Positions 1-64,000 of a stretch of DNA of 64,000 nucleotides are shown here, piece after piece. The notes under the pieces are model-generated. The model did no database searches, was not told the DNA's origin, and saw nothing but the letters and a program-made list of their open reading frames with translations. This DNA is from an uncultured Duodenibacillus sp. (GTDB lineage: Bacteria; Pseudomonadota; Gammaproteobacteria; Burkholderiales; Burkholderiaceae_F). Within the stretch, counting starts at the first letter, position 1; each line of letters opens with the position of its first letter. The position numbers and the translations under genes were made by a program. The stretch is taken from positions 21,467-85,466 of the forward strand of contig CALXQS010000007.1 of NCBI GenBank assembly GCA_944390715.1, given 5' to 3'.

Positions 1-437
1 ATGCCGGTGATTTCGGCAATTTTTCCAGGAACATCTTTGACTGGGCAGGCGATGAGCTCCCATTGACCGTTGTTGGAATTAAAGCGCGCAATTTCATGCT
101 GCGCCGACTGCAGATTGCCGTCGGCCTTCCCGCGGGCGCGGCGCTGACTCCAGCGGGCGCGGTAGCGCTTTTGAGCCGCTTCAAAGGTCACCTCCGAGAC
201 GCACTCTCCCGTGCCCCGCGTCATGACTTCGTTGTCTGAGACTGAAATGTGGCCCTGACGCGGCGTGCATTGATAAAGCGCAAGCGAAATGGCATCGAGC
301 AGCGTTGATTTTCCTGCGCCCGTAGGACCGCAGATGGCAAAAATGCCGTTTGCGGCATAAACCGGATCCTCGAGGTTGACCTCCCAGCGTCCTTTGATGG
401 AATTGAGGTTTGCAAGCGAGATTTTGAGTATTCGCAT
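1..437 (-). CDS. sbcC: Exonuclease SbcCD subunit C, N-terminal part (runs off the window edge; absent from ORF track)
   Basis: Manual translation from ATG at 437: MRILKISLANLNSIKG...IFAICGPTGAGKSTLLDAISLALY (Walker A); lies directly downstream of sbcD. Confidence 0.9.
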   Translation of the reverse strand, partial: MRILKISLANLNSIKGRWEVNLEDPVYAANGIFAICGPTGAGKSTLLDAISLALYQCTPRQGHISVSDNEVMTRGTGECVSEVTFEAAQKRYRARWSQRRARGKADGNLQSAQHEIARFNSNNGQWELIACPVKDVPGKIAEITG

Positions 438-458
438 AAAAAATTCGATCGATCAAAC

Positions 459-1733
459 TTAGGGGACTGCTGATGGAGACGATGGCGCTTTTTCGTTCTG
501 CGACGGGCTTGTTTCGTTTTCTAGTTCAAAAAGAACCTCGTCGTGCGCGGCAATGAGGCGGCTGCGGTCTTTTTCGGAAAAGCCGTCTGCTGCGCGCTCA
601 AGCCTCAGCGAGAACATGGCCTTTGGCGTGATTGTGTGCACATCGCTGATTTTGTCTGCTGCGCTGATGCGATTTTGCGCTGCGGCGCGGCTCATGACTC
701 GAACGAGCACGACGGGGCTTGAATCTAAGGCATCGCGGCAGTCCTCAGCTAGCTTTGGAGCATAGGGTCCTTGATCATGAACAACTTCGCAGAACATGGG
801 AACATTCTCGCTGGCTAGAGCCGAGAGCCGCGCGAGGATTTCGTCGGCAGTGCCGCAAACCTGCTCGAGTCGGTCAAAACACGGCACTTCGAGAAGTTCA
901 ATGCGGGCAGGTTCTCCTGCTTTTTCAAGGTCGACGAGCACGACGGATTTGTTTTTGCTTTCGCCGAAGTCAAGCGCCAGAGGCGAGCCCGCGTAGCGGC
1001 GGGATTCATTTTCTGCCACGCACTGCGCTCGGTGCAGGTGCCCCAGGGCGAGATAGTCGATCGTCTCGGGAAAGATTTCGGCGGGGATTTGTCCGAGGCT
1101 GCCGATGTAGAGCGAGCGCTCTTCAGTGCCGCAAGAGCAGCTTGCGGCAAAAAGGTGTCCGGCAGCAATTAAGGGAATGTCGGGGGCAAGAGCTTCTTTG
1201 CGAAGCTTGTCAGCTGCGGAAACGACCACTTCGTAATGCCTGCGGGTGCCTTCAATGACCTGTTGGTCTTTTTCTTCGTCGGTTTCATGCTCGATGCTTG
1301 TGCGGATGTCGGCCTCTCTGAGGTAGGGGACAGCTGCGACGACGGCTTCAGGGATGCCGCTCGGGTTTTTTAGAAGAAAGACCTCCTGAGCAGGATCAGA
1401 GCAGGCTGCGCCGACCACCACAACGCCCATGGCGCTCAGCAGCTTTTGCGGCGCGTTGAGAAAAGAGGCCGAATCGTGATTGCCGGAAGTGATGACGACG
1501 TGCCTGCAGTTTGTTTGAAGCTTGACTGCAGTCAGGAAGTCGTAATAGAGGTTTTGAGCGGCGTGCGAGGGCGTGGCTGAATCGAAGACGTCGCCCGCAA
1601 TTAAGAGGCACTCGACGCTGTTGACTTTGATTTGTTCAAGCAGCCAGGCCAGAAGCTTTTCAAAGGCTTCGTCGCGGCGCGCGCCGTAAAGCGTTCTGCC
1701 CAAGTGCAGATCCGAAGTGTGAAGAATGCGCAT
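459..1733 (-). CDS. sbcD: Exonuclease SbcCD subunit D (metallophosphoesterase)
   Basis: ILHTSDLHLG, AGDVFD, SGNHDS, GHL, LGHLH motifs; adjacent to sbcC. Confidence 0.95.
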   Translation of the reverse strand: MRILHTSDLHLGRTLYGARRDEAFEKLLAWLLEQIKVNSVECLLIAGDVFDSATPSHAAQNLYYDFLTAVKLQTNCRHVVITSGNHDSASFLNAPQKLLSAMGVVVVGAACSDPAQEVFLLKNPSGIPEAVVAAVPYLREADIRTSIEHETDEEKDQQVIEGTRRHYEVVVSAADKLRKEALAPDIPLIAAGHLFAASCSCGTEERSLYIGSLGQIPAEIFPETIDYLALGHLHRAQCVAENESRRYAGSPLALDFGESKNKSVVLVDLEKAGEPARIELLEVPCFDRLEQVCGTADEILARLSALASENVPMFCEVVHDQGPYAPKLAEDCRDALDSSPVVLVRVMSRAAAQNRISAADKISDVHTITPKAMFSLRLERAADGFSEKDRSRLIAAHDEVLFELENETSPSQNEKAPSSPSAVP

Positions 1734-1847
1734 GAAAGGCTTGAAAATGAAGGTTGATTTCTGCGCACTATAGCCCGAAAGACAAGACGACCGAGAGGTT
1801 TTGAGAAAAAGCGGAGCGCTTCGGCTGCCGGCAAAATAAAGACCTGC

Positions 1848-2969
1848 TTAGAGGCAGGCTTTCCACCAGCGCAGCTGATAGTCGTCCAGACGATCGAGCG
1901 CCACTGCTTCACCGATGCGCGGCGTCACCAGCGTCAGTCCCAGAGCCTTGGCGCTTGCCTCGGCCGTCTGCAGAGGATCGCTCCAGCTGTGACGGCTGAG
2001 ATCAAATTTGCTGTTGTGGCAGGGCATGACAGCCCGGGCGCCCAATTCGAAGGCAGCCTTGCGCCAGTAGTGCGGCATGAGGTGAATGCCTGCCCAGTCC
2101 GGGTTGTACTGACCGTCTTCCAAGACGGCGAAATCAATGCGCGGCCACATTTCTCCGATCTGAGCAAAGTGCTTGCCGTAGCCGCCGTCGCCGGACAAAA
2201 AAATCGTCAAGCCGTCCAGTTCCAGCATGAAGCTGGCCCACAGCGTCGTGTTGCGCTTGGTGCTGCGGCCGGAAAAATGCTGAGAGGGCAGACACGTGAT
2301 CAAGCCTCGTCCGAGAGCAGTTTTTTCTCCCCAGTCAAGTTCTGTGATGATGTCCGGATCGTACCCCCAGTGTTCAAGATGCGCTCCTACGCCGAGAGGA
2401 CAAATTACGCGAGAGACTCTGTCGCGAATGGACTTGACGGTCATCATGTCCAGATGGTCATAGTGATCGTGCGTGAGCAGCAAGACGTCCAGAGCCGGAA
2501 TATCCTGCGGCTGATGGATATCTGAACCAGGAAACGGCTTAAAAAATCCTCCGATGGGAAAACAGGCGTGCAGCGCTGGGTCGACCGCGATGGAAAGCCC
2601 TGCCAGGCGCAGAAAAAAGCCGGAGTGTCCAAACCATGCAAAGCTTCCGTCAGGGAGGTCCCCAAGCGGCGTTTTGAGCGAGGGGATCGGACGTTGCGGG
2701 CGCTGAGCGGATTGATCTTCAAAGAGAAACGCCAGCATTTTTTCAGTGCGGCCGTCGCGATCAATCGGATCCACAACAGGCTCAAGGTTGCGGAAAGCAC
2801 CGTTGGAAAAATTAGGCGAGGCTTGAATGCGTTCAAGCCTTTTGCCTGAGGGCGTGCCGCCAAAAGCGTCGAGCGCTTCAGCGCCGGTCTTGATGACGGC
2901 AGCGGCCGCCCCAGTTGCTGCAAGGGCGGCGCAGGAAGCGATCAAAGTACGGCGGCTCAGCTTGGACAT
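1848..2969 (-). CDS. Tat-exported metallo-beta-lactamase-fold hydrolase (RomA/NAPE-PLD-like)
   Basis: SRRTLI twin-arginine signal; WFGHS, THDHYDHLD (HxHxDH), QHFSGR, GDGGY, PCHN motifs. Confidence 0.85.
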   Translation of the reverse strand: MSKLSRRTLIASCAALAATGAAAAVIKTGAEALDAFGGTPSGKRLERIQASPNFSNGAFRNLEPVVDPIDRDGRTEKMLAFLFEDQSAQRPQRPIPSLKTPLGDLPDGSFAWFGHSGFFLRLAGLSIAVDPALHACFPIGGFFKPFPGSDIHQPQDIPALDVLLLTHDHYDHLDMMTVKSIRDRVSRVICPLGVGAHLEHWGYDPDIITELDWGEKTALGRGLITCLPSQHFSGRSTKRNTTLWASFMLELDGLTIFLSGDGGYGKHFAQIGEMWPRIDFAVLEDGQYNPDWAGIHLMPHYWRKAAFELGARAVMPCHNSKFDLSRHSWSDPLQTAEASAKALGLTLVTPRIGEAVALDRLDDYQLRWWKACL

Positions 2970-3085
2970 AGATGCAGGGGCGATTAAAAAAGTTCATATC
3001 GATAAGGCCCCAACTCTACTGAGTTTGCCGTGTGCACGTCATTCAATTTGCAAATTTGAACAAAATGCGCACGAGACTGCTACGG

Positions 3086-3493
3086 CTAGTACAAAGTGCG
3101 TCTGGCTGCAAGGTGCCGCTGCAGTTCGCGGACGACTTCGATGTCGGCGGGAAGCCAAGAAACGCTCTCTAACTGGGACTCCTCAAGCCACGCCATGGCT
3201 TCATGTTCAACGAGCTCGATCGTTCCTGCCGTGATGACCGAAAAGAAGCAGTGCATGGTGAGATGAAACGTCGGGTAGTCGTACTCAACGGTCATCAACA
3301 GCTTCTCGGGCTTGATCGTGATGCGCAGCTCTTCTTTGATTTCGCGGATGATGGCCTCTTCGGGCGTTTCGCCGGGCTGCATTTTTCCACCCGGAAACTC
3401 CCAGCCGTCCTTGAATTCGCCGTAGCCGCGCTGCGTGGCGAGGATTTTTCCGTTGTCGTGAATAATGGCGGCAACAACTTCGATGGTTTTCAT
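3086..3493 (-). CDS. Nudix hydrolase (MutT-like)
   Basis: Nudix box WEFPGGKMQPGETPEEAIIREIKEEL; ATG at 3493 (MKTIEVVAA). Confidence 0.88.
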   Translation of the reverse strand: MKTIEVVAAIIHDNGKILATQRGYGEFKDGWEFPGGKMQPGETPEEAIIREIKEELRITIKPEKLLMTVEYDYPTFHLTMHCFFSVITAGTIELVEHEAMAWLEESQLESVSWLPADIEVVRELQRHLAARRTLY

Positions 3494-3508
3494 ATTCTTC
3501 TCAAACAA

Positions 3509-6466
3509 TTAATTCGTCAGGTAGGTATAGATGTCTTTTCTCACGGGTTCGCTGAGCCTGTAGCGAATTTCAAAAGCAGGTGTTTTTTCTTCAAGCACGA
3601 TTGGTTCGGGAGCGCCTTCAGCGCAAACTTCGCCAAGAAAATAGAAGGCTTTGGTTTCGTTGTCGTCCTTGTTTTTGCGCACGAAAAGAAAGATGCGGTT
3701 TTGTTTGTCTTCTTCGCACCGCTTGTAGATGTGGTCAGCGTCCGTTGAGTCCGTTCTGCGGTTTGTTTTGGAGAGCGCAATGAGGCTTTGCTGCGACTCG
3801 AAGTGATCGTGGTACTGGATGGCGTCTTCAGATTTGTCGTAATTGATGAAGACCGGAAGCGTACGCGTATTTTTGTCGTAGCGGTAGCCCCCGATATTGG
3901 TCGCAGGCATGTTTTGCTCCCAATTCAAAAGCCTGCAGACGTCATCGTACGTGTATCTCTCGTAGAGCGTGAATGCTGTATCGCGGTAGCTCTTGCTGAA
4001 GCGCTTTTGGTAGCGGTCAAAAATAAAGGCAATCAAATCGGCAAGATGATGTCTGAGATCAGGCTGCGCGTCAATCAAGGATGCGAAGACAGGGTGCGCG
4101 CGCCAAGTTTCGTCCGCATCGATTGCAATGAAGACGCAGTTGGGTGTTTTGACTTTTTCGTTGACGTTGCGCGCAAAGTTGTTGGTGAGCACGTTGCGGC
4201 AATTGACGAGATGTGCTTTGTCAAAAGAAATTCCTGCGGCCTGAAGTCTCGCGCAGAGAATTTGTTTGAGGTCCAGATCCCCGCGGCCATTGAGGATTTC
4301 CTGCAGAACAATTGCTTCAGAGATGCGCTGTGCGCTGCCGATTTTTGAACTGAGATAGGCCAATATTTCAAGACCGGCATCGCTGATGGCAGGATTTTCT
4401 TCGGAGCTGTCCTTGTTGGGCAAGGACAGCAAAAACTGCGCATAAGAGCGCGTCTTGGCGGAGAAAAATTTAACGGCATCGATTGAGCCGTGTTCATCAA
4501 AATCACGCAGCGACGGCACGCGGCCGAGCTGGTACTTCAGCAGTCGGTAGGCATTTCTGAGTTCGGCCATGGAGTTGGTGCGCGCCGCATCAATGGCTTT
4601 GAAAATGCGCTCGCGAGCGATGACATCGAAATGAATGGTTGAATTGCCGGGAATCGTGTTGGCAATGAGCGTTTTGCGCATCGAGTCTTTTTGGTAGGAC
4701 CGATCGCCCGACAGCGCTACCGGGATCATGTAGTTGTTGTCGTAGTTTCCAATGAAGTCAATGACCACCAGATATTCTTTTCCCGGTGATTTGCGCAGTC
4801 CTCGGCCAAGCTGCTGAATGAAGACGATCGGACTTTGCGTCTGTCTAAGCAATACGACCTGATTGACTTCGGGAATGTCGACGCCCTCATTGAAAATGTC
4901 GACGGTGAGAATGTAGTCGAGCTCGTCGCCGCTGTCGGCGGTAAGTTTAGAGATCGCTTCTTCGCGTGTTTGCTGTGGGTCTTCTCCAGACAAGGCGAGC
5001 GTGCGCAGTCCTGCGGCATTGAATTTTCGGGACAGCTCCTGGGCTTCTTTATTGGTGCTGCAAAACATCAAGCCTTTTACGCGTGTTCCGCTGTAGCCAA
5101 AGAGCTTGACCTGCCTGAGAATGTGTCTGACGCGCGCATCGCTCGTGAGCTTGGAAAAATCAGCAAGATCTCCTGGCTTGAGGTTGTCGTCAACAAATTC
5201 CGTGATGCCGAAATAATGAAAGGGACACAGCAGATTCTGTTCAAGCGCTTGCTGCAGCCGCAAATCGAGCAGGATCTGGTGATTGAACATCGCATAGATG
5301 TTTTCATCGTCGGGGCGATCCGGCGTTGCCGTCATGCCAAGCCACAAACGCGGCTTGTAGTAGCTCATGATCTGCTTGTAGCTTTGCGCGCCTGCGCGGT
5401 GCACTTCATCAATGACGATGACATCGAATGAATTGGCCGCAAAGACTGAAGGCGAGAGATTTTTGACCATGGTCTGCATGGTCGAAAAGACGACGGCTTT
5501 GCCGCTGCGAAGCTGCAGCGCGGATTTGTCCTGAGAAATGAGAAAGCCGTAGCGCATGTCCCGTCCGAGCACTCGCTTGTAGCTGTCGCAGGATTTGCGC
5601 GCGATTTGCTCGCGGTGAACCAAAAACAGAACGCGCGACGGATTGAGCGATTTGACGGCAAAAGCCGAGGCAAACGTTTTGCCTGTGCCGGTTGCGGAAA
5701 TCAGCAGGCCGCGTCTGTCGAGGCCGACATTCTCGGGCATCTGCATCAGCGAGATGATCTTTGCCATCAGGCTTTTTTGCATGCCGTTGGGCGTGATGCG
5801 CTGCGAGTCGGCAATGGGAGCGACATCGGCACCGAGATCGTGCCGCAGCTGCTTTTGTCGGGCATAAGCCTGCTGATAGTCTTCGATGGCATCTCTGATG
5901 GGCAGCGTCAATGGACTGGACCACAGATTTTCAAATTCTGCACGCACGCACTGGGCCATCTCGCCTTTTTCTGCGGCAATCAGCTTGACATTCCATTCAT
6001 GGTTGGTTTTGAGCGCTGCGCCCGTGAGGTTGGAGCTGCCGATGATGAAGCGGCTCTGCGTGCCGTTTTGGAAAATATAGCCTTTGGTATGAAAGCCCTG
6101 AGCCGATGCGTCTGCTTTTGACGTGCAGAACATCCTGACTTCAATGTTGTCGAATTCCCGAAGCTTTTCCAGCGCTTTCGGCTCTGTAAAGGTGAGGTAG
6201 TCTGTTGTGAGAAAGCGTCCCGGGATGCCGCGCTGCTTGAGTTCTGAGAGCGTTTGCAGCAGCGGCGTGAGGCCGGACATCGTCACGAAGGCTACCGTGA
6301 TGCAAAAAGAAGAGCAGCTTCTGAGCTCTTCTTCAATGGCATTGAGAACGCAGCTGCCCGCAAGCGATTCGTTGACCAGAAGCTGCGCTCGGCAGCTTTC
6401 CTCCGAGTCTTCGGATTGATCTAGAAAGGAGGTCTTTAGTCCGGCGAGAAGCTTGAGGCTGTACAT
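3509..6466 (-). CDS. PLD nuclease + SF2 helicase + DUF3427 protein (SauUSI-like type IV restriction enzyme); ORF is open to 6550, so start is uncertain
   Basis: PLD HxK motif FHTKGYIF...GSSNLT; Walker A ATGTGKT, DEVH, MTATP, QQLGRGLR; C-terminal ~250 aa domain resembling DUF3427. Confidence 0.85.
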   Translation of the reverse strand: MYSLKLLAGLKTSFLDQSEDSEESCRAQLLVNESLAGSCVLNAIEEELRSCSSFCITVAFVTMSGLTPLLQTLSELKQRGIPGRFLTTDYLTFTEPKALEKLREFDNIEVRMFCTSKADASAQGFHTKGYIFQNGTQSRFIIGSSNLTGAALKTNHEWNVKLIAAEKGEMAQCVRAEFENLWSSPLTLPIRDAIEDYQQAYARQKQLRHDLGADVAPIADSQRITPNGMQKSLMAKIISLMQMPENVGLDRRGLLISATGTGKTFASAFAVKSLNPSRVLFLVHREQIARKSCDSYKRVLGRDMRYGFLISQDKSALQLRSGKAVVFSTMQTMVKNLSPSVFAANSFDVIVIDEVHRAGAQSYKQIMSYYKPRLWLGMTATPDRPDDENIYAMFNHQILLDLRLQQALEQNLLCPFHYFGITEFVDDNLKPGDLADFSKLTSDARVRHILRQVKLFGYSGTRVKGLMFCSTNKEAQELSRKFNAAGLRTLALSGEDPQQTREEAISKLTADSGDELDYILTVDIFNEGVDIPEVNQVVLLRQTQSPIVFIQQLGRGLRKSPGKEYLVVIDFIGNYDNNYMIPVALSGDRSYQKDSMRKTLIANTIPGNSTIHFDVIARERIFKAIDAARTNSMAELRNAYRLLKYQLGRVPSLRDFDEHGSIDAVKFFSAKTRSYAQFLLSLPNKDSSEENPAISDAGLEILAYLSSKIGSAQRISEAIVLQEILNGRGDLDLKQILCARLQAAGISFDKAHLVNCRNVLTNNFARNVNEKVKTPNCVFIAIDADETWRAHPVFASLIDAQPDLRHHLADLIAFIFDRYQKRFSKSYRDTAFTLYERYTYDDVCRLLNWEQNMPATNIGGYRYDKNTRTLPVFINYDKSEDAIQYHDHFESQQSLIALSKTNRRTDSTDADHIYKRCEEDKQNRIFLFVRKNKDDNETKAFYFLGEVCAEGAPEPIVLEEKTPAFEIRYRLSEPVRKDIYTYLTN

Positions 6467-6562
6467 GGCGGCAACAGGCGCAGATGCTGCAAAGTCAAAA
6501 AGCAAATGTTTTTCGATCGGCAGCTTAACATTGAGTGCGCGCAGATGCACGCTTTTTGCATC

Positions 6563-7465
6563 TCATTTTTCTTTTGGAGCGCCTCGCACGAGAACGTCGA
6601 TGAGAGGTTTCAGCCACCGGCTCTGCTCGCGATGCTTGGCCGAAACGGCAATTCTCAGGCGCCTTTGCGCCCAGGCGTTGGTGAGCTTGATGATGCGCGC
6701 ATGCTTGAGTTCAAAAGCACGTGCTGCAGCGCCGCTTAAAACTGCAATTCCGGCCCCCTGAGAGACCAGGCCGGTCAGAAGCGACTGCTGTCCGACCTGC
6801 ACGCGAGGAACGATTTTGCAGCCCTGCATGCGGGCCTTTTCAAAGATAAAGCGCTGCATTGCGCTTGTGTTTTCCAGACAGACGAACTCATAGTCAAGGC
6901 TTTGCGCAAAATCAATCGCATCGAACTGCGCCAAAGGATGATCTTTGGGCGCAATGACAACGAGCTCATCGTTTCTGTACGGGATGAACTCAAGATTAGG
7001 AAAGGTTCCGCAATAGGCTCCGATGCCGATGTCGGCGCGATTTTCTGAAACCATCTGCACCACTTCTTCAGAGCTTCGCTGTTCGAGCTGAACGTTGACG
7101 GCAGGATATTCAACTAGAAACTGAGCAAGACTTGCAGGCAAAAAATCAAAGGATGCGCCGTAGTTGGCGGCCATGCGGATCACGCCGGCTTCGTGTCGAG
7201 CGTAGGGCAGCAGCTCCTTTTGCATCTGCTCTATTTCTCGGTAGATGCGCTTGGCGTAAAGATTGACGATTTTTCCTGCTTCCGTGAGCTCCACTCCGCG
7301 AACGCGTCGAATGAGAAGCTGCACCTTGAGGGCCTCTTCAAGGTTTTTGATGTGGCTTGATGCGCTAGAGGGAACAATGTTGACGCGCCGGGCTGCGCGC
7401 GTGAGGTTTTCTTCGTCGGCCGCAGCTGAGAGCACTTGCAGGTCTGTTAGTGAAAAGTGTTGCAT
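6563..7465 (-). CDS. LysR-family transcriptional regulator
   Basis: N-terminal HTH (LTDLQVL..NLTRAARRVNIVPSSASSHIKNLEE..LLIRRVRGVELTEAG); divergent from the flavocytochrome gene. Confidence 0.9.
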   Translation of the reverse strand: MQHFSLTDLQVLSAAADEENLTRAARRVNIVPSSASSHIKNLEEALKVQLLIRRVRGVELTEAGKIVNLYAKRIYREIEQMQKELLPYARHEAGVIRMAANYGASFDFLPASLAQFLVEYPAVNVQLEQRSSEEVVQMVSENRADIGIGAYCGTFPNLEFIPYRNDELVVIAPKDHPLAQFDAIDFAQSLDYEFVCLENTSAMQRFIFEKARMQGCKIVPRVQVGQQSLLTGLVSQGAGIAVLSGAAARAFELKHARIIKLTNAWAQRRLRIAVSAKHREQSRWLKPLIDVLVRGAPKEK

Positions 7466-7682
7466 GTCGAGAACTCCTATCGTTCGGATTCCACGAATGC
7501 TGAATTAAAAAATTACTGATGGCCAAGAGTATAGAACTAACGAGATAATAAGGCTGGATTCAGCTGAAAATGCTTGTGAAAACAAAGGCGTTGCTTTTTC
7601 AGCAGCAAGCGAACCTAGGAATCCAAAGCCTGCATCAGGCTTTTTTGGGTTCGAAAACAACGAAAAAATCAGGAGAAAAAAC

Positions 7683-9515
7683 ATGAGAAAAAACCGATTC
7701 GCGCTGTTGGCCGGCGCTGCTCTCATGGCAATGACATTTGGCGCATCGGTAAGCGCTGCCGGATTTGCCCCCGACGTCGTCAAGTCTTATTCCCAGGGTG
7801 AGAAGGCATCCTACCTGGCCGGCGCGCACGGCAAGATGGGGCTCAATTGCGAGACCTGCCACGTCGGCGACAAGGTGTCCGATTCGGAAACCGAAATCAA
7901 CGCTAAATGCACGACCTGCCACAATCCTGCAGACCTTGCAAAGAAGACGGAAAAAGAAGGCCTGCCCAATCCTCACAAGAGCCATTTGGGCGATGTGCAG
8001 TGCACGGCCTGTCACTCCGGACACAATCAGTCGGTTGCCTACTGCTCGAACTGCCATGACTTCCCGAGCCTGAAGGACATGAAGTACGGCAAGGGCGCCA
8101 AGGTTGCCAGCCAGTACGAAGATCTTTCGGCTTATGACAACGCCAAGCCCGAACGTACGGAAACGACCGATCTTCTGGTCGTGGGTTCGGGCGCCGCAGG
8201 TTTTGTCGCTGCCTTTACGGCTCAGGAAGCCGGCGTCAAGAACATCGTCATGGTTGAGAAGATGGCGGTGCCCGGCGGCAATAGCCAGCTCGCTGCCGGC
8301 GGCATGAATGCGGCAGGCACTCGCTTCCAGAAGGCAAAGAACATCAACGACAATCCCGACATGATGTTCAAGGACACCATGAAGGGCGGCAAGAATGTGA
8401 GCAACCCGGCGCTCGTCAAGATTCTTGCTGAACGTTCCAATGAATCCATCGAATGGCTCGCCAAGCGCGGCGCAGAACTTTCTCACGTCGGCCTGGGCGG
8501 CGGCGCATCGGCGGCCCGCATGCACGGTCCTGCCGGCGGCGTCTTCGTTGGTCCCTATCTCTCAAAGTTCTTCCGCGAGCATGCCAAGGAAACCAAGCTT
8601 GACCTGAGACTCAACTCCAAGCTCGTCAAGCTCTACACGGACGATAAGGGCACGGTGACCGGCGCCCTCATCAAGGGCAAGCACACCGGTCTGTATCGCA
8701 TCAATGCCAAGGCAGTGGTTCTTGCCACGGGCGGCATTGGTGCCAACAGCAAACTGGTGCAGTCTCTGCGTCCGGACATCAGCGCCGATGTGAAGACTTC
8801 CAATCAGCCGGGCAGCCAGGGCGACGGCATGGTTCTGGCTCAAAAGATCGGTGCTGAAGTTGTCGATGCCAAGGAAATTCAGCTCAATCCGACGCTGCTG
8901 GTCGGCTCGCCTGTGATCATTTCTGAGACCGTTCGCGGCGCCGGCGCCGTCTTCGTCAACCGCGAAGGCAAGCGCTTTATCAGTGAACTGACGACGCGCG
9001 ATGTCACCAGCGCTGCCGTCTCCAAGCAGACGGGCGGCACGGCTTTTGAAATCTTCGACGACAAGGTTCGCAAGAGCGTCAAGCAGACCGGCGCAGCCTT
9101 TGAACTGGGCCTTGCCAAGGAAGGCAAGACGCTGGCTGAACTGGCCAAGAACGCAGGCATTGATCCCAAGAATCTTGAAGCCACGATCGCGCAGTACAAC
9201 AAATACGCCGACGCTGGCAAAGATCCCGACTTCAATCGTCCGGGCATCAATGCCAAGATCAAGGTCGATACGCCTCCGTTCTACGCTATCGAAATCACCC
9301 CCGCCATCCACTACTACATGGGCGGCCTGAAGTTCGACGAGCAGACCCGCGTGGTCAACAAGAGCGGCAAGCCGATCGAGGGCCTTTATGCAGCCGGTGA
9401 AGTCACAGGCGGCGTGCATGGCAAGAACCGTCTGGGCGGCAACTCGATTTCCGAGACGATCACCTTCGGGCGCATCGCCGGTGAAAGCGCCGCTGCCCGT
9501 ATCCTCGGCAAGTAA
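7683..9515 (+). CDS. Periplasmic tetraheme flavocytochrome c (FccA-type fold), substrate uncertain
   Basis: Sec signal; four CxxCH motifs (CETCH, CTTCH, CTACH, CSNCH); VVGSGAAG FAD motif; IHYYMGG and NRLGGNS. Confidence 0.92.
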   Translation: MRKNRFALLAGAALMAMTFGASVSAAGFAPDVVKSYSQGEKASYLAGAHGKMGLNCETCHVGDKVSDSETEINAKCTTCHNPADLAKKTEKEGLPNPHKSHLGDVQCTACHSGHNQSVAYCSNCHDFPSLKDMKYGKGAKVASQYEDLSAYDNAKPERTETTDLLVVGSGAAGFVAAFTAQEAGVKNIVMVEKMAVPGGNSQLAAGGMNAAGTRFQKAKNINDNPDMMFKDTMKGGKNVSNPALVKILAERSNESIEWLAKRGAELSHVGLGGGASAARMHGPAGGVFVGPYLSKFFREHAKETKLDLRLNSKLVKLYTDDKGTVTGALIKGKHTGLYRINAKAVVLATGGIGANSKLVQSLRPDISADVKTSNQPGSQGDGMVLAQKIGAEVVDAKEIQLNPTLLVGSPVIISETVRGAGAVFVNREGKRFISELTTRDVTSAAVSKQTGGTAFEIFDDKVRKSVKQTGAAFELGLAKEGKTLAELAKNAGIDPKNLEATIAQYNKYADAGKDPDFNRPGINAKIKVDTPPFYAIEITPAIHYYMGGLKFDEQTRVVNKSGKPIEGLYAAGEVTGGVHGKNRLGGNSISETITFGRIAGESAAARILGK

Positions 9516-9944
9516 TCTCGCGGCTTGAGCATTGCTGACTTGACCGGCGCAAGGATCTGCCGGTCAAGAGGCAAGCTGAGAAGCAGTCTTTGCCTGAGCC
9601 TCGGACTGATTCAGAAAAAAAATCTGAAGCGATCCGAGGCTCATTTTGCGTTGAAACAAGATCGGTTTGCTGTGCGGCATGCATTGGCCGATATGCCGGC
9701 GTGTCGTTGCACTGCAAGACAAGCGCGGATTGCAGCAGCTGCAATAGAAGCGAACGCGTGCCGCTCAAGCGCGGCTGCAAATTGCTTCCTCGCCAGTCAG
9801 GCAGCTCGCGGGCGAGCGGCCCATCGGCAAAGAGATGCCGCGTATTTTTTCAAGTTATGAATCTGGTTGATATGCGTCAGATTTTGCCTTGCAGTGCGAG
9901 AGTGCTTGGTTTTGCCTCGCCGGCAGGATTTGCCGGCAAGCAAA

Positions 9945-9974
9945 AAATTCCCCGCAGTTTCCTGCGGGGAATTT
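9945..9974 (-). terminator. Intrinsic terminator for the AGCS transporter (possibly bidirectional)
   Basis: 13-bp perfect stem aaattccccgcag/ctgcggggaattt with 4-nt loop; A-run gives a minus-strand U-tail. Confidence 0.8.
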
Positions 9975-9992
9975 CCTGCTTTGGCTGTTGTC

Positions 9993-11381
9993 TTACTTCT
10001 TCTTCTTCTGTCTCAGCGAAGCCTGATACTGATCAAGCTTGGACTCAAAGTCGTCGAGGTTTTTAACGACGACTTTGTGCAGCACTAAAAGAGCAATCAG
10101 GTTCGGAATCACCATCAATCCGTTGAAGAGGTCGGCCAGCGACCAAACCAGATCAACCTTGAGCGTGGCGCCGATCACAATGAAGATGCAGACAATGACG
10201 CGGTAGTAAGGCAGTCCTTTTTCGGTAAAGAGAAAGCGAACGTTCTGTTCACCGAAGAAGTACCAGCCGATGATGGTCGAATAGGCAAAGAAAAACAGAC
10301 AAATGGCGACAAAAGACATGCCGAAGTCGCCAAGGCCGATGTTGTAGGCCTTCTGAGTGAGCTCGATGCCGGTTGTCTGAAAGTCCAGCACGCCGGTAAC
10401 GAGAATCACGATGCCCGTAAAGGTCACCACGATGAGCGTGGCAAAGACGCCGAAAATGGCAACCAACCCCTGCTCAACCGGGTGGTCGACCTTGGCGATG
10501 GCGTGCGCATGGGGCGTGGAGCCCATGCCGGCCTCATTGGAAAACAGACCGCGGGCAACGCCGAACTGCATGGCTTTGGCAACGGTGAGTCCAAGAGCGC
10601 CGCCCGTGACGGCCTGAGGATCAAAAGCAGCCACAAAGATCATTTCAAAGGCGGGAATGATCTGCGAGGCATGGCAGCCGATGACGTAGCTGCCGCCAAT
10701 GATGTAGATCGCGGCCATGAAGGGAACGATTTTTTCAGTGACGCTTGCCAAACGGGCGACGCCGCCAAAGAACACCAGACCAGAAACGATGGCCGTCAGA
10801 ATGCCTGTGACGATCAGCGGGACGTCAAAAGCCGTGGCCATGGCGTTGGAAATCGAGTTGGACTGCACCATGTTGCCGATGCAGCCAAGGGCAATGATGA
10901 TGGCAATCGAAAAGAAAATGGCCAGAGGCTTATATTTTTCGCCCATTCCCTTTGTGATGTAGTAGGCCGGACCGCCAACAACATGACCGTACTCATCCTT
11001 GTCTTTGTAGACCTGAGCGAGAACAGCTTCGGCAAAAATGGTGGCCATGCCGAAAAAAGCGGCAACCCAAAGCCAAAAGAGAGCTCCCGGACCGCCGGAA
11101 ACCAAGGCAGTGGCAGTGCCGGCCACGTTGCCTGTGCCGACCTGCGCGGCGATTGCTGTGGCAAGAGCTTGAAAAGAACTCATGCCGCTTTTGTCGGCTC
11201 TCTTGCCAAAGAGCGAAGCACCGCCCAGAAGATATCGCGCGGCCAGACCGAATTTTCGTACCTGAACGAAACGCAGCTTGAATGTGTAGAAAATGCCTGT
11301 GCCGCACAACAGCGGAATCAAAACAAATACGCCCCACAGGACGCTGTTGATGTTGCTCACTAGGTCATTGAGAAACTGCAT
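9993..11381 (-). CDS. Alanine/glycine:cation symporter (AGCS family)
   Basis: AAQVGTGNVAG, GGPGALFWLW, GGPAYY, RGLFSNEAGMGSTP motifs. Confidence 0.93.
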   Translation of the reverse strand: MQFLNDLVSNINSVLWGVFVLIPLLCGTGIFYTFKLRFVQVRKFGLAARYLLGGASLFGKRADKSGMSSFQALATAIAAQVGTGNVAGTATALVSGGPGALFWLWVAAFFGMATIFAEAVLAQVYKDKDEYGHVVGGPAYYITKGMGEKYKPLAIFFSIAIIIALGCIGNMVQSNSISNAMATAFDVPLIVTGILTAIVSGLVFFGGVARLASVTEKIVPFMAAIYIIGGSYVIGCHASQIIPAFEMIFVAAFDPQAVTGGALGLTVAKAMQFGVARGLFSNEAGMGSTPHAHAIAKVDHPVEQGLVAIFGVFATLIVVTFTGIVILVTGVLDFQTTGIELTQKAYNIGLGDFGMSFVAICLFFFAYSTIIGWYFFGEQNVRFLFTEKGLPYYRVIVCIFIVIGATLKVDLVWSLADLFNGLMVIPNLIALLVLHKVVVKNLDDFESKLDQYQASLRQKKKK

Positions 11382-11619
11382 GAGAGAAACTCCCTGCGCA
11401 CGCGCAGACTTTCTTGCAGGATGTCCGGCGGGCGGCGTTGGTTTGAGGGGGTGCCTTTTTAATAATTGTGATGAGAAAAAAAGCTGACAATAGAGGCACT
11501 TTATCAGCGTGAAGGACGCAGTTTAAGCCTATAGTGGCGTTTTGCGCAAAGAAATCGACATGGGAATAAACACTAGAGTTTTCTGCCTAAGGCACAATGC
11601 CGATCCAGGAAAAAGCAAA

Positions 11620-11656
11620 GAAAAAGGCGCTTGCCTATGCAAAAAAGCAAGCGCCT
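11620..11656 (-). terminator. Intrinsic terminator after leuD
   Basis: 10-bp stem aggcgcttgc/gcaagcgcct with a minus-strand U-tract. Confidence 0.7.
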
Positions 11657-11678
11657 GAATAAAGCTCTGCAAGCAAAG

Positions 11679-12347
11679 CTATGGTGCTTGATCGTTTTTG
11701 CGTGCCTTGAGTTCACGGGCCGTTTTGCCGGCCAGTCCAGTCATCCAAGGAAACAGAGCTTCGTGTTTGGCCCGAAATGCCGCAATCTCCGAGATGTTCT
11801 TCATCGTGCTCTCAACCATGTCGAGACCCTCAAGGAGCATCGTCCGGTGCCGCGGCGCAATGGCAAACGAAATTACAAGGCCTTTTGCGGGAACGCTGAT
11901 GGTGCAGGCTTCAAGGTCGACAGTGACGTCGGTGGGAGCTTCAGTCGAAATAGCCTTGAAAAGTCTGCGGGAGTCTTCTGCCGACACCTTTGCCGCCAGC
12001 AGGCCGTTGTTGAAGCAGTTGGAGTAGAAGATTTCGCCAAACGAGGGCGCAATCACCACATCAATGCCCATTTGCTGCAGTCCCCAGACGGCATGTTCGC
12101 GGCTTGAGCCGCATCCGAAATTGGGGCCGCCGATGATGATGGGGGCCTTCTCAAAACCGGGTTTATGAAAGACGGCACCAGCTTTGGGCGAACCGTCGGG
12201 GTTAAAGCGCAGGAAGTAAAGCGCGCCTTCGGCCAGCCCGCTTTTGTCGATGCCTCGCAGAAACTGCTTGGGCATGATCTGATCGGTGTCTAGATTGTCA
12301 ATGTCAAGGGCGAGCGCGGCGCCGGTAACCTGAGTGAACTTTTTCAC
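11679..12347 (-). CDS. leuD: 3-isopropylmalate dehydratase small subunit (or paralog)
   Basis: DTDQIMPKQFL, NFGCGSSREHAVW; GTG start with AGGAG Shine-Dalgarno. Confidence 0.85.
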   Translation of the reverse strand: MKKFTQVTGAALALDIDNLDTDQIMPKQFLRGIDKSGLAEGALYFLRFNPDGSPKAGAVFHKPGFEKAPIIIGGPNFGCGSSREHAVWGLQQMGIDVVIAPSFGEIFYSNCFNNGLLAAKVSAEDSRRLFKAISTEAPTDVTVDLEACTISVPAKGLVISFAIAPRHRTMLLEGLDMVESTMKNISEIAAFRAKHEALFPWMTGLAGKTARELKARKNDQAP

Positions 12348-12349
12348 GT

Positions 12350-13792
12350 TTATTCTCCTTTGCCGAGCTTGCGCCAGTCGGTAATGCAGCCCGTGACGGC
12401 GGCGGCAGCAGCCATTCTGGGTGAAACAAGGTGAGTGTGGCTGCCGCGGCCTTGACGGCCTTCAAAGTTGCGGTTGGTAGTGGAGGCGCAGCGCACGCCG
12501 GGCTCAAGAATATCGTCGTTCATGGCCAGGCAAAGCGAGCAGCCGCTCATGCGCCACTCAAATCCGGCATCCTTGAAGATCTTGTCAAGCCCCATGGCTT
12601 CAGCATGACGGCGCACGGTCATTGAGCCCGGCATGACCTGAGCGCGTACGCCTGCAGCAATGTGCCGGCCGCGCACGACCTCTGCGGCAAGCTGCAGATC
12701 AATGAGGCGAGCGTTGGTGCACGAGCCGATGAAGACGTGCTGAATGGGAAGCCCTTCCATCGGTTGGCCGGGCTTGAGATTCTGGTATTGCAGGGCGCGG
12801 CGTGCGGCCTGGCGCGCAATTTCGTCATCAAACGACTCAGGGTCAGGGACGCAGTCCGTAATCGGCACGACCTGATCGGGACTCGTGCCCCAGGTGACCA
12901 TGGGTTCAAGCGAGCTTGCGTCAATGACGACTTCCTTGTCAAAGACGGCGCCGTCATCCGTGTGCAGGCACTTTGCATATTCGCGCATGGCTGCGGCTTC
13001 TTCGTCGCTCAAAACCATTGCATGATCTTCGACCCACTTGAAGGCTTTTTCGTCAGGGGCGATCAGAGCGCCTCGAGCGCCAGCTTCAACCGTGAGGTTG
13101 CAAAGCACCATGCGCTCTTCAATGGGGAGCGCCTCCACAACAGGGCCGCAATACTCGACCACGGCTCCAAGAGCGCCGCGTGCAGAAATGCGGCGCAGCA
13201 CTTCGAGCACCAGGTCTTTGGCATATGTCCCTTCGGGCATCGTGCCGGTGATGGTAATGCGCATCGTTGAAGCCATGCGGTAGACAAGAGTCTGCGTGGC
13301 GAGGATGTGCTCGATTTCGGAAGTGCCGATGCCAAAGCTCAAGGCGCCCAGAGCTCCGTGCGTCGTGGTGTGGCTGTCGCCGCAGATGACCACCATGCCG
13401 GGCCGCACCAAGCCTTGCTCTTGCATGACGACATGCTCGACGCCTTGATAGGGGCTGTCGCCGCCGTAAAAGGCGTCAATGCCGAAGTCTTCGCAGTTTT
13501 TCTGCATGTTGAGGGCCTGCTTGAGCGAGGCTGCGTCGTAGATTTTGCGCGGCCATTCGTCGTGCGTTGGAATGATGTGATCGACTACGCACAGGTGCGC
13601 ATCGGGCACCAGAACAGGAAGTCTGCGCTCGCGAACGCCTGAAAAGGCTTGAGGCGAGGTGTATTCGTTGGCAAAGTGAATGTCGCAGTACAGCAGGACG
13701 GTGCTGTCGTCGATGCGAGAAACTATATGCGAATCGACAAGTTTGGCGTAAAGCGTCCTTGGCTGCGTTGTTGGGGTAGCAGTTGGGGTCAT
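12350..13792 (-). CDS. leuC: 3-isopropylmalate dehydratase large subunit (or aconitase-family paralog)
   Basis: CGDSHTTTHG, IGSCTNAR, GCSLCLAMN (three Fe-S cysteines), STTNRNFEGRQG; start placed at MTPTAT. Confidence 0.85.
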   Translation of the reverse strand: MTPTATPTTQPRTLYAKLVDSHIVSRIDDSTVLLYCDIHFANEYTSPQAFSGVRERRLPVLVPDAHLCVVDHIIPTHDEWPRKIYDAASLKQALNMQKNCEDFGIDAFYGGDSPYQGVEHVVMQEQGLVRPGMVVICGDSHTTTHGALGALSFGIGTSEIEHILATQTLVYRMASTMRITITGTMPEGTYAKDLVLEVLRRISARGALGAVVEYCGPVVEALPIEERMVLCNLTVEAGARGALIAPDEKAFKWVEDHAMVLSDEEAAAMREYAKCLHTDDGAVFDKEVVIDASSLEPMVTWGTSPDQVVPITDCVPDPESFDDEIARQAARRALQYQNLKPGQPMEGLPIQHVFIGSCTNARLIDLQLAAEVVRGRHIAAGVRAQVMPGSMTVRRHAEAMGLDKIFKDAGFEWRMSGCSLCLAMNDDILEPGVRCASTTNRNFEGRQGRGSHTHLVSPRMAAAAAVTGCITDWRKLGKGE

Positions 13793-14075
13793 GAATGTAG
13801 CCGAAAAAAAGTCTGTCAGCTGCGGCATGACAGCACGTTCAAAAAAAAGCCGTTTGTGATTGCGCTTGCTTGCGGTGCAGAAAGCTTGCAAATGAGGATC
13901 TGCGCACGGGGGGCAAGACGCTGCCGGCCGCAGTAGTAGATTTTCGCCAAACGCCGGTCTTATTGCAAGAAGCCGCAGGCTGGCAAAGGCATCGTCACGC
14001 GTGCTGATGCCGTATGCTGACCATGCGATACTGCTTGTGCTGATGTTTTTTCAACCAGCCTTTTCGGAGGCAGCA

Positions 14076-14579
14076 GTGCAGATAAGGAAAAGATTTGCGG
14101 TCGTTGTCGTCTGCGGCGTGCTGGCCGGGACTGGCCAGGCCGATGCCGCCAATGAGCTCAGCGCGCGTGAGGCGGCAGCAATTGCCATGAAAAATGCAGG
14201 CGTGGCGGCCGAGGATATCTTCAATCTAAAGACCGAGCACGATGAAGAAAATGGCATAGCGGTCTACGCGGTTGAGTTTGAAACAAAGTACGGCGACTAT
14301 GATTTCTGCGTAGCGCGCCGCAATGGACGCATCATTGATGCGGACTGCGAGGTTCGTGAGGAGTGGATCCGCAGACAGCCTGCCGCAAGAGATTCCGAGA
14401 ACGCCGTCAGGCTCGAGGTTGTGCGCCGCGTGCCGGGCGCCAGCTCTAGCCAAGTGCTGCTGCGCCGGCAGAAAGATCGCTGGGAGGGACTTTTGCGGCA
14501 CGACGGATTCAAATATGAATTTGAGGCTGACAGGCGCACCGGCATTATTTCTGACTGGAATGCCGAGATGCGCCGCTAG
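14076..14579 (+). CDS. Exported PepSY-domain protein (two repeats)
   Basis: GGAGG SD before GTG; signal peptide; LSAREAAAIAMK..VYAVEF..YDFCVARRNGRII and YEFEADRRTGII patterns. Confidence 0.7.
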   Translation: MQIRKRFAVVVVCGVLAGTGQADAANELSAREAAAIAMKNAGVAAEDIFNLKTEHDEENGIAVYAVEFETKYGDYDFCVARRNGRIIDADCEVREEWIRRQPAARDSENAVRLEVVRRVPGASSSQVLLRRQKDRWEGLLRHDGFKYEFEADRRTGIISDWNAEMRR

Positions 14580-15070
14580 GTTTTTTGAGGGATGTCGCTG
14601 AGCTCAACGGAATTTCCGTGCTCCTTGATCAGCTCCAGAAGGTCTTCGGTCTGCAGCCAGACGGTGGCCGTGTTGTCGTTGGGATGCACGCCGATGCGTC
14701 CGCCAAGGAAGTCACGGTCTAAAAACCAGCGTACTCTGCGCTGAGCATCGTTTAAAAGTCCTAGCGGCGTTACTGCGCCGGCGATGAGCCCCAGCATCTG
14801 CATGAGTTCATCTTCGCTTGCAAAGCAAAGAGCGCGCAGGCCGTGCTGTTTGCGAAAGCTTTTGAGGTCAACGCGCTTGTCGCCTTTGATGGTAATGAGA
14901 CAGTACGTCTGTTTTTTGTCATCGCGCACAAATAGGTTTTTGGCGTCGTCCTGCGGATACGGAAGCGCAATTTGGGCGACTTCGGCCATGTTGAAAACGG
15001 CACTGTGCTCGGTAATTTCGTGGACGATTGCCCGTTCGCTCAAAAGCTTGCAAATGTCTTGCTTGTTCAT
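14576..15070 (-). CDS. Prolyl-tRNA editing deacylase (ProX/PrdX, YbaK superfamily)
   Basis: AKNLFVRDDKK, GAVTPLGLLND, HPNDNTAT; the true gene is the C-terminal 164 aa of the 365-aa track ORF. Confidence 0.85.
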   Translation of the reverse strand: MNKQDICKLLSERAIVHEITEHSAVFNMAEVAQIALPYPQDDAKNLFVRDDKKQTYCLITIKGDKRVDLKSFRKQHGLRALCFASEDELMQMLGLIAGAVTPLGLLNDAQRRVRWFLDRDFLGGRIGVHPNDNTATVWLQTEDLLELIKEHGNSVELSDIPQKT

Positions 15071-15259
15071 GTGTTGTTTCTGCATGCAGATGTCCATCGG
15101 CTTTTGTTCATGATAGCGCCAAAGCCATGCGCAGCCGGAGGCTGCAAGCGCATGCGGGCCAATACGAATGGCGCTGTCGCCTAGACCGTCTAGAATCACC
15201 TGCAGGCATGTATGCAGGGCCTTCTCTGAGGGACTGCGGCATTGATGAAAGGAAAAGTC

Positions 15260-16468
15260 ATGACGCTCAAGGATACGATTGCTTTGCTTCAGGCAGCTCC
15301 TGCCGATCCCATCATCGGCATCAGCGATCGATTTCAAAAAGATCCGCGCACCGAGAAAGTCAACTTGACGGTGGGCAATTATCTTGGCCCCGACGGCAAG
15401 ATCCCGTTGCAGGCCACGGTTCACGAGGCGCAAAGGCGGCTTCTCGAGCGGCGTACGGTGCACAGCTACCTGCCGATTGAGGGACTCAAAAGCTTTTGCG
15501 ACGCGGTCGACGTCCTGAGCTTCGGGCGCGACAGCGAAGTGCTTCTTTCCGGCCGCAGCGCAACGTGTCAGGCCATTGGAGGCACCGGCGGGCTTTATCT
15601 CGGAGGCGTCTTTGCAAAAGAGACGCTCGGCGTTTCTCATGCTGCGGTTCCGAATCCAACCTGGGGCAACCATATTGCGCTTTTTAAGAAGGCAGGGCTC
15701 GAAGTCAGTCAGTATGCTTACTACGACAAGGCTGCGGGCGACGTCAATATCGAAGGACTTCTAGAAGATCTTCGTCGACTGCCGGAGCGCTCTCTGGTGC
15801 TGCTGCAGGTCTGCTGCCACAACCCGACCGGCATGGATCTCTCGCGCCAACAGTGGCAGCGCGTGCTTGAAGTCGTCAAGCAGAAGGATCATCTGGCGTT
15901 TCTTGACATGGCTTATCAGGGCTTTGCTGCGGGGCTGGAAGAAGATGCCTGGCCGGTACGTCTTTTTGCCGAGGCGGGCGTCGATTTTCTGCTTTCCGTC
16001 TCGCTTTCCAAAGGCTTTAGCATTTACGGCGAGCGCACAGGCACGTTCACGGTGGTCGTCCAATCGGCCGAAGAGGCCCGCGTCGTGCATACGCTCTTGC
16101 GTCGCCATATTCGTGCGCTTTACTCCAATCCTCCGCGCTGGGGCGCGATGATTGCTGAAGTTGTTCTCAACGATGAAGAGCTCAACAAGGCCTGGAAGCA
16201 GGAGGTCGAAGACATGCGGCTGCGCGTGAAGGCCATGCGCGAAGGACTTGCGCAAGAGGGCAAAAAGCAGGGCGTGTCGCTTGATTTTGCTCTCAAGCAA
16301 AACGGCATCTTTTCGTTTACCGGCTTTACGGCGCAGGAGATGGAAAGGCTCAGAACCGAGTTCGGCGTCTACGGCATCGACAGCGGCCGCATTGCCATGG
16401 CAGGTCTCACCGAACCCGTTCTTGCTCACGTGGCGGGAGCCTTTGCCGCCGTGCTCAAGGCTCGCTGA
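15260..16468 (+). CDS. Aromatic amino acid/aspartate aminotransferase (class I, TyrB/AspC-like)
   Basis: [35 protein letters not shown] (PLP lysine), SGRI. Confidence 0.92.
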
Positions 16469-16482
16469 TTTTCAAGAAAAAA

Positions 16483-16536
16483 CGCGGCAGGACGACCTGC
16501 CGCGCATCAATTCAAATTTCTCGGGGACGACCTCGA
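16483..16536 (+). ncRNA. Guanidine-II (mini-ykkC) riboswitch
   Basis: Two GC-rich hairpins, each capped by an ACGA loop (cgcggcagg-ACGA-cctgccgcg; tcgggg-ACGA-cctcga), immediately before the SD of an SMR exporter. Confidence 0.88.
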
Positions 16537-16551
16537 AAATGGAGCTGCGTC

Positions 16552-16866
16552 ATGTCTTGGCTTGTTTTGGTCGTTGCCGGTCTTTTAGAAGTGGCTTGGG
16601 CTTTTGCTCTTAAGCTCAGCCACGGCTTTTCCTTGCTGCTTCCTTCCATTGCCACATTTGTGCTGATGGCGGCAAGCTTTTTTCTTCTTTCCTATGCGAT
16701 GAAGAATCTCCCGCTGGGGACGGCATATGCGGTGTGGACGGGCATCGGAGCTGTAGGAACGGCAATTGTTGGGATTTTGTTTCTCGGCGAGTCGGCTTCG
16801 CTGATGCGAATTGCCTCCATCGGACTGATCGTCATCGGCATCGCAGGACTTAAGCTTGCAGGTTGA
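16552..16866 (+). CDS. gdx: Guanidinium exporter, SMR family (SugE/Gdx)
   Basis: 104 aa, four TM helices, [29 protein letters not shown]; riboswitch upstream. Confidence 0.92.
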
Positions 16867-17077
16867 AAGAAGGCGAAAATTGACGGAAATTAAAGGAAAA
16901 AAACCGCAGTTGTCTGCATTGCGATGAGAATTTTCCGAAAATTGCGCGAAATTGTGATGCGGCCCGTCAAGAGAGGAATACAATAGACGCGAGTTGCCCA
17001 AGATCGGGCCGCAACCGCCCCTTCATTTGAGCAGACCGAAATAATCCCGTACAACAATAGGAAAAGGAACCTGCGGT

Positions 17078-17842
17078 ATGTCAAATAAAAAATTGGCGGC
17101 CATAGCTATGGCTGCCGTCTCGCTATTTTCCTCCTCCGCCGTGATTGCAGAAACGCTTCGCGTCGGCTCCGAAACCGTCTATCCTCCGTTTGAATATCTC
17201 GACAGCAAGACTGGTCAGTACGTAGGTTTTGACATAGATCTCATCCAGGCCATCGGCAAGCGCGCTGGTTTTGACGTCAAGATCTACTCCATGGGGCTTG
17301 ACGGACTCATCCCGGCATTGATGAGCTCAAGCATTGATGTTGCTGTATCGGCTTTGACGATCACTCCTCAAAGAGCGGAAAAGGTCGACTTTACGGATCC
17401 CTACTACAAGAGCGGACTGTCGATCATGACGCACAAGGAAAACGCCGGCAGGATCCGGGGAGCCGATGACTTGAAGAACAAGACGCTGTGCGTGGAAATC
17501 GGCAGCTCGGGTGCTTTGTACTCTTCAAAGATTCCCGGCACGACGATCAGAACCTTCAACAGCGCGGCAGAGGCCTTCTTGGAAATCAATCTCAAGGGGT
17601 GCTACGCCATGATCAACGACAAGCCGGTCAATGAATACTTCCTCGTTCAGAAGGCGGCTCAGTCGATGAATCTGGCCGAAGTGCCCGTGATCCTGAGCGC
17701 GGACAACTACGGCTTTGCGGTCAAAAAAGGCAATGATGATTTGCGCAATCGTCTCAATAAAGGACTCAAAGAAGTCATTGCCGACGGCACATACGAAAAA
17801 ATCCACATGAAGTGGTTCGGCGTCAAGTCCGATCTGCCGTAA
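17078..17842 (+). CDS. Polar/basic amino-acid ABC transporter substrate-binding protein
   Basis: Signal peptide; YPPFEY, GFDIDL, LIPAL, ITPQRAEKVDFTDPYY (SBP family 3). Confidence 0.9.
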   Translation: MSNKKLAAIAMAAVSLFSSSAVIAETLRVGSETVYPPFEYLDSKTGQYVGFDIDLIQAIGKRAGFDVKIYSMGLDGLIPALMSSSIDVAVSALTITPQRAEKVDFTDPYYKSGLSIMTHKENAGRIRGADDLKNKTLCVEIGSSGALYSSKIPGTTIRTFNSAAEAFLEINLKGCYAMINDKPVNEYFLVQKAAQSMNLAEVPVILSADNYGFAVKKGNDDLRNRLNKGLKEVIADGTYEKIHMKWFGVKSDLP

Positions 17843-17861
17843 GCGCTCAAAGCAACTGAAA

Positions 17862-17889
17862 ACCCGCCGGAATCTTTATTCCGGCGGGT
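17862..17889. terminator. Bidirectional terminator between the SBP and the flavoprotein genes
   Basis: 12-bp perfect stem acccgccggaat/attccggcgggt between convergent genes. Confidence 0.75.
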
Positions 17890-17959
17890 GCTGACTGACG
17901 GTCAGTCCGTCATGCTCAGACCGCATGGCTTAAGCGGCCTGAGAAGGAGGAATTCAGCG

Positions 17960-19498
17960 TTAAATCCAGGATTTTTCCTTTGCAATGTTGCGGCCGGCAA
18001 TGCGGCCGTTGACCAAGCAGTCGAGCGTTGCGCAGCTGCCCAGACGCACAGCGCCGTGCACGCCGCCAGTGGCCTCGCCTGCAGCGTAAAGGCCAGGGAT
18101 CGGCTTGTCCGTCTTGACGTCCACAACCTGCGCGAGATTGTTTGTTTCCAATCCGCCCATGCAATGGTGCACCTTGGGCGAAAGGATGGAGCAGTACCAG
18201 GGGCCCTTGCCGATGGGTTTGGCGCCTGGTGCGAAGTAGCGCCCCATTTCGTCGCCGCTGCCTTTCTTCAAGGCGGCGTTGTAGTCGTCGATGGATTTCT
18301 TCAATCCATCAAGCGGAATTTTGTACTGCTTGGCCATGGCTTCGAGCGTATCAAACTTGTGCACGCAGCCGCGATCGAGCATTTTTTGAAGAATGCCGGG
18401 ACGGCTCTTGACAATGGTGTTGTCCACTGCCTGCTGGTCTGAGAGCGCAATGCACATGTGGCCTTTATTGTTGTTGGTGATGACGGCGTCGGCGCGCACC
18501 TTGCGGTTGGCCAATTCATTGACAAAACGCTTGCCTGTCGTGCAGTCAACCCAAATGCCTTGCGATCCTGCGGCGCCGTTGGCGAAGTAAAGCGCAATGC
18601 CCATGCCCTTTTCTTCAGGCGAATTCCAGGGGCCACACTGTATCCAGTCGGCTTGAATGATGTTGCAGCCGATGCGTGAAGCTTCGCGCCACATCTCCGA
18701 GGTGGCTCCCGGCTGGTTGGTTGTGTCGAACTTGGCGGTGAGTTTGGGGTCGTGCTTCATGCGGTAGGCGACGTCGGCGCCAAATCCGCCGTAGCAAAGC
18801 GCCACGCCTTTGCGTGCACAGATGAATTTTTCTTTGCCCGAGCCCGCCTTGGGGAAACGATAGCCTTCGCGTACCTTGAGCCCCTTGACGCGGCCGTCGC
18901 CGTCGCGAATGATTTCATCGACATAGCAGCGCAGCCGCAGCTCTGCGCCGAGCTTCTTGGCAAGCGCAAGCTCCTTGTTGACGATTTCTGAGCCCGAGCC
19001 GTTGATGGTAAAGAGATGACGCGGCACGGAGTGGCCGCCTTCGGCGCCAACACGGTCCTTGATCCATTCGACGCCGAGCTCCTTTACCGTCCATTCCCAG
19101 GTCGGGTAGGCTTCCTGCGTCATCGTGCGCACCTTTTCCGGATAGCTGTAGCCCAAGCCTTCGCGAATGATGTCTTCGGCAAGCAGTTCAGGTGAATCTT
19201 TGATGCCGAGTTTTTTCTGCGCAGCGTTGCCGGGAACGGCAAGAATGCCGCCGTTGATGATGGAGTTGCCGCCGTGCGTCGGCATTTTTTCCAAAATGAG
19301 CACGCTTGCGCCCGCTTTGCGGGCTTCGATGGCGCAGGCAAGTCCGGCAAAACCCGAGCCGACGACGATGACGTCGACGGTTTCATCCCACTTCGCAGGC
19401 ATTGGGTCCGTGCATTTGGCTTGGGCCGAAGGTGCAAGAAGCGTGCCTGCAGCAGCAGAGCCGGCAATCAAAAATGAACGGCGAGACATTTCGGACAT
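17960..19498 (-). CDS. Tat-exported flavocytochrome c flavoprotein subunit (heme-less), substrate uncertain
   Basis: SRRSFL Tat motif; VVGSGFAG, GAEGGHSVPR, NELANR, VHHCMGG, AVRLGSC; GAGGAG SD before ATG at 19498. Confidence 0.9.
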   Translation of the reverse strand: MSEMSRRSFLIAGSAAAGTLLAPSAQAKCTDPMPAKWDETVDVIVVGSGFAGLACAIEARKAGASVLILEKMPTHGGNSIINGGILAVPGNAAQKKLGIKDSPELLAEDIIREGLGYSYPEKVRTMTQEAYPTWEWTVKELGVEWIKDRVGAEGGHSVPRHLFTINGSGSEIVNKELALAKKLGAELRLRCYVDEIIRDGDGRVKGLKVREGYRFPKAGSGKEKFICARKGVALCYGGFGADVAYRMKHDPKLTAKFDTTNQPGATSEMWREASRIGCNIIQADWIQCGPWNSPEEKGMGIALYFANGAAGSQGIWVDCTTGKRFVNELANRKVRADAVITNNNKGHMCIALSDQQAVDNTIVKSRPGILQKMLDRGCVHKFDTLEAMAKQYKIPLDGLKKSIDDYNAALKKGSGDEMGRYFAPGAKPIGKGPWYCSILSPKVHHCMGGLETNNLAQVVDVKTDKPIPGLYAAGEATGGVHGAVRLGSCATLDCLVNGRIAGRNIAKEKSWI

Positions 19499-19664
19499 GA
19501 TGTTTTTCTCCTCGTGTTGATGCGAGATGCATGTGACTGACGCAAGAATGCTTTTGTGAAAAAGAAAAGCGTCGGACATACGTTCAGTCTTGCCGAAAAG
19601 AAAAACTTTTGCTCTTTAAAAAGGAAAATATAATTTGTGAAATCAACAAATTAAATTTATTGCA

Positions 19665-20624
19665 ATGGCTCGAAGCGCAACGGAAAATTTGACGGCCTGG
19701 AAGCTTTTGCTCTCGCTTGCTCAAGGGGGTGGAATTTCCGAGGCTGCCTTCAGTGCTGGGATGGATATCGCGGCCTGCTCAAGACTGCTGCGCCGGCTTG
19801 AGGATGAGCTCGGATTCAAATTGATCGATCATTTCAGCCGACCGGCCAAGCTTACGCAGGAGGCTGTCTCGATCCTGCCTGCCGTGGCGGGCTTTGCGGC
19901 AAGCTTTGATCGTCTGCAAAGCGCCTGCAGCGCATGCCGAAGCGTTCCGCTTGCGATCCATCTCGGAATTCCGGTGAATGTCGCGCGGCGAGGCTTGTCG
20001 GCCGTTCTCAAAGAGTACGAAAAGATTGATCCGGCCATGCAGTTTGTGACGGTTTCTGATGCTGATCATGAAGACGTTCTTGACGGCAAAGCTGATGTTG
20101 CCTATTTGCCGTACCGCCCTTCGGCCGAAGGATTGATGTTGTGGCGCATCAATGAAATCGGCAATTGCTTGCTGGCAAGCCCCGCGTATCTTGCTCGCTG
20201 CGGCGTCCCGAAGCATCCCCGCGATTTGATTCGACACTCGATCATTGTGCGATCAGGGCGTCACTATCCGGTAACCAGGCAGCTTGAGTGCGAAGAGCAG
20301 CGCGTGCCGTTGATGAGCGCCCGAGTCGCTTTCAGCGGCGATGTTCCATCCGGCCGCGAGGCTCTTTTGGCCGGCGAAGGCATTGCCATAGATTTTTCTT
20401 TTCATGCTTTTCAGGCGGAAATCGAGGCTGGGCTCGTACAGGTTGTTATGCCCGGCTGGCACCGACCGGCGTGGCTCATGACGCTGGCCGTCTCGCGCTC
20501 GAGTATGAGCAATACGCGATTGATGAGCTTTTGCCGGTGGTTTGCTGCGCATGAGGCGCGAGCCTCAAGAATTCGCGCGCAGGAAGTCCGTGAATATGTG
20601 GCGAAGATAAAAAGTCGTGATTGA
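19665..20624 (+). CDS. LysR-family transcriptional regulator
   Basis: HTH (ISEAAF..ACSRLLRRLEDELGFKLI..RPAKLTQ), LASPAYLARCGVPKHPRDL effector domain; divergent from the flavoprotein. Confidence 0.85.
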   Translation: MARSATENLTAWKLLLSLAQGGGISEAAFSAGMDIAACSRLLRRLEDELGFKLIDHFSRPAKLTQEAVSILPAVAGFAASFDRLQSACSACRSVPLAIHLGIPVNVARRGLSAVLKEYEKIDPAMQFVTVSDADHEDVLDGKADVAYLPYRPSAEGLMLWRINEIGNCLLASPAYLARCGVPKHPRDLIRHSIIVRSGRHYPVTRQLECEEQRVPLMSARVAFSGDVPSGREALLAGEGIAIDFSFHAFQAEIEAGLVQVVMPGWHRPAWLMTLAVSRSSMSNTRLMSFCRWFAAHEARASRIRAQEVREYVAKIKSRD

Positions 20625-20730
20625 CGTCGATTTCGCAGCGCATTTGTAGTACTTTGTGCAGCAAGCACGTTCGGCAATTTGATAGCTGAGCGAGAAAACA
20701 AGCAATTGTCTTAAGCAATGGGAGCAGATC

Positions 20731-22086
20731 ATGGCATCTACAGCAATCGACAGCGTGGTGCATGGGTATTTGTTTAGTACCGACGAGATGCGCAGAATTT
20801 GGTCTGATGCATCTTGGGTGCAGAAATGGCTTGATGTTGAAGCCGCTTTGGCCAAGGCGCAGGGCGAGCTGGGCATTATTCCTGCTGACAAGGCGCACGC
20901 CATTGTGCAGCACGCCGACGCGGCTCTTTTGGATTTGCCGGCAATCGGCGAGTATTTCAAAAGCTCGATTACGCTGGTGCCGCTGCTGAAGGCATTCAAG
21001 GAGGCGCTGCCCGGAGATGTCGGAGAGTTCGTGCACTGGGGCGCAACCAGTCAGGACGTCATGGATACGGCGCTGGTGCTGCTCGAACGGGAGTCTCATC
21101 AAATCATTTTGCGCGACATGAAGGCTTGCCTGAGGCACGCTCTGGAGCTGGCACGGAAGTACCGCAATACGGTTATGGCCGGTCGCACGCATGTCGTGCA
21201 TGCCATTCCGATTACCTTCGGCTATAAGGCGGCGGTTTGGGCCGATGAGCTCGGCCGGGGGATTGAGCGTCTCGAAGAGATCGGCAAGCGCCTTTTTGTC
21301 GGCGAGATGTCCGGCGCTGTTGGAACGCTCGCCTCTCAACCCGACAAGGGGCTTGAGACGCAAGAGCGCGTGATGCAGATTCTGGGGCTCGGGACGCCCG
21401 TCATAGCCTGGCACGTCGCGCGCGACAATCAGGCTGAATTCATCAGCGTGCTGGCGTTGTGCGCAGGTACGCTCGGGCGCATCAATCATGAGATCTTTAC
21501 GCTGCAGCGCACGGAAATTTTGGAGCTCGAAGAGCCATTTTTCGCGGGCAAGGTCGGCTCCTCGACGATGCCGCACAAGCGCAACCCGGCAGTGCTCGAA
21601 AACGTGCTTGCGCTGTGCCGCGGCGTGCGCAGCATCGCGCCTTTGATGACCGAGGCGATGATTAATGAAAATGAACGCGATTGGTCGTGCTTTATTTCGG
21701 AATGGGAGGCGATTCCGCGCGCCTGCCATATGATGGGCGGCGCTTTGCAAAAGACAAAAAATATTCTCGAAAACCTCATCGTCTATCCTGAGCATATGGA
21801 GCGCAATCTCAATGCGCAAAAAGGTCTGATGATGAGCGAGTGCGTGATGATGCATCTTGCCGCCAAGCTCGGACGCTACACGGCGCATGACATCGTCTAC
21901 GAAGGCTGCATGAAGGCCTATGAGCAGGAGGTGCCGCTGAAGGATGTCTTGATGACGATGCCGGAGGTGACGGAAAATTTCTCTGCAGAAGAAGTCGAGC
22001 GGATGCTCGACGCACACAGCTATCTTGGTCGCGCGACGGAATTTGTGGATCGCGTAGAGGCCAGATGGTCGGCCAAAGCCGTTTAG
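20731..22086 (+). CDS. Adenylosuccinate lyase/fumarase superfamily lyase (PurB/PcaB/2SL-like)
   Basis: VHWGATSQDVMDT, GRTHVVHA, signature GSSTMPHKRNP. Confidence 0.85.
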   Translation: MASTAIDSVVHGYLFSTDEMRRIWSDASWVQKWLDVEAALAKAQGELGIIPADKAHAIVQHADAALLDLPAIGEYFKSSITLVPLLKAFKEALPGDVGEFVHWGATSQDVMDTALVLLERESHQIILRDMKACLRHALELARKYRNTVMAGRTHVVHAIPITFGYKAAVWADELGRGIERLEEIGKRLFVGEMSGAVGTLASQPDKGLETQERVMQILGLGTPVIAWHVARDNQAEFISVLALCAGTLGRINHEIFTLQRTEILELEEPFFAGKVGSSTMPHKRNPAVLENVLALCRGVRSIAPLMTEAMINENERDWSCFISEWEAIPRACHMMGGALQKTKNILENLIVYPEHMERNLNAQKGLMMSECVMMHLAAKLGRYTAHDIVYEGCMKAYEQEVPLKDVLMTMPEVTENFSAEEVERMLDAHSYLGRATEFVDRVEARWSAKAV

Positions 22087-22095
22087 AAAATAGGC

Positions 22096-23721
22096 ATGAA
22101 AAGGCTTTTGTCCCGAAGCGCGCTTTTGGGGCTCGAGGTTTTTCTGATCGGCTCTGTGCCGCTTGCGGCCTTTGCCATGAGCTTTCTTCATGACAAGGTG
22201 TTGTCCGAGCTGATGCCCGGCAGGCTCTCCTATGAAGATCTCGATGAAGCCTCTTTTGCGGCGCAGCTCGACGAACAAGCGCCAAGCCGCTTGGTGATTG
22301 TTTCGTCTGAAGACGGCGTGATGTCGGTGCGCGTCTTTGCGAGCTCTCCGGCTGCTCAGAGAAGTCTTGTTCTTTGTGCAGATCCTGCTGCTGGGGCACT
22401 TGCTCAAGTGCGGGCAGAGGACTACGCAGGCGCGGCCGAAGGACTTCAAAGGCCGTCGGCCAAGAGCGGATTTCAGGAAATCTACCGAGCCTTTATTGCC
22501 GACAGCGACGTGCTCATGATGCAAAGCGCCCGCAACACGGCAGCCGTAGGAAACTTCTTTGATCCTGCTGAGTCTCGGCTGGCTGAGGGGGAATCTGGTT
22601 TTATTTGGTTTGTCAGACACGATGAAAAGGGGGCGCCGCAGGTGCGCATTCGTCCTGCCAAGGCTGTGTATGCAGGCATTGCAAATGTGATGCACACGCA
22701 GGATGCGGGGCAGTTCGGAGAGATGTTTTCCTACGGCGTGAATGCAAGCACCATGACGCATTTGTCGGTGTCGTCAGATGCGTCGGACTGGCGGCGGATC
22801 AAACTGAAGTTTTCTTCTCAAAAGGCGAGCGCCTTGGTCGACGAGGCCGGCGGGTTCGGTCTGCATACCAACGCAAATTTTTCATCATTTTTGTCGGCAC
22901 GAAACATTCCCGGCATTCGCGATTATTCGGAAAATCCAGGCTGGCACTGGGAGCTGACTCCTTGGTCGCTGCAGTACAGCTACGGAGGCGTTCGGGCCTC
23001 CGATGCTTCGGGCGGCGATGCGGTGCTGCGCGCTCTGGCCGTGATGGGTCCGGATCAAGAGTGGGTCTTCAAGGGCTATGTCACTGCTTCGCACGAAAAT
23101 CTTCAGAATTTTTATGCCGCACAAAGCGCGACGTCGTCGCTTTTCGGTGCTGGCATGTCTGTGCGGCGGGATTTTGCAAAAAATACGCACTTTAGACTTC
23201 GTGCCGACTATGGGTATGCCAGCGCCGAGCGCAGCTGGTCCTCGACAAAAGCTGACGATGACGATCCGCTGGCTTTGCAGTACTTGTATGGGGAGGCCCT
23301 TTTGGGGGCGGAGCTGCCTTGGGGGAGACTGCATGCTGTCGGCGCAGAGCTTGCCGGCGGCTGGCTTAAGGTGGAGCAGCTTGGCGCGGGCAGCAGCGAA
23401 GCCTCTGATGCGAAGCGTCTGGCTGGCGCATTCTTTGCCAAAACCTATTGGAACAGCACCTTTAGGCTTGCTCGCATGGATTGGACGACAAGCGCGCATT
23501 TATCCGCCACCTACCTGACGGATCCTTCCTTTGCTTCGGAGTTTGAGTATCTCAATCGACGCTTCGGCAGCTACGACGAAAAAAACAGACTGTATGCCAG
23601 AGCCGGGTTCGGCATCGGGCTTGAGCGCAAATATTGGTCGCTCAAGCTCGATGCTTCTCAGGAGCGCTCCGGCGAGTATGCAGGATATGCATTGAGCACT
23701 TCAGCTCAGTGGCGGTTTTAG
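22096..23721 (+). CDS. Putative autotransporter-like outer-membrane protein
   Basis: Signal peptide; C-terminal ~290 aa of alternating amphipathic strands ending YALSTSAQWRF (beta-signal). Confidence 0.55.
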   Translation: MKRLLSRSALLGLEVFLIGSVPLAAFAMSFLHDKVLSELMPGRLSYEDLDEASFAAQLDEQAPSRLVIVSSEDGVMSVRVFASSPAAQRSLVLCADPAAGALAQVRAEDYAGAAEGLQRPSAKSGFQEIYRAFIADSDVLMMQSARNTAAVGNFFDPAESRLAEGESGFIWFVRHDEKGAPQVRIRPAKAVYAGIANVMHTQDAGQFGEMFSYGVNASTMTHLSVSSDASDWRRIKLKFSSQKASALVDEAGGFGLHTNANFSSFLSARNIPGIRDYSENPGWHWELTPWSLQYSYGGVRASDASGGDAVLRALAVMGPDQEWVFKGYVTASHENLQNFYAAQSATSSLFGAGMSVRRDFAKNTHFRLRADYGYASAERSWSSTKADDDDPLALQYLYGEALLGAELPWGRLHAVGAELAGGWLKVEQLGAGSSEASDAKRLAGAFFAKTYWNSTFRLARMDWTTSAHLSATYLTDPSFASEFEYLNRRFGSYDEKNRLYARAGFGIGLERKYWSLKLDASQERSGEYAGYALSTSAQWRF

Positions 23722-23747
23722 ATGCGCCGCTGAGCCAAAGAGCGTGA

Positions 23748-25145
23748 TCAGGCGAAGAATCCTCTTAAGCCGTAGATGAAGATGGCGATGATGACCAGCG
23801 GAATCGCATAGCGCACAAGGCCGTACCACAGTCCCGTCATCTTGTGCGGCAGCTCGCCGCCGTTGTCGATTTCTTCGAGCGCCTCATGCTTCATGACCCA
23901 GCCGACAAAAAGCGTGGCGCCAAGCGCTGTGAGCACAAAGCAGATGTTGCCGCTGACAAAGTCAAAGGCATCAAAAATATTTCTGTCCAGAATGCGCACG
24001 TCGCGCCAGGGACCGTAGGTAAGGATGCAGGGGATGTTTCCAAAAACAAAAATTGCGCCCAGCGTCAGGTTGATGGCTTCCCTTAAACTTGCCCGCAGCC
24101 GTTCGACCAACACGCAGATGATGACCTGATAGATGGTCAGCGACGTCGTAAGCGCTGCAACAACAAGCAGCACGAAGAACACGATGGCAAAGAAGTTGCC
24201 GAAGGGCATTTCAGAAAAAGCAATCGGCAGCGACTTGAAGACAAGCGAAGGACCGGAGTCGGGGGCCAGGTGCGCGCTAAACAGCGACGGGAAGATCATA
24301 AAGCCTGCCATCACGGCCACAAGCGTGTTGACAACGCCGGTGATGACGGCGGTTTTAACCATGTCTTCCTGCCGGTTGAGGTGCGACGAAAGCGTGATCA
24401 TGACGCCGAATCCGAGCGAGAGCGCAAAGAAGACCTGCCCGAGGACGTCCAGAAGAAGCTTGGGCGTGATTTTGGAGAAGTCCGGCGTCAGGTAAAAGCG
24501 CACGCCTTCGGCGGCATTGTCAAGCGTGAGATTGCGGATCACCATGATCAGCAGACACAAGAACAGCAGCGGCATCAAATATTTGACGGAGCGCTCAATG
24601 CCGCTGATGATGCCTTTTCTGAGAATGATCCAGTTGATGAATACGAAAAAGAGCGTGCAGCAGGCAATGGCAAAGGGAGAATTTTCAATGCTCTCGACGT
24701 AAAAGCTCTCGGTGATTTCCTTTGTGATGGGGCTTGAAAGGTCCAAGCCGCTTGAGAAGCCGGCCGCACCGAGCAGGATGTGCCAGATATAGGAAAAGAC
24801 CCAGCCGCCGATCACCATGTAGTAGGCAAGAATGCCGAAGGCGCCTATGAGGCCCATGTAGCCGAAGATCTTCCACAGGGGGCTGGCCTTTCGTGCAGGG
24901 TCTCGAACAGCCAGCGCAAAGGCATCCACGCTGTTGGCCTGCGCTCTGCGGCCGATGACGTTTTCAACAAGAATGATCGGGATGCCGACGAGCATCATCA
25001 CGGCAATGAATGTCAGCACATATGCACCGCCGCCGTTTTCACCGACAAGATAAGGAAAGCGCCACGTGGCGCCAAAGCCGATCGTTGCGCCGGCTACAGT
25101 CAGAATATAGGTTAAGCGGCTTGACCAGGTCTGGCGTGTACTCAC
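23748..25145 (-). CDS. Sodium-dependent transporter (NSS/SNF family)
   Basis: GATIGFGATWRFPYLVGENGGGAY, GQVFFALSLGFG; GTG start with GGAG SD. Confidence 0.92.
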   Translation of the reverse strand: MSTRQTWSSRLTYILTVAGATIGFGATWRFPYLVGENGGGAYVLTFIAVMMLVGIPIILVENVIGRRAQANSVDAFALAVRDPARKASPLWKIFGYMGLIGAFGILAYYMVIGGWVFSYIWHILLGAAGFSSGLDLSSPITKEITESFYVESIENSPFAIACCTLFFVFINWIILRKGIISGIERSVKYLMPLLFLCLLIMVIRNLTLDNAAEGVRFYLTPDFSKITPKLLLDVLGQVFFALSLGFGVMITLSSHLNRQEDMVKTAVITGVVNTLVAVMAGFMIFPSLFSAHLAPDSGPSLVFKSLPIAFSEMPFGNFFAIVFFVLLVVAALTTSLTIYQVIICVLVERLRASLREAINLTLGAIFVFGNIPCILTYGPWRDVRILDRNIFDAFDFVSGNICFVLTALGATLFVGWVMKHEALEEIDNGGELPHKMTGLWYGLVRYAIPLVIIAIFIYGLRGFFA

Positions 25146-25522
25146 CTGAAATTCTCCCGAAGAATCGTTGTTGTTGTGTTCGACGAGGTCGAGCCGTCCG
25201 TTGTGGAAGGCTCTGCTGTCTTTGCCTCTTTTCTGCCAGAGAACAAACGTTGCGGAAAACGTCGTGAGTTTTCTCTGGATGTTCCTTAAAGTTTCAGAGG
25301 ATAACCCACTAGTGTAATCCTTACTGCTGTTTAAAGGCTTAAGTGCAAGAAAAAAGATTGGAAAAAAGATTTCGCGGCTCGAGCCAAAAATGCGCACGAC
25401 GGCAATAGAGAAGCCTCAACAGCGGGCTTTGACGAAAACTTTCCAGCTGCAAAGAGAGCACGTGCAAATCAACTTTTCGCTTGCCTGCAAAAAACAAAGC
25501 TGACTTGATCAATGGCTGCGGC

Positions 25523-26380
25523 TTAGTGTTTGGCATGCGTGTTTCGAAACATAAGCGGCGTCATGCCGAGGTGACGAACGACGTAGCGGGAGAAGTATGA
25601 AGCCGAACAAAAAGAGAAGTCTTCAGCAATCTTTTGTATCGGCAGCTCTTTGCGGATTAAGAGCGAGGCTATTTCCTGCACCGTAAAAAGATCAATGAAG
25701 TAGCTTGCGCTGCGGCCGCTTGCACGTCGACAAATTTCAGACAGGTAGTGCGGCGTGACGAAGAGCTTTTGCGCATACCACTCAAGATTGCGGTGCTGCC
25801 GAAAGCTTCCTTTGGAGAGTTCTTCTGTAAAGCGGCGCAGCAGCACGGCTGCCCGATCAGCAAAATGCGCCTGCGGATGCGTTTGAGCGTGAATGGCGTA
25901 AAGATCAAGGATGTGCGCGGCAAGCAGGTGTTCGATCAGTTCATCGTAAAAAGGATGCTCATGTTCTGATAAGCGTCGCTGCAGCTGCTCGACATCTTTG
26001 CAGCATCGAGAAAAGGCGGCAGGCGACAGGCGCATCACGGGATTTTGCAGCAGAGACAGATGCCCGATGATGCCGTAATTTGATCGCAGGGCGACTTTGT
26101 TGACTGCTTGCGTCGACAAGGAAAACATTAATCCGGCGTAGTCGCCGGAAACGGCGAAGTCACGCACCAAGGCCGCATTCGGAAGAATGACGTAGTCGCC
26201 GACCGTGACGTTGTAGCGTGTGATTCGGTGCTGAAAGCTCAAGCTTCCGGCTGTCGGCAGCAGATGCAGAATGCGGGTTGTGGAGGTCATCTCCAGCAGA
26301 TCTGAAACTGAGTTGTGAAAACACACGAGTTCTTTTCCGGCTGCTGCGGGCGCGCAAGGAACGATTGACGTAATGGGCAT
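25523..26380 (-). CDS. AraC-family transcriptional regulator
   Basis: C-terminal HTH (YAQKLFVTPHYLSEICR..IQKIAEDFSFCSASYFSRY); start uncertain. Confidence 0.8.
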   Translation of the reverse strand: MPITSIVPCAPAAAGKELVCFHNSVSDLLEMTSTTRILHLLPTAGSLSFQHRITRYNVTVGDYVILPNAALVRDFAVSGDYAGLMFSLSTQAVNKVALRSNYGIIGHLSLLQNPVMRLSPAAFSRCCKDVEQLQRRLSEHEHPFYDELIEHLLAAHILDLYAIHAQTHPQAHFADRAAVLLRRFTEELSKGSFRQHRNLEWYAQKLFVTPHYLSEICRRASGRSASYFIDLFTVQEIASLLIRKELPIQKIAEDFSFCSASYFSRYVVRHLGMTPLMFRNTHAKH

Positions 26381-26519
26381 TTGATTGAAAAACCACGAAA
26401 AGTGACATTTTCTCTTCGATTTGAATCTTTTCAAGTGTACCTATGCTTTTTAGCATTCAACAGCAAGCGGAAAGGACAAAACTGCACCTGGCCGGCTTTC
26501 AAATATGGGGAACTTGAAA

Positions 26520-27368
26520 ATGAGAGAAGTACGTTTAAACAACGGCGTCGTCATGCCCTCAATTGGTTTTGGCGTCTATCAGATTCCGAAAAACGATACC
26601 AAGCGGTGCGTGCTTGATGCGCTGGAAGTTGGCTACCGCATGATCGATACGGCTGCAAGCTACTTCAATGAGAAAGAGGTAGGCGAGGCTGTGCGTGAAA
26701 GCGGCCTGCCGCGTGAATCTGTGTTTGTGACAAGCAAGCTCTGGGTTCAGGACTACGAATACGAGGATGCACTCAAGGCGGCAGAAAAGTCTCTTGACGA
26801 GCTTGGACTTGAATACATTGATCTGTATCTACTTCACAAGCCGTACGGCAACTATTACGCCGCTTGGCGGGCTCTCGAGTCTCTTTACGAGCAAGGTCGA
26901 ATTCGCGCCATCGGCGTCACGAGCTTTTCTGATGAACGGCTTCAAGACTTGTATCTTCACAATAAGATCAAGCCTGCGGTCAATCAGATTGAAACGCATC
27001 CGTTTCGTCAGCAGCAAAAATCAAATGCCTTTTTAAAGGCCGAGGGCATTGTGCATGAGACTTGGGCGCCGTTTGCCGAGGGGCAAAGGGGAATTTTCTC
27101 CAATCCGGTTCTTGCCAAGATTGCAGCCGCGCACGGCAAAAGCATCGCTGCCGTTATCCTGAGATGGCTCAACCAACGCAGCGTTGTCGTGATTCCCAAG
27201 AGCGCCAAGCGTGAGCGCATGGTCGACAATTTCAATATTTTTGACTTTGCGTTGTCGACTGCTGAAATGCAAGAAATTGCCGCGCTCAACGAAGAAAAAA
27301 GTCCTATTTACGATGAAGCGGACCTAGCAACGGTTCGTGCCATCGGCCTGCATACCATTCATGAGTGA
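26520..27368 (+). CDS. Aldo/keto reductase (2,5-DKG reductase-like) 1
   Basis: LNNGVVMPSIGFGVYQ, DTAASY, TSKLW, LLHKP, NQIETHP, IPKS. Confidence 0.92.
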   Translation: MREVRLNNGVVMPSIGFGVYQIPKNDTKRCVLDALEVGYRMIDTAASYFNEKEVGEAVRESGLPRESVFVTSKLWVQDYEYEDALKAAEKSLDELGLEYIDLYLLHKPYGNYYAAWRALESLYEQGRIRAIGVTSFSDERLQDLYLHNKIKPAVNQIETHPFRQQQKSNAFLKAEGIVHETWAPFAEGQRGIFSNPVLAKIAAAHGKSIAAVILRWLNQRSVVVIPKSAKRERMVDNFNIFDFALSTAEMQEIAALNEEKSPIYDEADLATVRAIGLHTIHE

Positions 27369-27376
27369 GAGAGAAA

Positions 27377-28246
27377 ATGAAGACTGTAACGCTCAACAAC
27401 GGCGTCGAGATGCCGATTTTGGGTTTCGGCGTTTTTCAGGTTCCGCCGCAGGAGTGCGAAGCGGCAGTGCTCAACGCTTTTGAAGCCGGCTATCGCATGA
27501 TCGATACCGCCCAGGCCTACTACAACGAAGAAGGTGTGGGCCATGCGCTTAAAGCTTGCGGCTTGCCCCGCAAGGATGTGTTTTTGGTCACGAAAGTGTG
27601 GCTGACGAATGCTGGAGAGGAGAAGGCGGCAAAAAGCATTGACGAGTCTCTTGAAAAGCTCCAGAGCGACTACATTGACCTGCTGTTGATCCATCAGCCG
27701 TTTAGCGACTATGTTGGTACGTGGCGCGCTATGGAGCATGCGGTAAAGGAGGGCAAGGTTCGAGCCATTGGCCTGTCCAATTTCTATCCGGATCGGTTCG
27801 TTGATATGGCTGAGTACTCTACGATCAAGCCGGCCGTCAATCAGCTTGTCGCCAACGTGTTTAGTCAGCAATGGGATGCGCAAGCCGAGATGAAGCCTTA
27901 CGGCACGAGGCTGATGGCTTGGGGGCCGTTGGCGCAGGGCAATCCTGAGCTGCAAGATCACCCTTTGATGCAGAGGCTGGCTTCCAAATACGGCAAAACA
28001 CCTCAGCAGGTGGCGTTGCGCTATCTCATCGAACGAGACATTATCGCGATACCGAAGACTACGCACTTTGATCGGATGAAGCAAAACCTCGACGTGTTTG
28101 ACTTTGAGCTGACATCTGAAGAAATGCAGAGCCTTCGTGCATTGGACAGGCCGATCGATTTCCGCTGGTCGCATCGCAATCCGGAGTTGGTGAGGTTTTT
28201 GTGGAACTACGATAAAAACTTCAACCCGAAAAACCAAGCTGAGTGA
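27377..28246 (+). CDS. Aldo/keto reductase 2 (tandem paralog)
   Basis: LNNGVEMPILGFGVFQ, DTAQAY, VTKVW, LIHQP, IPKT. Confidence 0.92.
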   Translation: MKTVTLNNGVEMPILGFGVFQVPPQECEAAVLNAFEAGYRMIDTAQAYYNEEGVGHALKACGLPRKDVFLVTKVWLTNAGEEKAAKSIDESLEKLQSDYIDLLLIHQPFSDYVGTWRAMEHAVKEGKVRAIGLSNFYPDRFVDMAEYSTIKPAVNQLVANVFSQQWDAQAEMKPYGTRLMAWGPLAQGNPELQDHPLMQRLASKYGKTPQQVALRYLIERDIIAIPKTTHFDRMKQNLDVFDFELTSEEMQSLRALDRPIDFRWSHRNPELVRFLWNYDKNFNPKNQAE

Positions 28247-28639
28247 TCGGGCGAGAACCAGTGAAGACGAGAGACGACTGAAGGCATGCACGTCATCAGT
28301 CTTTTTTATTTGCTCAAATAATTTCGCGCAATGTTTTGGTGGCCGCAGAGAGATAAGAAAAGAATAATGAATTCTGAGAGTGGCTATTAAGTTTAGAAAA
28401 TGATGGCACTGTCGATTTTTTGGCGAGCGCGGCCGGTTCATGAGTTGGCTCTGGCTGCTGGCGAGTATTTTATTTGTCGTGCGGGTTGCTTTTGTCTGTG
28501 CTGTCGGGCTTTCGCGCGGATCAATAGGGACGGTCCCTTCTGGTTTGCTGTTTTAGATATGCATGATCGGAGTGAAGACGCTTCTTGACGAATGGATAGC
28601 GAGCGCAATCAGGCGGCATGTCAAGTGTGTAAAAACGAC

Positions 28640-28670
28640 AAAAAACCGCGCAGATTTTGGCTGCGCGGTT
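28640..28670 (-). terminator. Intrinsic terminator after tRNA-Thr
   Basis: 10-bp stem aaccgcgcag/ctgcgcggtt plus a minus-strand U-tract. Confidence 0.8.
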
Positions 28671-28677
28671 GAAATTT

Positions 28678-28753
<76 letters not shown>

Positions 28754-28777
28754 AGGTCGCGTGATTTTACCGAATGA

Positions 28778-29188
28778 TTACAGCTTCGTAAAGGTTGGAA
28801 GATCATCATCGTCTTCGGATTTGCTTTCCGTGGGCTTGGTCTCATAAACCGGGAAATAGCTTACCAAGTCGGTGTTCTCCTTGGGGTAGATGGCAGCTAC
28901 GCGGCCGACAGGAATATAGATGCTGCGAATGCCTTCGCCGAATCTGGCCTGAAATGAGACAGCCTCTGAGTCAATTTCAAGATCTTTGGTAGCCTCTTCC
29001 GAGACGCACAGCACAATCGTGTTGTCGGGGTTGACGAATTCACGCGGCACGCGCGTGGCGTCATCGACGCTCACGAGCATGTAAGGCGTATAGCCTTCAT
29101 TTTCGCACCAATCAAGAAGCGCCTGCAGGAGGTAGGGCTTGAAGCTGGGCTGCGACAACGGAAGCACAATCGTGCTGTTGTTTTCCAT
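28778..29188 (-). CDS. sspB: ClpXP specificity-enhancing factor
   Basis: KPYLLQALLDWCENEGYTPY, FQARFG, IPVGRVAAIYPKE; downstream of sspA. Confidence 0.9.
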   Translation of the reverse strand: MENNSTIVLPLSQPSFKPYLLQALLDWCENEGYTPYMLVSVDDATRVPREFVNPDNTIVLCVSEEATKDLEIDSEAVSFQARFGEGIRSIYIPVGRVAAIYPKENTDLVSYFPVYETKPTESKSEDDDDLPTFTKL

Positions 29189-29215
29189 AACAAATTCCAT
29201 TCGTGCCAAAACTCA

Positions 29216-29821
29216 TTAACGACGCATGACCTTCTCGGACGGCGTCATGGAATCAATAAAGGAATTGCGCGAGAAGACGGTTTCAGCGTACTTCAGCAAT
29301 GGAGCCGCCGTCTTGGGCAGTTCGATGCCGTAGATGCCCAGACGCCACAAGAGCGGAGCAAGCGTGATGTCGAGCATCGTAAAGTCGTCGCCCATCAGAT
29401 ATTTGTTCTTGGAGAGAATGGGCGAGAGCTGCACGAGTTGTTCGCGGATCTGCTGGCGCGCAAGGGCCTTGCGCCGCTCGTCGACATCTCGCTTTTCGAG
29501 GAAGCGCACGAAACCAAACAGCTCGCGTTCGAAGGTGTAGATGAACAAGCGGGCGCGTGCACGCATAATCGGATCCGCGGGCATGAGCTGCGGATGCGGG
29601 AAGCGTTCGTCAATGTATTCGTTGATGATGTTCGACTGATAAAGGGTCAGGTCCCGCTCAATGAGAATCGGCACTTCGCCATAGGGGTTCAGAGCATCAA
29701 TTTCCGGCGGCTTGTTGTTGACGTCAACGTCAATTACCTCAAAATCGCCGCCCTTCTCATAGAGAACAAAGCGGCAGCGGTGGGAAAAAGGGCAGGTCGT
29801 ACCGGAATATAAAGTCATCAT
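29216..29821 (-). CDS. sspA: Stringent starvation protein A
   Basis: MMTLYSGTTCPFSHRCR, ERFPHPQLMPADP, MTPSEKVMRR. Confidence 0.95.
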   Translation of the reverse strand: MMTLYSGTTCPFSHRCRFVLYEKGGDFEVIDVDVNNKPPEIDALNPYGEVPILIERDLTLYQSNIINEYIDERFPHPQLMPADPIMRARARLFIYTFERELFGFVRFLEKRDVDERRKALARQQIREQLVQLSPILSKNKYLMGDDFTMLDITLAPLLWRLGIYGIELPKTAAPLLKYAETVFSRNSFIDSMTPSEKVMRR

Positions 29822-29975
29822 GATGTCGAAAATTCCCTTAAAAGCAAACGCCTGAGAAGAGCATGCAGAAAGACCCAGGCGCCATAACTCAAGATCCGCA
29901 ATTTTAAATAAAATGTCGATTTTTCGCTCGAAACAGGCAATAACCCACTGATATCAAAAGGAAAAGGATTTTTCC

Positions 29976-30467
29976 ATGAAAAACTTCATCAAGGAATTTC
30001 AGGCCTTTATTTCCCGCGGCAATGTGCTTGATCTTGCCGTTGCCGTGATCATCGGCGCGGCTTTTTCCGCGATCGTCAACAGCCTCGTCAAGGACATCAT
30101 CAATCCGCTGCTGGGCTTTTTCGTCGGACGACCTGATTTCACAAACCTGTTTGTTGTTTTGCAAAAGCCTGCCGACTATGCCGGTCCGATGACTTATGAG
30201 GCGCTGACAAAGGCCGGAGCTACGGTTTTTGGCTATGGAGCATTTTTGACAGCCGTGGTGCAGTTTATGCTTTTGGCCTTTGTGATTTTCTGGTTGATCA
30301 AGGTTGTGACGGGGGCAAGAAGCAAGCTTGAGGCGGCGCTCAAAAAGGAGGAAGAGAAAAAAGCAGAGCAAAAAGCCGCCAAACCCGCTCCCGTTCCTGA
30401 GGATGTTGCGCTTTTGCGTGAAATTCGAGATCTGCTCAAGGCCGATCGCAGGCATGACGGCCAATAA
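29976..30467 (+). CDS. mscL: Large-conductance mechanosensitive channel
   Basis: EFQAFISRGNVLDLAVAVIIGAAF, LLREIRDLLK. Confidence 0.96.
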   Translation: MKNFIKEFQAFISRGNVLDLAVAVIIGAAFSAIVNSLVKDIINPLLGFFVGRPDFTNLFVVLQKPADYAGPMTYEALTKAGATVFGYGAFLTAVVQFMLLAFVIFWLIKVVTGARSKLEAALKKEEEKKAEQKAAKPAPVPEDVALLREIRDLLKADRRHDGQ

Positions 30468-30599
30468 AGCCGATCAGTTTTGCGCCTGAGCCGAACGGCT
30501 GCCGGATCCGGTTCGTCAGACAAGTGCGCAGTGCGAGCGTTTGGATCAGGCGCAGCAGTGAAGTTCTCCGAGAAATTTCTGAATTCGGGCAAAGCATCC

Positions 30600-31346
30600 T
30601 CAAGCAGGGTTGTCGACATCGACGAATTCAACCTGAATGCCGTGTTCACGGGCAATCCATTCGCCGAGCGCCCTGATGCCGAAGCGTTCGGTAGCATGGT
30701 GGCCGCAGGCAAGATAGGCAATGCCAAGTTCGCGCGCCAGATGCGTCGTTCGTTCGCTGATCTCCCCAGAAACAAAGCAGTCGGTGCCGGCCTCGGCGGC
30801 CGCTTCAATCATGTCTTGAGCTGCGCCCGAGCACCAAGCAACACGCTTGATGCGCTTGTCGGCAGGGCCAACGAGAAGCGGTTCGCGTTTTAAATGCCGC
30901 TTGATGCGCTCAGCAAGCGATCTGACGGGAAGTTCCTCTTCGGGCTGTCCAATCCAGCCTAGATTTTCTTCCCCGAAGCGGCCATCGGCGATAAAGCCGA
31001 GCTCTCGGCCAAGCAGTGCGTTGTTGCCTAGTTCGGGATGGTCATCGAGCGGAAGGTGGTAGGCAACCAGACTCATGTCGGCCGACAAAAGCGCAGAGAT
31101 GCGCTTGCGCCGTACGCCCGTGATGCGGGGGTCTTCCCGCTTCCAGAACCAGCCGTGATGCACGAAAACGGCGTCAGCAGAGCGCTCGCGGGCGGCAAGA
31201 ATGAGATCCAGACAGGCGCTCACGCCCGTGACGATGCGCCGCACTTCTTGTCTGCCTTCGACCTGAAGCCCATTGGGCGCATAGTCATGAAACCTTTCTG
31301 GCGTTAGAAGTGCGTTGGTTGATTTGATGAGAGTGTCGAGCTGCAT
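30600..31346 (-). CDS. Nif3-like dinuclear metal-centre protein (YbgI)
   Basis: DYAPNGLQVEG, VHHGWFW, YHLPLDDH, GHHATERFG. Confidence 0.92.
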   Translation of the reverse strand: MQLDTLIKSTNALLTPERFHDYAPNGLQVEGRQEVRRIVTGVSACLDLILAARERSADAVFVHHGWFWKREDPRITGVRRKRISALLSADMSLVAYHLPLDDHPELGNNALLGRELGFIADGRFGEENLGWIGQPEEELPVRSLAERIKRHLKREPLLVGPADKRIKRVAWCSGAAQDMIEAAAEAGTDCFVSGEISERTTHLARELGIAYLACGHHATERFGIRALGEWIAREHGIQVEFVDVDNPA

Positions 31347-31370
31347 GACTGTCAGTCCTTTGCGTCCGAT

Positions 31371-32015
31371 CTAGATTTCATGAAAGATTCTCTTGCGCGG
31401 CCAGCGAGATTTCGGGCGCGAAGCATTGGCGTCGTCTGCGGCACGGTAGCCGAAGCTCACCGCAAAGCAGCTTCTGAGGCCTTTTGAGCGCAGTTCGAGA
31501 ATTTCGTCAAGCAGATCAAAGTCGGCGCCTTCAATGGGAGTGGAGTCAATGCCCATGCTTGCCGCGGCAAAAAGAACAAAGCCTTGTGCGATATAAGCCT
31601 GCCGCATTTCCCAGCTCAGCAGTTCCTGCTCGGAGACGCTGTGGAGACCAACGAAGTGCCGTCGTCCGGCGTCTTGTCCCTGAAGTGCTTCAGTTTTTGC
31701 GTAGCGGCCGTCGGCGGCCTCCTGAGCAAGCAAATCCTGAAGGTACTGCTCGTCGAGTTTTTCATGGACGGCAAAGACAACAACATGGCTTGCGTTGCGC
31801 ACGCGGTCGCGATTGAAGTCGAGAATGGCGGGCATGATCTTGTCGCGGGCTTGGGCCGTGCGGGCAATAAAAAATTCCCAGGGCTGCGAGTTGACCGAAG
31901 ACGGCGACAAGCGCAGAACCTCAAGCAGCGCATCGAAGTCTTCGTCCGAGACGCGCCTTGCCGGATCGTAGTGCTTGGTTGTGTAGCGGGTTCGAGCAAT
32001 CTGCAGAGCGTCCAT
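31371..32015 (-). CDS. Oxygen-insensitive NAD(P)H nitroreductase (NfsB-like)
   Basis: RYTTKHYDP, LSPSSVNSQPWEF, DSTPIEG, PKSRWP. Confidence 0.88.
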   Translation of the reverse strand: MDALQIARTRYTTKHYDPARRVSDEDFDALLEVLRLSPSSVNSQPWEFFIARTAQARDKIMPAILDFNRDRVRNASHVVVFAVHEKLDEQYLQDLLAQEAADGRYAKTEALQGQDAGRRHFVGLHSVSEQELLSWEMRQAYIAQGFVLFAAASMGIDSTPIEGADFDLLDEILELRSKGLRSCFAVSFGYRAADDANASRPKSRWPRKRIFHEI

Positions 32016-32158
32016 GAAAATATCCTCCCAATTGACGTCCGGCTCTGACTGAAGCCAGAGCCCTTGCGGCCGTTTTACATAAAATCAAGCGCGCAATCAA
32101 AGCTCTCAGAGTTTAGCGCAGCCGGAAATCGCGCAGAATCGTTCGCTAGGAGGAGTGC

Positions 32159-32974
32159 TCAGCTTGGCAGTTCGGCGCAGCTCACCCGTTCGTTTCCGCC
32201 CAAATCGCGGACCGTGCGCACGCTGCAAAAACCAGCTTCTGCAAGAAGCTTGCGCACGGCTGCCCCCTGATCGTAGCCGTGTTCGAGAATGAGCGTGCCG
32301 CCGCAGACAAGGTGCGCGGGGGCACCTTTGATGATGCGCCGCAAATCCTCAAGGCCGTCGATGCCGTCAGTGAGCGCCGAAGCAGGCTCAAAACTGAGGT
32401 TTTTCATGTGCTCGTCGTCTGGATCGATATAAGGCGGATTCGAGACAATCAGGTCGAACTTCCGTTCGGCAAGCGCATCAAACCAATTGCTGTGGATGAA
32501 TTCAACCTGTGCGCCCAAACGAGCCGCATTGCCGCGGGCGACCTCAAGCGCTGCGCGGCTGACATCGGCGGCAGAAACTTTGAGCCCGACAGCCTCAAGC
32601 GCCAGAGTGACGGCGATGATGCCGCTTCCCGTGCCAAGGTCTATGCAGGTGCGCGGGTTTTTCTTTTGGATGACTGCAAGAGCCTCTTCGATGAGTGTTT
32701 CAGTGTCAGGACGCGGCACAAGTACGTCGGGCGTGACGGCAAAAGGCCGGCACCAGAATTCGCGAACGCCCGTAATGTAGGCCACAGGACAGCCGCGCGA
32801 GATTTTGTCGACGGCTTCAAGAAACGCCGATTTGATTTCGGCAGAGACCGAAGCCTCAGGGTGCATGATGAGCGCCTCGCGCGTTGTCTGCATGAGGTGC
32901 GCAAGCACGATGCGCGCATCGCTGCGGGAAATGCGGCCGGCAGCGGCCGCCAAAAGCTCCGAGGCTGTGGTCAC
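32159..32974 (-). CDS. prmC: Release factor glutamine methyltransferase
   Basis: LVPRPDTE, DLGTGSG, SNPPYI; downstream of prfA. Confidence 0.95.
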   Translation of the reverse strand: MTTASELLAAAAGRISRSDARIVLAHLMQTTREALIMHPEASVSAEIKSAFLEAVDKISRGCPVAYITGVREFWCRPFAVTPDVLVPRPDTETLIEEALAVIQKKNPRTCIDLGTGSGIIAVTLALEAVGLKVSAADVSRAALEVARGNAARLGAQVEFIHSNWFDALAERKFDLIVSNPPYIDPDDEHMKNLSFEPASALTDGIDGLEDLRRIIKGAPAHLVCGGTLILEHGYDQGAAVRKLLAEAGFCSVRTVRDLGGNERVSCAELPS

Positions 32975-32977
32975 GAT

Positions 32978-34054
32978 TTATTCGCCCATGGCCGCAAGCA
33001 GTTCTGCCTGATGCTCATTGGTAAGTGCCGTGATGATTTCATCAAGATCGCCGTCCATGATCGAATCGAGCTTGTAGAGCGTGAGATTGATGCGGTGATC
33101 GGTGACGCGGCCCTGCGGGTAGTTGTAGGTGCGGATGCGCTCGCTTCGGTCGCCGCTGCCGATCAGGCTCTTGCGGGTGCTTGCCTCCTGTGCGCGCTGC
33201 TTTTCAACTTCAGCTGCATACAGTCGCGAGGCGAGCACGGCCATGGCGCGCTCTTTGTTCTGGCGCTGACTGCGCTCATCCTGGCATTCCACGACCAGAC
33301 CGGTGGGCAGGTGAGTGATGCGCACGGCCGAATCGGTTTTCTGCACGTGCTGACCGCCGGCGCCGGAGGCGCGGTAGACGTCGATGCGCAGGTCGGCGGG
33401 GTTGATTTTGACGGCTTCGACTTCATCGAGTTCGGGCATGACGGCAACGGTGCAGGCCGAGGTGTGGATGCGTCCTGCGGCTTCGGTTTCGGGCACTCTC
33501 TGCACGCGGTGGCCGCCGGACTCGAACTTCAGGCGAGAATAGGCGCCGTCGCCGATAATGCGGCAGATGACTTCACGATATCCGCCAAGGTCAGACTCGT
33601 TTTTGCTGACGATTTCAACCTTCCAGCCTTGACGTTCGGCGTAGCGCATGTACATGCGAAGCAGGTCGCCGGAGAAGAGCGCAGACTCTTCTCCGCCCGT
33701 GCCTGCGCGAATTTCCAGAAAGATGTTGCGAGAATCGTTGGGGTCGCGGGGCAGCAGCAAAACTTCCAGGTCGTGCTCGAGCTCTTCAAGGCGAGCCTTG
33801 CCGGACTTGATTTCTTCTGCGGCAAAATCAGCCATTTCAGGATCGCGAAGCATCTCCTGAGCGTCGGCCATATCGCTTTCAGTTTTGGTGTACTCGCGCA
33901 TCTTGATCGTCACGGGCTCAATTTCAGCGCGCTCGCGCGACAGTTCGCGGAAACGATTCATATCGTCGGCAGCGTCCGGCGCGGCCAGAGTGACGTCAAT
34001 TTCTTCCAGGCGGCGGCAAAGCCCCATGAGTTTGGCTCGAATGCTCTCTTTCAT
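32978..34054 (-). CDS. prfA: Peptide chain release factor 1
   Basis: GAGGQHV (GGQ), RVPETE (PxT), RTYNYPQGR. Confidence 0.97.
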
Positions 34055-34217
34055 TGCAAAAAATCTGATCAGATGATTGGGCCGAAAAAGCGAAAAAAGA
34101 TCGCGAACTAGGCCCGGGCGTTCCGAAGTTTAGCCGCAACGGGCGGCCAATGTGCAAAAAGCGCCTGCAACAGCGCATGCGTGCCAGTCGCAGAAAAAAT
34201 TGTGTGTCGCCCGCAGG

Positions 34218-35507
34218 CTAATAGCCGCGATTTTCGTAGAAGTGGCCGACAATGGTCGTCATGTGCTCGCGCTCTTGCTGCGTGAGTCCTTCGGCGTCGC
34301 GCAGCAATACCGTCGGGTCATGAATCAGCTTGTGCGTGAGGGTGCGCGTGAGCTGATCGAGCACTTCATTGACATCGGCGCCTTTTTCGATCTGATGCGC
34401 AGCGACATGGACGAGATCAAGGCGCATGCGTTCGGCTCTCGAACGAATGCGAGAAATGGCCGGCACGGCAGCCCGCATGGCAAGCCACGCTTCGAATGAC
34501 TGCACGCGCATCGTAATGATGCTCTCGGCCTCAATGACGGCGGCCTGACGGCTCTCACGGCCGGACTGCACGACGGCTCCAAGTTCGTCCATGGAGTAGA
34601 CGTAGACATCGTCGAGTCGGGCGACTTCTACTTCTACATCGCGCGGCACGGCAAGATCGACAATGCACATCGGGCGATGGCGGCGCTCTTTGATGGCGCG
34701 CTCAATCATGCCCAGGCCAATGATCGGCAAAGCCGAGGCGGTGCAGCTGACGATGATGTCGTAGTCGGCAATCTGCTCAGGCAGATCCTGCAGGCGTATG
34801 GCTCGGCCGTTGTACCGTGCGGCAAGATTTTGACCGCGGTCGATGGAGCGGTTGGCAACGGTAATCGATTTGGGCGACTGAGCGCAGAAGTGCGCAGCGC
34901 AAAGCTCAATCATTTCGCCGGCGCCGACAAACAGGATGTTTGAAGACGAGAGGCGCCCGAAGAGCCGCATGGAAAGCCGCACGGCAGCGGCGGCAAGGCT
35001 GACGGAACTCGAACCGATGGCCGTTGTCGAGCGCACTTCCTTGGCTACGGTGAATGCATCTTGAAACAGATGGTTGAGCATCAGACCGAGCCCTTTGGCT
35101 TCGCGAGCCATTTGAACGGCTTTTTTAAACTGACCGACGATCTGCGTCTCACCCAGAACCATTGAATCTATGCCGGAGACAACCCGGTAGATGTGCCGAG
35201 CGGCTTCGCTTTGCACATAGCGGTACGTGTGCGGCTCAAATTGAGACGCACCGACGGACTTCATTTCTTCGATGAGCTTGCTCAGCTCTTCGCCGGCAAT
35301 CTCAGGGTCGCTGACGGCGCAGTAGAACTCGGTGCGGTTGCACGTCGACAGGATCATCGCTTCGGTCAGACCGCCGTGGTCGGCCGCAGCCAGACGCTCC
35401 TTGATCAGGGCAATCGCGCTTTCGATTTCTTCAGCTCCGAAAGCAACGCGTTCGCGCACAGACAAAGGCGCGGTCGTGTGATTGAGGCCAAGACAAAGCA
35501 GCTGCAT
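34218..35507 (-). CDS. hemA: Glutamyl-tRNA reductase
   Basis: GLNHTTAP, LSTCNRTEFY, SMVLGETQI, GAGEM, DLAVPRD. Confidence 0.97.
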   Translation of the reverse strand: MQLLCLGLNHTTAPLSVRERVAFGAEEIESAIALIKERLAAADHGGLTEAMILSTCNRTEFYCAVSDPEIAGEELSKLIEEMKSVGASQFEPHTYRYVQSEAARHIYRVVSGIDSMVLGETQIVGQFKKAVQMAREAKGLGLMLNHLFQDAFTVAKEVRSTTAIGSSSVSLAAAAVRLSMRLFGRLSSSNILFVGAGEMIELCAAHFCAQSPKSITVANRSIDRGQNLAARYNGRAIRLQDLPEQIADYDIIVSCTASALPIIGLGMIERAIKERRHRPMCIVDLAVPRDVEVEVARLDDVYVYSMDELGAVVQSGRESRQAAVIEAESIITMRVQSFEAWLAMRAAVPAISRIRSRAERMRLDLVHVAAHQIEKGADVNEVLDQLTRTLTHKLIHDPTVLLRDAEGLTQQEREHMTTIVGHFYENRGY

Positions 35508-35665
35508 AAAAGTTAAGAATTCCTCTGGATGCGGAGTGCAGGACGACCGAAGTCGCGGCCAGCACGAGCCGCAAAAAAGGGCTTATAGATTGATGGTGCG
35601 AACAGCGGATTATAAGAACGGAAAGGTTTTGAAAAACTTAAGAGGAAAAAAGTTGCATAAAAAGC

Positions 35666-35694
35666 TTGCAAAACAAAAAATGTGCTGGTATAGT
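35666..35694 (+). promoter_or_regulatory. Sigma70 promoter of tRNA-Phe
   Basis: TTGCAA-17 nt-TATAGT with extended -10 TG, ending 15 nt before the tRNA. Confidence 0.7.
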
Positions 35695-35709
35695 TCCGAT
35701 CTCTCGCGT

Positions 35710-35785
<76 letters not shown>

Positions 35786-35794
35786 TATCAAATC

Positions 35795-35817
35795 AACCAC
35801 CTTCGGGTGGTTTTTTT
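35795..35817 (+). terminator. Intrinsic terminator after tRNA-Phe
   Basis: aaccacc-TTCG-ggtggtt followed by a T-run. Confidence 0.85.
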
Positions 35818-35912
35818 GTGCCTGTTGCCTGAAGTGGCATGGAGTTCTGCGGACGTCTCGTCATGCATCAGCTCGACGCATTCAGACGCCCGCTCAATGT
35901 CTTTTGAGATGT

Positions 35913-36743
35913 TCAGTCGGCAACAGAGCCCGGAATAACCGGCTTGACGCCGAGCTCAGCCGCTTTTCGAGCAAGCCGCACGAAGGCATCCAGATCAAGC
36001 GTTTCGGCGCGAGCCTGCGGATTCACGTCGGCTGCTTCAATGTCCTCAGCGCTCATCAGCACGGAGAGCGCATTGCGAAGCGTTTTTCTCCTTTGACTGA
36101 AAGCGTTGGCTACAACCGAAGAAAAAAGGTCAGCATCAACAGCCGGCACCTGCGCAGGGTCTTTGGGCGTCATGCGCACCACTGAGCTCACCACCTTCGG
36201 GGGCGGGTTGAATGCTCCGGGAGGCACATCAAACAGCTTGGTCATGTGATAGCGCCACTGCAGCATGACGGACAGCCGGCCGTACGTTTTGCTGCCGGGG
36301 GCGGCAACCATTCGGTCAACGACTTCGCGCTGCAGCATGAAGTGCTGATCGCGGACGTGATCAGCTGCTCGCATTAGGGCAAAAAGCAGGGGAGAAGAAA
36401 TGTTGTAGGGAAGATTTCCCACAATGCGAAGCGTTCCTGTCTGTTCGGCGAGGGCTTTCCAGTCAAGCGTCAGAGCATCGGCCTCAATGAGCGTGAGCTG
36501 CTCGGGGGAAAACTGCTCTTTGAGCCATGCCGCGAGATCTCGGTCAATTTCAACGGCACGCACGTGTCCGGCTCCTGCTATGAGCTCGCGGGTAAGCGCG
36601 GCCTGACCCGGCCCAATTTCAATGATGTTGTCGCCCAAGCGGGGGGCGACGGCTTTGGCGATGCGCCCGATCCAATGAACGTCGTGCAAAAAGTTCTGCC
36701 CAAAGCGTTTTCTTGCTTTGTGTCCTTGAAGGCCTTGCTGCAT
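35913..36743 (-). CDS. rsmA: 16S rRNA m6,2A dimethyltransferase
   Basis: ARKRFGQNFL, EIGPG, GNLPYNIS, QRRKTLRN. Confidence 0.96.
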   Translation of the reverse strand: MQQGLQGHKARKRFGQNFLHDVHWIGRIAKAVAPRLGDNIIEIGPGQAALTRELIAGAGHVRAVEIDRDLAAWLKEQFSPEQLTLIEADALTLDWKALAEQTGTLRIVGNLPYNISSPLLFALMRAADHVRDQHFMLQREVVDRMVAAPGSKTYGRLSVMLQWRYHMTKLFDVPPGAFNPPPKVVSSVVRMTPKDPAQVPAVDADLFSSVVANAFSQRRKTLRNALSVLMSAEDIEAADVNPQARAETLDLDAFVRLARKAAELGVKPVIPGSVAD

Positions 36744-36766
36744 AGCTATCCGTTTTTGAAGAATTA

Positions 36767-37747
36767 TCAGTGCGCTCCGACAGTGTGTGCGCACATCTGT
36801 CGGGCAAGTTCAATGGCGCTCAAAAGGCTGCCCTCATCGGCTATTGATTTGCCGGCAATATCGAGCGCCGTTCCGTGATCGACCGAGGTGCGGATCCACG
36901 GCAATCCAAGCGTGACATTGATGCCCTGCCCGAAGCCTTCGCGCTTTAGGGCGGGCAGTCCTTGATCGTGGTACATGCACAGTATGGCATCAAAGCCGGC
37001 AGCGCGGTGCTTGACGAACACGGCGTCAGCAGGCCACGGGCCCTCGCAGCAAATCGCGCGGGCCCGCGCCCGCTCAATGGCCGGGGCAATGACCTCGATT
37101 TCCTCCGTGCCCATATGTCCGGATTCTCCTGCATGGGGGTTAAGTCCGGTGACGGCAATGCGCGGGTGCATGCAGCCAGTCATCTGTATGAGCCCTTTGT
37201 GCGTGATGTCGATGACCTCATCGAGCAACTGTGCCGTGATGGCTTTCGGAACATCCTTTAGCGGCAGGTGCGTAGTTGCCAGCGCCACGCGCAGCGCCTT
37301 GGGGCCGGCACCAGACATGAGCATCATGACCACGCGCTTGACGCCGCTGAGGCTGGCAAAGAATTCCGTGTGTCCAGTAAATTCAAGTCCAGCTTCGCTG
37401 ATGATGCTTTTTTGCACGGGACCTGTAACAACGGCGCTGTAGTGCCCGTCAAGCGCACCAAGCGCGGCGCAGCGGAGCATTTCAACTACGCAGGAGGCAT
37501 TGCGTACATCCAGCCTGCCGGGAACAACCGGAGCGGCAAGCTGGATGTCGCGAACGGAAAAATTTTCGGGCAGCCGGCGCGACAGTCCCAGTGCAAGCGC
37601 CGTTTGCTCGAGCAGTGCGGCTGGTCCAATGAGCTCATAGCGGCAACCGTCGCAAGCCAGCCTGCGGGCAGCCTTAAGAATGATTTCGGGACCGATGCCG
37701 GCAGGTTCGCCCATGGTAATGGCAATCGGTGTAGCGCGTGCAGACAT
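36767..37747 (-). CDS. pdxA: 4-hydroxythreonine-4-phosphate dehydrogenase
   Basis: GEPAGIGPE, GHTEF, LNPHAGE, MYHDQG, RTSVDHGTA. Confidence 0.95.
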   Translation of the reverse strand: MSARATPIAITMGEPAGIGPEIILKAARRLACDGCRYELIGPAALLEQTALALGLSRRLPENFSVRDIQLAAPVVPGRLDVRNASCVVEMLRCAALGALDGHYSAVVTGPVQKSIISEAGLEFTGHTEFFASLSGVKRVVMMLMSGAGPKALRVALATTHLPLKDVPKAITAQLLDEVIDITHKGLIQMTGCMHPRIAVTGLNPHAGESGHMGTEEIEVIAPAIERARARAICCEGPWPADAVFVKHRAAGFDAILCMYHDQGLPALKREGFGQGINVTLGLPWIRTSVDHGTALDIAGKSIADEGSLLSAIELARQMCAHTVGAH

Positions 37748-37853
37748 GCTCTCGATAGAAAAACAAGTTAAAGAAAGAAAAAGGGCGCCGCGCGTGAAAC
37801 TAAATGAGTCGCGGCGCCCGAAGGCATCTTAGTGTCAAACGCTGCCGGCGTTC

Positions 37854-39299
37854 TCAGAGCGCGTCGCGGCGTATTTCGACATAAGCTCGGTCGCGCAGCT
37901 CACGCTGCCAGTTGTAGACGGCTTCGGCGAGTTTTTTCTCGCGCAGCGCCATGCGTGCTGCCAGACGCGAACGGTCGGCGCTGGCCTGAGCCTTTCGGCG
38001 CTCAAGGACCTGAATCAGATGGTAGCCGTACTGCGTGCGGATCGGCTCAGAGATCTGACCGGGAGCAAGCTTGTTCATTTCAGCTTCGAATTCCGGAACG
38101 GATTCGCCGGGGCTGATCCAGCCGATGTCGCCGCCGCGAGTGGCGGAATTGTCAACGGACGTGAGCCGCGCCATGGTGGCAAAATCGGCTGCGCCGTTTT
38201 CGATGCGGTGCTTGATGTCGTTGAGGCGAGAGACGACTTCGCTTTCCGGCGTCAAGTCAGAGACGAACATCAGGATGTGGCGCACGTGCGTCTGTTCGAC
38301 GGGAGCGCCGGCGAGCTTGGCCTTGACGCCGTCACGGTTGTCCAAAAGCTTGATGACGTGAAAGGCGCCGCTTGAGCGCACCACGGTGACGTATCCTCGC
38401 TGCGTGCGATGCTCTTCAATTGCCTTCCAGAACAGGCTCGGCAGCTTGCTGGCGTCGCGCCAGCCCAGATCGCCGCCTGACATGGCGTCCTCGGCTTTGG
38501 AATTGGCAGCGGCAAGCGAAGAGAAATCGGCCCCTTCGCGGGCTTCGTCGGCCAAACGCTCGGCAAGATCGCCGACATCGTCGGCTTCGCTGTCAGAGGC
38601 TCCTGAAGGAATCGGCAGCAGAATATGCTGCATGTGGTACTCCTGCGTGTCGCCGCTCGTAAAGCCAGCCTGCTCGGCAAGATAGGCGTCGACTTCGCTT
38701 TCGGGGATCGTCAGCTTTCTGTCGACTTCCCGCTCGCGCAGGCGCTGCGCGACAATCTCATCCTTGACCTGTCCGCGAAAAGCTGAAAAGCTCACGCCGT
38801 CTGCCGAGAGCCGATCGCGAAGCTCATCGACGGTGAGCTTGTTGTTGCGGGCGATCTGCTCGATCGAGGCCGTCACCATGCGTTCATCAACGCGAATGCC
38901 CAGTTCCTTGGCACGCTGATCAAGACACTTTTCCATGATGAGGCGCTCGAGCACTTGGCGGCGCAGCTCAGGCATCGGAGGCAGATTGATGTTTTGCTGG
39001 CGCAGGTTGATGGCAACCTGGCGTACGCGGTTTTGCAGCTCGTACTCGGTGACGACGTCGGTGTTGACGACGGCAACCACGCGGTCGACATATTGCAGCG
39101 TGCTCTGCGAAGCGCGCTGCTGCACATCGGTTGCCGTCGGCTGCGCATCTGGGGCCGGTGCGGCGGCGGGAGCCGCAGAGGGCATCTGAACAGTTTCCCG
39201 AACGGTGTTGGGCGCATCGGCTGCAACAGCCTGGCCGAAGATTAAAAGGCAGGAGGCTGCAAGAGCCGCCCTCGAGCTGCGATTAATAATAGTAGTCAT
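37854..39299 (-). CDS. surA: Periplasmic chaperone/PPIase SurA
   Basis: DRVVAVVN N-domain plus two parvulin domains (GGDLGW, GGDIGW); start overlaps the lptD end. Confidence 0.93.
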   Translation of the reverse strand: MTTIINRSSRAALAASCLLIFGQAVAADAPNTVRETVQMPSAAPAAAPAPDAQPTATDVQQRASQSTLQYVDRVVAVVNTDVVTEYELQNRVRQVAINLRQQNINLPPMPELRRQVLERLIMEKCLDQRAKELGIRVDERMVTASIEQIARNNKLTVDELRDRLSADGVSFSAFRGQVKDEIVAQRLREREVDRKLTIPESEVDAYLAEQAGFTSGDTQEYHMQHILLPIPSGASDSEADDVGDLAERLADEAREGADFSSLAAANSKAEDAMSGGDLGWRDASKLPSLFWKAIEEHRTQRGYVTVVRSSGAFHVIKLLDNRDGVKAKLAGAPVEQTHVRHILMFVSDLTPESEVVSRLNDIKHRIENGAADFATMARLTSVDNSATRGGDIGWISPGESVPEFEAEMNKLAPGQISEPIRTQYGYHLIQVLERRKAQASADRSRLAARMALREKKLAEAVYNWQRELRDRAYVEIRRDAL

Positions 39300-41583
39300 A
39301 GGTTCCTGCCGTGGTAGGCATCGGAGTTGTCTGCTGATAGCCCTGGATGCTGCGCTGCAGTTCGCTGAGCGGGCTGGAGCCCAAAGAGCCAAGGCCGGTC
39401 AATTCTAATTGCAGGAAGAAGGAAGTTTGTTCTTCTTCCTCGTCGCGTGTGTAACGCTGTGCAACTGCGCGCAGCGTCCAGCAGTCGGCCTGGTATTCGA
39501 AGCCGACCAGACTTTCGATGAACTTGTTGTCGTAGAAGGAGTAGTTCTGGCGAGCCAGCGCATAGAGCCGGTTGGTCAGAGGCCACTGCACGGAAAGATC
39601 AATCTGGTTGATGTAGTCGTCAATGTAGCCGCGGCTGTTTTCGACATCAGACCAGTTGTAGCGGTAGTAGAGACCCACGACGCTCATCGGCCGCGGCTGC
39701 CAGCGGAAGCCCACCGTTGCCTTCTGCATGCTGCTGCGCTCCCAGGACCATTGGCCGTAGGCGGTGGCCTGCAGGGAACGCGTCAGACGCGCGCCGATGC
39801 TGGCCAAAAAGTCGCTTTTGCTCGGCTGGTCAACACGTCCGCCGCTCCAGCCGGTGGTTTCGTCGTTGAAGTAGTAGCGCTGGCCGATGGAGGCACGAAT
39901 CCACTCCAAGCCCGTCTTGTCGTCGATGAGGCGTGTCGTGATCGTGCCGCTGACCTGATTGGTTTCAGCGTAGCGGTCATACCCCGACCAGACGTTTTCC
40001 GAATAAAGCTGCGCGAAGTTGAAGTCGGCAATCGTCGAGTCAAAGACCGGAATGTCGGTTTGATCGCGATACGGCGTATAGGAGTAGAAGATGCGCGGTT
40101 CCAGAGTTTGAAGAATGTCGCGCGAGCCGACGCTCGTATTGCGCTCAAAAATCAGCCCTGTATCCAATGAGTACATCGGCAGCGTGAGCGAAGGAGAATC
40201 GTCGCGCGTGTCGTTGCGGTCGTAGTCCAGGTCGTAGCGCGTGCCGACGAGCTTGACTTTGGGCGTCACAAACCAGCTTGCGCCAAGCAGCGGATAACTC
40301 ACGTCCTGTTCAAAGACAAAGCGATTGCCGTTGGTTCTGCCTTCCCATGGATGAACAAAGCGCGTGGCATCGATTTTTGTATTAAGTTCAAATCCGTACA
40401 GGTCGGCAAAATAGGCGCCCCAGGTAAATTGAGGCTCTCTTTCGTAGGGCTTGTCGTTGTCGTTGATCGTCTGGTTTTTAGTAACGCGCAGCGCTGCCGT
40501 CCAGTACGTCGTGCCGTAGGTCAGCCAATAGTCCTGCGGCAGAATGTCTTCGGTGTTGTCGCGAATGCTCGAGGCAAAATCGTCGAGGAAGTCGTCGTCT
40601 GAGACCTGGTTGTAGTTCACGCCGTAATTAAAGCCGTTCCAGTGGCCGGAGAACTTGCCTTGAATGCTGTAGCGGTCTTCTCCGAGCTTGCGGTCGTGAG
40701 GCATGTAGTTGAGGTTCACCTCGGCCTCAAAAGATTCCTGCTTGATGCGGAATTCGTTGCCGAGCACGATGCCGCGCTTGGAGAGAAAGCGAGGAGCAAG
40801 CGTGTAATCGTAGTTGGGCGCGAGGTTGAAGTAGTACGGTATGGCCAGATCAAAGCCGCGCTCGGAGTTAAAGCCGAGAGTCGGAGACAAGAAGCCGGAC
40901 TTGCGCTTTCCGCTCAAAGGGAAGGTAAACCAAGGCGAGCCGAAGACCGGCACGCCGCCAAGCTTCAAGACGGCCCCAGTTCCTTCGCCGGATTCTTCAT
41001 ACTCGTCAAGCGTGAGCGTATCCATTTCCACCCACCAGCTGCGGTTGTCCTTTTTGCAGCTGGTGACCACGACGTCTTCAAATTCAGTGACGTCTGCCGA
41101 TTGAAAGCGCGCGCAGCCGGCCTCGCCCTGCAGTCCTCTCGGGCCGTAGTTGTACTCAATGTTTTGAGCTCCGCCCGTTTCATCATCAAGGTTGTAGGAA
41201 AACGCAGGGCCGGTGAACTTGGCGCCGTTGCGGGAGACGCTTGCATTGCCCTCGGTCGTCACCACGCCGGTGGCTTGCGTGTAGACGATTTTTTCGCCCG
41301 TGATGACGGTGCCGGCGCGGCGCACTTCCGCTTCGCCCGTGAGCGTGAGCTCGGTCTCGGGAGAGCCTTCAATAAAGTGAGCCGACGCAATCGACGGGGC
41401 GTTGTCTTCATCGACGGGAGCCGTGAGAAGATTCGTCCAAGAGCCAAGATCCACGCCGTCGGTCTCCAGCTGAGCGCTGTCAGTGCTTTGCTGGGCATGA
41501 GCGGCCGGCAGCATCGCGGCAAAGGCGGCTGCTACGGCAATCGAAAGCCTCAGAGGCGTCGGGCGCGAAGAATTTCGTTGCAT
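39283..41583 (-). CDS. lptD: LPS-assembly protein LptD
   Basis: OstA-like N-domain, PYYFNLAPNYD, LEPRIFY, LQLELTGL; lptD-surA-pdxA-rsmA synteny. Confidence 0.93.
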   Translation of the reverse strand: MQRNSSRPTPLRLSIAVAAAFAAMLPAAHAQQSTDSAQLETDGVDLGSWTNLLTAPVDEDNAPSIASAHFIEGSPETELTLTGEAEVRRAGTVITGEKIVYTQATGVVTTEGNASVSRNGAKFTGPAFSYNLDDETGGAQNIEYNYGPRGLQGEAGCARFQSADVTEFEDVVVTSCKKDNRSWWVEMDTLTLDEYEESGEGTGAVLKLGGVPVFGSPWFTFPLSGKRKSGFLSPTLGFNSERGFDLAIPYYFNLAPNYDYTLAPRFLSKRGIVLGNEFRIKQESFEAEVNLNYMPHDRKLGEDRYSIQGKFSGHWNGFNYGVNYNQVSDDDFLDDFASSIRDNTEDILPQDYWLTYGTTYWTAALRVTKNQTINDNDKPYEREPQFTWGAYFADLYGFELNTKIDATRFVHPWEGRTNGNRFVFEQDVSYPLLGASWFVTPKVKLVGTRYDLDYDRNDTRDDSPSLTLPMYSLDTGLIFERNTSVGSRDILQTLEPRIFYSYTPYRDQTDIPVFDSTIADFNFAQLYSENVWSGYDRYAETNQVSGTITTRLIDDKTGLEWIRASIGQRYYFNDETTGWSGGRVDQPSKSDFLASIGARLTRSLQATAYGQWSWERSSMQKATVGFRWQPRPMSVVGLYYRYNWSDVENSRGYIDDYINQIDLSVQWPLTNRLYALARQNYSFYDNKFIESLVGFEYQADCWTLRAVAQRYTRDEEEEQTSFFLQLELTGLGSLGSSPLSELQRSIQGYQQTTPMPTTAGTYDYYY

Positions 41584-41663
41584 TTGTTTGTATAGTTCGC
41601 AAGTTGATTCTTGGGGATTATAGGGAAAGGTCGGCAGGTCTCGCCTTTCCCGGCAAATGAAAC

Positions 41664-42689
41664 ATGACCGATTTCATCAAAGACAGCCGTTTTGAAGCGG
41701 CTCAAGCGTGGCTCTCGTCGCTAGATCAGGGACTGGAGCTCAGAATGGAAACCATGGCGCCGGCAAGCGCAGATGCGAGCTTTCGCCGATATTTTCGCAT
41801 TGAAGGAGCCGCCGGCACCTACATCGTGATGGATGCGCCGCCGCCGGTCGAATCCAAATCCGTTGATGCGTTTTTAAAAATTGATGCGCTCATGCAGCAG
41901 GCCGGCATGAACGTGCCGCGCATTTTCGCCTCCGACAGCGCGCAAGGATTTGTTCTCATGAGCGATCTGGGCAGGCAGACCTACCTTGATGTTCTCAATG
42001 AAGACAATGCTGCCCGGCTGATGGATGCAGCCACCGACGAACTCGTGCTCTGGCAGAAGGCTACGCGCGAAGGCGCATTGCCCGCGTACGATCACGCCAT
42101 GCTCAAGCGGGAAATCGATTTGTTTCCTGAGTGGTATGTCAAGACGCACCGCGCTTATGCGATGACCGACAAGCAGGCCGAGATCATTGCCCGCACGTTT
42201 GAAAAAATCATTGCGCACAATCTTTCCGAAGCGCGTGTTTTCGTGCATCGCGACTATATGCCGAGAAATCTGATGCCCGGCGAGAAGCTGCCTGGCGTGC
42301 TCGACTTTCAGGATGCGGTGCTGGGGCCGGTGTCCTACGACATTGCGAGCCTTATGCGCGATGCCTTCATCAGCTGGGGAGAATCCTTTGTGCTCGACGT
42401 CACCATCCGCTACTGGGACAAGGCGAGAAAAGCAGGCATCGCCGTGCCGGCCGATTTCGGCGAATTCTGGCGTGATGTTGAGTGGATGGGAATGCAGCGC
42501 CATCTCAAAATACTAGGAATCTTTGCCCGCATCAATTATCGCGACGGCAAGCCCAAGTATTTGGCCGATACGCCGCGCTTTCTGCACTACGTACGAGAAA
42601 CAGCCAATCGTTACGATGAGCTCAAGCCTGTGAACTGGCTTTTGGATCAATTCGAAGAGGTCAAGAGCAAAGGCGCCTGGACCTTCTAA
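41664..42689 (+). CDS. amgK: Anomeric MurNAc/GlcNAc kinase
   Basis: DASFRRYFR, HRDYMPRNL, DFQDA, QRHLKILGIFAR; paired with murU. Confidence 0.88.
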   Translation: MTDFIKDSRFEAAQAWLSSLDQGLELRMETMAPASADASFRRYFRIEGAAGTYIVMDAPPPVESKSVDAFLKIDALMQQAGMNVPRIFASDSAQGFVLMSDLGRQTYLDVLNEDNAARLMDAATDELVLWQKATREGALPAYDHAMLKREIDLFPEWYVKTHRAYAMTDKQAEIIARTFEKIIAHNLSEARVFVHRDYMPRNLMPGEKLPGVLDFQDAVLGPVSYDIASLMRDAFISWGESFVLDVTIRYWDKARKAGIAVPADFGEFWRDVEWMGMQRHLKILGIFARINYRDGKPKYLADTPRFLHYVRETANRYDELKPVNWLLDQFEEVKSKGAWTF

Positions 42690-42712
42690 TCATCAGCAGC
42701 CGGAATACAGAC

Positions 42713-43432
42713 ATGCGCGCACTGATTCTCGCCGCGGGCCGCGGCAGCCGTCTAAGACCGCTTACCGACGTCGTTCCCAAGCCGCTTGTTGAGGTTAACG
42801 GCACGATGCTTTGCTCTTGGCAGCTGGCAGCGCTCAAACGAGCGGGCATCAGCGAGGTGGTGATGAATACGGCGCATCTGGCCGATGCTTTTGAAGCACT
42901 GCCGGAAAAGCTCAAGTCAAGCGGCTTCAAGCTCAAAATCAGCCGCGAGGGCAGTGTCGAGGCCGATGCGCTTGAAAGTTTGGGCGGCATCGTCAAAGCG
43001 CTCGAGCTTTTAGCCCCAAACGGCACGGACGAACCCTTTTTGGTGCTCGCCGCAGATGTGGTGCACGACTTTGATCTGACTCTTCTGATTGAGAGGGCCA
43101 GCGACATTGCCCAGGGCAAAATCGATGCACACATAGTAGGCGTGCCGAATCCCGATTTTCATGCCGCGGGAGACATGACGATTTTTCCTGACGGCCGCAT
43201 TGTGCCTGGCCCCGGACCGCACACCTACGCCTGCATGATGATTGCGGCGCCGAGAATTTTCCGCGGTTTGCCGGTGCGGCGCGCCAAGCTTTTCCCCTGG
43301 CTGTGGGAGTTTGCTCGTGCGGGGCGCGTCACAGGAGAGGTCTTCAAAGGTTTTTGGGACAATGTCGGCTCCCCTGCCGAATTGGAGCGGCTCAGGGCAC
43401 ATCGCGAAGCGTTGCGCTGGGCGCGGTACTAA
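42713..43432 (+). CDS. murU: N-acetylmuramate alpha-1-phosphate uridylyltransferase
   Basis: ILAAGRGSRLRPLTD..PKPL; follows amgK. Confidence 0.85.
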   Translation: MRALILAAGRGSRLRPLTDVVPKPLVEVNGTMLCSWQLAALKRAGISEVVMNTAHLADAFEALPEKLKSSGFKLKISREGSVEADALESLGGIVKALELLAPNGTDEPFLVLAADVVHDFDLTLLIERASDIAQGKIDAHIVGVPNPDFHAAGDMTIFPDGRIVPGPGPHTYACMMIAAPRIFRGLPVRRAKLFPWLWEFARAGRVTGEVFKGFWDNVGSPAELERLRAHREALRWARY

Positions 43433-43516
43433 AAAAGACAAAGAGCCAGAGGAGTCCGCAGAGCAGCCCGGCAGCGGGCCTCATCGGAATCTTTCAAAAG
43501 AAAGCGTGAAAAAACC

Positions 43517-44614
43517 ATGAAAAACATGTTTGAGGAAGCGGTCTGCAAAAGCCGCGCATTTGCCTTGAAGCTGGGCGTTCGATTGCCCTTGATGAATGCG
43601 CCGATGAGCGATGCGGCCGGTCCTGAGCTTGCTGCTGCGGTCAGCAATGCCGGAGGACTGGGGGTTCTTGGCGCGGGCTTTATGTCGGGGGCTGAGATCG
43701 AGCAGGCCGTTGCGCGCGTGCGCAGCCTCACCGACAAGCCTTTTGCAGTGGGAGTGCGCATCCCGGTGCAGGGGTCTTCATCAAGCCTTGAGAGAGCAAA
43801 AAAAATGGCGCACGCTCTGGAGGATCTGGCTCTGGAGCTCGGCCTTGAGGAGCACTACGCTTGGGCAAAAATGCCCGACTTTGATGAACAGTTCGAAGCT
43901 TTCGTGTCTCTTGACGTGCCGGTGTTGATCACAAGCTTTGGGGGATTGCGCGAGATCTACGCGGAAAAGCTCGAACGTCTGGACGTGAAGGTTTTGAGCG
44001 CCGCCACGACATTGAGAGAGGCCAAGGTGCTGCGTGCTGCCGATGCTTCGGGCATCATCGTGCAGGGGGTTGAGGCAGCCGGCCCGAGGCTTAATTTCGA
44101 ACAGCCCGACAGTGCCTCGCAGGTTGGGCTTTTAAGTTTGATTGGCCCGGCAGCCCGCGCAACGGGGCTTGCAGTTGTTGCCGCCGGCGGCATTGCCTCG
44201 GGTGCTCAGTGGGCTGCGGCTATGGCGGCTGGTGCCAGCGGCGTGATGCTTGGGACGGCATTCGTGCGTGCTCACGAGTCGGCTGCCGCACAAGCTTTCA
44301 AGGATCAGCTGCCTTATACGACGGATGCGGCGACGAGGTTTGTGCGAACATTCGAGGGAAGACTTTCGCACGTTGCGGCCAATGGTTTGGTTGAGGCCCT
44401 AGAAGAGGCGGGAATTGTTCCTGGCGACTATCCCGAACAGTGCGAAATGATGCGCCCGATTCTGCTGGCTGCGCAAAAGGCCGGCCGTGCGGATTTGATG
44501 CAATTGGCTGCCGGTCAGGGGGCGCCTTTGGCTACGGCGGCTCCGGCAGCAAGCATCGTGCAGAGGCTTGAGTCTGAATTGGATGAGCTGCTGGGAGAGT
44601 CGCCGTTTGCTTAA
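43517..44614 (+). CDS. Nitronate monooxygenase/FabK-like flavoprotein with an atypical active site
   Basis: PLMNAPMS, AVSNAGGLG, AAGGIASG, GVMLGTAF; EAAGPR in place of EAGGH. Confidence 0.8.
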   Translation: MKNMFEEAVCKSRAFALKLGVRLPLMNAPMSDAAGPELAAAVSNAGGLGVLGAGFMSGAEIEQAVARVRSLTDKPFAVGVRIPVQGSSSSLERAKKMAHALEDLALELGLEEHYAWAKMPDFDEQFEAFVSLDVPVLITSFGGLREIYAEKLERLDVKVLSAATTLREAKVLRAADASGIIVQGVEAAGPRLNFEQPDSASQVGLLSLIGPAARATGLAVVAAGGIASGAQWAAAMAAGASGVMLGTAFVRAHESAAAQAFKDQLPYTTDAATRFVRTFEGRLSHVAANGLVEALEEAGIVPGDYPEQCEMMRPILLAAQKAGRADLMQLAAGQGAPLATAAPAASIVQRLESELDELLGESPFA

Positions 44615-44767
44615 CAGCAATGCAGTGCCCTCAAGGCTCAATGACTGTGAGCAGAGGCTGCGGCTTGCGTCAGCCTTGGCTGACGTAATCCGTTTTTAGA
44701 AGCAGAGAGGAGGCGGCGTTTGCTTCCCAGCATGAATGCAGGGTTTGCGCGTTGAATTACCATTGCT

Positions 44768-45418
44768 ATGAAAAGACTGAAAGTTCATCCCAACTGCGCG
44801 CTGATCGTGGTTGATGTGCAAAATGACTTTTTGCCGGGAGGCGCTCTGGCAGTGCCGGAGGGCGATGCGGTTGTAGAGCCCGTCAACAGCCTCATGCACT
44901 GCTTTGACCTTGTCGTTCTGACGGCGGATTGGCATCCGGCTGATCACGAAAGCTTCGCAGCCAATCATCCAGGAAAAAAGCCCTTTGAATCGGTGCGGCT
45001 CAACGGCGTGGAGCAGGTGCTGTGGCCTGCGCACTGCATTGCAGGTTCGTCTGGGGCGTTGTTTTCTGATGCTCTGAATGCCTCGTGCGCGGCTCTCATC
45101 GTGCGCAAGGGCATGCGAAAAACGTGCGACAGCTATTCGGCTTTTGTTGAAGCAGATCGTAAAACGCGAACTGGGCTTGCTGGCTGGCTCAGGGAAAGGG
45201 AGGTCGAAGAAGTTTATGTTTGCGGCCTTGCTCTTGATTTTTGCGTGAGTGCAACGGCCTTTGATGCGGCTGAGGCAGGATTCCAAACGACGGTGGTGCT
45301 CGATGCCTGTCGGGCCATCAATTCTGATGCTCAGTCGCTGCGCGAACTCGCCGATGCCTGGCATCAGGCAGGCATCCGTACGATGAGCTGCAGTGAAGTT
45401 CGAGAAAAACTGGCTTGA
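44768..45418 (+). CDS. pncA: Nicotinamidase/pyrazinamidase
   Basis: VDVQNDF, DWHPADH, WPAHC, RKG, DSYSAF, GLALDFCV. Confidence 0.93.
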   Translation: MKRLKVHPNCALIVVDVQNDFLPGGALAVPEGDAVVEPVNSLMHCFDLVVLTADWHPADHESFAANHPGKKPFESVRLNGVEQVLWPAHCIAGSSGALFSDALNASCAALIVRKGMRKTCDSYSAFVEADRKTRTGLAGWLREREVEEVYVCGLALDFCVSATAFDAAEAGFQTTVVLDACRAINSDAQSLRELADAWHQAGIRTMSCSEVREKLA

Positions 45419-45486
45419 GCCGCTGCGGCCGCTTTTTTGTTTTTGTTCACGCCTTTTGAGGGCAGCGTTCGGTCAAATTTTTTTGC

Positions 45487-46494
45487 ATGCAGATTGGTCC
45501 CTACAACATTGAGGGCGGCGTGGTGCTTGCCCCTATGGCCGGCGTCACTGATGCGCCTTTTCGCAGAATCTGTCTGCGCCGCGGCGCTTCGCTTGCGGTC
45601 GGGGAGATGGCTTCAAGCAAGGAGGGGCTGCGCACAACCGACATGACGATGCGCAGACTTGCCTGCGACGCGCAGGATCAGCTGCCGGTGGTTCAGCTGC
45701 TGGGCGCAGATCCATTGGAGATGGCCTCGGCAGCGCAGACGGCTGTTGCGTGCGGAGCCAAAATCATTGACATAAATTTTGGTTGTCCGGCGCGTGTTGT
45801 CTGCGGCAAGGCTTGCGGTTCGGCCATCATGCGCGAACCGCAATTGGCGCAAAGCATCATGCGCAGCGTGGCCGATGCCGTCAGCGTGCCGGTGACGGTC
45901 AAAATGCGCACGGGCTGGGATGAACATTCGAAAAATGCTCCGCTGCTGGCAAGAATGGCCCAGGACGCAGGATTGTCGGCTGTTACCGTGCATGGCCGAA
46001 CGAGAGCGCAGCGTTTTTCTGGCACCGTCAGCCTTTCAGATATTGCGGCTGTGGTGCATGCCGTTACAATTCCGGTCATCGCAAATGGAGACATTGACGG
46101 TCCTCAAGCTGCACTGCGAGCGTTGCGCGCAAGCGGTGCGGCTGCCGTCATGGTTGGACGCGCCGCCCGCGGCAATCCTTGGATTTTTCAGAGAATCCGA
46201 GCAGTGTGCTCAGGCCGACCTGATCCGGGAGAGCCCTCGCTCGATGAAAGACGGCTGACGGTGTTCGAGCATCTTGAAGAGCATCTGAAGTACTGGATGA
46301 GTGAAGGCTGCCAGGAGCGTTATGCCGTGCGCAGCTTTCGCATGCATCTGCGGCCGTATCTCAAAGAGGCTGCCTGCGCAGATGCCAGCGGCGCGGCCGG
46401 CAGACTGCTTGATGTGATCGTGCGTACCGATGAGGCGGAATGCCTCAGGGAAAATTTGGAAACATTTTTTTCATCGTTAAGAGAGACAAATTGA
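45487..46494 (+). CDS. dusB: tRNA-dihydrouridine synthase B
   Basis: LAPMAGVTD, INFGCP, VHGRT, ANGDI, GNPWIF; upstream of fis. Confidence 0.93.
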   Translation: MQIGPYNIEGGVVLAPMAGVTDAPFRRICLRRGASLAVGEMASSKEGLRTTDMTMRRLACDAQDQLPVVQLLGADPLEMASAAQTAVACGAKIIDINFGCPARVVCGKACGSAIMREPQLAQSIMRSVADAVSVPVTVKMRTGWDEHSKNAPLLARMAQDAGLSAVTVHGRTRAQRFSGTVSLSDIAAVVHAVTIPVIANGDIDGPQAALRALRASGAAAVMVGRAARGNPWIFQRIRAVCSGRPDPGEPSLDERRLTVFEHLEEHLKYWMSEGCQERYAVRSFRMHLRPYLKEAACADASGAAGRLLDVIVRTDEAECLRENLETFFSSLRETN

Positions 46495-46814
46495 CGCAGA
46501 CTGTGGACAATAACGGAAGCGCATCAACGCAATTTAAAAGCGTCGAAGAAATTCTTGCGCCCGGCGTCAGCGTCAACGACGCATTCAGCGCACTGGTGGT
46601 GCGACGTGTCGAAAGCTACGTAAGGGACCTCGAAGGAGTCAAGGGGCTGCCGATCTACGAAATGATCGTGACGGCCGCCGAGCGGCCCTTGCTTCGCTGG
46701 GCGATGGACAAGTGCGGCAACAATCAGAAGGCCGCGGCACAGCTTTTGGGAATTAACCGAAATACCCTGCGCAAGAAACTCCGCATGCACGGATTTCTGA
46801 GCGGGGACTTTTGA
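46491..46814 (+). CDS. fis: Fis-family nucleoid protein
   Basis: NNQKAAAQLLGINRNTLRKKL HTH; dusB-fis-purH synteny; TTG start inferred. Confidence 0.88.
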   Translation: MTQTVDNNGSASTQFKSVEEILAPGVSVNDAFSALVVRRVESYVRDLEGVKGLPIYEMIVTAAERPLLRWAMDKCGNNQKAAAQLLGINRNTLRKKLRMHGFLSGDF

Positions 46815-46829
46815 TAAGGAAATTAAGCA

Positions 46830-48386
46830 ATGAAAAAACAAGCTTTGATCAGCGTCTCGGACAAGACCGGCGTAGTTGAGTTCGCCCGCGGTCTGGTGGA
46901 GCTGGGCTACCACATCCTGTCGACGGGCGGTACGGCCAAGCTTCTCTCCGAGCAAGGCGTCGACTGCCAGGAAGTGGCTCAGTACACGGGCTTCCCTGAG
47001 ATGCTCGACGGCCGAGTCAAGACGCTTGATCCGCACATTCACGCCGGCATTCTTGCCCGCCGCACCGTTCCGCAGCACATGGCTGCGATTGCCGAGCACG
47101 GCATCGATCCGATTGACATCGTGTGTGTGAACCTCTATCCGTTCGAGCAGACGATTGCTCGTCCGGACTGCACGTTTGAGCTTGCCATTGAAAACATCGA
47201 CATCGGCGGCCCGACGATGATTCGTGCCGCTGCCAAGAATCATGAATCTGTGGCCGTGATTGTCGATCCTGCCGATTATTCTCGCGTTCTCGAGGAAATC
47301 CGCGCCAAAGGCGAGGTTGCTGCAGACACGCGCCTTGCGCTTGCCAAGAAGGTGTTCTGTCATACCGCCCGCTACGATGCGGCCATCTCGAACTACCTGA
47401 CGAGTCTCGATGAAGACAAGAAGAGCACCAAGCACTTCCCGGATGTCTTCACCCGTCAGTGGGTCAAGGTCCAGGACATGCGCTACGGCGAAAATCCGCA
47501 TCAGAAGGCTGCTTTCTATCGCGAACACTTCATCGCCCCTGGGCTTTTGGCCGGCTACTGCCAGCTGCAGGGCAAGGAGCTTTCCTACAACAATATTGCC
47601 GACAGCGACGCTGCCTGGGAAGCTGTCAGAAGCTTCTCAACTCCCGCCTGCGTGATCATCAAGCATGCCAACCCCTGCGGCGCAGCCATCGGCGTCAATG
47701 CGCTTGAAGCCTATCAGAAGGCATTCAAGACCGACCCCAAGAGCGCTTTCGGCGGCATCATTGCCTTTAACCGCAAGGTTGACGAGACCGTGGCCGCGGA
47801 AGTCTCCAAGCAGTTTGCCGAAGTTGTGATCGCGCCTGAATACACCGACGCAGCCCGCCAGATCTTTGCCGCCAAGAAGAATCTTCGCGTGCTGACGGTT
47901 GCCATGGGCGACGCGCACAATGAGTATGAGTTCAAGCGCGTCGGCGGCGGCCTGCTCGTGCAGACGCCCGATACGCAGATCTGCCCGGAAAGCGCGCTGC
48001 GCGTTGTGACCAAAAAGCAGCCGACCTCTGCTCAAATAGCCGACATGATGTTTGCCTGGAACGTGGCTCGCTTTGTGAAGTCCAACACCATCGTGTATGC
48101 GCACAACGGCATGACGCTCGGCGTGGGCGCAGGTCAAATGAGCCGCGTCGACTCGGCCCGCATTGCAGCCTTGAAGGCTCAGGAATCTGGTCTCTCGCTG
48201 CTTGGCAGTGCGGCGGCTTCCGACGCATTCTTCCCGTTCCGCGACGGCCTCGACGTGATCATTGATCAGGGCGCGACCTGCGTGATCCAGCCCGGCGGCT
48301 CGATCCGCGATCCTGAAGTGATTGCCGCTGCAGACGAGCGCGGCATCGTGATGGTCTTTACGGGTGAACGTCATTTCCGTCACTAA
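46830..48386 (+). CDS. purH: Bifunctional AICAR transformylase/IMP cyclohydrolase
   Basis: [40 protein letters not shown]. Confidence 0.98.
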
Positions 48387-48550
48387 GGCCGCAGACAAGG
48401 GGAGCCGCAGACGCAGGAGCTCGAGGCGAGCTCGTGCGACCTCCTCAGAAAAAACAGCATCGCGCCGCGCCCATGCTCGCGGCGCGTGCTGGCAAAATGA
48501 AGCAGACTTTTTGAGTTTGTTCGATTGATTGATTAAGTGATTGGGTAGCT

Positions 48551-49843
48551 ATGACCGTTTTGTTGCAACGCCGCAGACTGCTGACGGCTGCGGGAGCCGC
48601 TGGTGTTTTTGCCGCGACGCCTGCGCTTGCTCAGCTCAATATTGAAATATCGGGCGTGGGCGCCAACCAGATACCGATTGCTCTGCAGCCTATGGCTGGC
48701 TCTGCGCAGCATCGCATGGACATTCTGCGCGTGGTCTCGGCAGACCTTTCGCGTACGGGCGACTTCCGCATGGTGGACGCGCCGGCAGAGGCAACGCTTG
48801 AAGAAAGCCGCCGGCCTGACTTTTCGGCTTGGCGCGGTAAGCAGGCCAACGTTCTTGCCACAGGCTCGTTCGACAAGCTCGCCGACGGCCGCTGGGAAGT
48901 GCGCTTTTATCTCTACGACGTGGTCCAGGAATCGACCGTTGATGAATGGGTGGCGGCGGCAAGCGAACAGAATCTGCGCATGCTCGCGCACCGCATCGCC
49001 GACCGCATTTACGAAAAGCTCACCGGCATGGGCGGATTGTTTTGTTCGCGTCTAGCCTACGTCGTGCAGCACTCTGCGCAGAGCTATGAGCTGATTGTGG
49101 CCGACAGCGACGGAGCTAATCCTGCGCCGGCGCTCAGAAGCCGCGAGCCGATCATTTCTCCGGCCTGGTCGCCAGACGGCAGACACCTGGCCTACGTGAG
49201 CTTTGAAGCGAAAAAGCCCGTGGTTTACGTGCATACTGTGGCTACCGGGCGCAGACGCGTTGTGGCCAATTTCCGCGGCAACAATTCGGCTCCGGCCTTC
49301 AGCCCCGATGGGCAGCATCTGGCGGTGGCGCTTTCGCGTGATGGCTATACGCAGATTTTCATGATCAAGACCGACGGCTCGGGCGTGAACCGCTTCTCGA
49401 GGTCGCTTGCAATTGATACCGAGCCCGTGTTTTCGCCCGACGGACAGTGGCTGTACTTCGTAAGTGATCGGGGCGGATCGCCGCAAATTTATCGTCAGGC
49501 GATCAGCGGTGGTCAGGCCGAGCGCGTTACTTTCGGCGCCGACTATGCCGTCAGCCCGACGCTGAGTCCCGACGGCGCGCAGCTTTGCTACGTCACTCGC
49601 GTTGACGGGCGCTACCGCGTTGCCGTGATGGAGCTTGCAACGGGACAGGAAAAGATTCTCACGGGCAACGATTTTGATGAGAGTCCGAGCTTTGCTCCTA
49701 ATGGGCGCATGATTGTATTTGCAAGCGAGCGCGGCCGCAAAGGCGTGCTCGGGACGGTCAGCATCGACGGTTCTGTTTCGGCATGGCTTTCGACGGCAAC
49801 CGGCGACATCCGTGAGCCGACATGGGGGCCGCTGCTTGCCTGA
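48551..49843 (+). CDS. tolB: Tol-Pal system beta-propeller protein TolB
   Basis: TolB N-domain plus PD40 repeats (SPAWSPDG, PAFSPDG, PVFSPDG). Confidence 0.95.
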   Translation: MTVLLQRRRLLTAAGAAGVFAATPALAQLNIEISGVGANQIPIALQPMAGSAQHRMDILRVVSADLSRTGDFRMVDAPAEATLEESRRPDFSAWRGKQANVLATGSFDKLADGRWEVRFYLYDVVQESTVDEWVAAASEQNLRMLAHRIADRIYEKLTGMGGLFCSRLAYVVQHSAQSYELIVADSDGANPAPALRSREPIISPAWSPDGRHLAYVSFEAKKPVVYVHTVATGRRRVVANFRGNNSAPAFSPDGQHLAVALSRDGYTQIFMIKTDGSGVNRFSRSLAIDTEPVFSPDGQWLYFVSDRGGSPQIYRQAISGGQAERVTFGADYAVSPTLSPDGAQLCYVTRVDGRYRVAVMELATGQEKILTGNDFDESPSFAPNGRMIVFASERGRKGVLGTVSIDGSVSAWLSTATGDIREPTWGPLLA

Positions 49844-49925
49844 GTGCGAGGCGCGCTGTTTTTTATAGATTTTTTCCCTTGCCGGACGCAAATCCGGCAG
49901 CGACAGACAAGAAAAGGACTTTTCA

Positions 49926-50423
49926 ATGACAAAGACGCTGTTTTGCCGTGCCCTGATCGGGGCAGCTGCCGTTTCGACGCTGATTTTGAGCGGCTGTTCG
50001 AGCGTTGCGCTCGATGAGTCTGCCAAGGCGGGAACGACCCGCGCCGAAGCCGAGGCGGCTCAGAACGCCCGTCGCGATGCGGCAGCTGCTGCGTTGCAGC
50101 AGAAGTCGATCTTTTTTGATTTCGACTCCTATGCCGTGCAGGCCACATATCTGCCGGTAATTGAAGCGCATGCGCGCAATCTCATTACCAATTCCGGCGC
50201 GCACGTTGTGATTGAGGGCAACACGGACAGCCGAGGCAGCCGTGAGTACAACCTTGCGCTGGGACAGAAACGAAGCGAGGCCGTCAAGCAGCGCATGCAG
50301 CTTTTGGGGGTGCCCGCAAGCCGTATCGAGGCCGTGAGCTTCGGACGCGAGAAGCCTGTGGCCGTGGGCGAAAATGAGGCTGCTTGGGCGCAGAACCGCC
50401 GTGCCGACATTGTTTATCGATAA
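49926..50423 (+). CDS. pal: Peptidoglycan-associated lipoprotein
   Basis: Lipobox LSGC; FFDFD, EGNTDSRGSREYNLALGQKR, NRRA. Confidence 0.96.
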   Translation: MTKTLFCRALIGAAAVSTLILSGCSSVALDESAKAGTTRAEAEAAQNARRDAAAAALQQKSIFFDFDSYAVQATYLPVIEAHARNLITNSGAHVVIEGNTDSRGSREYNLALGQKRSEAVKQRMQLLGVPASRIEAVSFGREKPVAVGENEAAWAQNRRADIVYR

Positions 50424-50449
50424 GAAACGTCAGCGTTTGACTGAAAGGA

Positions 50450-51181
50450 ATGCTTGTGAATAAGAATTCTGCCTTTGCGCTGGCTGCGGCGGCTCTCATG
50501 CTGGGTGCGGCTGCTCCTGCGCACGCACTTTTCGGCGATGATGAGGCACGCATGGCGATTCTGGATCTGCGCCAGCGTATGGATGCGCTGCAAAACGCCC
50601 AGATGCAGCTTGTGGCCCAAATTGAGCAGCTGCGTGAGCAAAACGCGCAGCTTACCGGACGTCTCGAAGAGCTTGCCAACGATCTCACGCGCCAACAGCA
50701 GTCCTCGCGCGACCTTTTCTCTTCGCTTGACGCGCGTCTTGCGCCGCTTTCTTCTGCCAAGGTTGAAATTGACGGTGCAAGCTTTGAGGCAAGCGCTGAA
50801 GAGCGGCGCCGTTATGAATCAGCGCTTTCGCTGTTTTCGCAGGGAAAGTATGAAGACAGCGCCTCGCTTTTGAGCTCTTTGGTTGACGATTATCCGACCA
50901 CGGGCTATATGCCGAGCGCTCTGTACTGGCTTGGCAATGCGCTGTATGCTCAAAACAAGCTCTCGCAGGCGCTCGCCGTGCAGAACCGTTTGATCAAGGA
51001 CTTTGCCGATCACCCTCGCATTGCTGATGCGAAGCTCTCCAAGGCCGCGGCGCTCACAGGGCTGGGACGCAAGAGTCAGGCTCAAGGCGTGCTGCGCGAA
51101 ATCATCAAGAGCTATCCTAAGACGACCTATGCAGAACTTGCGCAAAAACGTCTTGAAGCACTCAATCCCAAAAGAAAGTAG
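50450..51181 (+). CDS. cpoB: Tol-Pal system protein CpoB/YbgF
   Basis: LFGDDEARMAIL coiled coil plus TPRs (ALYWLGN). Confidence 0.9.
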   Translation: MLVNKNSAFALAAAALMLGAAAPAHALFGDDEARMAILDLRQRMDALQNAQMQLVAQIEQLREQNAQLTGRLEELANDLTRQQQSSRDLFSSLDARLAPLSSAKVEIDGASFEASAEERRRYESALSLFSQGKYEDSASLLSSLVDDYPTTGYMPSALYWLGNALYAQNKLSQALAVQNRLIKDFADHPRIADAKLSKAAALTGLGRKSQAQGVLREIIKSYPKTTYAELAQKRLEALNPKRK

Positions 51182-51225
51182 CTCTGGGGCACGAAATCGC
51201 CGATGACTCGACGGCAAAAGGCAAG

Positions 51226-51246
51226 AAGGGGCGCGCAGCGCCCCTT
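51226..51246 (+). terminator. Probable terminator hairpin after cpoB
   Basis: 9-bp stem aaggggcgc/gcgcccctt; weak U-tail. Confidence 0.5.
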
Positions 51247-51310
51247 TGCGTCTGCAGCTGCAGGCCTGTACGAAGAGCGTTTTTTTGAAGATCAATGCCA
51301 ATAGTGTGTT

Positions 51311-52177
51311 ATGGATGTAGACAACGCGCATCAGCCTAGCCTGGCCGACATTGCTCAAATGCCGGGGGATGCTTCGCCCGAAGAGGTCGACGGCATAGCC
51401 TTTGCGCGTCTGTACGGGGAGCCGCTTTTTCAAGTTCCCGACGGTCTGTATATTCCGCCTGACGCGCTCAAGGTCTTTTTGGAGAGCTTTGAGGGGCCGC
51501 TCGATCTTCTGTTGTACCTCATTCGGCGCCAGAAGTTCGACGTGATGGAAATTCCAATGGCGCTTGTCACCGAACAGTACATGGGCTACGTCGAGCTGAT
51601 TCGCAAAACGAATCTGGAGTTGGCAGCCGACTACCTGGTAATGGCCGCGCACCTCATGCAAATCAAAAGCCAGCTTCTGCTGCCTGTGACCAAGGTTGAT
51701 ACGGGAGAAGAAGTTGCCGATCCGCAGGCTGAATTGGCCCGCAGACTGCTTGAGTACGAGCGCATGAAGATGGCTGCCGTCGAACTTGACCAAATTCCCA
51801 GAGCGGGACGCGACTTCTTCAAGGCTTTCGTGCTTGTTGAGCAGTCGCAGGCAAAGCTGTTGCCCGAGGTTTGTGTCGACGACCTCAAGCAAGCCTGGGA
51901 GTCGATTCTCAGACAGGCTAAACTCAAGGGCGCACATAAGATTTCTCGTCAGGAACTGAGCGTGCGCGAGTTCATGAGCGAAATTTTGAAGCGGCTGACG
52001 AGTGAAAGGTTCGTTGACTTCGAAAAGCTCTTTGACCCGCAGATGGGCATTGCAGGCGTGATCGTCAACTACCTTGCCATTTTGGAGCTGGCCAAGGAAG
52101 GCTTGATTCGCATCACGCAGGCGGCGCCCTTTGCGCCAATCTATGTGACGGGCGTGAGTCCCGTCGACGAGGTTTAA
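51311..52177 (+). CDS. scpA: Segregation and condensation protein A
   Basis: FEGPLDLLLYLIRR, AADYLVMAAHLMQIKS, LAILELAKEG. Confidence 0.93.
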   Translation: MDVDNAHQPSLADIAQMPGDASPEEVDGIAFARLYGEPLFQVPDGLYIPPDALKVFLESFEGPLDLLLYLIRRQKFDVMEIPMALVTEQYMGYVELIRKTNLELAADYLVMAAHLMQIKSQLLLPVTKVDTGEEVADPQAELARRLLEYERMKMAAVELDQIPRAGRDFFKAFVLVEQSQAKLLPEVCVDDLKQAWESILRQAKLKGAHKISRQELSVREFMSEILKRLTSERFVDFEKLFDPQMGIAGVIVNYLAILELAKEGLIRITQAAPFAPIYVTGVSPVDEV

Positions 52178-52203
52178 ATCATCAATTAGTAAACGATTTG
52201 GAA

Positions 52204-52536
52204 ATGGCCTGCAAATATTGCTCTCAGTACATCGCCCGCGCTTTTAAAGAAGTTGAGCGTTTTGAGGACGCGTGCCGCGCGCTGCGGCTCGACCCCAAGA
52301 AGAGCACGGATTATGAAGCCATTGTGCGGGGGCTGACCGGCATCGGACAGTTCGGCACCATCCGGTTGGCGCGCCGCTATCCCTTCGTCACCAATGAGGA
52401 AGAATTTCGCATGGTGGCCGATGTGGGACTGCATTTTTATTGGATGACGCTTGATTTTTGGGATGAAATCCGTGAAAAAGAGGCTCGCGAGCGGCAAGCT
52501 CAGGACGTGCCCTTGAAATCCTCAACACCACGATAA
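52204..52536 (+). CDS. Hypothetical protein with N-terminal CxxC
   Basis: 110-aa ORF filling the gap after scpA with protein-like composition; no family recognised. Confidence 0.6.
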   Translation: MACKYCSQYIARAFKEVERFEDACRALRLDPKKSTDYEAIVRGLTGIGQFGTIRLARRYPFVTNEEEFRMVADVGLHFYWMTLDFWDEIREKEARERQAQDVPLKSSTPR

Positions 52537-52692
52537 AGCAAAAGCCGCCGGCAGGGGAATTCCGCTTGGCGGCTTGGCGTTTGCAGCTGCAGACAAGGCA
52601 GCGTTTTCAAACATGATTCGGCATTTTTGAGAGCACTTTTGCCAGCGACGCAGGCTGCCGGGCAGACAGCGTTGCTGGCAGGCTGTTTCTGA

Positions 52693-53601
52693 CTACTCAA
52701 TGTTTTGGAGTTGTTCTCGCATTTGGTCGACCGAGAGCTTAAGCGAGATGGCCGCGTCGGTCATTTCAATGGAAGCGGCTTTGCTGCCGAGCGTGTTGGA
52801 TTCTCGGTTCATTTCCTGAGTAAGAAAGTCGAGCCTGCGGCCGGCAGCGCCTCCGGCTTCAAGCACGCGGCGCACCTCGGCGACGTGTGTGCGAAGTCGG
52901 TTGACTTCCTCCGCAACGTCCATGCGCAGAGCGTAAAGCGTGACTTCCTGACGAATGCGTTCGGTGACTTCTTCTTTGGTGAGCGAGCCTGCCTTTGAGA
53001 GTGCTTCGCTAAGCGCCGCTTCAAGTCTCTCGGTGAGCTTGGCTTGGAGCTGTGCATGGATTTGCGGAATGCGCGGCACCAATGCGTCGACCGTCTCGAG
53101 AATTTTCGTGCAGTTTGCTTGGAGAATTTTCTTTAAGGCTTCTCCTTCTCGGCTGCGGCTGCCGTCAAAGGCATCCATGGCCTGATTCATCACCGTGCGC
53201 AATGATGCAGCGACGGCTTCGTTGTCGACGGCGGCGGCTTTGACGATGCCGGGATATTCCAAGATGTCGGTCATGCGCAGAGGCTGGGCTTGCGGCATTT
53301 GGGCCAAAATTTGATTTTGCAGTGCCTGCAGGCTTTGCAAGGCGTCGACATTTACCGAGGGCGCAGTCTGAGTCATCATCGTAAAACTAATGCGGCACTC
53401 AAATTTTCCGCGGACAACGCGTGATTTGACGATTTCCTGCAGAATCGGTTCGAAGGGGCGAAGCTCTTCGGGCATGCGCATCGTGATGTCGAGAAAACGG
53501 GAGTTGACGCAGCGCAGTTCAATATGAACAAGACCTAAGGGAGTTTCGCCCTGCGCGTTGGCAAAACCGGTCATGGAATGAATGACTGACATAAAAAGCA
53601 A
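52693..53601 (-). CDS. yicC: YicC/YloC-family endoribonuclease
   Basis: SMTGFA, VNSRFLD, GRRLDFLTQEMNRESNTLGSK, QMREQLQNIE. Confidence 0.93.
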   Translation of the reverse strand: MLFMSVIHSMTGFANAQGETPLGLVHIELRCVNSRFLDITMRMPEELRPFEPILQEIVKSRVVRGKFECRISFTMMTQTAPSVNVDALQSLQALQNQILAQMPQAQPLRMTDILEYPGIVKAAAVDNEAVAASLRTVMNQAMDAFDGSRSREGEALKKILQANCTKILETVDALVPRIPQIHAQLQAKLTERLEAALSEALSKAGSLTKEEVTERIRQEVTLYALRMDVAEEVNRLRTHVAEVRRVLEAGGAAGRRLDFLTQEMNRESNTLGSKAASIEMTDAAISLKLSVDQMREQLQNIE

Positions 53602-53780
53602 GCGTTATAACGAAAAGGTCACGAAAAATTGGGTGCTGCAGGACGAGAGTCTAAGCGGTTTGCGCAGGCCGGCAGCAAAAGCTGCACCCGCTCAAACATC
53701 AGGCACGACGCCGGCAAAAGGCGTGTAGGATTATGCCCGATACAAACACGGTTGATGCCTAAACGGCAAGGAAGACGGAC

Positions 53781-54509
53781 ATGAGCGAGCGACATGACGG
53801 GCGCGCAATGGATGAAAAGCGCGCAGTGAGCTTTGAACGCGGCTTTACTTGTCACGCTGAGGGAAGCGTGCTGGTAAGCGTTGGACGTACAAAAGTACTG
53901 TGCACGGCAAGCGTTATTGAGGGCGTGCCTAAGTTTTTGAAGGATAAAAACGAAGGCTGGGTGACGGCTGAATACGGCCTGCTGCCGCGTTCAACCGGCA
54001 CGCGTACTGATCGTGAGGCGGCTCGCGGCAAGCAGTCGGGACGCACGCAGGAGATTCAAAGACTCATTGGACGCAGTCTGCGCGGGGTTGTTGACCGTAC
54101 CAAGCTTGGTCAGTACACCATCACGCTGGACTGCGATGTGCTGCAGGCCGACGGCGGCACGCGCTGCGCCTCGATCAGCGGCGCCTGGGTGGCGCTCTAC
54201 GATGCCGTGCAATGGATGCTCGCCAAGGGGTTGATTCAGGAAAATCCCATTCTTGAGCAGGTTGCTGCCATAAGCGTGGGCATGACCGAAGCGGGCGCCG
54301 TGCTTGATCTGGACTATGTTGAGGACAGTTCAAGCGACACCGATATGAATGTTGTGATGACTGCCAGCGGCCGCTTTATTGAACTGCAGGGCACTGCTGA
54401 AGGTGCGCCTTTTTCGCGCCAGGAGCTTGCCAGCATGCTTGATTTGGCAGAAAAAGGCTGCCGGGAACTCATGCAGGCCCAAAGGCAGGCACTGGGACTT
54501 TCGTTATAG
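53781..54509 (+). CDS. rph: Ribonuclease PH
   Basis: [35 protein letters not shown]. Confidence 0.97.
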
Positions 54510-54524
54510 AGCAAAGGTTCGGCA

Positions 54525-55124
54525 ATGTTGAAAAAACTTGTACTAGCGTCCAACAACAAAGGAAAAATTCGCGAATTCAATGCCCTTTTCGGCAGCCGCG
54601 GCATTGAAGTGACCGCCCAAGGGGCGCTTGGCGTTGTTGAGTGCGAAGAGCCCTTTGAAACATTTTTGGAAAATGCTCTTGCCAAAGCACGCAACGCTGC
54701 GCGTCAAACTGGTCTGCCTGCCATGGCCGACGATTCGGGCATTACGGCGCATGCGCTGGTTACGGAGCCAGGCGTGCATTCGGCACGCTACGCGGGCGCG
54801 CATGCCGACGATGCTGCCAATAATGCCAAGCTTGTAGCTGCGCTCAAGGGGATCTCCGACAAGCGTGCGGCCTATACCTGCGTGCTTGTGGCGGTGCGCA
54901 CGGCCGATGATCCTGATCCGGTGGTGGCGCAGGCAAGCTGGGCCGGCGAAATCATTGATGAGCCTCGCGGCACGGGAGGCTTTGGCTACGATCCTTATTT
55001 TTACCTGCCTGAATTTGCCAAAACGGCGGCGGAATTGACGGCTCAGGAAAAGAATGCCGTCAGCCACAGGGGACGGGCTATGGTGCGCATGCTGCAGGCC
55101 TTAGAGGAGCGCTGGGGGTGGTAG
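54525..55124 (+). CDS. rdgB: dITP/XTP pyrophosphatase
   Basis: ASNNKGK, ADDSG, GFGYDP, KNAVSHRG. Confidence 0.96.
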   Translation: MLKKLVLASNNKGKIREFNALFGSRGIEVTAQGALGVVECEEPFETFLENALAKARNAARQTGLPAMADDSGITAHALVTEPGVHSARYAGAHADDAANNAKLVAALKGISDKRAAYTCVLVAVRTADDPDPVVAQASWAGEIIDEPRGTGGFGYDPYFYLPEFAKTAAELTAQEKNAVSHRGRAMVRMLQALEERWGW

Positions 55125-56284
55125 AGATCGTGCCCGAAGCGGGCATTGCGCTTTACGTACACTGGCCCTGGTGCGTGCGCAAGTGCCCTTACTGCGACTT
55201 TAATTCCGTCGCGCTTTCTGCTCGCAGCCATGAAGCGCAGTACCTGAGCGCTTTGCTCAAAGACCTGGATGCGTGTCTGCAGCTTGCTGGAGCGCGGACG
55301 GTGACGTCAATTTTTTTTGGCGGAGGTACGCCGAGCCTGATGAGCGCAGAGGGTTTTGCCGGGCTGATGGAAGGCATTTCTCGGCGCGTGCAGCTTGCAG
55401 CTGACTGTGAAGTGACGATGGAAGCTAATCCCGGCACTGTCGAGCAAGAGAGGTTTGAAGACTATGCTCGAGCAGGCGTCAACCGCTTTTCAATCGGCGT
55501 GCAGAGCTTTAATGATCGATTTTTGAAGGCGCTCGGGCGCATTCATTCGGGCCGTGAGGCGCATCGCGCGGTGGAAGCTGCGCTTCACTGTACTGACAAC
55601 GTCAATCTTGACGTGATGTATGCTCTGCCCGGGCAGACGCTTGATGATGTCGGCCGCGATGTGGATGCAGCTTTGCATGCGGGCGTGACTCACCTGTCGT
55701 TTTACGAGCTCACGATTGAGGAGGGAACGGCGTTTGCCAAGAAGACTCCTGCGGGACTGCCCGATATTGATGCGGCTGCCGACATGGGGGATCTTGTGCA
55801 TGCCCGCCTGAGCGAAGCCGGTTTTGAGCACTATGAGATTTCGGGGTATGCCAAAGCAGGACGGCGCTGCCGGCATAATCTGACCTACTGGACATTTGGC
55901 GATTATTTAGGCATAGGTGCAGGCGCGCACGGCAAAGTGACGGTTGACGGCGGCATTTTGAGAACAGTGCGGCGTGCTTCGCCTTTTTTATACATGGACG
56001 ATGTCGAGCAGGAGCGCGTGTCGGGGCAGCTGCATGATGTGGATGCGCAGTCGCTGCCTTTTGAGTTCATGCTCAATGCGCTTCGCTTGTTCGAAGGTGT
56101 TCCTGCCGCACGCTGGCAGCAGACGACGGGGCTGAGTCTGTCGGTGATTGAGCCCGTGCTCGCAGAGCTCCGTAAGGAGGGGCTCTTGGTGCAGGACGCC
56201 GACCGCATTGCGGCAACCGATTTGGGAAGGCGTTTTCTGAGCGATGTGCAGGAGCGCTTTCTTCCTGAAGAAGACCGTTTCTAG
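55118..56284 (+). CDS. hemW: Radical SAM heme chaperone HemW
   Basis: YVHWPWCVRKCPYCDFNS, GGGTPS, YEISGY, HNLTYW. Confidence 0.93.
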   Translation: MVEIVPEAGIALYVHWPWCVRKCPYCDFNSVALSARSHEAQYLSALLKDLDACLQLAGARTVTSIFFGGGTPSLMSAEGFAGLMEGISRRVQLAADCEVTMEANPGTVEQERFEDYARAGVNRFSIGVQSFNDRFLKALGRIHSGREAHRAVEAALHCTDNVNLDVMYALPGQTLDDVGRDVDAALHAGVTHLSFYELTIEEGTAFAKKTPAGLPDIDAAADMGDLVHARLSEAGFEHYEISGYAKAGRRCRHNLTYWTFGDYLGIGAGAHGKVTVDGGILRTVRRASPFLYMDDVEQERVSGQLHDVDAQSLPFEFMLNALRLFEGVPAARWQQTTGLSLSVIEPVLAELRKEGLLVQDADRIAATDLGRRFLSDVQERFLPEEDRF

Positions 56285-56342
56285 CCAGCGGCTGCTTTTT
56301 AGGGCGTTTCTTCAAATATTTCTTTTTTTGCGGAGGGCGTGA

Positions 56343-57599
56343 GTGTCAGTTTTCGAGCAGTGGTTCAAACGTGCGGTCCTCGCAGGGACGGTTGTTTTGC
56401 TTGCGGCATGTTCAACGACGCCGCCCGAAGACGAGCCGGTCGTCATCCCCGGCGAGACGATTGTTCCGGTTCCTGAAGAGAGGCCGACGACTGTGCCTGC
56501 CCAGGCGGCTTATCCGCTGGTCGACGGCGCCGTGCGCTTTGCGCGCGTCTCGTTTTCGGAGCTTCCGTCTGTGCCCGAAGCAAGCTGGGAGGCGGCGCTT
56601 TCGGCCTTTAAACGTTCCTGCACTCAAATGGGAACCAAGGCGATTTGGCTTGACGCCTGTTCAAACGCGCAGTTTGTGAAGACCGGAGGCGCACGCGACT
56701 TTTTTCTGACGTGGTTTGATGCTTGGCGCGTGGCTTCGCTTGCCGGCAAAGAAGATGAGAGCATCACTGAGACGGGAATTGCCACTGGCTATTATGAGCC
56801 GATGCTCAGGGGCAGCCGCCGCAGGCACGGCCCCTACCAGCATCCGGTCTATCGCGTTCCGGACGATTTGATCGTTGTCGATCTTCAAAGCCTGCATCCG
56901 GAACTCAAGAACATGCGGCTGCGGGGCAAGCTCGAGGGCCGCAAACTCGTGCCCTACGATACAAGGGCGCAGATTGCACGCCGTTCCGACATGAGGCGCT
57001 ATGTTCTATGCTGGGTGGATGATCCGGTGGAGGCTTTTTTTCTGCAGGTGCAGGGATCGGGCAGAGTGCTTCTTGATGACGGCACATTCATGCGTCTGAG
57101 CTACGCCGATCAGAACGGACATCCGTACAGAGCCATTGCCAATTGGTTGGTAAAAAATGCCGGCCTTTCTCGTTCTGAGATGAGCATGGAGCGCATCAAG
57201 CGCTGGGCGAAAGAAAACCCTGATCGCACGCAGGAGCTGCTAAACGCCAATCCAAGCTTTGTATTTTTCAAAGAGCGAAAAGACGCTGACGAATCAGCCG
57301 GCCCTATCGGCTCGCAGGGCGTTGCGCTTACGCCCGAGGCTTCGATTGCCGTGGACCGCCGCTATTGGCCCATGGGCATGCCTTTTGTGCTTGACATCAA
57401 GCAGGACCGTCCGTACTTGGCAGCTGCGTGCGCCGTTGTGGCCCAAGACACAGGAAGTGCCATCCGGGGCGTGCTGCGCTTTGACTACTTTTGGGGTTAT
57501 GGAGATGAGGCAGGACGCAAGGCCGGCGGTCAAAAAAGCTTGGTTCGAGCGTGGATGCTCATGCCAAAAGGGGAGGATCCCCGCAGACGCCTGCGTTAG
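56343..57599 (+). CDS. mltA: Membrane-bound lytic murein transglycosylase A
   Basis: Lipobox LAAC; TGYYEP, LQVQGSG, NPSFVFF, QDTGSAI, DYFWG. Confidence 0.93.
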   Translation: MSVFEQWFKRAVLAGTVVLLAACSTTPPEDEPVVIPGETIVPVPEERPTTVPAQAAYPLVDGAVRFARVSFSELPSVPEASWEAALSAFKRSCTQMGTKAIWLDACSNAQFVKTGGARDFFLTWFDAWRVASLAGKEDESITETGIATGYYEPMLRGSRRRHGPYQHPVYRVPDDLIVVDLQSLHPELKNMRLRGKLEGRKLVPYDTRAQIARRSDMRRYVLCWVDDPVEAFFLQVQGSGRVLLDDGTFMRLSYADQNGHPYRAIANWLVKNAGLSRSEMSMERIKRWAKENPDRTQELLNANPSFVFFKERKDADESAGPIGSQGVALTPEASIAVDRRYWPMGMPFVLDIKQDRPYLAAACAVVAQDTGSAIRGVLRFDYFWGYGDEAGRKAGGQKSLVRAWMLMPKGEDPRRRLR

Positions 57600-58471
57600 G
57601 CGCCGCTTCACCGAAGAGCAGTTGAACTCAAAGAGCAGTGCTTGACCAGGAGTGCTGACGAGTGCGTGTACGCGGCCTTCGACGGTCTTCAGGCGAGCCA
57701 TGACGATTTTAGGAAAAAGTTCTCAGGCTTGGGAAAGGCAGGAGCCCGGACAGAAGCGAAAAGCCGTACGGGTCGCCTTGCCATTTCGACAAAACCCAAA
57801 CAACATTCCTCTAAAGAGAGAGGCTTTCTTCGACTAAGCGTCGGCATTCCCAACCGCTGTGGTTCGGCGCAACGCCTAACTGGCGCAAATGACTGGCGCT
57901 GCGGCCGCTAAAGATTTTCTGATGAGCCTATTCCTGCTTCATCGGTTGACCAACACCTCAATGAGCGCATCAGGCATCGACTCGTTTGTCGGTGTTTGTG
58001 CGCTTTTTTGTGCAGTAAGAAAAAAGCCAGTTGAGGATAAAGGTTTGAATTGAAGATAATGAGTGCTGCAGATGAATAATAAAAATCCATGCGGATCCAA
58101 AGAAAATAATAATAAAGATCCATAAATTCCCAATATTTTTGTTTTGAGTGAAAATGCAGGATGAAAATTTTTGGAATATGTTTGCTTAAGTGGAAAATTC
58201 TCAGAATGCACGACTTTCTTTATGAAACGAAATAAGGAAATGAAAGGTAAAGTTGGCTGGACGTTTTGACGAGATAAGAAGATGTTTCTCAAAGGTGTTG
58301 CAGAAAGGAAGCATCAGGCAGGGAAAACTTGTGTGAGTTCTCCGAAGGGTGTATAACGGCGATATTCTGCGACAGCGGCGAGAGGTGTTGTTTTCGTCGC
58401 TTGAGGGCAGTATTGTTTGCTTTTGTATATGTCCTGCCGCAACATGAAAATGAAGCTTAGAGAGTTATAAA

Positions 58472-59683
58472 ATGAATATTACAAGGAAGAGATTTTTATT
58501 GGCTGCTGGTGCTGCATGCCTTTTGTCTGCTTGCGAGACGACCAATCCGCTGTTAAAAAGCCAAGAACCGACTTTTCGCCCTCCGATAGAACCTCAGCGA
58601 GTGTATTTCGCTGGGGTTTCTTTGACTGGGAATTACAAAGATAATCAAAAAAATACTCCCTTCTCAGTTGGAATGCTCGATGACCTTGATTCTGAAATGA
58701 GAGAGGTGCTTAAGGGAAAGAGCTTCAAATATATAGATTTGGTTACATCGGAACTGGGAGACATCCGCGACGCGGATTCGTTGGCTGTCACGCTGGGCGT
58801 GGATTTGGAAACGGTTGTTGTCTACCCTTGGCCGGAAAATAAATTCAAAGTAGTAGTAGATATTTATACGCAGCTTCTATTCTTCGATTTTGCAGAAAAG
58901 AAGGTTGTTCGCACTGTGCCGATCAACTATCAGTACATTACTTTGCTGAAACATAAACCTTCTCGCAAAGAATTGAAGGACATAATCTATGGGATGTACG
59001 TAGGGAAACTAGACGGAGTAGAAAAGGGAGTTTTGCAGACAGTTGTCGAAAAGCTGCAGAACATCATTGTCCAGTCTAGCTATAAGGCATACCTCAAGGT
59101 TGAAAATGTTGAGATCGGCGACCGCGCGCAGAAAATGGTTGATAGATTTGACATGACGTCAGATCAATTCAAAACATTGATGGCGCAGATGTTTGTTCGC
59201 TCGTTGGTGGACAATTTGGCCGTTGCGGTTATTCCCTACACGGTGGGACAGGCAATAGGCGGCAAGATGGTTGGCCGCTTCAGCAACGGCGTTGAATATA
59301 GTCTGACAATGCCGGAGCCGGATTATGTGTTCGATCTGAGCTTGAGAAGCTGCAAAACCCTCAGGGATGAAGAGTCAAGCAAAACGGTTGACAGAGAAGT
59401 CTATATGGCGCTTTTGAAAATAAAGCTCACGCAAAAGGACTTGGGAACCGTTTATATGGATCGAGTTCTGCGTGCTGTTGGCGAGGCAGCTTTGCTCAAG
59501 GGACAGAAGGGACATCTGGAAGTGGCCTATGTTGAGACCCTGATGGGATTTTTTGAGGGCTTTGCCAGAAGTCTGATCAAGAAGCAAAAGAATTGGTTGG
59601 ACTTGGTCGTGCCATCGGATAAAGTGGCTTCTTTGGAACAGGATTTGAAAAGGGTGTCTGAGGTCATGCCCTTGTGCCGTTAA
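58472..59683 (+). CDS. Uncharacterised lipoprotein, 403 aa
   Basis: MNITRKRFLLAAGAACLLSAC lipobox (Cys21); alpha/beta pattern; no catalytic motif seen. Confidence 0.8.
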   Translation: MNITRKRFLLAAGAACLLSACETTNPLLKSQEPTFRPPIEPQRVYFAGVSLTGNYKDNQKNTPFSVGMLDDLDSEMREVLKGKSFKYIDLVTSELGDIRDADSLAVTLGVDLETVVVYPWPENKFKVVVDIYTQLLFFDFAEKKVVRTVPINYQYITLLKHKPSRKELKDIIYGMYVGKLDGVEKGVLQTVVEKLQNIIVQSSYKAYLKVENVEIGDRAQKMVDRFDMTSDQFKTLMAQMFVRSLVDNLAVAVIPYTVGQAIGGKMVGRFSNGVEYSLTMPEPDYVFDLSLRSCKTLRDEESSKTVDREVYMALLKIKLTQKDLGTVYMDRVLRAVGEAALLKGQKGHLEVAYVETLMGFFEGFARSLIKKQKNWLDLVVPSDKVASLEQDLKRVSEVMPLCR

Positions 59684-59705
59684 TTTTGAAACATAAAGGA
59701 AAAAA

Positions 59706-60794
59706 ATGTCGAAGAAATTTTTGACAATGGCTTGCTGCGCTGTCTTGACAGCTTTCTTTTCTCTGTCAGCGCAGGCAATTGAGGTAAAGGGGCAGGTGTC
59801 ATATCCCTACAAGGGAAAGATTTTCAGCAGCAAGCCTTCGGACAAGGACAAAATGGAGGCAATTAAGCAGGCGAAATTGGCTGCGCTCAAAAAGTTTTCT
59901 ACTGGATTCAGCATTTCTGAACAGAAGCTTTATGCGGGCATGGAAAGTGATGTTCAGGCAAATCTGGACAAATATATTTCCAATTATCGAGTGGTTGCAG
60001 AAGAGGTTGACACAAATCTGAAGACTCTCAATTTGGTCGTGCGTGTGGACATCAACGATTCTTTGCTGCTGTCTGAAATGCATAAGAATTCACCGCAGCA
60101 GCCGGCTGTTCAGGGCGACGGCAGCTTGTTTGCCTCTCTGTTCGTTGCTAGAGAAATTTCTGAAAGCAAGATTTTCGATGAACGGCGCACCACAATCACC
60201 CAAAAGAGCTCAGCGGCATCTACGACACGCGAAGCATCTGCTGGTTCAGTGAATGAATCTGCACAAACAACAGAAAAAGCAACAACCGGCGGCAATACGA
60301 TAAGAAAAAGCGCGGTCAACAAGTATCGTGAATTGGCAACGACAGACTTTAACGCAGCATTCAGTACAGTGCTGACTCAGCTGGGGTTCGAAGCCACAGA
60401 ATATGCCGATGTCCACGAGAACTGCGGGGGACCGAAGCCGGAGGCTCTCAAGGCAGCATTCATGAAGGGAGATGAGATACCCTCCAAATTGAGAAATCAG
60501 GCTATCAGAGCCGCACGATCTTGCGACGTGCGATATTTTGCTACTGGGTATATGAACGTATCGGCACCCCAGAAGGACTCTGTTTCGGGAAAAATCAAAG
60601 TGATGGTGGCCGTAAACGGAATGGTTTGGGATATTTCGAAAAAGTTGCCTCGCAAGGTCGGCTCTGTCGGTCCCGTGCAGGCCTTCGGTCTTGCTGACGA
60701 TCAGGATTCTGCGAGAAGAGAGGCTTTAAGACACGCAGCTTCGGCAGCAGGGCAGGCGATCGCTAACCAGCTGGCCAGCAAAAGCATCCGTTAG
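59706..60794 (+). CDS. Uncharacterised exported protein, 362 aa (possible LPP20/FlgT-N-like N-domain)
   Basis: Signal peptide ending AQA; strong SD; EAIKQAKLAAL helix followed by a beta-hairpin. Confidence 0.75.
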   Translation: MSKKFLTMACCAVLTAFFSLSAQAIEVKGQVSYPYKGKIFSSKPSDKDKMEAIKQAKLAALKKFSTGFSISEQKLYAGMESDVQANLDKYISNYRVVAEEVDTNLKTLNLVVRVDINDSLLLSEMHKNSPQQPAVQGDGSLFASLFVAREISESKIFDERRTTITQKSSAASTTREASAGSVNESAQTTEKATTGGNTIRKSAVNKYRELATTDFNAAFSTVLTQLGFEATEYADVHENCGGPKPEALKAAFMKGDEIPSKLRNQAIRAARSCDVRYFATGYMNVSAPQKDSVSGKIKVMVAVNGMVWDISKKLPRKVGSVGPVQAFGLADDQDSARREALRHAASAAGQAIANQLASKSIR

Positions 60795-60895
60795 GCTTTA
60801 CGTGAATTTTGTTGCGAATTCGAGCAAAGGGTTGGGTCTCGGAGTCGCCGTAAATTGAACATCCAACCCCATGCATTAGGAAAGGATCATTAAAA

Positions 60896-61576
60896 ATGTT
60901 AAGAAGAAATCTCGTGGCGGGCGCAATCACAGCTTTGATGGTAAGTCCTGCATTTGCCTTCCTTGACAAGGTTGGTCTGGGCGGCGGCAATTCCGGCAAG
61001 GCTGTCGATGCTGACAGCTTCAACAAATCTAGAACAGATCTGGAGAAGAAATACATTCTTGCTGCTGCCGCGGTTCTGGCCTCGCAAATTGATTTGGCGC
61101 AAGCGCTGAATGTCAAAGCTGATATTGCGCAGGCCGAGGAGCTCAATAAGGTTCTCAAGGGCGGCAATTTGTCAAGCGATACAGTGGAGAAGGTTTCGTC
61201 GACCAGCAAGACTCTCAATGAGCAGCTCAAGAAGGGAATGGAAGAGACCGACAAGCTCAGTGCAAAGCAAAAGAAGCTTGTTGGAAGCGGCCTTGTGAAA
61301 TACGCTGCAGGCGTTGCAATGACTGCAGCACTCGGCATCGAAGCAAAGCACGTGGCAGAGTCGGCGACAGATGTTTTGAAGAGTGCCAATCCGATTTCCA
61401 AGGTCAAGCTTGCCTCCGAACTCGGTGCTTGTCTTGCCATCGGCAAGGAACTTCCTTCGCATGCGAAGAATTTGGTGACCGGCGGAAATCAAATGGTTCA
61501 AATCGCGACCAAGAAGGGCGTGAGCACCAAAGGCGCGAAGAAGAAGCTGGCAGAAGCCGCAAATTTTGATTTCTAA
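60896..61576 (+). CDS. Uncharacterised exported alpha-helical protein, 226 aa
   Basis: Signal peptide ending AFA; Ala/Lys/Leu-rich amphipathic helices; AGGA-type SD. Confidence 0.8.
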   Translation: MLRRNLVAGAITALMVSPAFAFLDKVGLGGGNSGKAVDADSFNKSRTDLEKKYILAAAAVLASQIDLAQALNVKADIAQAEELNKVLKGGNLSSDTVEKVSSTSKTLNEQLKKGMEETDKLSAKQKKLVGSGLVKYAAGVAMTAALGIEAKHVAESATDVLKSANPISKVKLASELGACLAIGKELPSHAKNLVTGGNQMVQIATKKGVSTKGAKKKLAEAANFDF

Positions 61577-61661
61577 GAAATTTAAAGTTTGAAGGGATCC
61601 GGCAAGGGATATCAGAGAGGACTTCTTTTGCCGGCATCTCTTTTCCTGAGTCTGATTTGTT

Positions 61662-62912
61662 ATGCGAAATATTTTCAAGCTCTTGGCGCTGTTGTTTTTC
61701 TGGCTGGGAACGCAGAACGCTGTTATGGCGAAAGCTGTTGTCGTCACTTCAGAGGGAACGGGCAGCACTTTTGAGGAAGCGAGAACGTCTGCTTTGCAAG
61801 ATGCGATTATGCAGGTTACAGGCGTGACCTTGGATGCCAGGACTGTTCAGCAGCTGACTCATCAAACGCAGTCTTCCGTTGATAACGGCTCTCAACATCA
61901 GCAAACCTTCACAGAATCCTCTCTTTCTAAAGAGGTCAGAGAAAAACTAAGAGGGTACGTAAATTCGTACCAACTTTTGGATCGACAGCAGCTTGCGGAC
62001 GGCAGACTTCAAGTACGCTTGAAAGTGTCGATAGAAAAGTGGGAATTGAATGTTCCGGCAAACGACAGAAGAACCTTGACAGTGCAGGCTTTTGACGCAT
62101 CAACGGGCGTGTGCTTCAACAATAAGCTGGATGCGGAAGCGATTTCGACTGCCGCTGTTGATGCAATTCAGTCTGCTCTTACTTCCACCAGAAAATTCGC
62201 TGTTTTGGATCGCGACGGGGAAGCCTACGCCGCAGAAAGAGAGTTTTTGACGAAGAACCCGGATGTTAGACCGCAGGAATTGGCCCGCATAGGCAATCTC
62301 AAGGGGTCAGACTATATTCTTTCAGGAAAGGTTCGAAACTTAATCATAGGGCAGACGAAGAATAAGAGTTCTTTAAATAATACGGTGTTCGTGGATAGGT
62401 ATGCACGAGCAGATATTCTTTTCAACGTGATGTTGTTTGCCAATGGTCAGGTTCAGCTTTCAGCGCCAGTAAAGGTAAATATCAGATCTGGGCTTGCAGG
62501 AAAAACATGCGGAGAAATATTGACCGCTCTTATGGAAAATGGCGCCAAGCAAATAGCCGAACAAACTGTCGCTACGATTTTCCCTCCCCGCGTAATTGAG
62601 GTTAATGGACAGGATATTCTCGTAAATTATGGAAGTCCAAATTTCAAAGTGGGACAGACTTACAATATCTATGCTGCCGGGAAAATTATTTATGACCCGT
62701 ATACAAAAGAGCAGCTTGGCCGTTCGGAAGAACTCATAGGTCAAGTCACGGCGGTAGATGTAAAGCCGAAATTTTCGATTCTGCGCATGAAGCAGGCTCA
62801 GTTAACGACAAAGGTTCAGCCTGGAGCGATCGTGCGGCCATTGCAAAAGTCGACTAGCACGACGAAGGCAAAGGCCAAGCGCCGAAAGGTGGTGTCGGAT
62901 GATGAATGGTAG
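61662..62912 (+). CDS. FlgT-like / CsgG-HfaB-fold exported protein, 416 aa
   Basis: N-domain VVVTSEGTG..EEARTSALQDAIMQVTG; middle domain KFAVLDR..SDYILSG; C-domain VIEVNGQDILVNYG..DPYTKEQLG..GQVTAVDV..KFS. Confidence 0.65.
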   Translation: MRNIFKLLALLFFWLGTQNAVMAKAVVVTSEGTGSTFEEARTSALQDAIMQVTGVTLDARTVQQLTHQTQSSVDNGSQHQQTFTESSLSKEVREKLRGYVNSYQLLDRQQLADGRLQVRLKVSIEKWELNVPANDRRTLTVQAFDASTGVCFNNKLDAEAISTAAVDAIQSALTSTRKFAVLDRDGEAYAAEREFLTKNPDVRPQELARIGNLKGSDYILSGKVRNLIIGQTKNKSSLNNTVFVDRYARADILFNVMLFANGQVQLSAPVKVNIRSGLAGKTCGEILTALMENGAKQIAEQTVATIFPPRVIEVNGQDILVNYGSPNFKVGQTYNIYAAGKIIYDPYTKEQLGRSEELIGQVTAVDVKPKFSILRMKQAQLTTKVQPGAIVRPLQKSTSTTKAKAKRRKVVSDDEW

Positions 62913-62969
62913 ACCATTGGTCTGGGTTCTTTCTTGAGACAGCAAGCAAGGAAACAACAAGAATCGACC

Positions 62970-64000
62970 ATGAAACGGTATACAGACGTGCTGCTTTTGA
63001 TCTTTGCCTTTGTTTTGTTTGGCACTCAAGCTGTCTATGCTGATGGAATGTCGAGTGCCATACAAGCTTCAAGGGTATGGAAAAGCATCCAGAATCAAGC
63101 AATAGAGACAGGGGTTTACCGGCAGGCAGGCTACGTCTTCGCATACGTGGTCAAGAAAGTCGACGATCCCGCAACTTTGAGGGTCCAAGAACTTCAGGCA
63201 CAGCGCGAAGCGGGAATGCTGCTGTTTCGTGAATCGGCTCGAGAAGCGGCTTCGCGCGTGCCTCAGAAAGATGTTCCCTATCTGGGCTTTGCGACCGGAA
63301 AGCTCAAAGTTTCGGGGCACGTGCTGCTGAACGATTACGATGGGCATTATGTTCGGTATGTGTTCGCAGTTCGGCAAGAAGATTTTGATGCTGCCGGTGC
63401 AGGCCAAGATGTCTCGCTCCTAGCAAAACAAGGCAGGGAATCGTTGTTGAGCGATCCGAGTCCGCACGTTGCGGCTTTGTGGAAGGCTGGGGAGAAAGAA
63501 CTTGCATTGCTTTCGTTTTTGCGTTCGCTGCCGTTGGGGATTGCAAATATTTCCCCTGAACCCATGTCAGTCCGAAAGTCGCTGCCTGTTTTGCAGAAGA
63601 GTTGGAGCTTGATGGACAAGGCGGCAGGAGTTGTCGGCGAACAGAAACCGGTTGGGAAGCTTGCGGCCAATGCTCTCAGATGTCTTGAGTCCCCATCTGC
63701 TTTTAATCGAGAGTTGAAAAACGAGGGCGTTGCGGCCGGCAGACTTGGGACGCCGTTTGCTTTTGGAGTGACAGCCAGAGTTGAGGCCTGCCATGGTTTT
63801 GTCAGAATGTCTGGCTCTATGCCTCGGACTGAACCTCCTGTCATGGAGCGCGTGAAAAAGTTGTTTGCAGAAGGACGAGATCTTGATCTTGCAATCGAAT
63901 TGCTTTTCTCTGCGGCCGAGCAGGCTCCCGCATCTCCTGTTGTATGGGAGTACTTATATGCTGCTTTGTCGACAGCCGGGCGCACGGAAGAGGCGCATAC
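62970..64000 (+). CDS. Exported protein with TPR-like segment (runs off the window edge; absent from ORF track)
   Basis: Manual translation is open for 343 codons from ATG 62970: MKRYTDVLLLIFAFVLFGTQAVYA signal ... AIELLFSAAEQAPASPVVWEYLYAALSTAGRTEEA. Confidence 0.75.
   Translation, partial: MKRYTDVLLLIFAFVLFGTQAVYADGMSSAIQASRVWKSIQNQAIETGVYRQAGYVFAYVVKKVDDPATLRVQELQAQREAGMLLFRESAREAASRVPQKDVPYLGFATGKLKVSGHVLLNDYDGHYVRYVFAVRQEDFDAAGAGQDVSLLAKQGRESLLSDPSPHVAALWKAGEKELALLSFLRSLPLGIANISPEPMSVRKSLPVLQKSWSLMDKAAGVVGEQKPVGKLAANALRCLESPSAFNRELKNEGVAAGRLGTPFAFGVTARVEACHGFVRMSGSMPRTEPPVMERVKKLFAEGRDLDLAIELLFSAAEQAPASPVVWEYLYAALSTAGRTEEAH

Follow-up and report, generated by a model that had tools for sequence, protein, structure and literature searches.

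A probable FAD-only subunit of a split periplasmic 2-enoate reductase from an uncultured Duodenibacillus, encoded without an adjoining cytochrome gene

Among the described systems that come closest to the one discussed here is ArdAB of Shewanella woodyi (Swoo_0275/0276), a periplasmic cytochrome c:acrylate reductase built from a Tat-exported FAD subunit and a Sec-exported tetraheme subunit, whose only substrates are acrylate and, at a lower rate, methacrylate, and whose ArdA is inactive unless co-expressed with the cognate ArdB (10.1101/2024.02.11.579808). ArdA and other dddY-linked flavocytochromes feature two active-site substitutions, His to Gly and Thr to Tyr (10.1101/2024.02.11.579808). 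The split layout recurs in S. oneidensis (SO_3056/3058 and SO_3300/3301; 10.1101/2024.02.11.579808; 10.64898/2026.04.22.720169). For the residues of such active sites, Bertsova and co-workers provided a scheme of Motifs I, II and III (10.1101/2022.01.20.477176), and the V. ruber Crd illustrates that the fumarate-contact positions alone do not fix specificity (10.1101/2023.03.04.531086). At the level of whole genomes, the accessible text of Little et al. describes "high-reductase" arsenals in Sutterella, in which reductases for mostly unassigned substrates are encoded next to cytosolic regulators, and gives no enzyme–substrate pair for any S. wadsworthensis reductase (10.1101/2022.12.26.521950). 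Our literature search found no paper characterizing the subfamily treated below and nothing specific on enzyme assignments in the Sutterellaceae.

Here, we analyze a stretch of 64,000 nucleotides (hereafter, the window) from an uncultured Duodenibacillus sp., which corresponds to C7:21467-85466 in a genome of 2.2 Mb and 46 contigs; places outside the window are likewise given as contig and positions. For one of its genes, the probable product is the FAD-bearing catalytic subunit of a periplasmic 2-enoate reductase, a flavocytochrome c of the split (two-gene) type. The gene is one of about 33 paralogs in this genome, which code for respiratory-type flavin reductases serving anaerobic respiration in a gut bacterium.

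The reductase and its paralogs

The open reading frame of the reductase, as listed, reaches 19579, with its upper part probably unused: the ATG at 19498 is the likely start, since GAGGAG precedes it at a 9-nt spacing and the homologs align from the residue encoded there (Table 1). The SRRSFL-type twin-arginine motif of its signal peptide is also found in many paralogs of the genome. The FAD domain begins 15 residues after the signal peptide, with a dinucleotide-binding motif from residue 42, and further motifs along the 512-aa protein are IQCGPW, ELANRK, KVHHCMGG and GAVRLGS. The protein matches PF00890 (FAD_binding_2, E=5e-65) and, over residues 42-502, the TIGR01813 "flavocytochrome c" model (416 bits against a cut-off of 285), and it belongs to the flavocytochrome c/soluble fumarate reductase superfamily. 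A HMMER search against all solved structures recovered the urocanate reductase UrdA (6t85, E=2e-71) as the best relative, followed by the Shewanella flavocytochrome c3 fumarate reductases (Fcc3; 1d4c, E=3e-63); the UrdA match predicts a two-domain FAD/clamp fold. A look-up in the ESM Atlas returned generic "flavocytochrome c" clusters only. The 512-aa protein has no CXXCH, CXXXCH or CXXXXCH motif, and a Pfam/TIGRFAM profile search detected neither a heme nor an FMN domain in it, and no PF04205 match.

The 43 TIGR01813 matches in the genome amount to the above-mentioned paralogs at the ORF level, of which C3:21732-23354 is the closest to our target. A tetraheme domain is fused to three paralogs, including the one at 7683-9515 of the window, and about nine adjoin a small Cytochrom_c3_2 tetraheme gene. 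FMN_bind has four matches in the genome, none in the target, with three fused to paralogs and one in a separate neighboring gene. The remaining paralogs, including the target, feature no fused tetraheme, no FMN_bind and no adjoining tetraheme gene. Further, His in the column of Fcc3 His365 is limited to about six paralogs, with G, T, I, L, N and more in the others. The heme-less, His-less Tat flavoprotein thus outnumbers every other form in this genome, and the target is no oddity; the rarity implied by the earlier note on this DNA, which was made from the letters alone, does not hold, as such proteins had already been described for the Sutterellaceae. Some other paralogs carry the full fumarate motif set, for example C3:44548-46491 (VQAHPT, SETVRG, TTRD) and C6:84859-86271 (IQTHPT, TEAVRG). 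Being a Tat-exported PF00890 protein with tens of paralogs and an adjoining regulator gene, the target is an ordinary member of the published Sutterellaceae reductase arsenal.

Table 1. Features of the reductase locus, in positions of the window.
Feature	Positions	Strand	Details	Basis
FAD-only reductase subunit gene	17960..19498	(-)	512 aa; stop codon 17960-17962	translation
Ribosome-binding site GAGGAG	19508..19513	(-)	9 nt before ATG at 19498	sequence reading
Tat signal peptide	19418..19498	(-)	residues 1-27 (MSEMSRRSFLIAGSAAAGTLLAPSAQA)	SRRSFL, hydrophobic stretch, AQA
Gly289 codon	18632..18634	(-)	opposite Fcc3 His365 (IQAHPT) and UrdA Tyr373 (IQSYP)	HMMER
Tyr304-Phe305-Ala306-Asn307, clamp helix	18578..18589	(-)	zone of Fcc3 Thr377/Glu378, UrdA Asp388	three alignments
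Arg332 codon (ELANRK)	18503..18505	(-)	equivalent to Fcc3 Arg402, UrdA Arg411; catalytic proton donor	HMMER
His444-His445 codons (HHCMGG)	18164..18169	(-)	equivalent to Fcc3 His504; UrdA His520/521	HMMER
Arg485 codon (VRLGS)	18044..18046	(-)	equivalent to Fcc3 Arg545, UrdA Arg560; carboxylate salt bridge	HMMER
Intrinsic terminator	17862..17889	(-)	12-bp stem, 8 G-C pairs, T-rich tail; 70 nt past stop	
Inverted repeat	19626..19658	(.)	AAATATAATTTGT-N7-ACAAATTAAATTT; 13-nt arms, 7-nt spacer; divergent intergenic region	
LysR-type regulator	19665..20624	(+)	divergent from reductase	Pfam HTH_1 + LysR_substrate

Locus, orthologs and possible electron donors

A convergent SBP_bac_3 gene lies a mere 117 bp from the stop codon of the reductase, and a tblastn search of the window with 25 small cytochromes had the fused heme domain at 7818-8063 as its only match. 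This domain, the only cytochrome-like sequence within the window, belongs to the separate flavocytochrome at 7683-9515. The terminator, the narrow gap and the tblastn result together mark the reductase gene as monocistronic and without a cis-encoded partner, in agreement with the earlier note, which had seen no adjoining cytochrome gene. We also considered a remnant of a downstream cytochrome gene, which is ruled out by the same gap and tblastn result.

We then compared 80 genomic loci of the subfamily, 22 of which hold orthologs of the query. The best 120 of 4,511 scoring database matches (56-90% identity) have in common the signature WIQC[G/A/T/V]PW..P.EKGMG. The pocket differs between groups within this subfamily, with IALYFA[N/Q]GAA in the query group, IGWTFSQSGAAEY in the group of C3:21732-23354, and IALYFA as against IGWTFS; together with the G/A/T/V alternatives, these variants suggest several substrates or specificities within one subfamily. 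One locus, L001, comes from a Duodenibacillus metagenome-assembled genome (MAG), in which the protein is 96% identical to the target and eleven genes are syntenic; this match marks the source of the window as a Duodenibacillus-like bacterium of the Sutterellaceae. The sole neighbor conserved among the orthologs is the divergent LysR-type regulator, present at 18 of the 22 loci, and the inverted repeat between the two genes is plausibly a candidate LysR box. The Lyase_1 gene (20731-22086), the genes for a 541-aa outer-membrane-like protein and an SNF transporter, and the SBP_bac_3 gene were rejected as functional partners, because they are syntenic only in the near-identical L001 and at no other ortholog locus.

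The Parasutterella and Sutterella orthologs display a recurrent layout of LysR gene, divergent reductase gene and Cytochrom_c3_2 tetraheme gene, found at eight loci (L004, L005, L006, L009, L012, L020, L024 and L026), with L020 being from Parasutterella excrementihominis; many loci of the paralogous groups also have a reductase gene followed by a tetraheme cytochrome gene. These cytochromes are 112-126 aa long, have their own signal peptide and are encoded about 10-130 bp downstream of the reductase gene. The Parasutterella orthologs also have a gene for a BD-FAE-type esterase, a short way past the cytochrome gene. About half of the subfamily loci are without an adjoining cytochrome gene, and such a gene is absent from our window, from L001 and from L002. 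In a FastTree phylogeny of 86 members (uncharacterized homologs and paralogs), the deep branches of which are tentative, the query groups with L001 and L002 in a Duodenibacillus clade devoid of the cytochrome, next to a Parasutterella clade that carries it, and the tree as a whole calls for at least 11 changes of linkage state. The reductase gene is nevertheless not decaying: on codon alignments, its dN/dS is 0.034 against L001 and 0.11 against L002, i.e., it is under strong purifying selection.

Candidate donors are found elsewhere in the genome. The partner cytochromes of the orthologs are 55-64% identical to C3:23474-23851, encoded downstream of the closest paralog, and to C44:5888-6334, which lies beside another subfamily member. 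A further tetraheme cytochrome, C2:151256-151603, stands alone among unrelated genes and in this resembles the small tetraheme cytochrome shuttle of Shewanella. The single NapC/NirT-family cytochrome gene of the genome (C6:4659-5216), flanked by genes for a ModE-like regulator and aminopeptidase N, is likewise stand-alone with unrelated neighbors, resembling CymA. As this lineage is without the cytochrome gene that its sister genera carry, we propose that a small tetraheme cytochrome from elsewhere in the genome serves in its place. Electrons would then pass from menaquinol through the single CymA-like NapC/NirT-type cytochrome and the small tetraheme cytochrome, acting in trans, to the FAD and the substrate. 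The earlier note had also invoked a shared donor encoded elsewhere, an idea that the comparison supports: the orthologs' downstream gene is indeed missing here and related cytochromes and a NapC/NirT protein are indeed present, while the sharing itself is something we infer. Conservation under purifying selection without the orthologs' cytochrome gene points to cytochrome sharing within the arsenal. At the same time, the dependence of ArdA on ArdB implies that an FAD subunit without a cis partner might either use another donor or be inactive unless the cytochrome of a paralog is co-induced.

Active site, mechanism and substrate

Residues were mapped through HMMER alignments to UrdA (6t85) and Fcc3 (1d4c). 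The carboxylate and catalytic triad of Arg332, His444 and Arg485 (Motif I) is retained, with His444 in a carboxylate-binding column. Gly289 lies in the segment WIQCGPWNSP, as against YIQAHPTYSP in Fcc3 and YIQSYPICSP in UrdA, and occupies a column that contacts the C1-carboxylate in Fcc3 and is a specificity marker in UrdA; across the subfamily, this position is Gly, Ala, Thr or Val. In the clamp helix, the query has LYFANGAAG where Fcc3 has ITEAVRG, and Fcc3 Thr377 faces Tyr304, Phe305 or Ala306, varying among three alignments, an ambiguity that makes the description of the pocket approximate. Thr377, Glu378 and Arg381 are kept in none of the three, and the Thr377/Asp388 zone contains no Thr, Glu or Asp. 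The column of UrdA Glu177 holds Ile85, and the zone of Asp388 holds Tyr/Phe/Ala. In the terms of the above scheme, Motif I is retained, Motif II (His365, Thr377) is lost, and Motif III is represented by the catalytic Arg only. The earlier reading of a heme-less Tat flavoprotein, in which Gly replaces the fumarate-binding His and ELANR, HHCMGG and VRLGS are retained, is thereby borne out.

Fumarate is disfavored by the loss of Motif II (His365 to Gly) and of the proton channel (Glu378, Arg381); with the Thr377/Glu378/Arg381 zone replaced in every alignment, the earlier view that this is not a fumarate reductase stands. The genome also has the above paralogs with the full fumarate motif set. With the second-carboxylate site replaced and no acidic ligands for an imidazole, these residues make a neutral mono-carboxylate 2-enoate the most likely substrate. 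A mono-carboxylate enoate had been proposed at the outset and is a sensible class, in that ArdA, the only characterized enzyme for which this His to Gly change is reported, reduces acrylate (10.1101/2024.02.11.579808). We commit to the class only, because Trp291, Tyr304 and Phe305 would fit an aryl-acrylate equally well.

On this basis, the LysR neighbor would probably induce the reductase gene in the presence of the substrate, and the reductase would fold with its FAD in the cytoplasm prior to Tat export. In the periplasm, by homology with Fcc3 and UrdA, Arg485, His444 and Arg332 would hold the single carboxylate of the substrate, a hydride would be transferred from FAD N5 to the β-carbon, and Arg332 would donate a proton to the α-carbon. 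Gly289, Trp291 and the Tyr-Phe-Ala stretch would stand in place of the second-carboxylate site of the fumarate reductases. The acrylate, methacrylate, crotonate and aryl-acrylate classes exemplify the neutral or hydrophobic mono-carboxylate 2-enoates that would then be the most likely substrates.

Narrower readings of the substrate can be weighed against this background. The His to Gly change of ArdA and the specificity of ArdAB for acrylate and methacrylate make a small mono-carboxylate 2-enoate attractive, and an ArdA-type acrylate (or methacrylate) reductase would accommodate its small substrate between Tyr304, Phe305 and Trp291, which would narrow the pocket. This would be consistent with the His365 to Gly change being reported both for ArdA and for the dddY-linked flavocytochromes (10.1101/2024.02.11.579808), with the two-gene architecture of the orthologs (Tat FAD subunit and tetraheme cytochrome) and, under one alignment, with Tyr304 as the equivalent of the second ArdA substitution, Thr to Tyr. 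We nonetheless regard it as quite unlikely: the likeness to ArdA comes from its reported substitutions, the neighboring genes and ortholog loci show no dddY or acuI linkage and no DMSP-lyase-like neighbor, acrylate derived from DMSP belongs to marine settings and has no evident source in the gut, and the several pocket variants of the subfamily suggest several substrates. An aryl-acrylate reductase (of the cinnamate, hydroxycinnamate or indoleacrylate type), with Gly289 making room for a ring on which Trp291, Tyr304 and Phe305 stack, is unlikely as a specific assignment, even though the pocket positions are aromatic and neutral and, according to the accessible text of Little et al., cinnamate reductases arose repeatedly in the superfamily, also within clade 1, which retains the Arg (10.1101/2022.12.26.521950). 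The esterase gene of the Parasutterella orthologs might hint at such a substrate; however, it is convergent, confined to one clade and from a generic alpha/beta-hydrolase family. Moreover, the acceptors that the same accessible text names for S. wadsworthensis are C4-dicarboxylates, urocanate, shikimate and sulfoxides, without cinnamate (10.1101/2022.12.26.521950), and the idea of stacking and ring room derives from the sequence.

Least probable of all is a urocanate-type reductase making imidazole propionate or a related product, a substrate that the earlier note had singled out for its bearing on the host. UrdA is the best-scoring solved relative, and there is a proposal that split flavocytochromes of Shewanella act on substituted urocanates, with such proteins also noted in Sutterella (10.64898/2026.04.22.720169). 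Yet the acids at the Glu177 and Asp388 sites are described as typical of urocanate reductases (PMC7921117; 10.64898/2026.04.22.720169) and Asp388 is required for activity (PMC7921117), whereas here Glu177, Tyr373 and Asp388 are replaced by Ile85, Gly289 and the Tyr/Phe/Ala zone. The loss of these acidic positions and of the Tyr373 marker, the lack of an FMN_bind domain in the reductase and the absence of a linked histidine or trimethylammonia-lyase gene among the neighboring genes and ortholog loci all speak against urocanate, and this part of the note finds no support. Finally, the protein could be non-functional, a subunit stranded when the cytochrome gene was lost, given that the gene of the sister genera is absent, a terminator follows the stop, and ArdA alone is inactive without ArdB (10.1101/2024.02.11.579808). 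This, too, is very unlikely: the frame is intact, all catalytic residues and the LysR partner are kept, dN/dS is low even against the equally cytochrome-less L001 copy, and an adjoining cytochrome is likewise lacking at roughly half of the loci in the subfamily and for most of the genome's paralogs.

Returning to the preferred reading of a split 2-enoate reductase, we tentatively raise the idea, which we hold to be doubtful, that the WIQC[G/A/T/V]PW..P.EKGMG subfamily might reduce a gut enoate so far unrecognized as a respiratory electron acceptor and that its FAD subunits might share tetraheme cytochromes in trans. If true, the repeated loss of a dedicated cytochrome gene would be tolerated, and the respiratory periplasm would work in a modular, plug-in fashion instead of relying on enzymes with two fixed subunits. 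De-orphaning the subfamily would add one more substrate–product pair to Sutterellaceae gut respiration and would put to the test whether an FAD subunit that has no cytochrome gene of its own borrows the cytochrome of a paralog. The only mildly interesting twist at this locus is the conservation of the gene, under purifying selection, without the cytochrome gene of its orthologs.

Comparison with described reductases

Against the arsenal of Little et al., as far as its accessible text describes it, the target is alike in being a signal-peptide-bearing PF00890 reductase, one of tens per genome, beside a cytosolic helix-turn-helix regulator, and it is of the Arg-retaining type that these authors call clade 1 (10.1101/2022.12.26.521950). 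With Fcc3/FccA of Shewanella, it shares the TIGR01813 catalytic domain and the equivalents of Arg402, His504 and Arg545, but the fused tetraheme domain, His365, Thr377, Glu378 and Arg381 are all absent from it. UrdA of Shewanella oneidensis (PDB 6T85-6T88) is, likewise, a periplasmic respiratory reductase in which Arg411, His520 and Arg560 are conserved with the target; in contrast, it has an N-terminal, covalently flavinylated FMN_bind domain, and Tyr373 (a position taken by Tyr or Met in urocanate reductases), Glu177 and Asp388 where the target has Gly289, Ile85 and Tyr/Phe/Ala.

The most extensive parallels are with ArdAB: a Tat-exported FAD-only subunit of the Fcc3/UrdA family, the C4-carboxylate triad kept, the C1-carboxylate His replaced by Gly and, here in the orthologs only, a tetraheme cytochrome c encoded by a separate gene. 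The Thr to Tyr change of ArdA, which is known to us by its reported substitutions, matches Tyr304 under some alignments only. The two systems differ in that the Duodenibacillus gene has no adjoining cytochrome gene in its genome and no dddY/acuI context, and comes from a gut bacterium.

Relatives of the heme-less reductase in other genomes

We found an extra copy of the reductase, 86% identical and likewise without a cytochrome gene, in the Duodenibacillus MAG E08__bin76 (locus L002). No equivalent of this copy was found in the genome to which the window belongs; there, the paralog that comes closest in sequence shares about 60% identity. Just past the reductase–cytochrome pair, the Parasutterella orthologs have genes for an esterase and for a di-heme cytochrome c peroxidase, and these neighbors offer a weak hint of ester-bound (hydroxycinnamate-type) substrates.

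A LysR–reductase–porin unit with 64% identity to the query reductase is also carried by two contigs, namely L025, labeled Acutalibacteraceae and binned to a Firmicutes genome, and L027, labeled Hallella faecis and binned to a Bacteroidota genome. In the tree, their unit is nested among sequences from Mesosutterella and Dakarella. Rather than representing gene transfer, both are probably mis-binned Sutterellaceae contigs.

Other genes of the window

The window codes for another reductase of the same superfamily, a flavocytochrome with Asn at the His365 position (IQLNPT), in which both SETVRG and TTRD are retained. The top NCBIfam match of the Lyase_1 enzyme is XcbD (sulfopropionylcysteine synthase), with a score (462 bits) that falls short of the 600-bit cut-off. 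The signal-peptide protein encoded directly after it has no Pfam match and ends in WRF; it looks like an outer-membrane barrel. Synteny of this gene pair with the reductase is confined to the near-identical Duodenibacillus MAG. The N-terminal half (~200 aa) of the 365-aa protein has no family match. The 1013-aa protein is, by its predicted domains, of a restriction or defense type of architecture.

Features of the window and of compared loci
Feature	Location	Strand	Details
1013-aa protein	window 3509-6550	-	PLD-like nuclease, SF2 helicase and DUF3427 domains
LysR	window 6563-7465	-	divergent from flavocytochrome gene
Fused tetraheme flavocytochrome	window 7683-9515	+	N-terminal domain with 4 CXXCH, Cytochrom_c3_2
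365-aa protein	window 14576-15673	-	C-terminal YbaK/aminoacyl-tRNA editing domain, residues 223-347
Lyase_1/ADSL_C enzyme	window 20731-22086	+	cytoplasmic
541-aa protein	window 22096-23721	+	signal peptide
BD-FAE/Abhydrolase_3 esterase	L020 12015-13028	-	equivalents in L004, L005, L006
NapC/NirT-family cytochrome	C6:4659-5216		stand-alone
Small tetraheme cytochrome	C2:151256-151603		stand-alone

A candidate electron hub

The window's genome codes for a single NapC/NirT-family cytochrome and for a small tetraheme cytochrome, on its contigs C6 and C2, respectively. Our analysis suggests that the two look like a CymA/STC-style hub, which would supply about 30 periplasmic reductases.

What the first reader, a model, noticed from the sequence alone, without database searches (positions are those of the whole stretch)
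58472..64000. Five-gene all-exported operon: candidate undescribed outer-membrane ring or secretion assembly
Seen: five co-oriented genes with gaps of 22, 101, 85 and 57 nt. All carry export signals (one lipobox, four signal peptides), none has an enzymatic motif, and the composition differs from the core. There are no flagellar, curli, T6SS or holdfast genes alongside. Known: FlgT, CsgG, HfaB and LPP20 folds build oligomeric rings or pores at the outer membrane. Inference: lipoprotein anchor + two ring-forming subunits + abundant helical cargo/filament + TPR scaffold, forming a stand-alone envelope machine. The operon may continue beyond the window.
Basis: partly seen in the sequence, partly recalled or inferred. 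Interest (0 to 1): 0.8.

Follow-up and report, generated by a model that had tools for sequence, protein, structure and literature searches.

The report
Six-gene FlgT-like envelope island
A horizontally acquired six-gene operon of exported proteins is an unannotated variant of a widespread but unstudied cell-envelope gene cluster built from the folds of flagellar outer rings, in a bacterium with no flagellum; it probably builds a scaffold under the outer membrane, and its function is untested.

Summary
g5 ends 118 nt past the window, and a 562-aa sixth gene and a terminator-like hairpin follow.

The cluster is an 8.36-kb, low-GC insertion between mltA and erpA. Four congeners have that site empty.

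- g4 has a CsgG/LpoB-type middle domain and a TsaP/FlgT_C-type C-terminal domain.
- g6 belongs to DUF6844 (Francisella FTT_1539c, PDB 4QVR).
- g1 is a lipoprotein modelled as two CsgG/LptE/FlgT-M-like domains.
- g2 shares its N-domain with g4.
- g1, g2 and g3 match no Pfam family.

In 80 loci from about nine phyla, g4 and g6 are adjacent in 75. They pair with one of two modules, never both: a TPR-lipoprotein/YcfL/LpoB trio (55 loci, C. jejuni cj0089-91 type) or g1-g2-g3 (16 loci plus this one).

The genome has no flagellin, secretin or UB2H domain, so the module does not serve a flagellum, a secretin or PBP1b.

Best reading (about 0.55): an outer-membrane-tethered periplasmic scaffold held together by acidic C-terminal tails ending in Phe or Trp, as FlgP docks on FlgT in Vibrio.

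A curli-type pore with g3 as cargo is not supported. Oligomeric state and function are untested.

The parts
56343..57599 (+). mltA, the left flanking core gene (not part of the island)
   Evidence: Pfam MltA 1.9e-60 and 3D domain 7e-19. In four congeners it is followed directly by erpA.
57600..58471 (.). Left end of the 8.36-kb island: an 872-nt non-coding leader. It is AT-rich from about 58000 and presumably holds the promoter.
   Evidence: Homology with the closest congener G019 stops at 57599 and resumes at L002 9427. There is no Rfam match. Public annotations call no gene here. Promoter-like sites are not above shuffles.
58472..59683 (+). g1: 403-aa outer-membrane lipoprotein (lipobox LSAC, +2 Glu). 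It is modelled as two tandem CsgG/LptE/FlgT-M/HpaA-like alpha/beta domains plus a C-terminal helical bundle. No Pfam family.
   Evidence: AlphaFold model, pLDDT 83, pTM 0.76. Foldseek: 3W1E FlgT 2e-6, 8Z5N LPHT ring 3e-6, HpaA 3.5e-6, CsgG 2e-5, LptE 5e-5; the TM-scores are low because only single domains align. No Pfam or PDB sequence match. Homologues elsewhere are all named hypothetical.
59706..60794 (+). g2: 362-aa periplasmic protein. It has an N-terminal LPP20/FlgT_N-like domain shared with g4, a Ser/Thr-rich linker, and a C-terminal domain with a co-conserved Cys pair. It is the marker of the type B module.
   Evidence: FlgT_N E=0.0087, below the cut-off. hhalign of the g2 N-domain against the g4 N-domain gives 85% probability. 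Cys240 and Cys273 are conserved in 12 of 17 sequences. The family has 360 clusters at E<=1e-30 among 1.84 billion representatives. One homologue is named LPP20 lipoprotein.
60896..61576 (+). g3: 226-aa exported protein that looks all-helical from its sequence (not modelled). It ends in NFDF. Some orthologues are lipoproteins.
   Evidence: Alignment A4 shows lipoboxes in L013 (LAGC), L037 (LTAC) and L010 (LCAC). There is no Pfam match and no real PDB relative.
61591..61643 (+). Strong RNA hairpin between g3 and g4. It could be an attenuator or an mRNA-stability element.
   Evidence: Minimum free energy -28.4 kcal/mol, z = -2.49, 4 of 200 shuffles as good. The stem upstream of g3 is no better than shuffles (z = -0.04).
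61662..62912 (+). g4: 416-aa periplasmic FlgT-like core protein. In order it has an LPP20-like N-domain, a CsgG/LpoB-type middle domain, a TsaP/FlgT_C-type beta domain, a Lys-rich linker and the C-terminus SDDEW.
   Evidence: Pfam LpoB 4.2e-6 (27.2 bits, cut-off 22.3) and CsgG 1.8e-4 (21.3 bits, cut-off 20.8), plus weak FlgT_C, FlgT_M and LPP20 hits. All 13 sampled relatives hit CsgG. The family profile hits TsaP: 3jc8 9e-9 and 6ve2 4e-10. There is no Cys in the signal peptide.
62970..64000 (+). g5: 382-aa exported accessory protein with a TPR-like C-terminus. The window cuts it; it ends at window-equivalent 64118.
   Evidence: Full ORF at L002 6437-7585. TPR_19 E=0.048, below the cut-off. Homologues occur in only 4 of 80 loci.
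64000..64000 (+). The operon continues beyond the window. g6 lies at L002 7618-9306 (window-equivalent 64151-65839): 562 aa, DUF6844/FTT_1539c family, disordered tail ending EEAFFF. A hairpin pair follows at L002 9321-9402. The right island border is at L002 9426 (window-equivalent 65959), and erpA follows.
   Evidence: ORF. Model pLDDT 77. Foldseek hit to 4QVR, 5.6e-9. Family profile against 4QVR, 3.9e-68. hhalign against type A DUF6844 proteins, 99.8%. Hairpins z = -2.67. Border.

Best explanation
The feature is a six-gene operon, g1 to g6. It was acquired horizontally as an 8.36-kb island between mltA and erpA.

It encodes a variant ("type B") of a widespread, uncharacterised envelope module. 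The conserved core of that module is a FlgT-like periplasmic protein (g4) and a DUF6844 protein (g6).

**Shown**
- All six products carry export signals.
- g4 and g6 are adjacent in 75 of 80 related loci.
- The core pairs with one of two mutually exclusive accessory modules:
  - type A: a COG3014-type TPR lipoprotein, YcfL/DUF1425 and an LpoB-like lipoprotein;
  - type B: g1 (a lipoprotein with two CsgG/LptE-like domains), g2 (LPP20-like) and g3 (helical).
- The host has no flagellum, no secretin and no UB2H domain.

**Inferred**
- The lipoprotein g1 tethers the set to the inner face of the outer membrane.
- g2, g3, g4 and g6 oligomerise into a ring, disk or lattice under the membrane.
- Subunits are clipped together by disordered acidic C-terminal tails whose last residue is aromatic (g6 ...AFFF, g4 ...DDEW, g3 ...NFDF). 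The model for this is the Vibrio H-ring, where the FlgP C-terminal tail ending in Phe docks in a groove of the FlgT ring.
- The likely role is structural: stabilising or organising the outer membrane, or an envelope coat, in the gut habitat. Export of a substrate is less likely.
For: **Operon and island**
- ORFs and gaps.
- Terminator-like hairpins after g6.
- The site is empty in four congeners, whose flanking genes are 58-98% identical in protein sequence. Breakpoints.
- GC is 48.6% in the island and 55.2% in the genome.
- The island is intact at the same site in six independent metagenome assemblies.

**Folds**
- g4: LpoB and CsgG over the Pfam cut-offs; 13 of 13 relatives hit CsgG; TsaP 9e-9 and 4e-10.
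- g6: 4QVR by fold, 5.6e-9, and by profile, 3.9e-68; hhalign 99.8% to type A DUF6844 proteins.
- g1: FlgT, LPHT ring, HpaA, CsgG and LptE at 2e-6 to 1e-4.
- g2 N-domain matches the g4 N-domain at 85%.

**Co-conservation**
- Of 80 loci, 75 have g6 next to g4. 55 are type A, 16 are type B, and none has both.
- Module type changes at least four times on the g4 tree. A type A locus (L011) is nested inside the gut type B clade.
- The g2 family has 360 clusters at E<=1e-30.

**Either/or between sister genomes**
- The closest congener has a type A cluster at a site that is empty here. Its mltA-erpA site is empty.
- This genome has no type A trio.

**C-terminal tails**
- g6 family: 57 of 60 end in Phe.
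- LpoB-like lipoprotein: 48 of 52 end in Trp.
- g4 ends in Trp in 21 of 27 loci without that lipoprotein and in 5 of 55 with it.
- The g6 tail, residues 539-562, is modelled as disordered.
- Precedent: the FlgP tail Q133-F143 binds a groove in the 26-mer FlgT ring (bioRxiv 10.64898/2025.12.04.692373).

**Stand-alone**
- No flagellin, secretin or UB2H domain.

**Envelope location of relatives**
- FTT_1539c and its LVS orthologue FTL_0572 are an immunodominant antigen and were found in capsule-like-complex preparations (PMC4207810, PMC6013578).
- Cj0091 fractionates with the outer membrane (PMC3100323).
Against: - No oligomer was modelled or observed. The CsgG/LptE/LpoB fold also occurs in monomeric proteins such as LpoB and LptE.
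- The tail-docking idea rests on analogy and on conservation counts that are not corrected for phylogeny.
- 23 of 25 sampled congeners have no g4 homologue, so the module is dispensable and its role may be narrow.
- No phenotype is known for any type B gene.
Confidence: 0.55

Rival explanations
1. Curli-type secretion machine. A CsgG-like oligomer (g4, g1 or both) forms an outer-membrane channel that exports the helical protein g3 as cargo or filament.
For: - The CsgG Pfam hit on g4 is just over the cut-off, and all 13 sampled relatives hit CsgG.
- NCBI names some homologues CsgG/HfaB family protein.
- The g1 model matches CsgG.
- The hairpin after g3 could raise g3 output.
Against: - g4 has a signal peptidase I site and no lipobox, whereas CsgG is lipidated.
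- The loop of g4's CsgG-like hairpin (GQTKNKSSLNNTVFVDRY) is polar, not a membrane hairpin. This is sequence inspection only.
- There are no CsgE, CsgF, CsgA or CsgB-like partners and no barrel gene in the operon.
- At least three g3 orthologues are lipoproteins, so they are retained in the envelope.
- Type A loci have no g3 at all, yet they keep g4 and g6.
Confidence: 0.08
2. Regulator of peptidoglycan enzymes. The LpoB-type domain of g4 (and the LpoB-like lipoprotein in type A loci) reaches from the outer membrane to activate or restrain a synthase or hydrolase. The neighbouring mltA would hint at this.
For: - The LpoB Pfam hit on g4 is over the cut-off.
- Type A loci contain the ycfL-lpoB gene pair known from E. 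coli.
- mltA lies immediately upstream.
Against: - The genome has no UB2H domain, which is the LpoB docking site on PBP1b.
- g4 is not a lipoprotein and lacks the long N-terminal linker.
- The adjacency to mltA comes from an insertion. It is absent in congeners and in the 80 related loci.
- Campylobacterota carry type A; from my own knowledge, not tested here, they lack PBP1b.
Confidence: 0.1
3. Surface or outer-membrane adhesin and colonisation complex. The lipoproteins are surface-exposed and mediate attachment in the gut, as reported for Cj0091 and historically for HpaA.
For: - The g1 model resembles HpaA (3.5e-6).
- A Cj0091 mutant shows reduced adherence and early chick colonisation (PMC3100323).
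- The Francisella DUF6844 protein is immunodominant and found in capsule-like material.
- The closest type B relatives are in gut and rumen metagenome genomes.
Against: - The module also occurs in free-living marine bacteria, sponge symbionts and Chlorobium, so host adhesion cannot be its general role.
- Only one of the six proteins here is lipidated.
- No adhesin-type repeats or lectin domains were found.
- This reading can coexist with a scaffold role.
Confidence: 0.15
4. There is no common machine. The genes encode independently acting envelope proteins that travel together only because they were transferred as one block.
For: No interaction data exist. Gene order varies between loci: g6 lies before or after g4, and g5 is optional.
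Against: - g4-g6 adjacency holds in 75 of 80 loci from about nine phyla, and g1-g2-g3 stay together in 16 loci.
- Different subunits share C-terminal tail motifs.
- The terminal Trp shifts between subunits according to module type.
Confidence: 0.07

Closest known systems
Vibrio polar-flagellum H-ring (FlgT with FlgP and FlgO; PDB 3W1E, 8Z5N)
   Same: - It uses the same domain vocabulary: an LPP20-type domain, a CsgG/TolB_N-type middle domain and a FlgT_C-type beta domain.
- A non-lipidated FlgT-type protein works with lipoproteins.
- In Vibrio the FlgP tail ending in Phe docks in a FlgT groove. Here g6, g4 and g3 end in acidic tails with a terminal Phe or Trp.
   Different: - There is no flagellum in the genome and no flgH, flgI, motX or motY context.
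- g4 matches the FlgT Pfam models only below their cut-offs.
- The partners g1, g3, g5 and DUF6844 have no H-ring counterpart.
Type A cluster: COG3014-type TPR lipoprotein, YcfL/DUF1425, LpoB-like lipoprotein, DUF6844 and FlgT-like protein. It includes C. jejuni cj0089-cj0091 (PMC3100323). The E. coli ycfL-lpoB pair appears to be a reduced relative (from memory).
   Same: - It has the same g4 + g6 core, adjacent and co-oriented.
- The sister species G019 carries this type instead.
- Both types show the same C-terminal aromatic tails.
   Different: - The lipoprotein trio is absent from this locus and from the whole genome.
- g1-g2-g3 take its place.
- The terminal Trp sits on g4 instead of on the LpoB-like lipoprotein.
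- That cj0092 and cj0093 are the g6 and g4 homologues is recalled from memory, not tested.
Francisella tularensis FTT_1539c (PDB 4QVR; Pfam DUF6844)
   Same: g6 is a family member: profile E=3.9e-68 and Foldseek 5.6e-9. The protein is envelope-associated and abundant in Francisella.
   Different: - g6 belongs to a longer subfamily (about 560 aa against about 470 aa) with extended coiled-coil inserts.
- The Pfam DUF6844 model itself does not score on g6.
- No function is known for either protein.
CsgG curli secretion channel
   Same: The middle domain of g4 and both g1 domains share its alpha/beta fold.
   Different: - g4 has no lipid anchor.
- No transmembrane hairpins are evident.
- There are no curli partner genes.
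TsaP, the secretin-associated ring protein of type IV pili (3JC8, 6VE2)
   Same: The g4 C-terminal beta domain is homologous to the repeated FlgT-like domains of TsaP.
   Different: There is no LysM domain and no secretin in the genome.
E. coli LpoB, outer-membrane activator of PBP1b
   Same: Pfam LpoB matches the g4 middle domain above the cut-off.
   Different: g4 is not a lipoprotein, has no long linker, and has no UB2H partner in the genome.

Membership tests
FlgT (flagellar H-ring protein) | Three-domain architecture FlgT_N / FlgT_M / FlgT_C | tested here: inconclusive
   g4 gives sub-threshold hits to FlgT_M (0.077), FlgT_C (0.072) and LPP20 (0.59) in the right order. Among 13 relatives, 6 hit FlgT_M and 4 hit FlgT_C. 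The C-domain is robustly TsaP/FlgT_C-like. g4 was not modelled, and profile searches did not find 3W1E.
FlgT (flagellar H-ring protein) | Flagellar context (LP ring, FlgO/FlgP, MotX/MotY) | tested here: not met
   No flagellin in a 100%-complete genome. The flanks are mltA and erpA.
FlgT (flagellar H-ring protein) | Forms a 26-mer ring | not testable with these tools
   No multimer prediction was available.
CsgG/HfaB secretion channel | Match to Pfam PF03783 over the gathering score | tested here: met
   g4 scores 21.3 bits against a cut-off of 20.8. All 13 relatives match, the best at 1.2e-12.
CsgG/HfaB secretion channel | N-terminal lipobox (lipoprotein) | tested here: not met
   The g4 signal peptide ends ...NAVMA|K and has no Cys.
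CsgG/HfaB secretion channel | Amphipathic transmembrane hairpins that form the barrel | tested here: inconclusive
   Sequence inspection only: the hairpin loop of the g4 middle domain is polar. No structure or membrane prediction was run on g4.
CsgG/HfaB secretion channel | Partner genes (csgE/F plus an amyloid subunit, or hfaA/D) | tested here: not met
   No such Pfam hits in g1-g6 or the flanks.
LpoB (PBP1b activator) | Match to Pfam PF13036 over the gathering score | tested here: met
   g4 scores 27.2 bits against a cut-off of 22.3, covering model positions 48-115 of 147. It is the only hit in the genome.
LpoB (PBP1b activator) | Outer-membrane lipoprotein with a long disordered N-terminal linker | tested here: not met
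   g4 has no lipobox. An LPP20-like folded domain precedes the LpoB-type domain.
LpoB (PBP1b activator) | Target PBP1b with a UB2H domain in the same genome | tested here: not met
   PF14814 is absent from the genome.
DUF6844 / FTT_1539c family (g6) | Homology to the family and to the solved member 4QVR | tested here: met
   Profile 3.9e-68. Foldseek 5.6e-9, probability 1.00. hhalign 99.8% between the long and short subfamilies. The Pfam model alone misses g6.
DUF6844 / FTT_1539c family (g6) | Disordered C-terminal tail ending in an aromatic residue | tested here: met
   g6 ends ...TEEAFFF. 57 of 60 relatives end in Phe. Residues 539-562 have pLDDT below 50.
Type A envelope cluster (cj0089-91 type) | COG3014-type TPR lipoprotein + DUF1425/YcfL + LpoB-like lipoprotein | tested here: not met
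   No family HMM hit in the locus or the genome. PF13036 hits only g4.
Type A envelope cluster (cj0089-91 type) | Adjacent FlgT-like + DUF6844 pair | tested here: met
   g4 and g6 lie in one operon, separated only by g5. The pair is found in 75 of 80 loci.
TsaP (secretin-associated ring) | LysM peptidoglycan-binding domain and a secretin partner | tested here: not met
   No LysM hit on g4. No secretin in the genome.
LPP20/FlgP family (g2) | Match to the LPP20 or FlgT_N model, and a lipobox | tested here: not met
   FlgT_N 0.0087, below the cut-off. Only 2 of 17 relatives hit it. The signal peptidase I site is AQA|I. The domain is related to the g4 N-domain at 85%.

The most novel reading that the evidence does not exclude
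The FlgT-like + DUF6844 pair is the core of an ancient, flagellum-independent machine that sits under the outer membrane as a ring or lattice. It accepts interchangeable lipoprotein adaptor modules, type A or type B. It is wired together by a simple code of acidic C-terminal tails ending in Phe or Trp. The terminal Trp is supplied by the LpoB-like lipoprotein when that is present and by the FlgT-like subunit when it is not. On this reading, the Vibrio H-ring and E. coli YcfL-LpoB would be specialised or reduced offshoots of this machine.
Probability: 0.3. Interest if true: 0.8.

Novelty: new variant of a known kind. Interest (0 to 1): 0.55.

Why it matters
- **A large uncharacterised envelope system.** A gene cluster spanning about nine phyla, made only of exported proteins with ring-forming folds, has no published function. 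Relatives include an immunodominant Francisella antigen and the neighbours of a Campylobacter colonisation factor.
- **What this locus adds.** The FlgT-like/DUF6844 pair is a separable core with two alternative adaptor modules.
- **A natural either/or experiment.** Two sister species carry type B here and type A in the congener, each with the other's site empty.
- **A concrete handle.** The terminal aromatic tails can be tested by mutation.
- **If the scaffold reading holds.** It would define a new class of periplasmic architecture. It would also explain where the extra flagellar rings, and possibly LpoB, came from.

Tried and rejected
- **Sequence searches against PDB:** profiles of g1, g2 and g3 gave nothing real. 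The g3 hits are coiled-coil noise.
- **Scanning all g1 and g2 relatives against Pfam:** no consistent family.
- **Profile-profile comparisons of type B and type A proteins:** g1 vs c2, c3, c4; g3 vs c2, c3, c4; g5 vs c2. All were insignificant. The two modules may be analogous, but homology was not detected.
- **Larger g4 profile:** 56 sequences still did not reach FlgT 3W1E by sequence.
- **Rfam on 50000-64000:** no match, so the 872-nt leader holds no known RNA.
- **tRNA scan:** none.
- **Promoter and terminator consensus scans:** not above shuffles.
- **Island borders:** no direct repeats and no mobility genes, so the route of acquisition is unknown.
- **Within-species pN/pS:** too few variants to be useful. 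The g3 excess (15 non-synonymous against 4 synonymous) may stem from an indel allele in one assembly. g4 shows no variation by construction, because the look-up was by exact sequence.
- **Apparent truncation of g1 and loss of g5 in some public gene calls:** gene-caller differences only. The ORFs are intact.
- **Literature searches:** DUF6844, FlgT-like, DUF1425/LpoB/CsgG and FTT1539c gave no functional study of the cluster.

Full report
**1. Observation**

Each product begins with a typical export signal:
- g1 has a lipobox (LLSAC|E).
- g2 to g5 have signal-peptidase-I sites (AQA|I, AFA|F, VMA|K, VYA|D).

Pfam and NCBIfam find no enzymatic domain. GC falls to 40-53% per kb in the cluster, against mostly 54-60% upstream of it.

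I fetched the contig beyond the window. This shows:
- g5 is 382 aa and ends 118 nt past the window.
- A sixth exported gene follows after 32 nt. This is g6: 562 aa, signal VQA|A.
- A strong hairpin pair comes next, the second hairpin followed by a U run (z = -2.67).
- erpA follows.

The operon therefore has six genes.

**2. It is an island**

In four congeners, mltA is followed directly by erpA. The flanking genes of these congeners are 58-98% identical in protein sequence to those here.

Alignment with the closest congener, G019, places the breakpoints at window 57600 and window-equivalent 65959. That makes 8.36 kb, which replaces about 107 nt.

- The island is 48.6% GC and the genome 55.2%.
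- It has no tRNA, no border repeats and no mobility gene.
- It lies intact at the same site in six independent metagenome assemblies.
- Only 2 of 25 genomes of the genus have any g4 homologue.

**3. What the proteins are**

*g4*
- It passes the Pfam cut-offs for LpoB (27.2 bits) and CsgG (21.3 bits) in its middle domain.
- It gives ordered sub-threshold hits to LPP20, FlgT_M and FlgT_C.
- All 13 sampled relatives hit CsgG.
- Family profiles match the FlgT-like domains of the secretin-ring protein TsaP, at 9e-9 and 4e-10.

*g6*
- It gives no significant Pfam hit on its own.
- Its model (pLDDT 77) matches only 4QVR, Francisella FTT_1539c, at 5.6e-9.
- The family profile hits 4QVR at 3.9e-68.
- The long subfamily to which g6 belongs aligns with the DUF6844 type at 99.8%.

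*g1*
- The model (pLDDT 83) has two tandem alpha/beta domains.
- Its best fold matches are FlgT, the Vibrio LPHT ring, HpaA, CsgG and LptE.

*g2*
- Its N-domain is shared with g4 (85%).
- It has a co-conserved Cys pair.

*g3*
- It looks all-helical from its sequence; it was not modelled.
- It has no relatives in Pfam or PDB.
- At least three orthologues are lipoproteins.

*g5*
- It is poorly conserved and has a TPR-like end.

g1, g2 and g3 belong to no Pfam family. Their homologues are named hypothetical, or once LPP20 lipoprotein.

**4. Comparative context**

A scan of one genome per species returned 80 loci with a g4 relative. By record title they come from Pseudomonadota, Campylobacterota, Thermodesulfobacteriota, Verrucomicrobiota, Kiritimatiellota, Planctomycetota, Chlorobiota, Synergistota and Myxococcota.

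Iterated family HMMs and clustering of neighbouring ORFs give:
- g6 lies next to g4 in 75 of 80 loci.
- 55 loci carry a module of three lipoproteins (type A), identified by Pfam. They are a TPR lipoprotein of about 480 aa, DUF1425/YcfL, and an LpoB-family lipoprotein.
- 16 loci carry g1-g2-g3 (type B).
- No locus carries both modules.

Type A is the C. jejuni cj0089-cj0091 arrangement (PMC3100323).

On a g4 tree the module type changes at least four times. One type A locus (L011) is nested inside the gut type B clade that holds the window. The modules are therefore exchanged on a conserved core.

The g2 family numbers 360 clusters at E<=1e-30 among 1.84 billion representatives.

**5. A natural either/or**

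- The window's genome has one copy each of g1 to g6 and no type A trio.
- Its closest congener, G019, has g4'-g4-g6-TPR lipoprotein-DUF1425-LpoB at another site.
- That site is empty in the window's genome: the flanks abut within about 60 bp.
- G019's mltA-erpA site is empty.

**6. C-terminal tails**

- 57 of 60 g6-family proteins end in Phe, usually after Asp or Glu.
- 48 of 52 LpoB-like lipoproteins end in Trp.
- g4 ends in Trp in 21 of 27 loci that lack that lipoprotein. It does so in only 5 of 55 loci that have it. Fisher p = 6e-10, not corrected for phylogeny.
- In L011, the nested type A locus, g4 ends LFVN and the lipoprotein ends ISW.
- Here g6 ends AFFF, g4 ends DDEW and g3 ends NFDF.

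The cryo-EM study of the Vibrio LPHT ring reports that the FlgP tail Q133-F143 binds a groove of the 26-mer FlgT ring (bioRxiv 10.64898/2025.12.04.692373). This is a direct precedent for tail-in-groove assembly between these folds.

Earlier notes of this scan report similar tails in other genomes. I made my counts before reading them. They are AI notes, not independent evidence.

**7. What it is not**

The genome lacks three things:
- flagellin;
- a secretin;
- a UB2H domain.

The module therefore cannot be an accessory of a flagellar LP ring or of a secretin. It also cannot be a PBP1b activator of the E. coli kind.

A curli-type pore is unlikely, for four reasons:
- g4 is not lipidated.
- Its CsgG-like hairpin loop is polar.
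- There is no barrel gene or curli partner in the operon.
- The proposed cargo, g3, is lipid-anchored in some orthologues and absent from type A loci.

**8. Mechanism proposed**

*Shown*
- The proteins are exported.
- They have ring-type folds.
- The core pair and its modules are tightly co-conserved.
- The tail motifs are conserved.
- The module is independent of flagella, secretins and PBP1b.

*Inferred (about 0.55)*
- g1 anchors the set to the outer membrane.
- g2, g3, g4 and g6 form an oligomeric scaffold beneath it, clipped together by the aromatic tails.
- g5 is an optional helper.
- The role is structural.

Relatives are envelope-associated and abundant. The Francisella protein is immunodominant and occurs in capsule-like material. 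Cj0091 is in the outer membrane and affects adherence.

*Rivals*
- an adhesin complex (0.15);
- a regulator of peptidoglycan enzymes (0.10);
- a secretion channel (0.08);
- no common machine (0.07).

**9. Limits**

- No multimer model was possible.
- g4 was not modelled.
- Conservation counts are not corrected for phylogeny.
- The organism's identity is inferred only. It is probably Sutterella-like: the nearest g4 is in a Sutterella MAG.

**10. Verdict**

This is a real, horizontally acquired six-gene operon. It is a new and unannotated variant of a widespread but functionally unknown kind of envelope module. It deserves interest mainly because the system as a whole is unexplained. This locus also gives clean handles for testing it: the two alternative modules, the reciprocal empty sites in sister species, and the terminal tails.

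Noticed in passing
G019:C16 (L091 5078-12028) versus own genome C6:84120-84180: The closest congener carries a type A cluster (g4'-g4-g6-TPR lipoprotein-DUF1425-LpoB) at a site that is empty in the window's genome. Its own mltA-erpA site is empty. The two sister species thus have reciprocal presence and absence of the two variants.
   Followed up: yes
C-termini of g4 (62898-62909), g3 (61562-61573) and g6 (L002 9286-9303), and of relatives in L006-L085: The absolute C-terminal residue is aromatic: Phe in 57 of 60 DUF6844 proteins and Trp in 48 of 52 LpoB-like lipoproteins. The FlgT-like protein carries the terminal Trp mainly in loci that lack the LpoB-like lipoprotein.
   Followed up: partly
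61591-61643: There is a strong hairpin between g3 and g4 (z = -2.49). The stem upstream of g3 proposed in a sister note is no better than shuffled sequence (z = -0.04).
   Followed up: partly
57600-58471: An 872-nt non-coding leader lies inside the island. Its first 300 nt or so are GC-rich and the rest is about 35-40% GC. It has no Rfam match and no called gene. A terminator-like hairpin sits at 57971-57998.
   Followed up: partly
g2 residues 240 and 273 (60423-60425, 60522-60524); g1 residue 402 (59675-59677): g2 has a co-conserved Cys pair (12 of 17 sequences), likely a periplasmic disulfide. g1 has an unpaired, conserved penultimate Cys (8 of 16), which could form an intermolecular link.
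   Followed up: no
L011 (gut Alphaproteobacteria MAG, JAZUBA010000070.1): A type A locus whose g4 is nested inside the gut type B clade. This is evidence that the accessory modules are swapped on a conserved core.
   Followed up: partly
L002 12417-12704 (downstream of the island, beyond the window): A small 95-aa exported ORF with a weak NapB (dihaem cytochrome c) hit sits alone between a cyclase gene and metG.
   Followed up: no
53781-55124: rph and rdgB are separate ORFs here, 15 nt apart. In two public assemblies of the same species they are called as one 447-aa fusion (L092, L095).
   Followed up: no
60896-61576 in L093: g3 is the most variable gene among six near-identical assemblies: 15 non-synonymous against 4 synonymous variants, and a 231-aa allele. 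An indel may cause this.
   Followed up: partly

What the first reader, a model, noticed from the sequence alone, without database searches (positions are those of the whole stretch)
61662..62912. Three-domain FlgT-like protein outside any flagellar context
The N-domain (EEARTSALQDAIMQVTG), CsgG-like middle (KFAVLDR, DYILSG) and C-domain (ILVNYG..DPYTKEQLG..GQVTAV) follow the layout I recall for Vibrio H-ring protein FlgT. Sutterellaceae are generally described as non-motile. This suggests the ring scaffold has been reused for, or is ancestral to, a non-flagellar role.
Basis: partly seen in the sequence, partly recalled or inferred. Interest (0 to 1): 0.65.

Follow-up and report, generated by a model that had tools for sequence, protein, structure and literature searches.

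The report
Non-flagellar FlgT-like envelope operon protein
This gene encodes an exported protein built like FlgT, a ring protein of Vibrio flagellar motors. The bacterium has no flagellum, and the gene belongs to a widespread, unstudied operon of envelope proteins whose function is still unknown.

Summary
The 416-aa ORF at 61662-62912 (+) is real. It is a remote but end-to-end relative of FlgT. The best fold matches are FlgT structures 3W1E and 8Z5N (E about 1e-18). A profile-profile comparison with bona fide FlgTs gives 98.7% probability over all three domains. Pfam's FlgT models stay below threshold, and a tree puts it outside the FlgT clade.

The genome is 100% complete and shows no flagellin, FlhA, FliG, secretin or CsgF.

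The gene is not stand-alone. It is the fourth of six co-directional genes for exported proteins, in a low-GC island. One partner belongs to the DUF6844/FTT1539c family (PDB 4QVR).

The family is large: 1286 clusters at 50% identity. It spans several phyla, occurs with and without flagella, and coexists with true FlgT. It comes in two operon types, one of which holds the genome's only LpoB-family gene. Family members carry conserved acidic-aromatic C-terminal tails.

Best reading: a subunit of an outer-membrane-tethered periplasmic scaffold that uses H-ring-like building blocks. Its role is unknown. FlgT more likely derives from this family than the reverse.

The scan has met this module before on other DNA, with the same verdict. 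No paper in the searched library uses the term 'FlgT-like'.

The parts
58472..59683 (+). g1: 403-aa lipoprotein (lipobox LLSAC), first gene of the operon; no known domain
   Evidence: Family g1L is found next to g2L in 17 loci. No PDB match by profile.
59706..60794 (+). g2: 362-aa exported protein with an LPP20/FlgT_N-like N-terminal domain; relatives show a faint LptE-like C-terminal half
   Evidence: Pfam FlgT_N 0.0087, below cut-off. hhalign g2 family vs FlgT-like family: 90.9% over the N domain. LptE 0.068 in the L045 homologue.
60896..61576 (+). g3: 226-aa exported protein, no known domain, ends in ...NFDF
   Evidence: Family alignment A7 gives only chance heptad-repeat-type matches in PDB.
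61591..61642 (+). Stable RNA hairpin between g3 and g4, followed by a U-rich run
   Evidence: -28.4 kcal/mol, z -2.5 against shuffles.
61662..61730 (+). g4 signal peptide (aa 1-23, ...AVMA|KA), no lipobox cysteine
   Evidence: Read directly from the sequence. Only 5 of 79 family members have a lipobox-like motif.
61731..62039 (+). g4 N domain (aa 24-126), LPP20/FlgT_N-like, with a disordered insert at aa 65-92
62070..62579 (+). g4 middle domain (aa 137-306), CsgG/LpoB/FlgT_M-like alpha/beta fold with the RKFAVLDR and DY motifs
62589..62840 (+). g4 C domain (aa 310-393), FlgT_C/TsaP-like beta barrel with the near-invariant DPYTKExLG motif
   Evidence: (TsaP 6VE2 chain O, E 1.1e-8 with the family profile)
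62841..62912 (+). g4 disordered basic tail ending in DDEW, plus the stop codon
   Evidence: pLDDT about 50. 79 of 134 diverse family representatives end in W, mostly [DE][DE]W, and about 24 end in LPFD.
62934..64000 (+). g5: exported protein of about 382-394 aa (likely start ATG 62970), faint C-terminal TPR; runs to 64118, beyond the window
   Evidence: g6 follows outside the window at 64151-65839 (562 aa, DUF6844/FTT1539c family; L001 7618-9306).

Best explanation
The gene encodes a Sec-exported, non-lipidated periplasmic protein that is a remote full-length homologue of the flagellar H-ring protein FlgT. It has an LPP20-like N domain, a CsgG/LpoB-like middle domain and a TsaP/FlgT_C-like C domain. 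It works outside any flagellum, as one subunit of a conserved, horizontally mobile envelope module. In this genome the module has six parts: a lipoprotein anchor (g1); a second LPP20-like protein (g2); a small exported protein of unknown fold (g3); the FlgT-like protein (g4); a TPR-tailed protein (g5); and a DUF6844/FTT1539c-family protein (g6). Inferred mechanism: the parts assemble into an outer-membrane-tethered oligomeric periplasmic scaffold, possibly ring-shaped. Conserved acidic-aromatic C-terminal tails (DDEW on g4, ...FFF on g6, ...FDF on g3) would dock into neighbouring subunits, as the C-terminal loops of FlgP and FlgO do in the Vibrio H-ring. The scaffold's cellular role is unknown. 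Stabilising or organising the outer-membrane/peptidoglycan layer is the most likely theme, because the commoner operon type carries the genome's only LpoB-family gene. Shown: homology, export signals, operon conservation, absence of a flagellum. Inferred: oligomeric scaffold, tail docking, envelope role.
For: Fold and profile homology to FlgT over all three domains, with a negative control. Signal peptides on all six products and a lipobox only on g1. The same gene order in relatives and in distant taxa. A DUF6844-family partner adjacent in 69 of 77 loci. The g6 family matches PDB 4QVR at 2.3e-71, and the g6 model matches only 4QVR. The g2 N domain is homologous to the g4 N domain. Conserved terminal aromatic motifs in three component families. 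Tail docking between H-ring layers is described in bioRxiv 10.64898/2025.12.02.691832. The operon's LpoB-like gene scores above the TIGR02722 cut-off and is the only such gene in four type-I genomes. The family is large and conserved: 1286 clusters at E<=1e-30. No flagellar, secretin or CsgF genes in the own genome.
Against: No oligomer was modelled or observed. The TM-score to FlgT is low (0.26-0.30), so domain packing differs. The ring that FlgT encircles (FlgH/FlgI) has no counterpart here. The own operon (type II) lacks LpoB and DUF1425, so the peptidoglycan link is indirect. In a random sample only 4 of 10 carriers had a detectable DUF6844-family gene. g1, g3 and g5 have no informative homologues.
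Confidence: 0.55

Rival explanations
1. It regulates peptidoglycan synthesis. The CsgG/LpoB-like middle domain and its operon partners would act like LpoB, reaching from the outer membrane to activate or position a class A PBP or a lytic enzyme.
For: The Pfam LpoB hit is above cut-off (27.2 vs 22.3 bits). Type-I operons contain the sole TIGR02722-class LpoB of their genomes. The island lies directly downstream of an MltA-like lipoprotein gene at 56343-57599; that identification rests on my reading of the translation and was not profile-tested.
Against: NCBIfam LpoB scores 19.9 bits against a cut-off of 110.55. g4 is not a lipoprotein and lacks LpoB's long N-terminal linker. The own operon has no LpoB or DUF1425 gene. 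The fold is shared by many unrelated envelope proteins (CsgG, PelC, LptE, GNA1162). The mltA-like neighbour has core-genome GC, whereas the island does not.
Confidence: 0.15
2. It is a CsgG/HfaB-type outer-membrane secretion channel, as databases annotate its relatives, exporting an operon-encoded subunit such as g3.
For: The Pfam CsgG hit is just above cut-off (21.3 vs 20.8). Sources name its homologues 'CsgG/HfaB family protein'. CsgG is the second-best group of fold matches.
Against: The match covers only profile positions 8-101 of 210. There is no lipobox cysteine. The model has one polar hairpin (aa 218-258, tip GQTKNKSSLNNT) and no second hairpin where CsgG has its second transmembrane hairpin; the CsgG comparison is from my own knowledge. 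No CsgF and no other CsgG-family gene in the genome. The curlin-repeat subunit (CsgA) family was not searched. The extra N and C domains match FlgT, not CsgG.
Confidence: 0.07
3. It is a host-interaction or vesicle-cargo factor, as proposed for Francisella FTT1538c, the gene next to the DUF6844 gene FTT1539c.
For: An FTT1538c transposon mutant was mildly attenuated in mice and the protein gave yeast two-hybrid hits (PMC4696196). It is enriched in outer-membrane vesicles (PMC6795709). The closest relatives of this gene are from gut and rumen bacteria.
Against: I did not verify that FTT1538c is the FlgT-like orthologue. The authors call the attenuation modest and polar effects possible. The family is common in free-living marine bacteria and in Chlorobium. 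Vesicle enrichment is expected for any periplasmic or outer-membrane protein.
Confidence: 0.05
4. It is a leftover flagellar FlgT, or a TsaP-like secretin collar, retained after loss of the machine it served.
For: The fold and domain order of FlgT. The C domain resembles TsaP at the sequence level.
Against: No flagellar or secretin genes in the genome. It sits on a long separate branch from FlgT with 100% SH-aLRT support. It coexists with true FlgT in three genomes, and where the position could be checked (Amphritea) the two genes are at different loci. The frame is intact, with family-wide invariant residues. It lies in a low-GC acquired island with its own conserved partners. No LysM domain was found.
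Confidence: 0.03

Closest known systems
FlgT, H-ring protein of the Vibrio polar flagellar motor (PDB 3W1E, 8Z5N, 9YEF)
   Same: An exported, non-lipidated protein of about 400 aa with the same three domains in the same order. It is the best fold match and gives a 98.7% profile-profile match. In Vibrio it forms a 26-mer ring onto which lipoprotein rings dock through C-terminal loops.
   Different: Pfam FlgT models are below threshold, and a sequence profile does not find 3W1E. It sits on a separate long branch. It has no flagellar neighbours, no flagellum, and no FlgH/FlgI ring to encircle. It has different operon partners, and a conserved DPYTKExLG motif and DDEW tail.
Francisella tularensis operon FTT1537c-FTT1540c, including FTT1539c (PDB 4QVR, Pfam DUF6844)
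   Same: The g6 family matches 4QVR at E 2.3e-71, and the g6 model matches only 4QVR. Francisella is also non-flagellate (from my own knowledge). A DUF6844 gene is the commonest neighbour of the FlgT-like gene.
   Different: Own g6 is not detected by the Pfam DUF6844 model. I did not check the identity of FTT1538c with the FlgT-like family. The Francisella proteins are known only as immunoreactive or vesicle proteins, with one mild mutant phenotype.
TsaP, the secretin-associated ring protein of type IV pili (PDB 6VE2 chain O, 3JC8)
   Same: The C domain shares recognisable sequence with the FlgT_C-like domains of TsaP, including the DP.TKE.LG motif (E 1.1e-8).
   Different: No LysM domain, no secretin in the genome, and different N and middle domains.
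CsgG curli channel, and the LpoB / PelC / LptE fold group
   Same: The middle domain has this alpha/beta fold and passes the Pfam CsgG and LpoB cut-offs marginally.
   Different: Not a lipoprotein, no transmembrane hairpins, no CsgF (CsgA not searched), and far below the NCBIfam LpoB cut-off.

Membership tests
FlgT (flagellar H-ring protein) | Three domains N-M-C, collinear with FlgT | tested here: met
   Foldseek 3W1E E 1.3e-18 over 415 columns. hhalign 98.7% over 352 columns.
FlgT (flagellar H-ring protein) | Pfam FlgT_N / FlgT_M / FlgT_C at gathering threshold | tested here: not met
   FlgT_M 13.6 vs 31.2 bits. FlgT_C 14.0 vs 27. FlgT_N no hit. Bona fide FlgTs score 103-115 bits on FlgT_M.
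FlgT (flagellar H-ring protein) | Presence of a flagellum (LP ring, T ring) to attach to | tested here: not met
   No Flagellin_N, FHIPEP or FliG_C in a 100%-complete genome. FlgH, FlgI, MotX and MotY were not searched individually.
FlgT (flagellar H-ring protein) | Falls inside the FlgT clade | tested here: not met
   The three FlgTs form their own group on a branch of about 3.5 changes per column on each side, 100% SH-aLRT. Only three FlgTs were included.
CsgG/HfaB secretion channel | Full-length Pfam CsgG match | tested here: inconclusive
   21.3 vs 20.8 bits, but only profile positions 8-101 of 210.
CsgG/HfaB secretion channel | N-terminal lipobox cysteine | tested here: not met
   The signal peptide ends AVMA|KA and has no cysteine.
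CsgG/HfaB secretion channel | Curli partner genes (CsgF; other CsgG-family genes) | tested here: not met
   No CsgF. The only CsgG-family hit in the genome is this gene. CsgA and CsgE were not searched.
LpoB (PBP1b activator) | NCBIfam TIGR02722 equivalog cut-off | tested here: not met
   19.9 vs 110.55 bits. The operon-encoded LpoB of Amphritea scores 149.9.
TsaP (secretin-associated ring) | LysM domain plus a secretin partner | tested here: not met
   No LysM hit. No Secretin family gene in the genome.
FlgT-like / DUF6844 envelope module (unnamed; Francisella FTT1537c-1540c type) | FlgT-like gene next to a DUF6844/FTT1539c-family gene, all products exported | tested here: met
   g6 lies two genes downstream. 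Its family matches 4QVR at 2.3e-71. The pair is adjacent in 69 of 77 loci.
FlgT-like / DUF6844 envelope module (unnamed; Francisella FTT1537c-1540c type) | Conserved acidic-aromatic C-terminus | tested here: met
   g4 ends in DDEW and g6 in FFF.

The most novel reading that the evidence does not exclude
The operon builds a free-standing, outer-membrane-tethered periplasmic ring or cage, an 'orphan H-ring', in bacteria without flagella. This widespread module would be the ancestral source from which a subset of Gammaproteobacteria recruited FlgT into the flagellar motor. Its C-terminal DDW/DDF tails would be a general docking code between concentric envelope rings.
Probability: 0.25. Interest if true: 0.75.

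Novelty: new variant of a known kind. Interest (0 to 1): 0.55.

Why it matters
The accessory rings of flagellar motors (H ring, basal disk) are treated as lineage-specific inventions of unknown origin. Here is a large, multi-phylum family with the full FlgT architecture. It sits in its own conserved operon and is present in bacteria that never build a flagellum. That gives a concrete candidate for the origin of FlgT. It also points to an undescribed envelope assembly that includes the structurally solved but unexplained Francisella protein FTT1539c and, in many bacteria, the only LpoB-family gene. The system is testable in cultivable carriers.

Tried and rejected
- A sequence search of g4 alone against PDB gave only a weak TsaP hit.
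- The family profile did not find FlgT by sequence. Homology needed fold search and profile-profile comparison.
- Profiles of g1, g2, g3 and the type-I lipoprotein F2 found nothing informative in PDB. g1 and F2 share only a lipoprotein signal.
- The word-indexed homologue search with the g6 alignment returned only 4 proteins and no named Francisella entry.
- MotA/ExbB-like, OmpA-like and HNH genes downstream of the Alcanivorax copy looked like a stator link. They fit a Zorya-type defence island and recur nowhere else, so I rejected them.
- FliG lies 13 kb from the operon in one genome (G132). The genes in between are unrelated, so I treat it as coincidence.
- My greedy ORF caller failed in high-GC loci, so I redid those six-frame.
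- Literature searches for 'FlgT-like' and for DUF1425 with LpoB returned nothing. DUF6844 appears in one table only.

Full report
**Observation**

Its N-terminus is a signal peptide without a lipobox cysteine (MRNIFKLLALLFFWLGTQNAVMA|KA).

Pfam gives only partial, marginal matches to the middle of the protein:
- LpoB 4.2e-6 and CsgG 1.8e-4 on aa 135-229, both just above their cut-offs.
- FlgT_C (0.072), FlgT_M (0.077) and LPP20 (0.59), all sub-threshold.
- The NCBIfam LpoB model is far below its cut-off, 19.9 vs 110.55 bits.

**Is it FlgT-like?**

I built an AlphaFold2 model from 30 family members. Mean pLDDT is 79. It has three domains: N aa 24-126 with a disordered insert at 65-92, M 137-306, C 310-393, followed by a disordered tail.

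- Foldseek against the PDB ranks FlgT first (3W1E, E 1.3e-18, 415 aligned columns) and the Vibrio LPHT ring second (8Z5N, 5.1e-18). CsgG follows, for the middle domain only.
- TM-scores are low (0.26-0.30). I take this to mean that the domains are oriented differently (inference).
- I found bona fide FlgTs with Pfam FlgT_M in three genomes that also carry the FlgT-like gene: Alteromonas, Marinobacterium and Amphritea, at 103-115 bits.
- A profile-profile comparison of the two families gives 98.7% probability, E 3.5e-16, over 352 collinear columns covering all three domains.
- The same test between the FlgT-like family and the g6 family of the operon gives 0.9%.
- By plain sequence profile the family finds TsaP (6VE2 chain O, 1.1e-8, C domain) and marginally CsgG (0.07), but not FlgT.

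So this is a remote, full-length homologue of FlgT and not a member of the FlgT family as defined by Pfam. In a maximum-likelihood tree the FlgTs sit on their own very long branch.

**No flagellum**

The window's genome is 2.2 Mb in 46 contigs and 100% complete by marker genes. It has no match to Flagellin_N, FHIPEP (FlhA) or FliG_C, while the control genomes ring. It also has no secretin, no CsgF, and no CsgG-family gene other than this one. A TsaP-like or curli-like role therefore lacks its partner.

**Context**

The gene is the fourth of six co-directional genes whose products all begin with an export signal:
- g1, 58472-59683: lipoprotein.
- g2, 59706-60794: an N domain homologous to the g4 N domain, 90.9% by hhalign.
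- g3, 60896-61576: small exported protein with no known domain.
- g4, 61662-62912: the FlgT-like protein.
- g5, 62934-64118: faint TPR.
- g6, 64151-65839, outside the window.

The six genes have 45.5-52% GC and GC3 of 49-57%. The genome has 55.2% GC, and the three flanking genes measured have GC3 of 61-72%. This suggests horizontal acquisition.

g6 belongs to the family of Francisella FTT1539c. The family profile hits PDB 4QVR at 2.3e-71, and the g6 model matches nothing else. The Pfam DUF6844 model itself misses g6.

**The family elsewhere**

A profile search of 1.84 billion representative proteins finds 1286 clusters at E<=1e-30.

A motif-based scan of one genome per species returned 80 loci. 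They come from Alpha- and Gammaproteobacteria, Campylobacterota, Desulfobacterota, Chlorobium, Opitutales and Planctomycetota. Two 'odd' phyla, Phycisphaeraceae and Aminobacteriaceae, nest among Oceanospirillaceae on short branches and are probably mis-binned.

Clustering the neighbouring genes shows two operon types:
- Type I: a lipoprotein of about 480 aa, then DUF1425 (YcfL-like), then LpoB, then DUF6844, then FlgT-like.
- Type II, as here: g1, g2, g3, FlgT-like, DUF6844.

A DUF6844-family gene is adjacent in 69 of 77 loci. In type I the LpoB-like gene passes the NCBIfam LpoB equivalog cut-off (149.9 bits). It is the only such gene in each of the four genomes tested.

Counts in genome samples:
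- In an even sample of 301 genomes of the phylum, the FlgT-like gene occurs in 10. Of the 9 carriers other than the window's own genome, 7 have FliG and 2 do not.
- In the same sample, FlgT_M occurs in 18 other genomes. All are in the window's GTDB class (17 in other orders, 1 in the window's own order), and none overlaps the FlgT-like carriers.
- The DUF6844-family profile was detected in only 4 of those 10 carriers. In those whose neighbourhood was examined (G000, G104, G132) it lies beside or within two genes of the FlgT-like gene.
- In 81 genomes of the window's own GTDB family, 7 carry the gene and 30 have FliG, with no overlap. In the window's genus, 2 of 5 carry it.

The window's protein groups with proteins of Sutterella MAGs, inside a mixed clade of gut and rumen Alphaproteobacteria, Ruminobacter and a myxococcal MAG. 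This fits transfer among gut bacteria.

**C-terminal tails**

After the C domain comes a disordered, variable linker that ends in a conserved motif:
- 79 of 134 diverse FlgT-like representatives end in W, mostly [DE][DE]W; here it is DDEW. About 24 end in LPFD.
- 68 of 71 DUF6844-family proteins end in F or W, typically DDF. The window's g6 ends FFF.
- 43 of 45 operon LpoB-like proteins end in W.

In the in-situ Vibrio cholerae motor, FlgT forms a 26-mer ring. The flexible C-terminal loops of FlgP and FlgO insert into the neighbouring ring (bioRxiv 10.64898/2025.12.02.691832). By analogy, I infer that these tails are docking peptides between layers of an assembly.

**Best explanation**

g4 is a periplasmic subunit of a non-flagellar, outer-membrane-tethered scaffold built with its operon partners. 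The scaffold uses the same modules and possibly the same tail-docking logic as the H-ring.

- Shown: homology, export signals, operon conservation, independence from flagella.
- Inferred: oligomeric or ring assembly, tail docking, and a role at the outer-membrane/peptidoglycan interface.
- Indirect support for that role: LpoB in type-I operons, and an MltA-like gene directly upstream here. The latter may be chance and was read from the translation only.

Because the family is taxonomically much broader than FlgT, recruitment of FlgT from this family is more likely than the reverse. The tree root is not resolved.

**Rivals**

Each has its own entry with evidence for and against:
- A peptidoglycan-synthase regulator.
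- A CsgG-type channel.
- A host-interaction or vesicle factor, by analogy with FTT1538c (PMC4696196, PMC6795709).
- A relic of a lost flagellum or pilus.

**Literature and earlier scan notes**

No paper in the searched library uses 'FlgT-like', and DUF6844 appears once, in a table. Earlier follow-ups of this scan reached the same reading for related operons in other genomes. I reached the FlgT, 4QVR and tail observations independently before reading them.

**Limits**

- Only three FlgT sequences as outgroup.
- I did not verify that FTT1538c is the FlgT-like orthologue.

Noticed in passing
window 61591-61642: A stable RNA hairpin (-28.4 kcal/mol, z -2.5) followed by a U-rich run lies between g3 and g4. 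It could be a partial terminator or an mRNA-stabilising element that sets different levels of g1-g3 and g4-g6.
   Followed up: partly
window 56343-57599: The gene directly upstream of the low-GC island encodes a 418-aa lipoprotein that reads like lytic murein transglycosylase MltA. It has core-genome GC (58%), so the adjacency to the envelope operon may be chance.
   Followed up: no
L004 13096-16360 (Alcanivorax): Downstream of the Alcanivorax copy lie a MotA/ExbB-like protein with a long helical tail, an OmpA-like protein and an HNH protein. The trio looks like a Zorya-type anti-phage system and is unrelated to the operon.
   Followed up: partly
G382:C16:19601-20422 and the same position in G319, G325, G312, G377 (same GTDB family as the window): In relatives of the window's genome, a shorter paralogue of about 300 aa with only the M and C domains sits immediately upstream of the full-length FlgT-like gene. 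The window's genome has g3 at that position instead.
   Followed up: no
L094 1000-2301 and L061 (Colwellia MAG, G104): One genome without FliG carries two complete copies of the module, one of each operon type, each with its own DUF6844 gene.
   Followed up: partly
L072 (Phycisphaeraceae MAG) and L027 (Aminobacteriaceae MAG): Their FlgT-like genes are nearly identical in tree position to Oceanospirillaceae genes. These contigs are probably mis-binned and do not show the module in those phyla.
   Followed up: no
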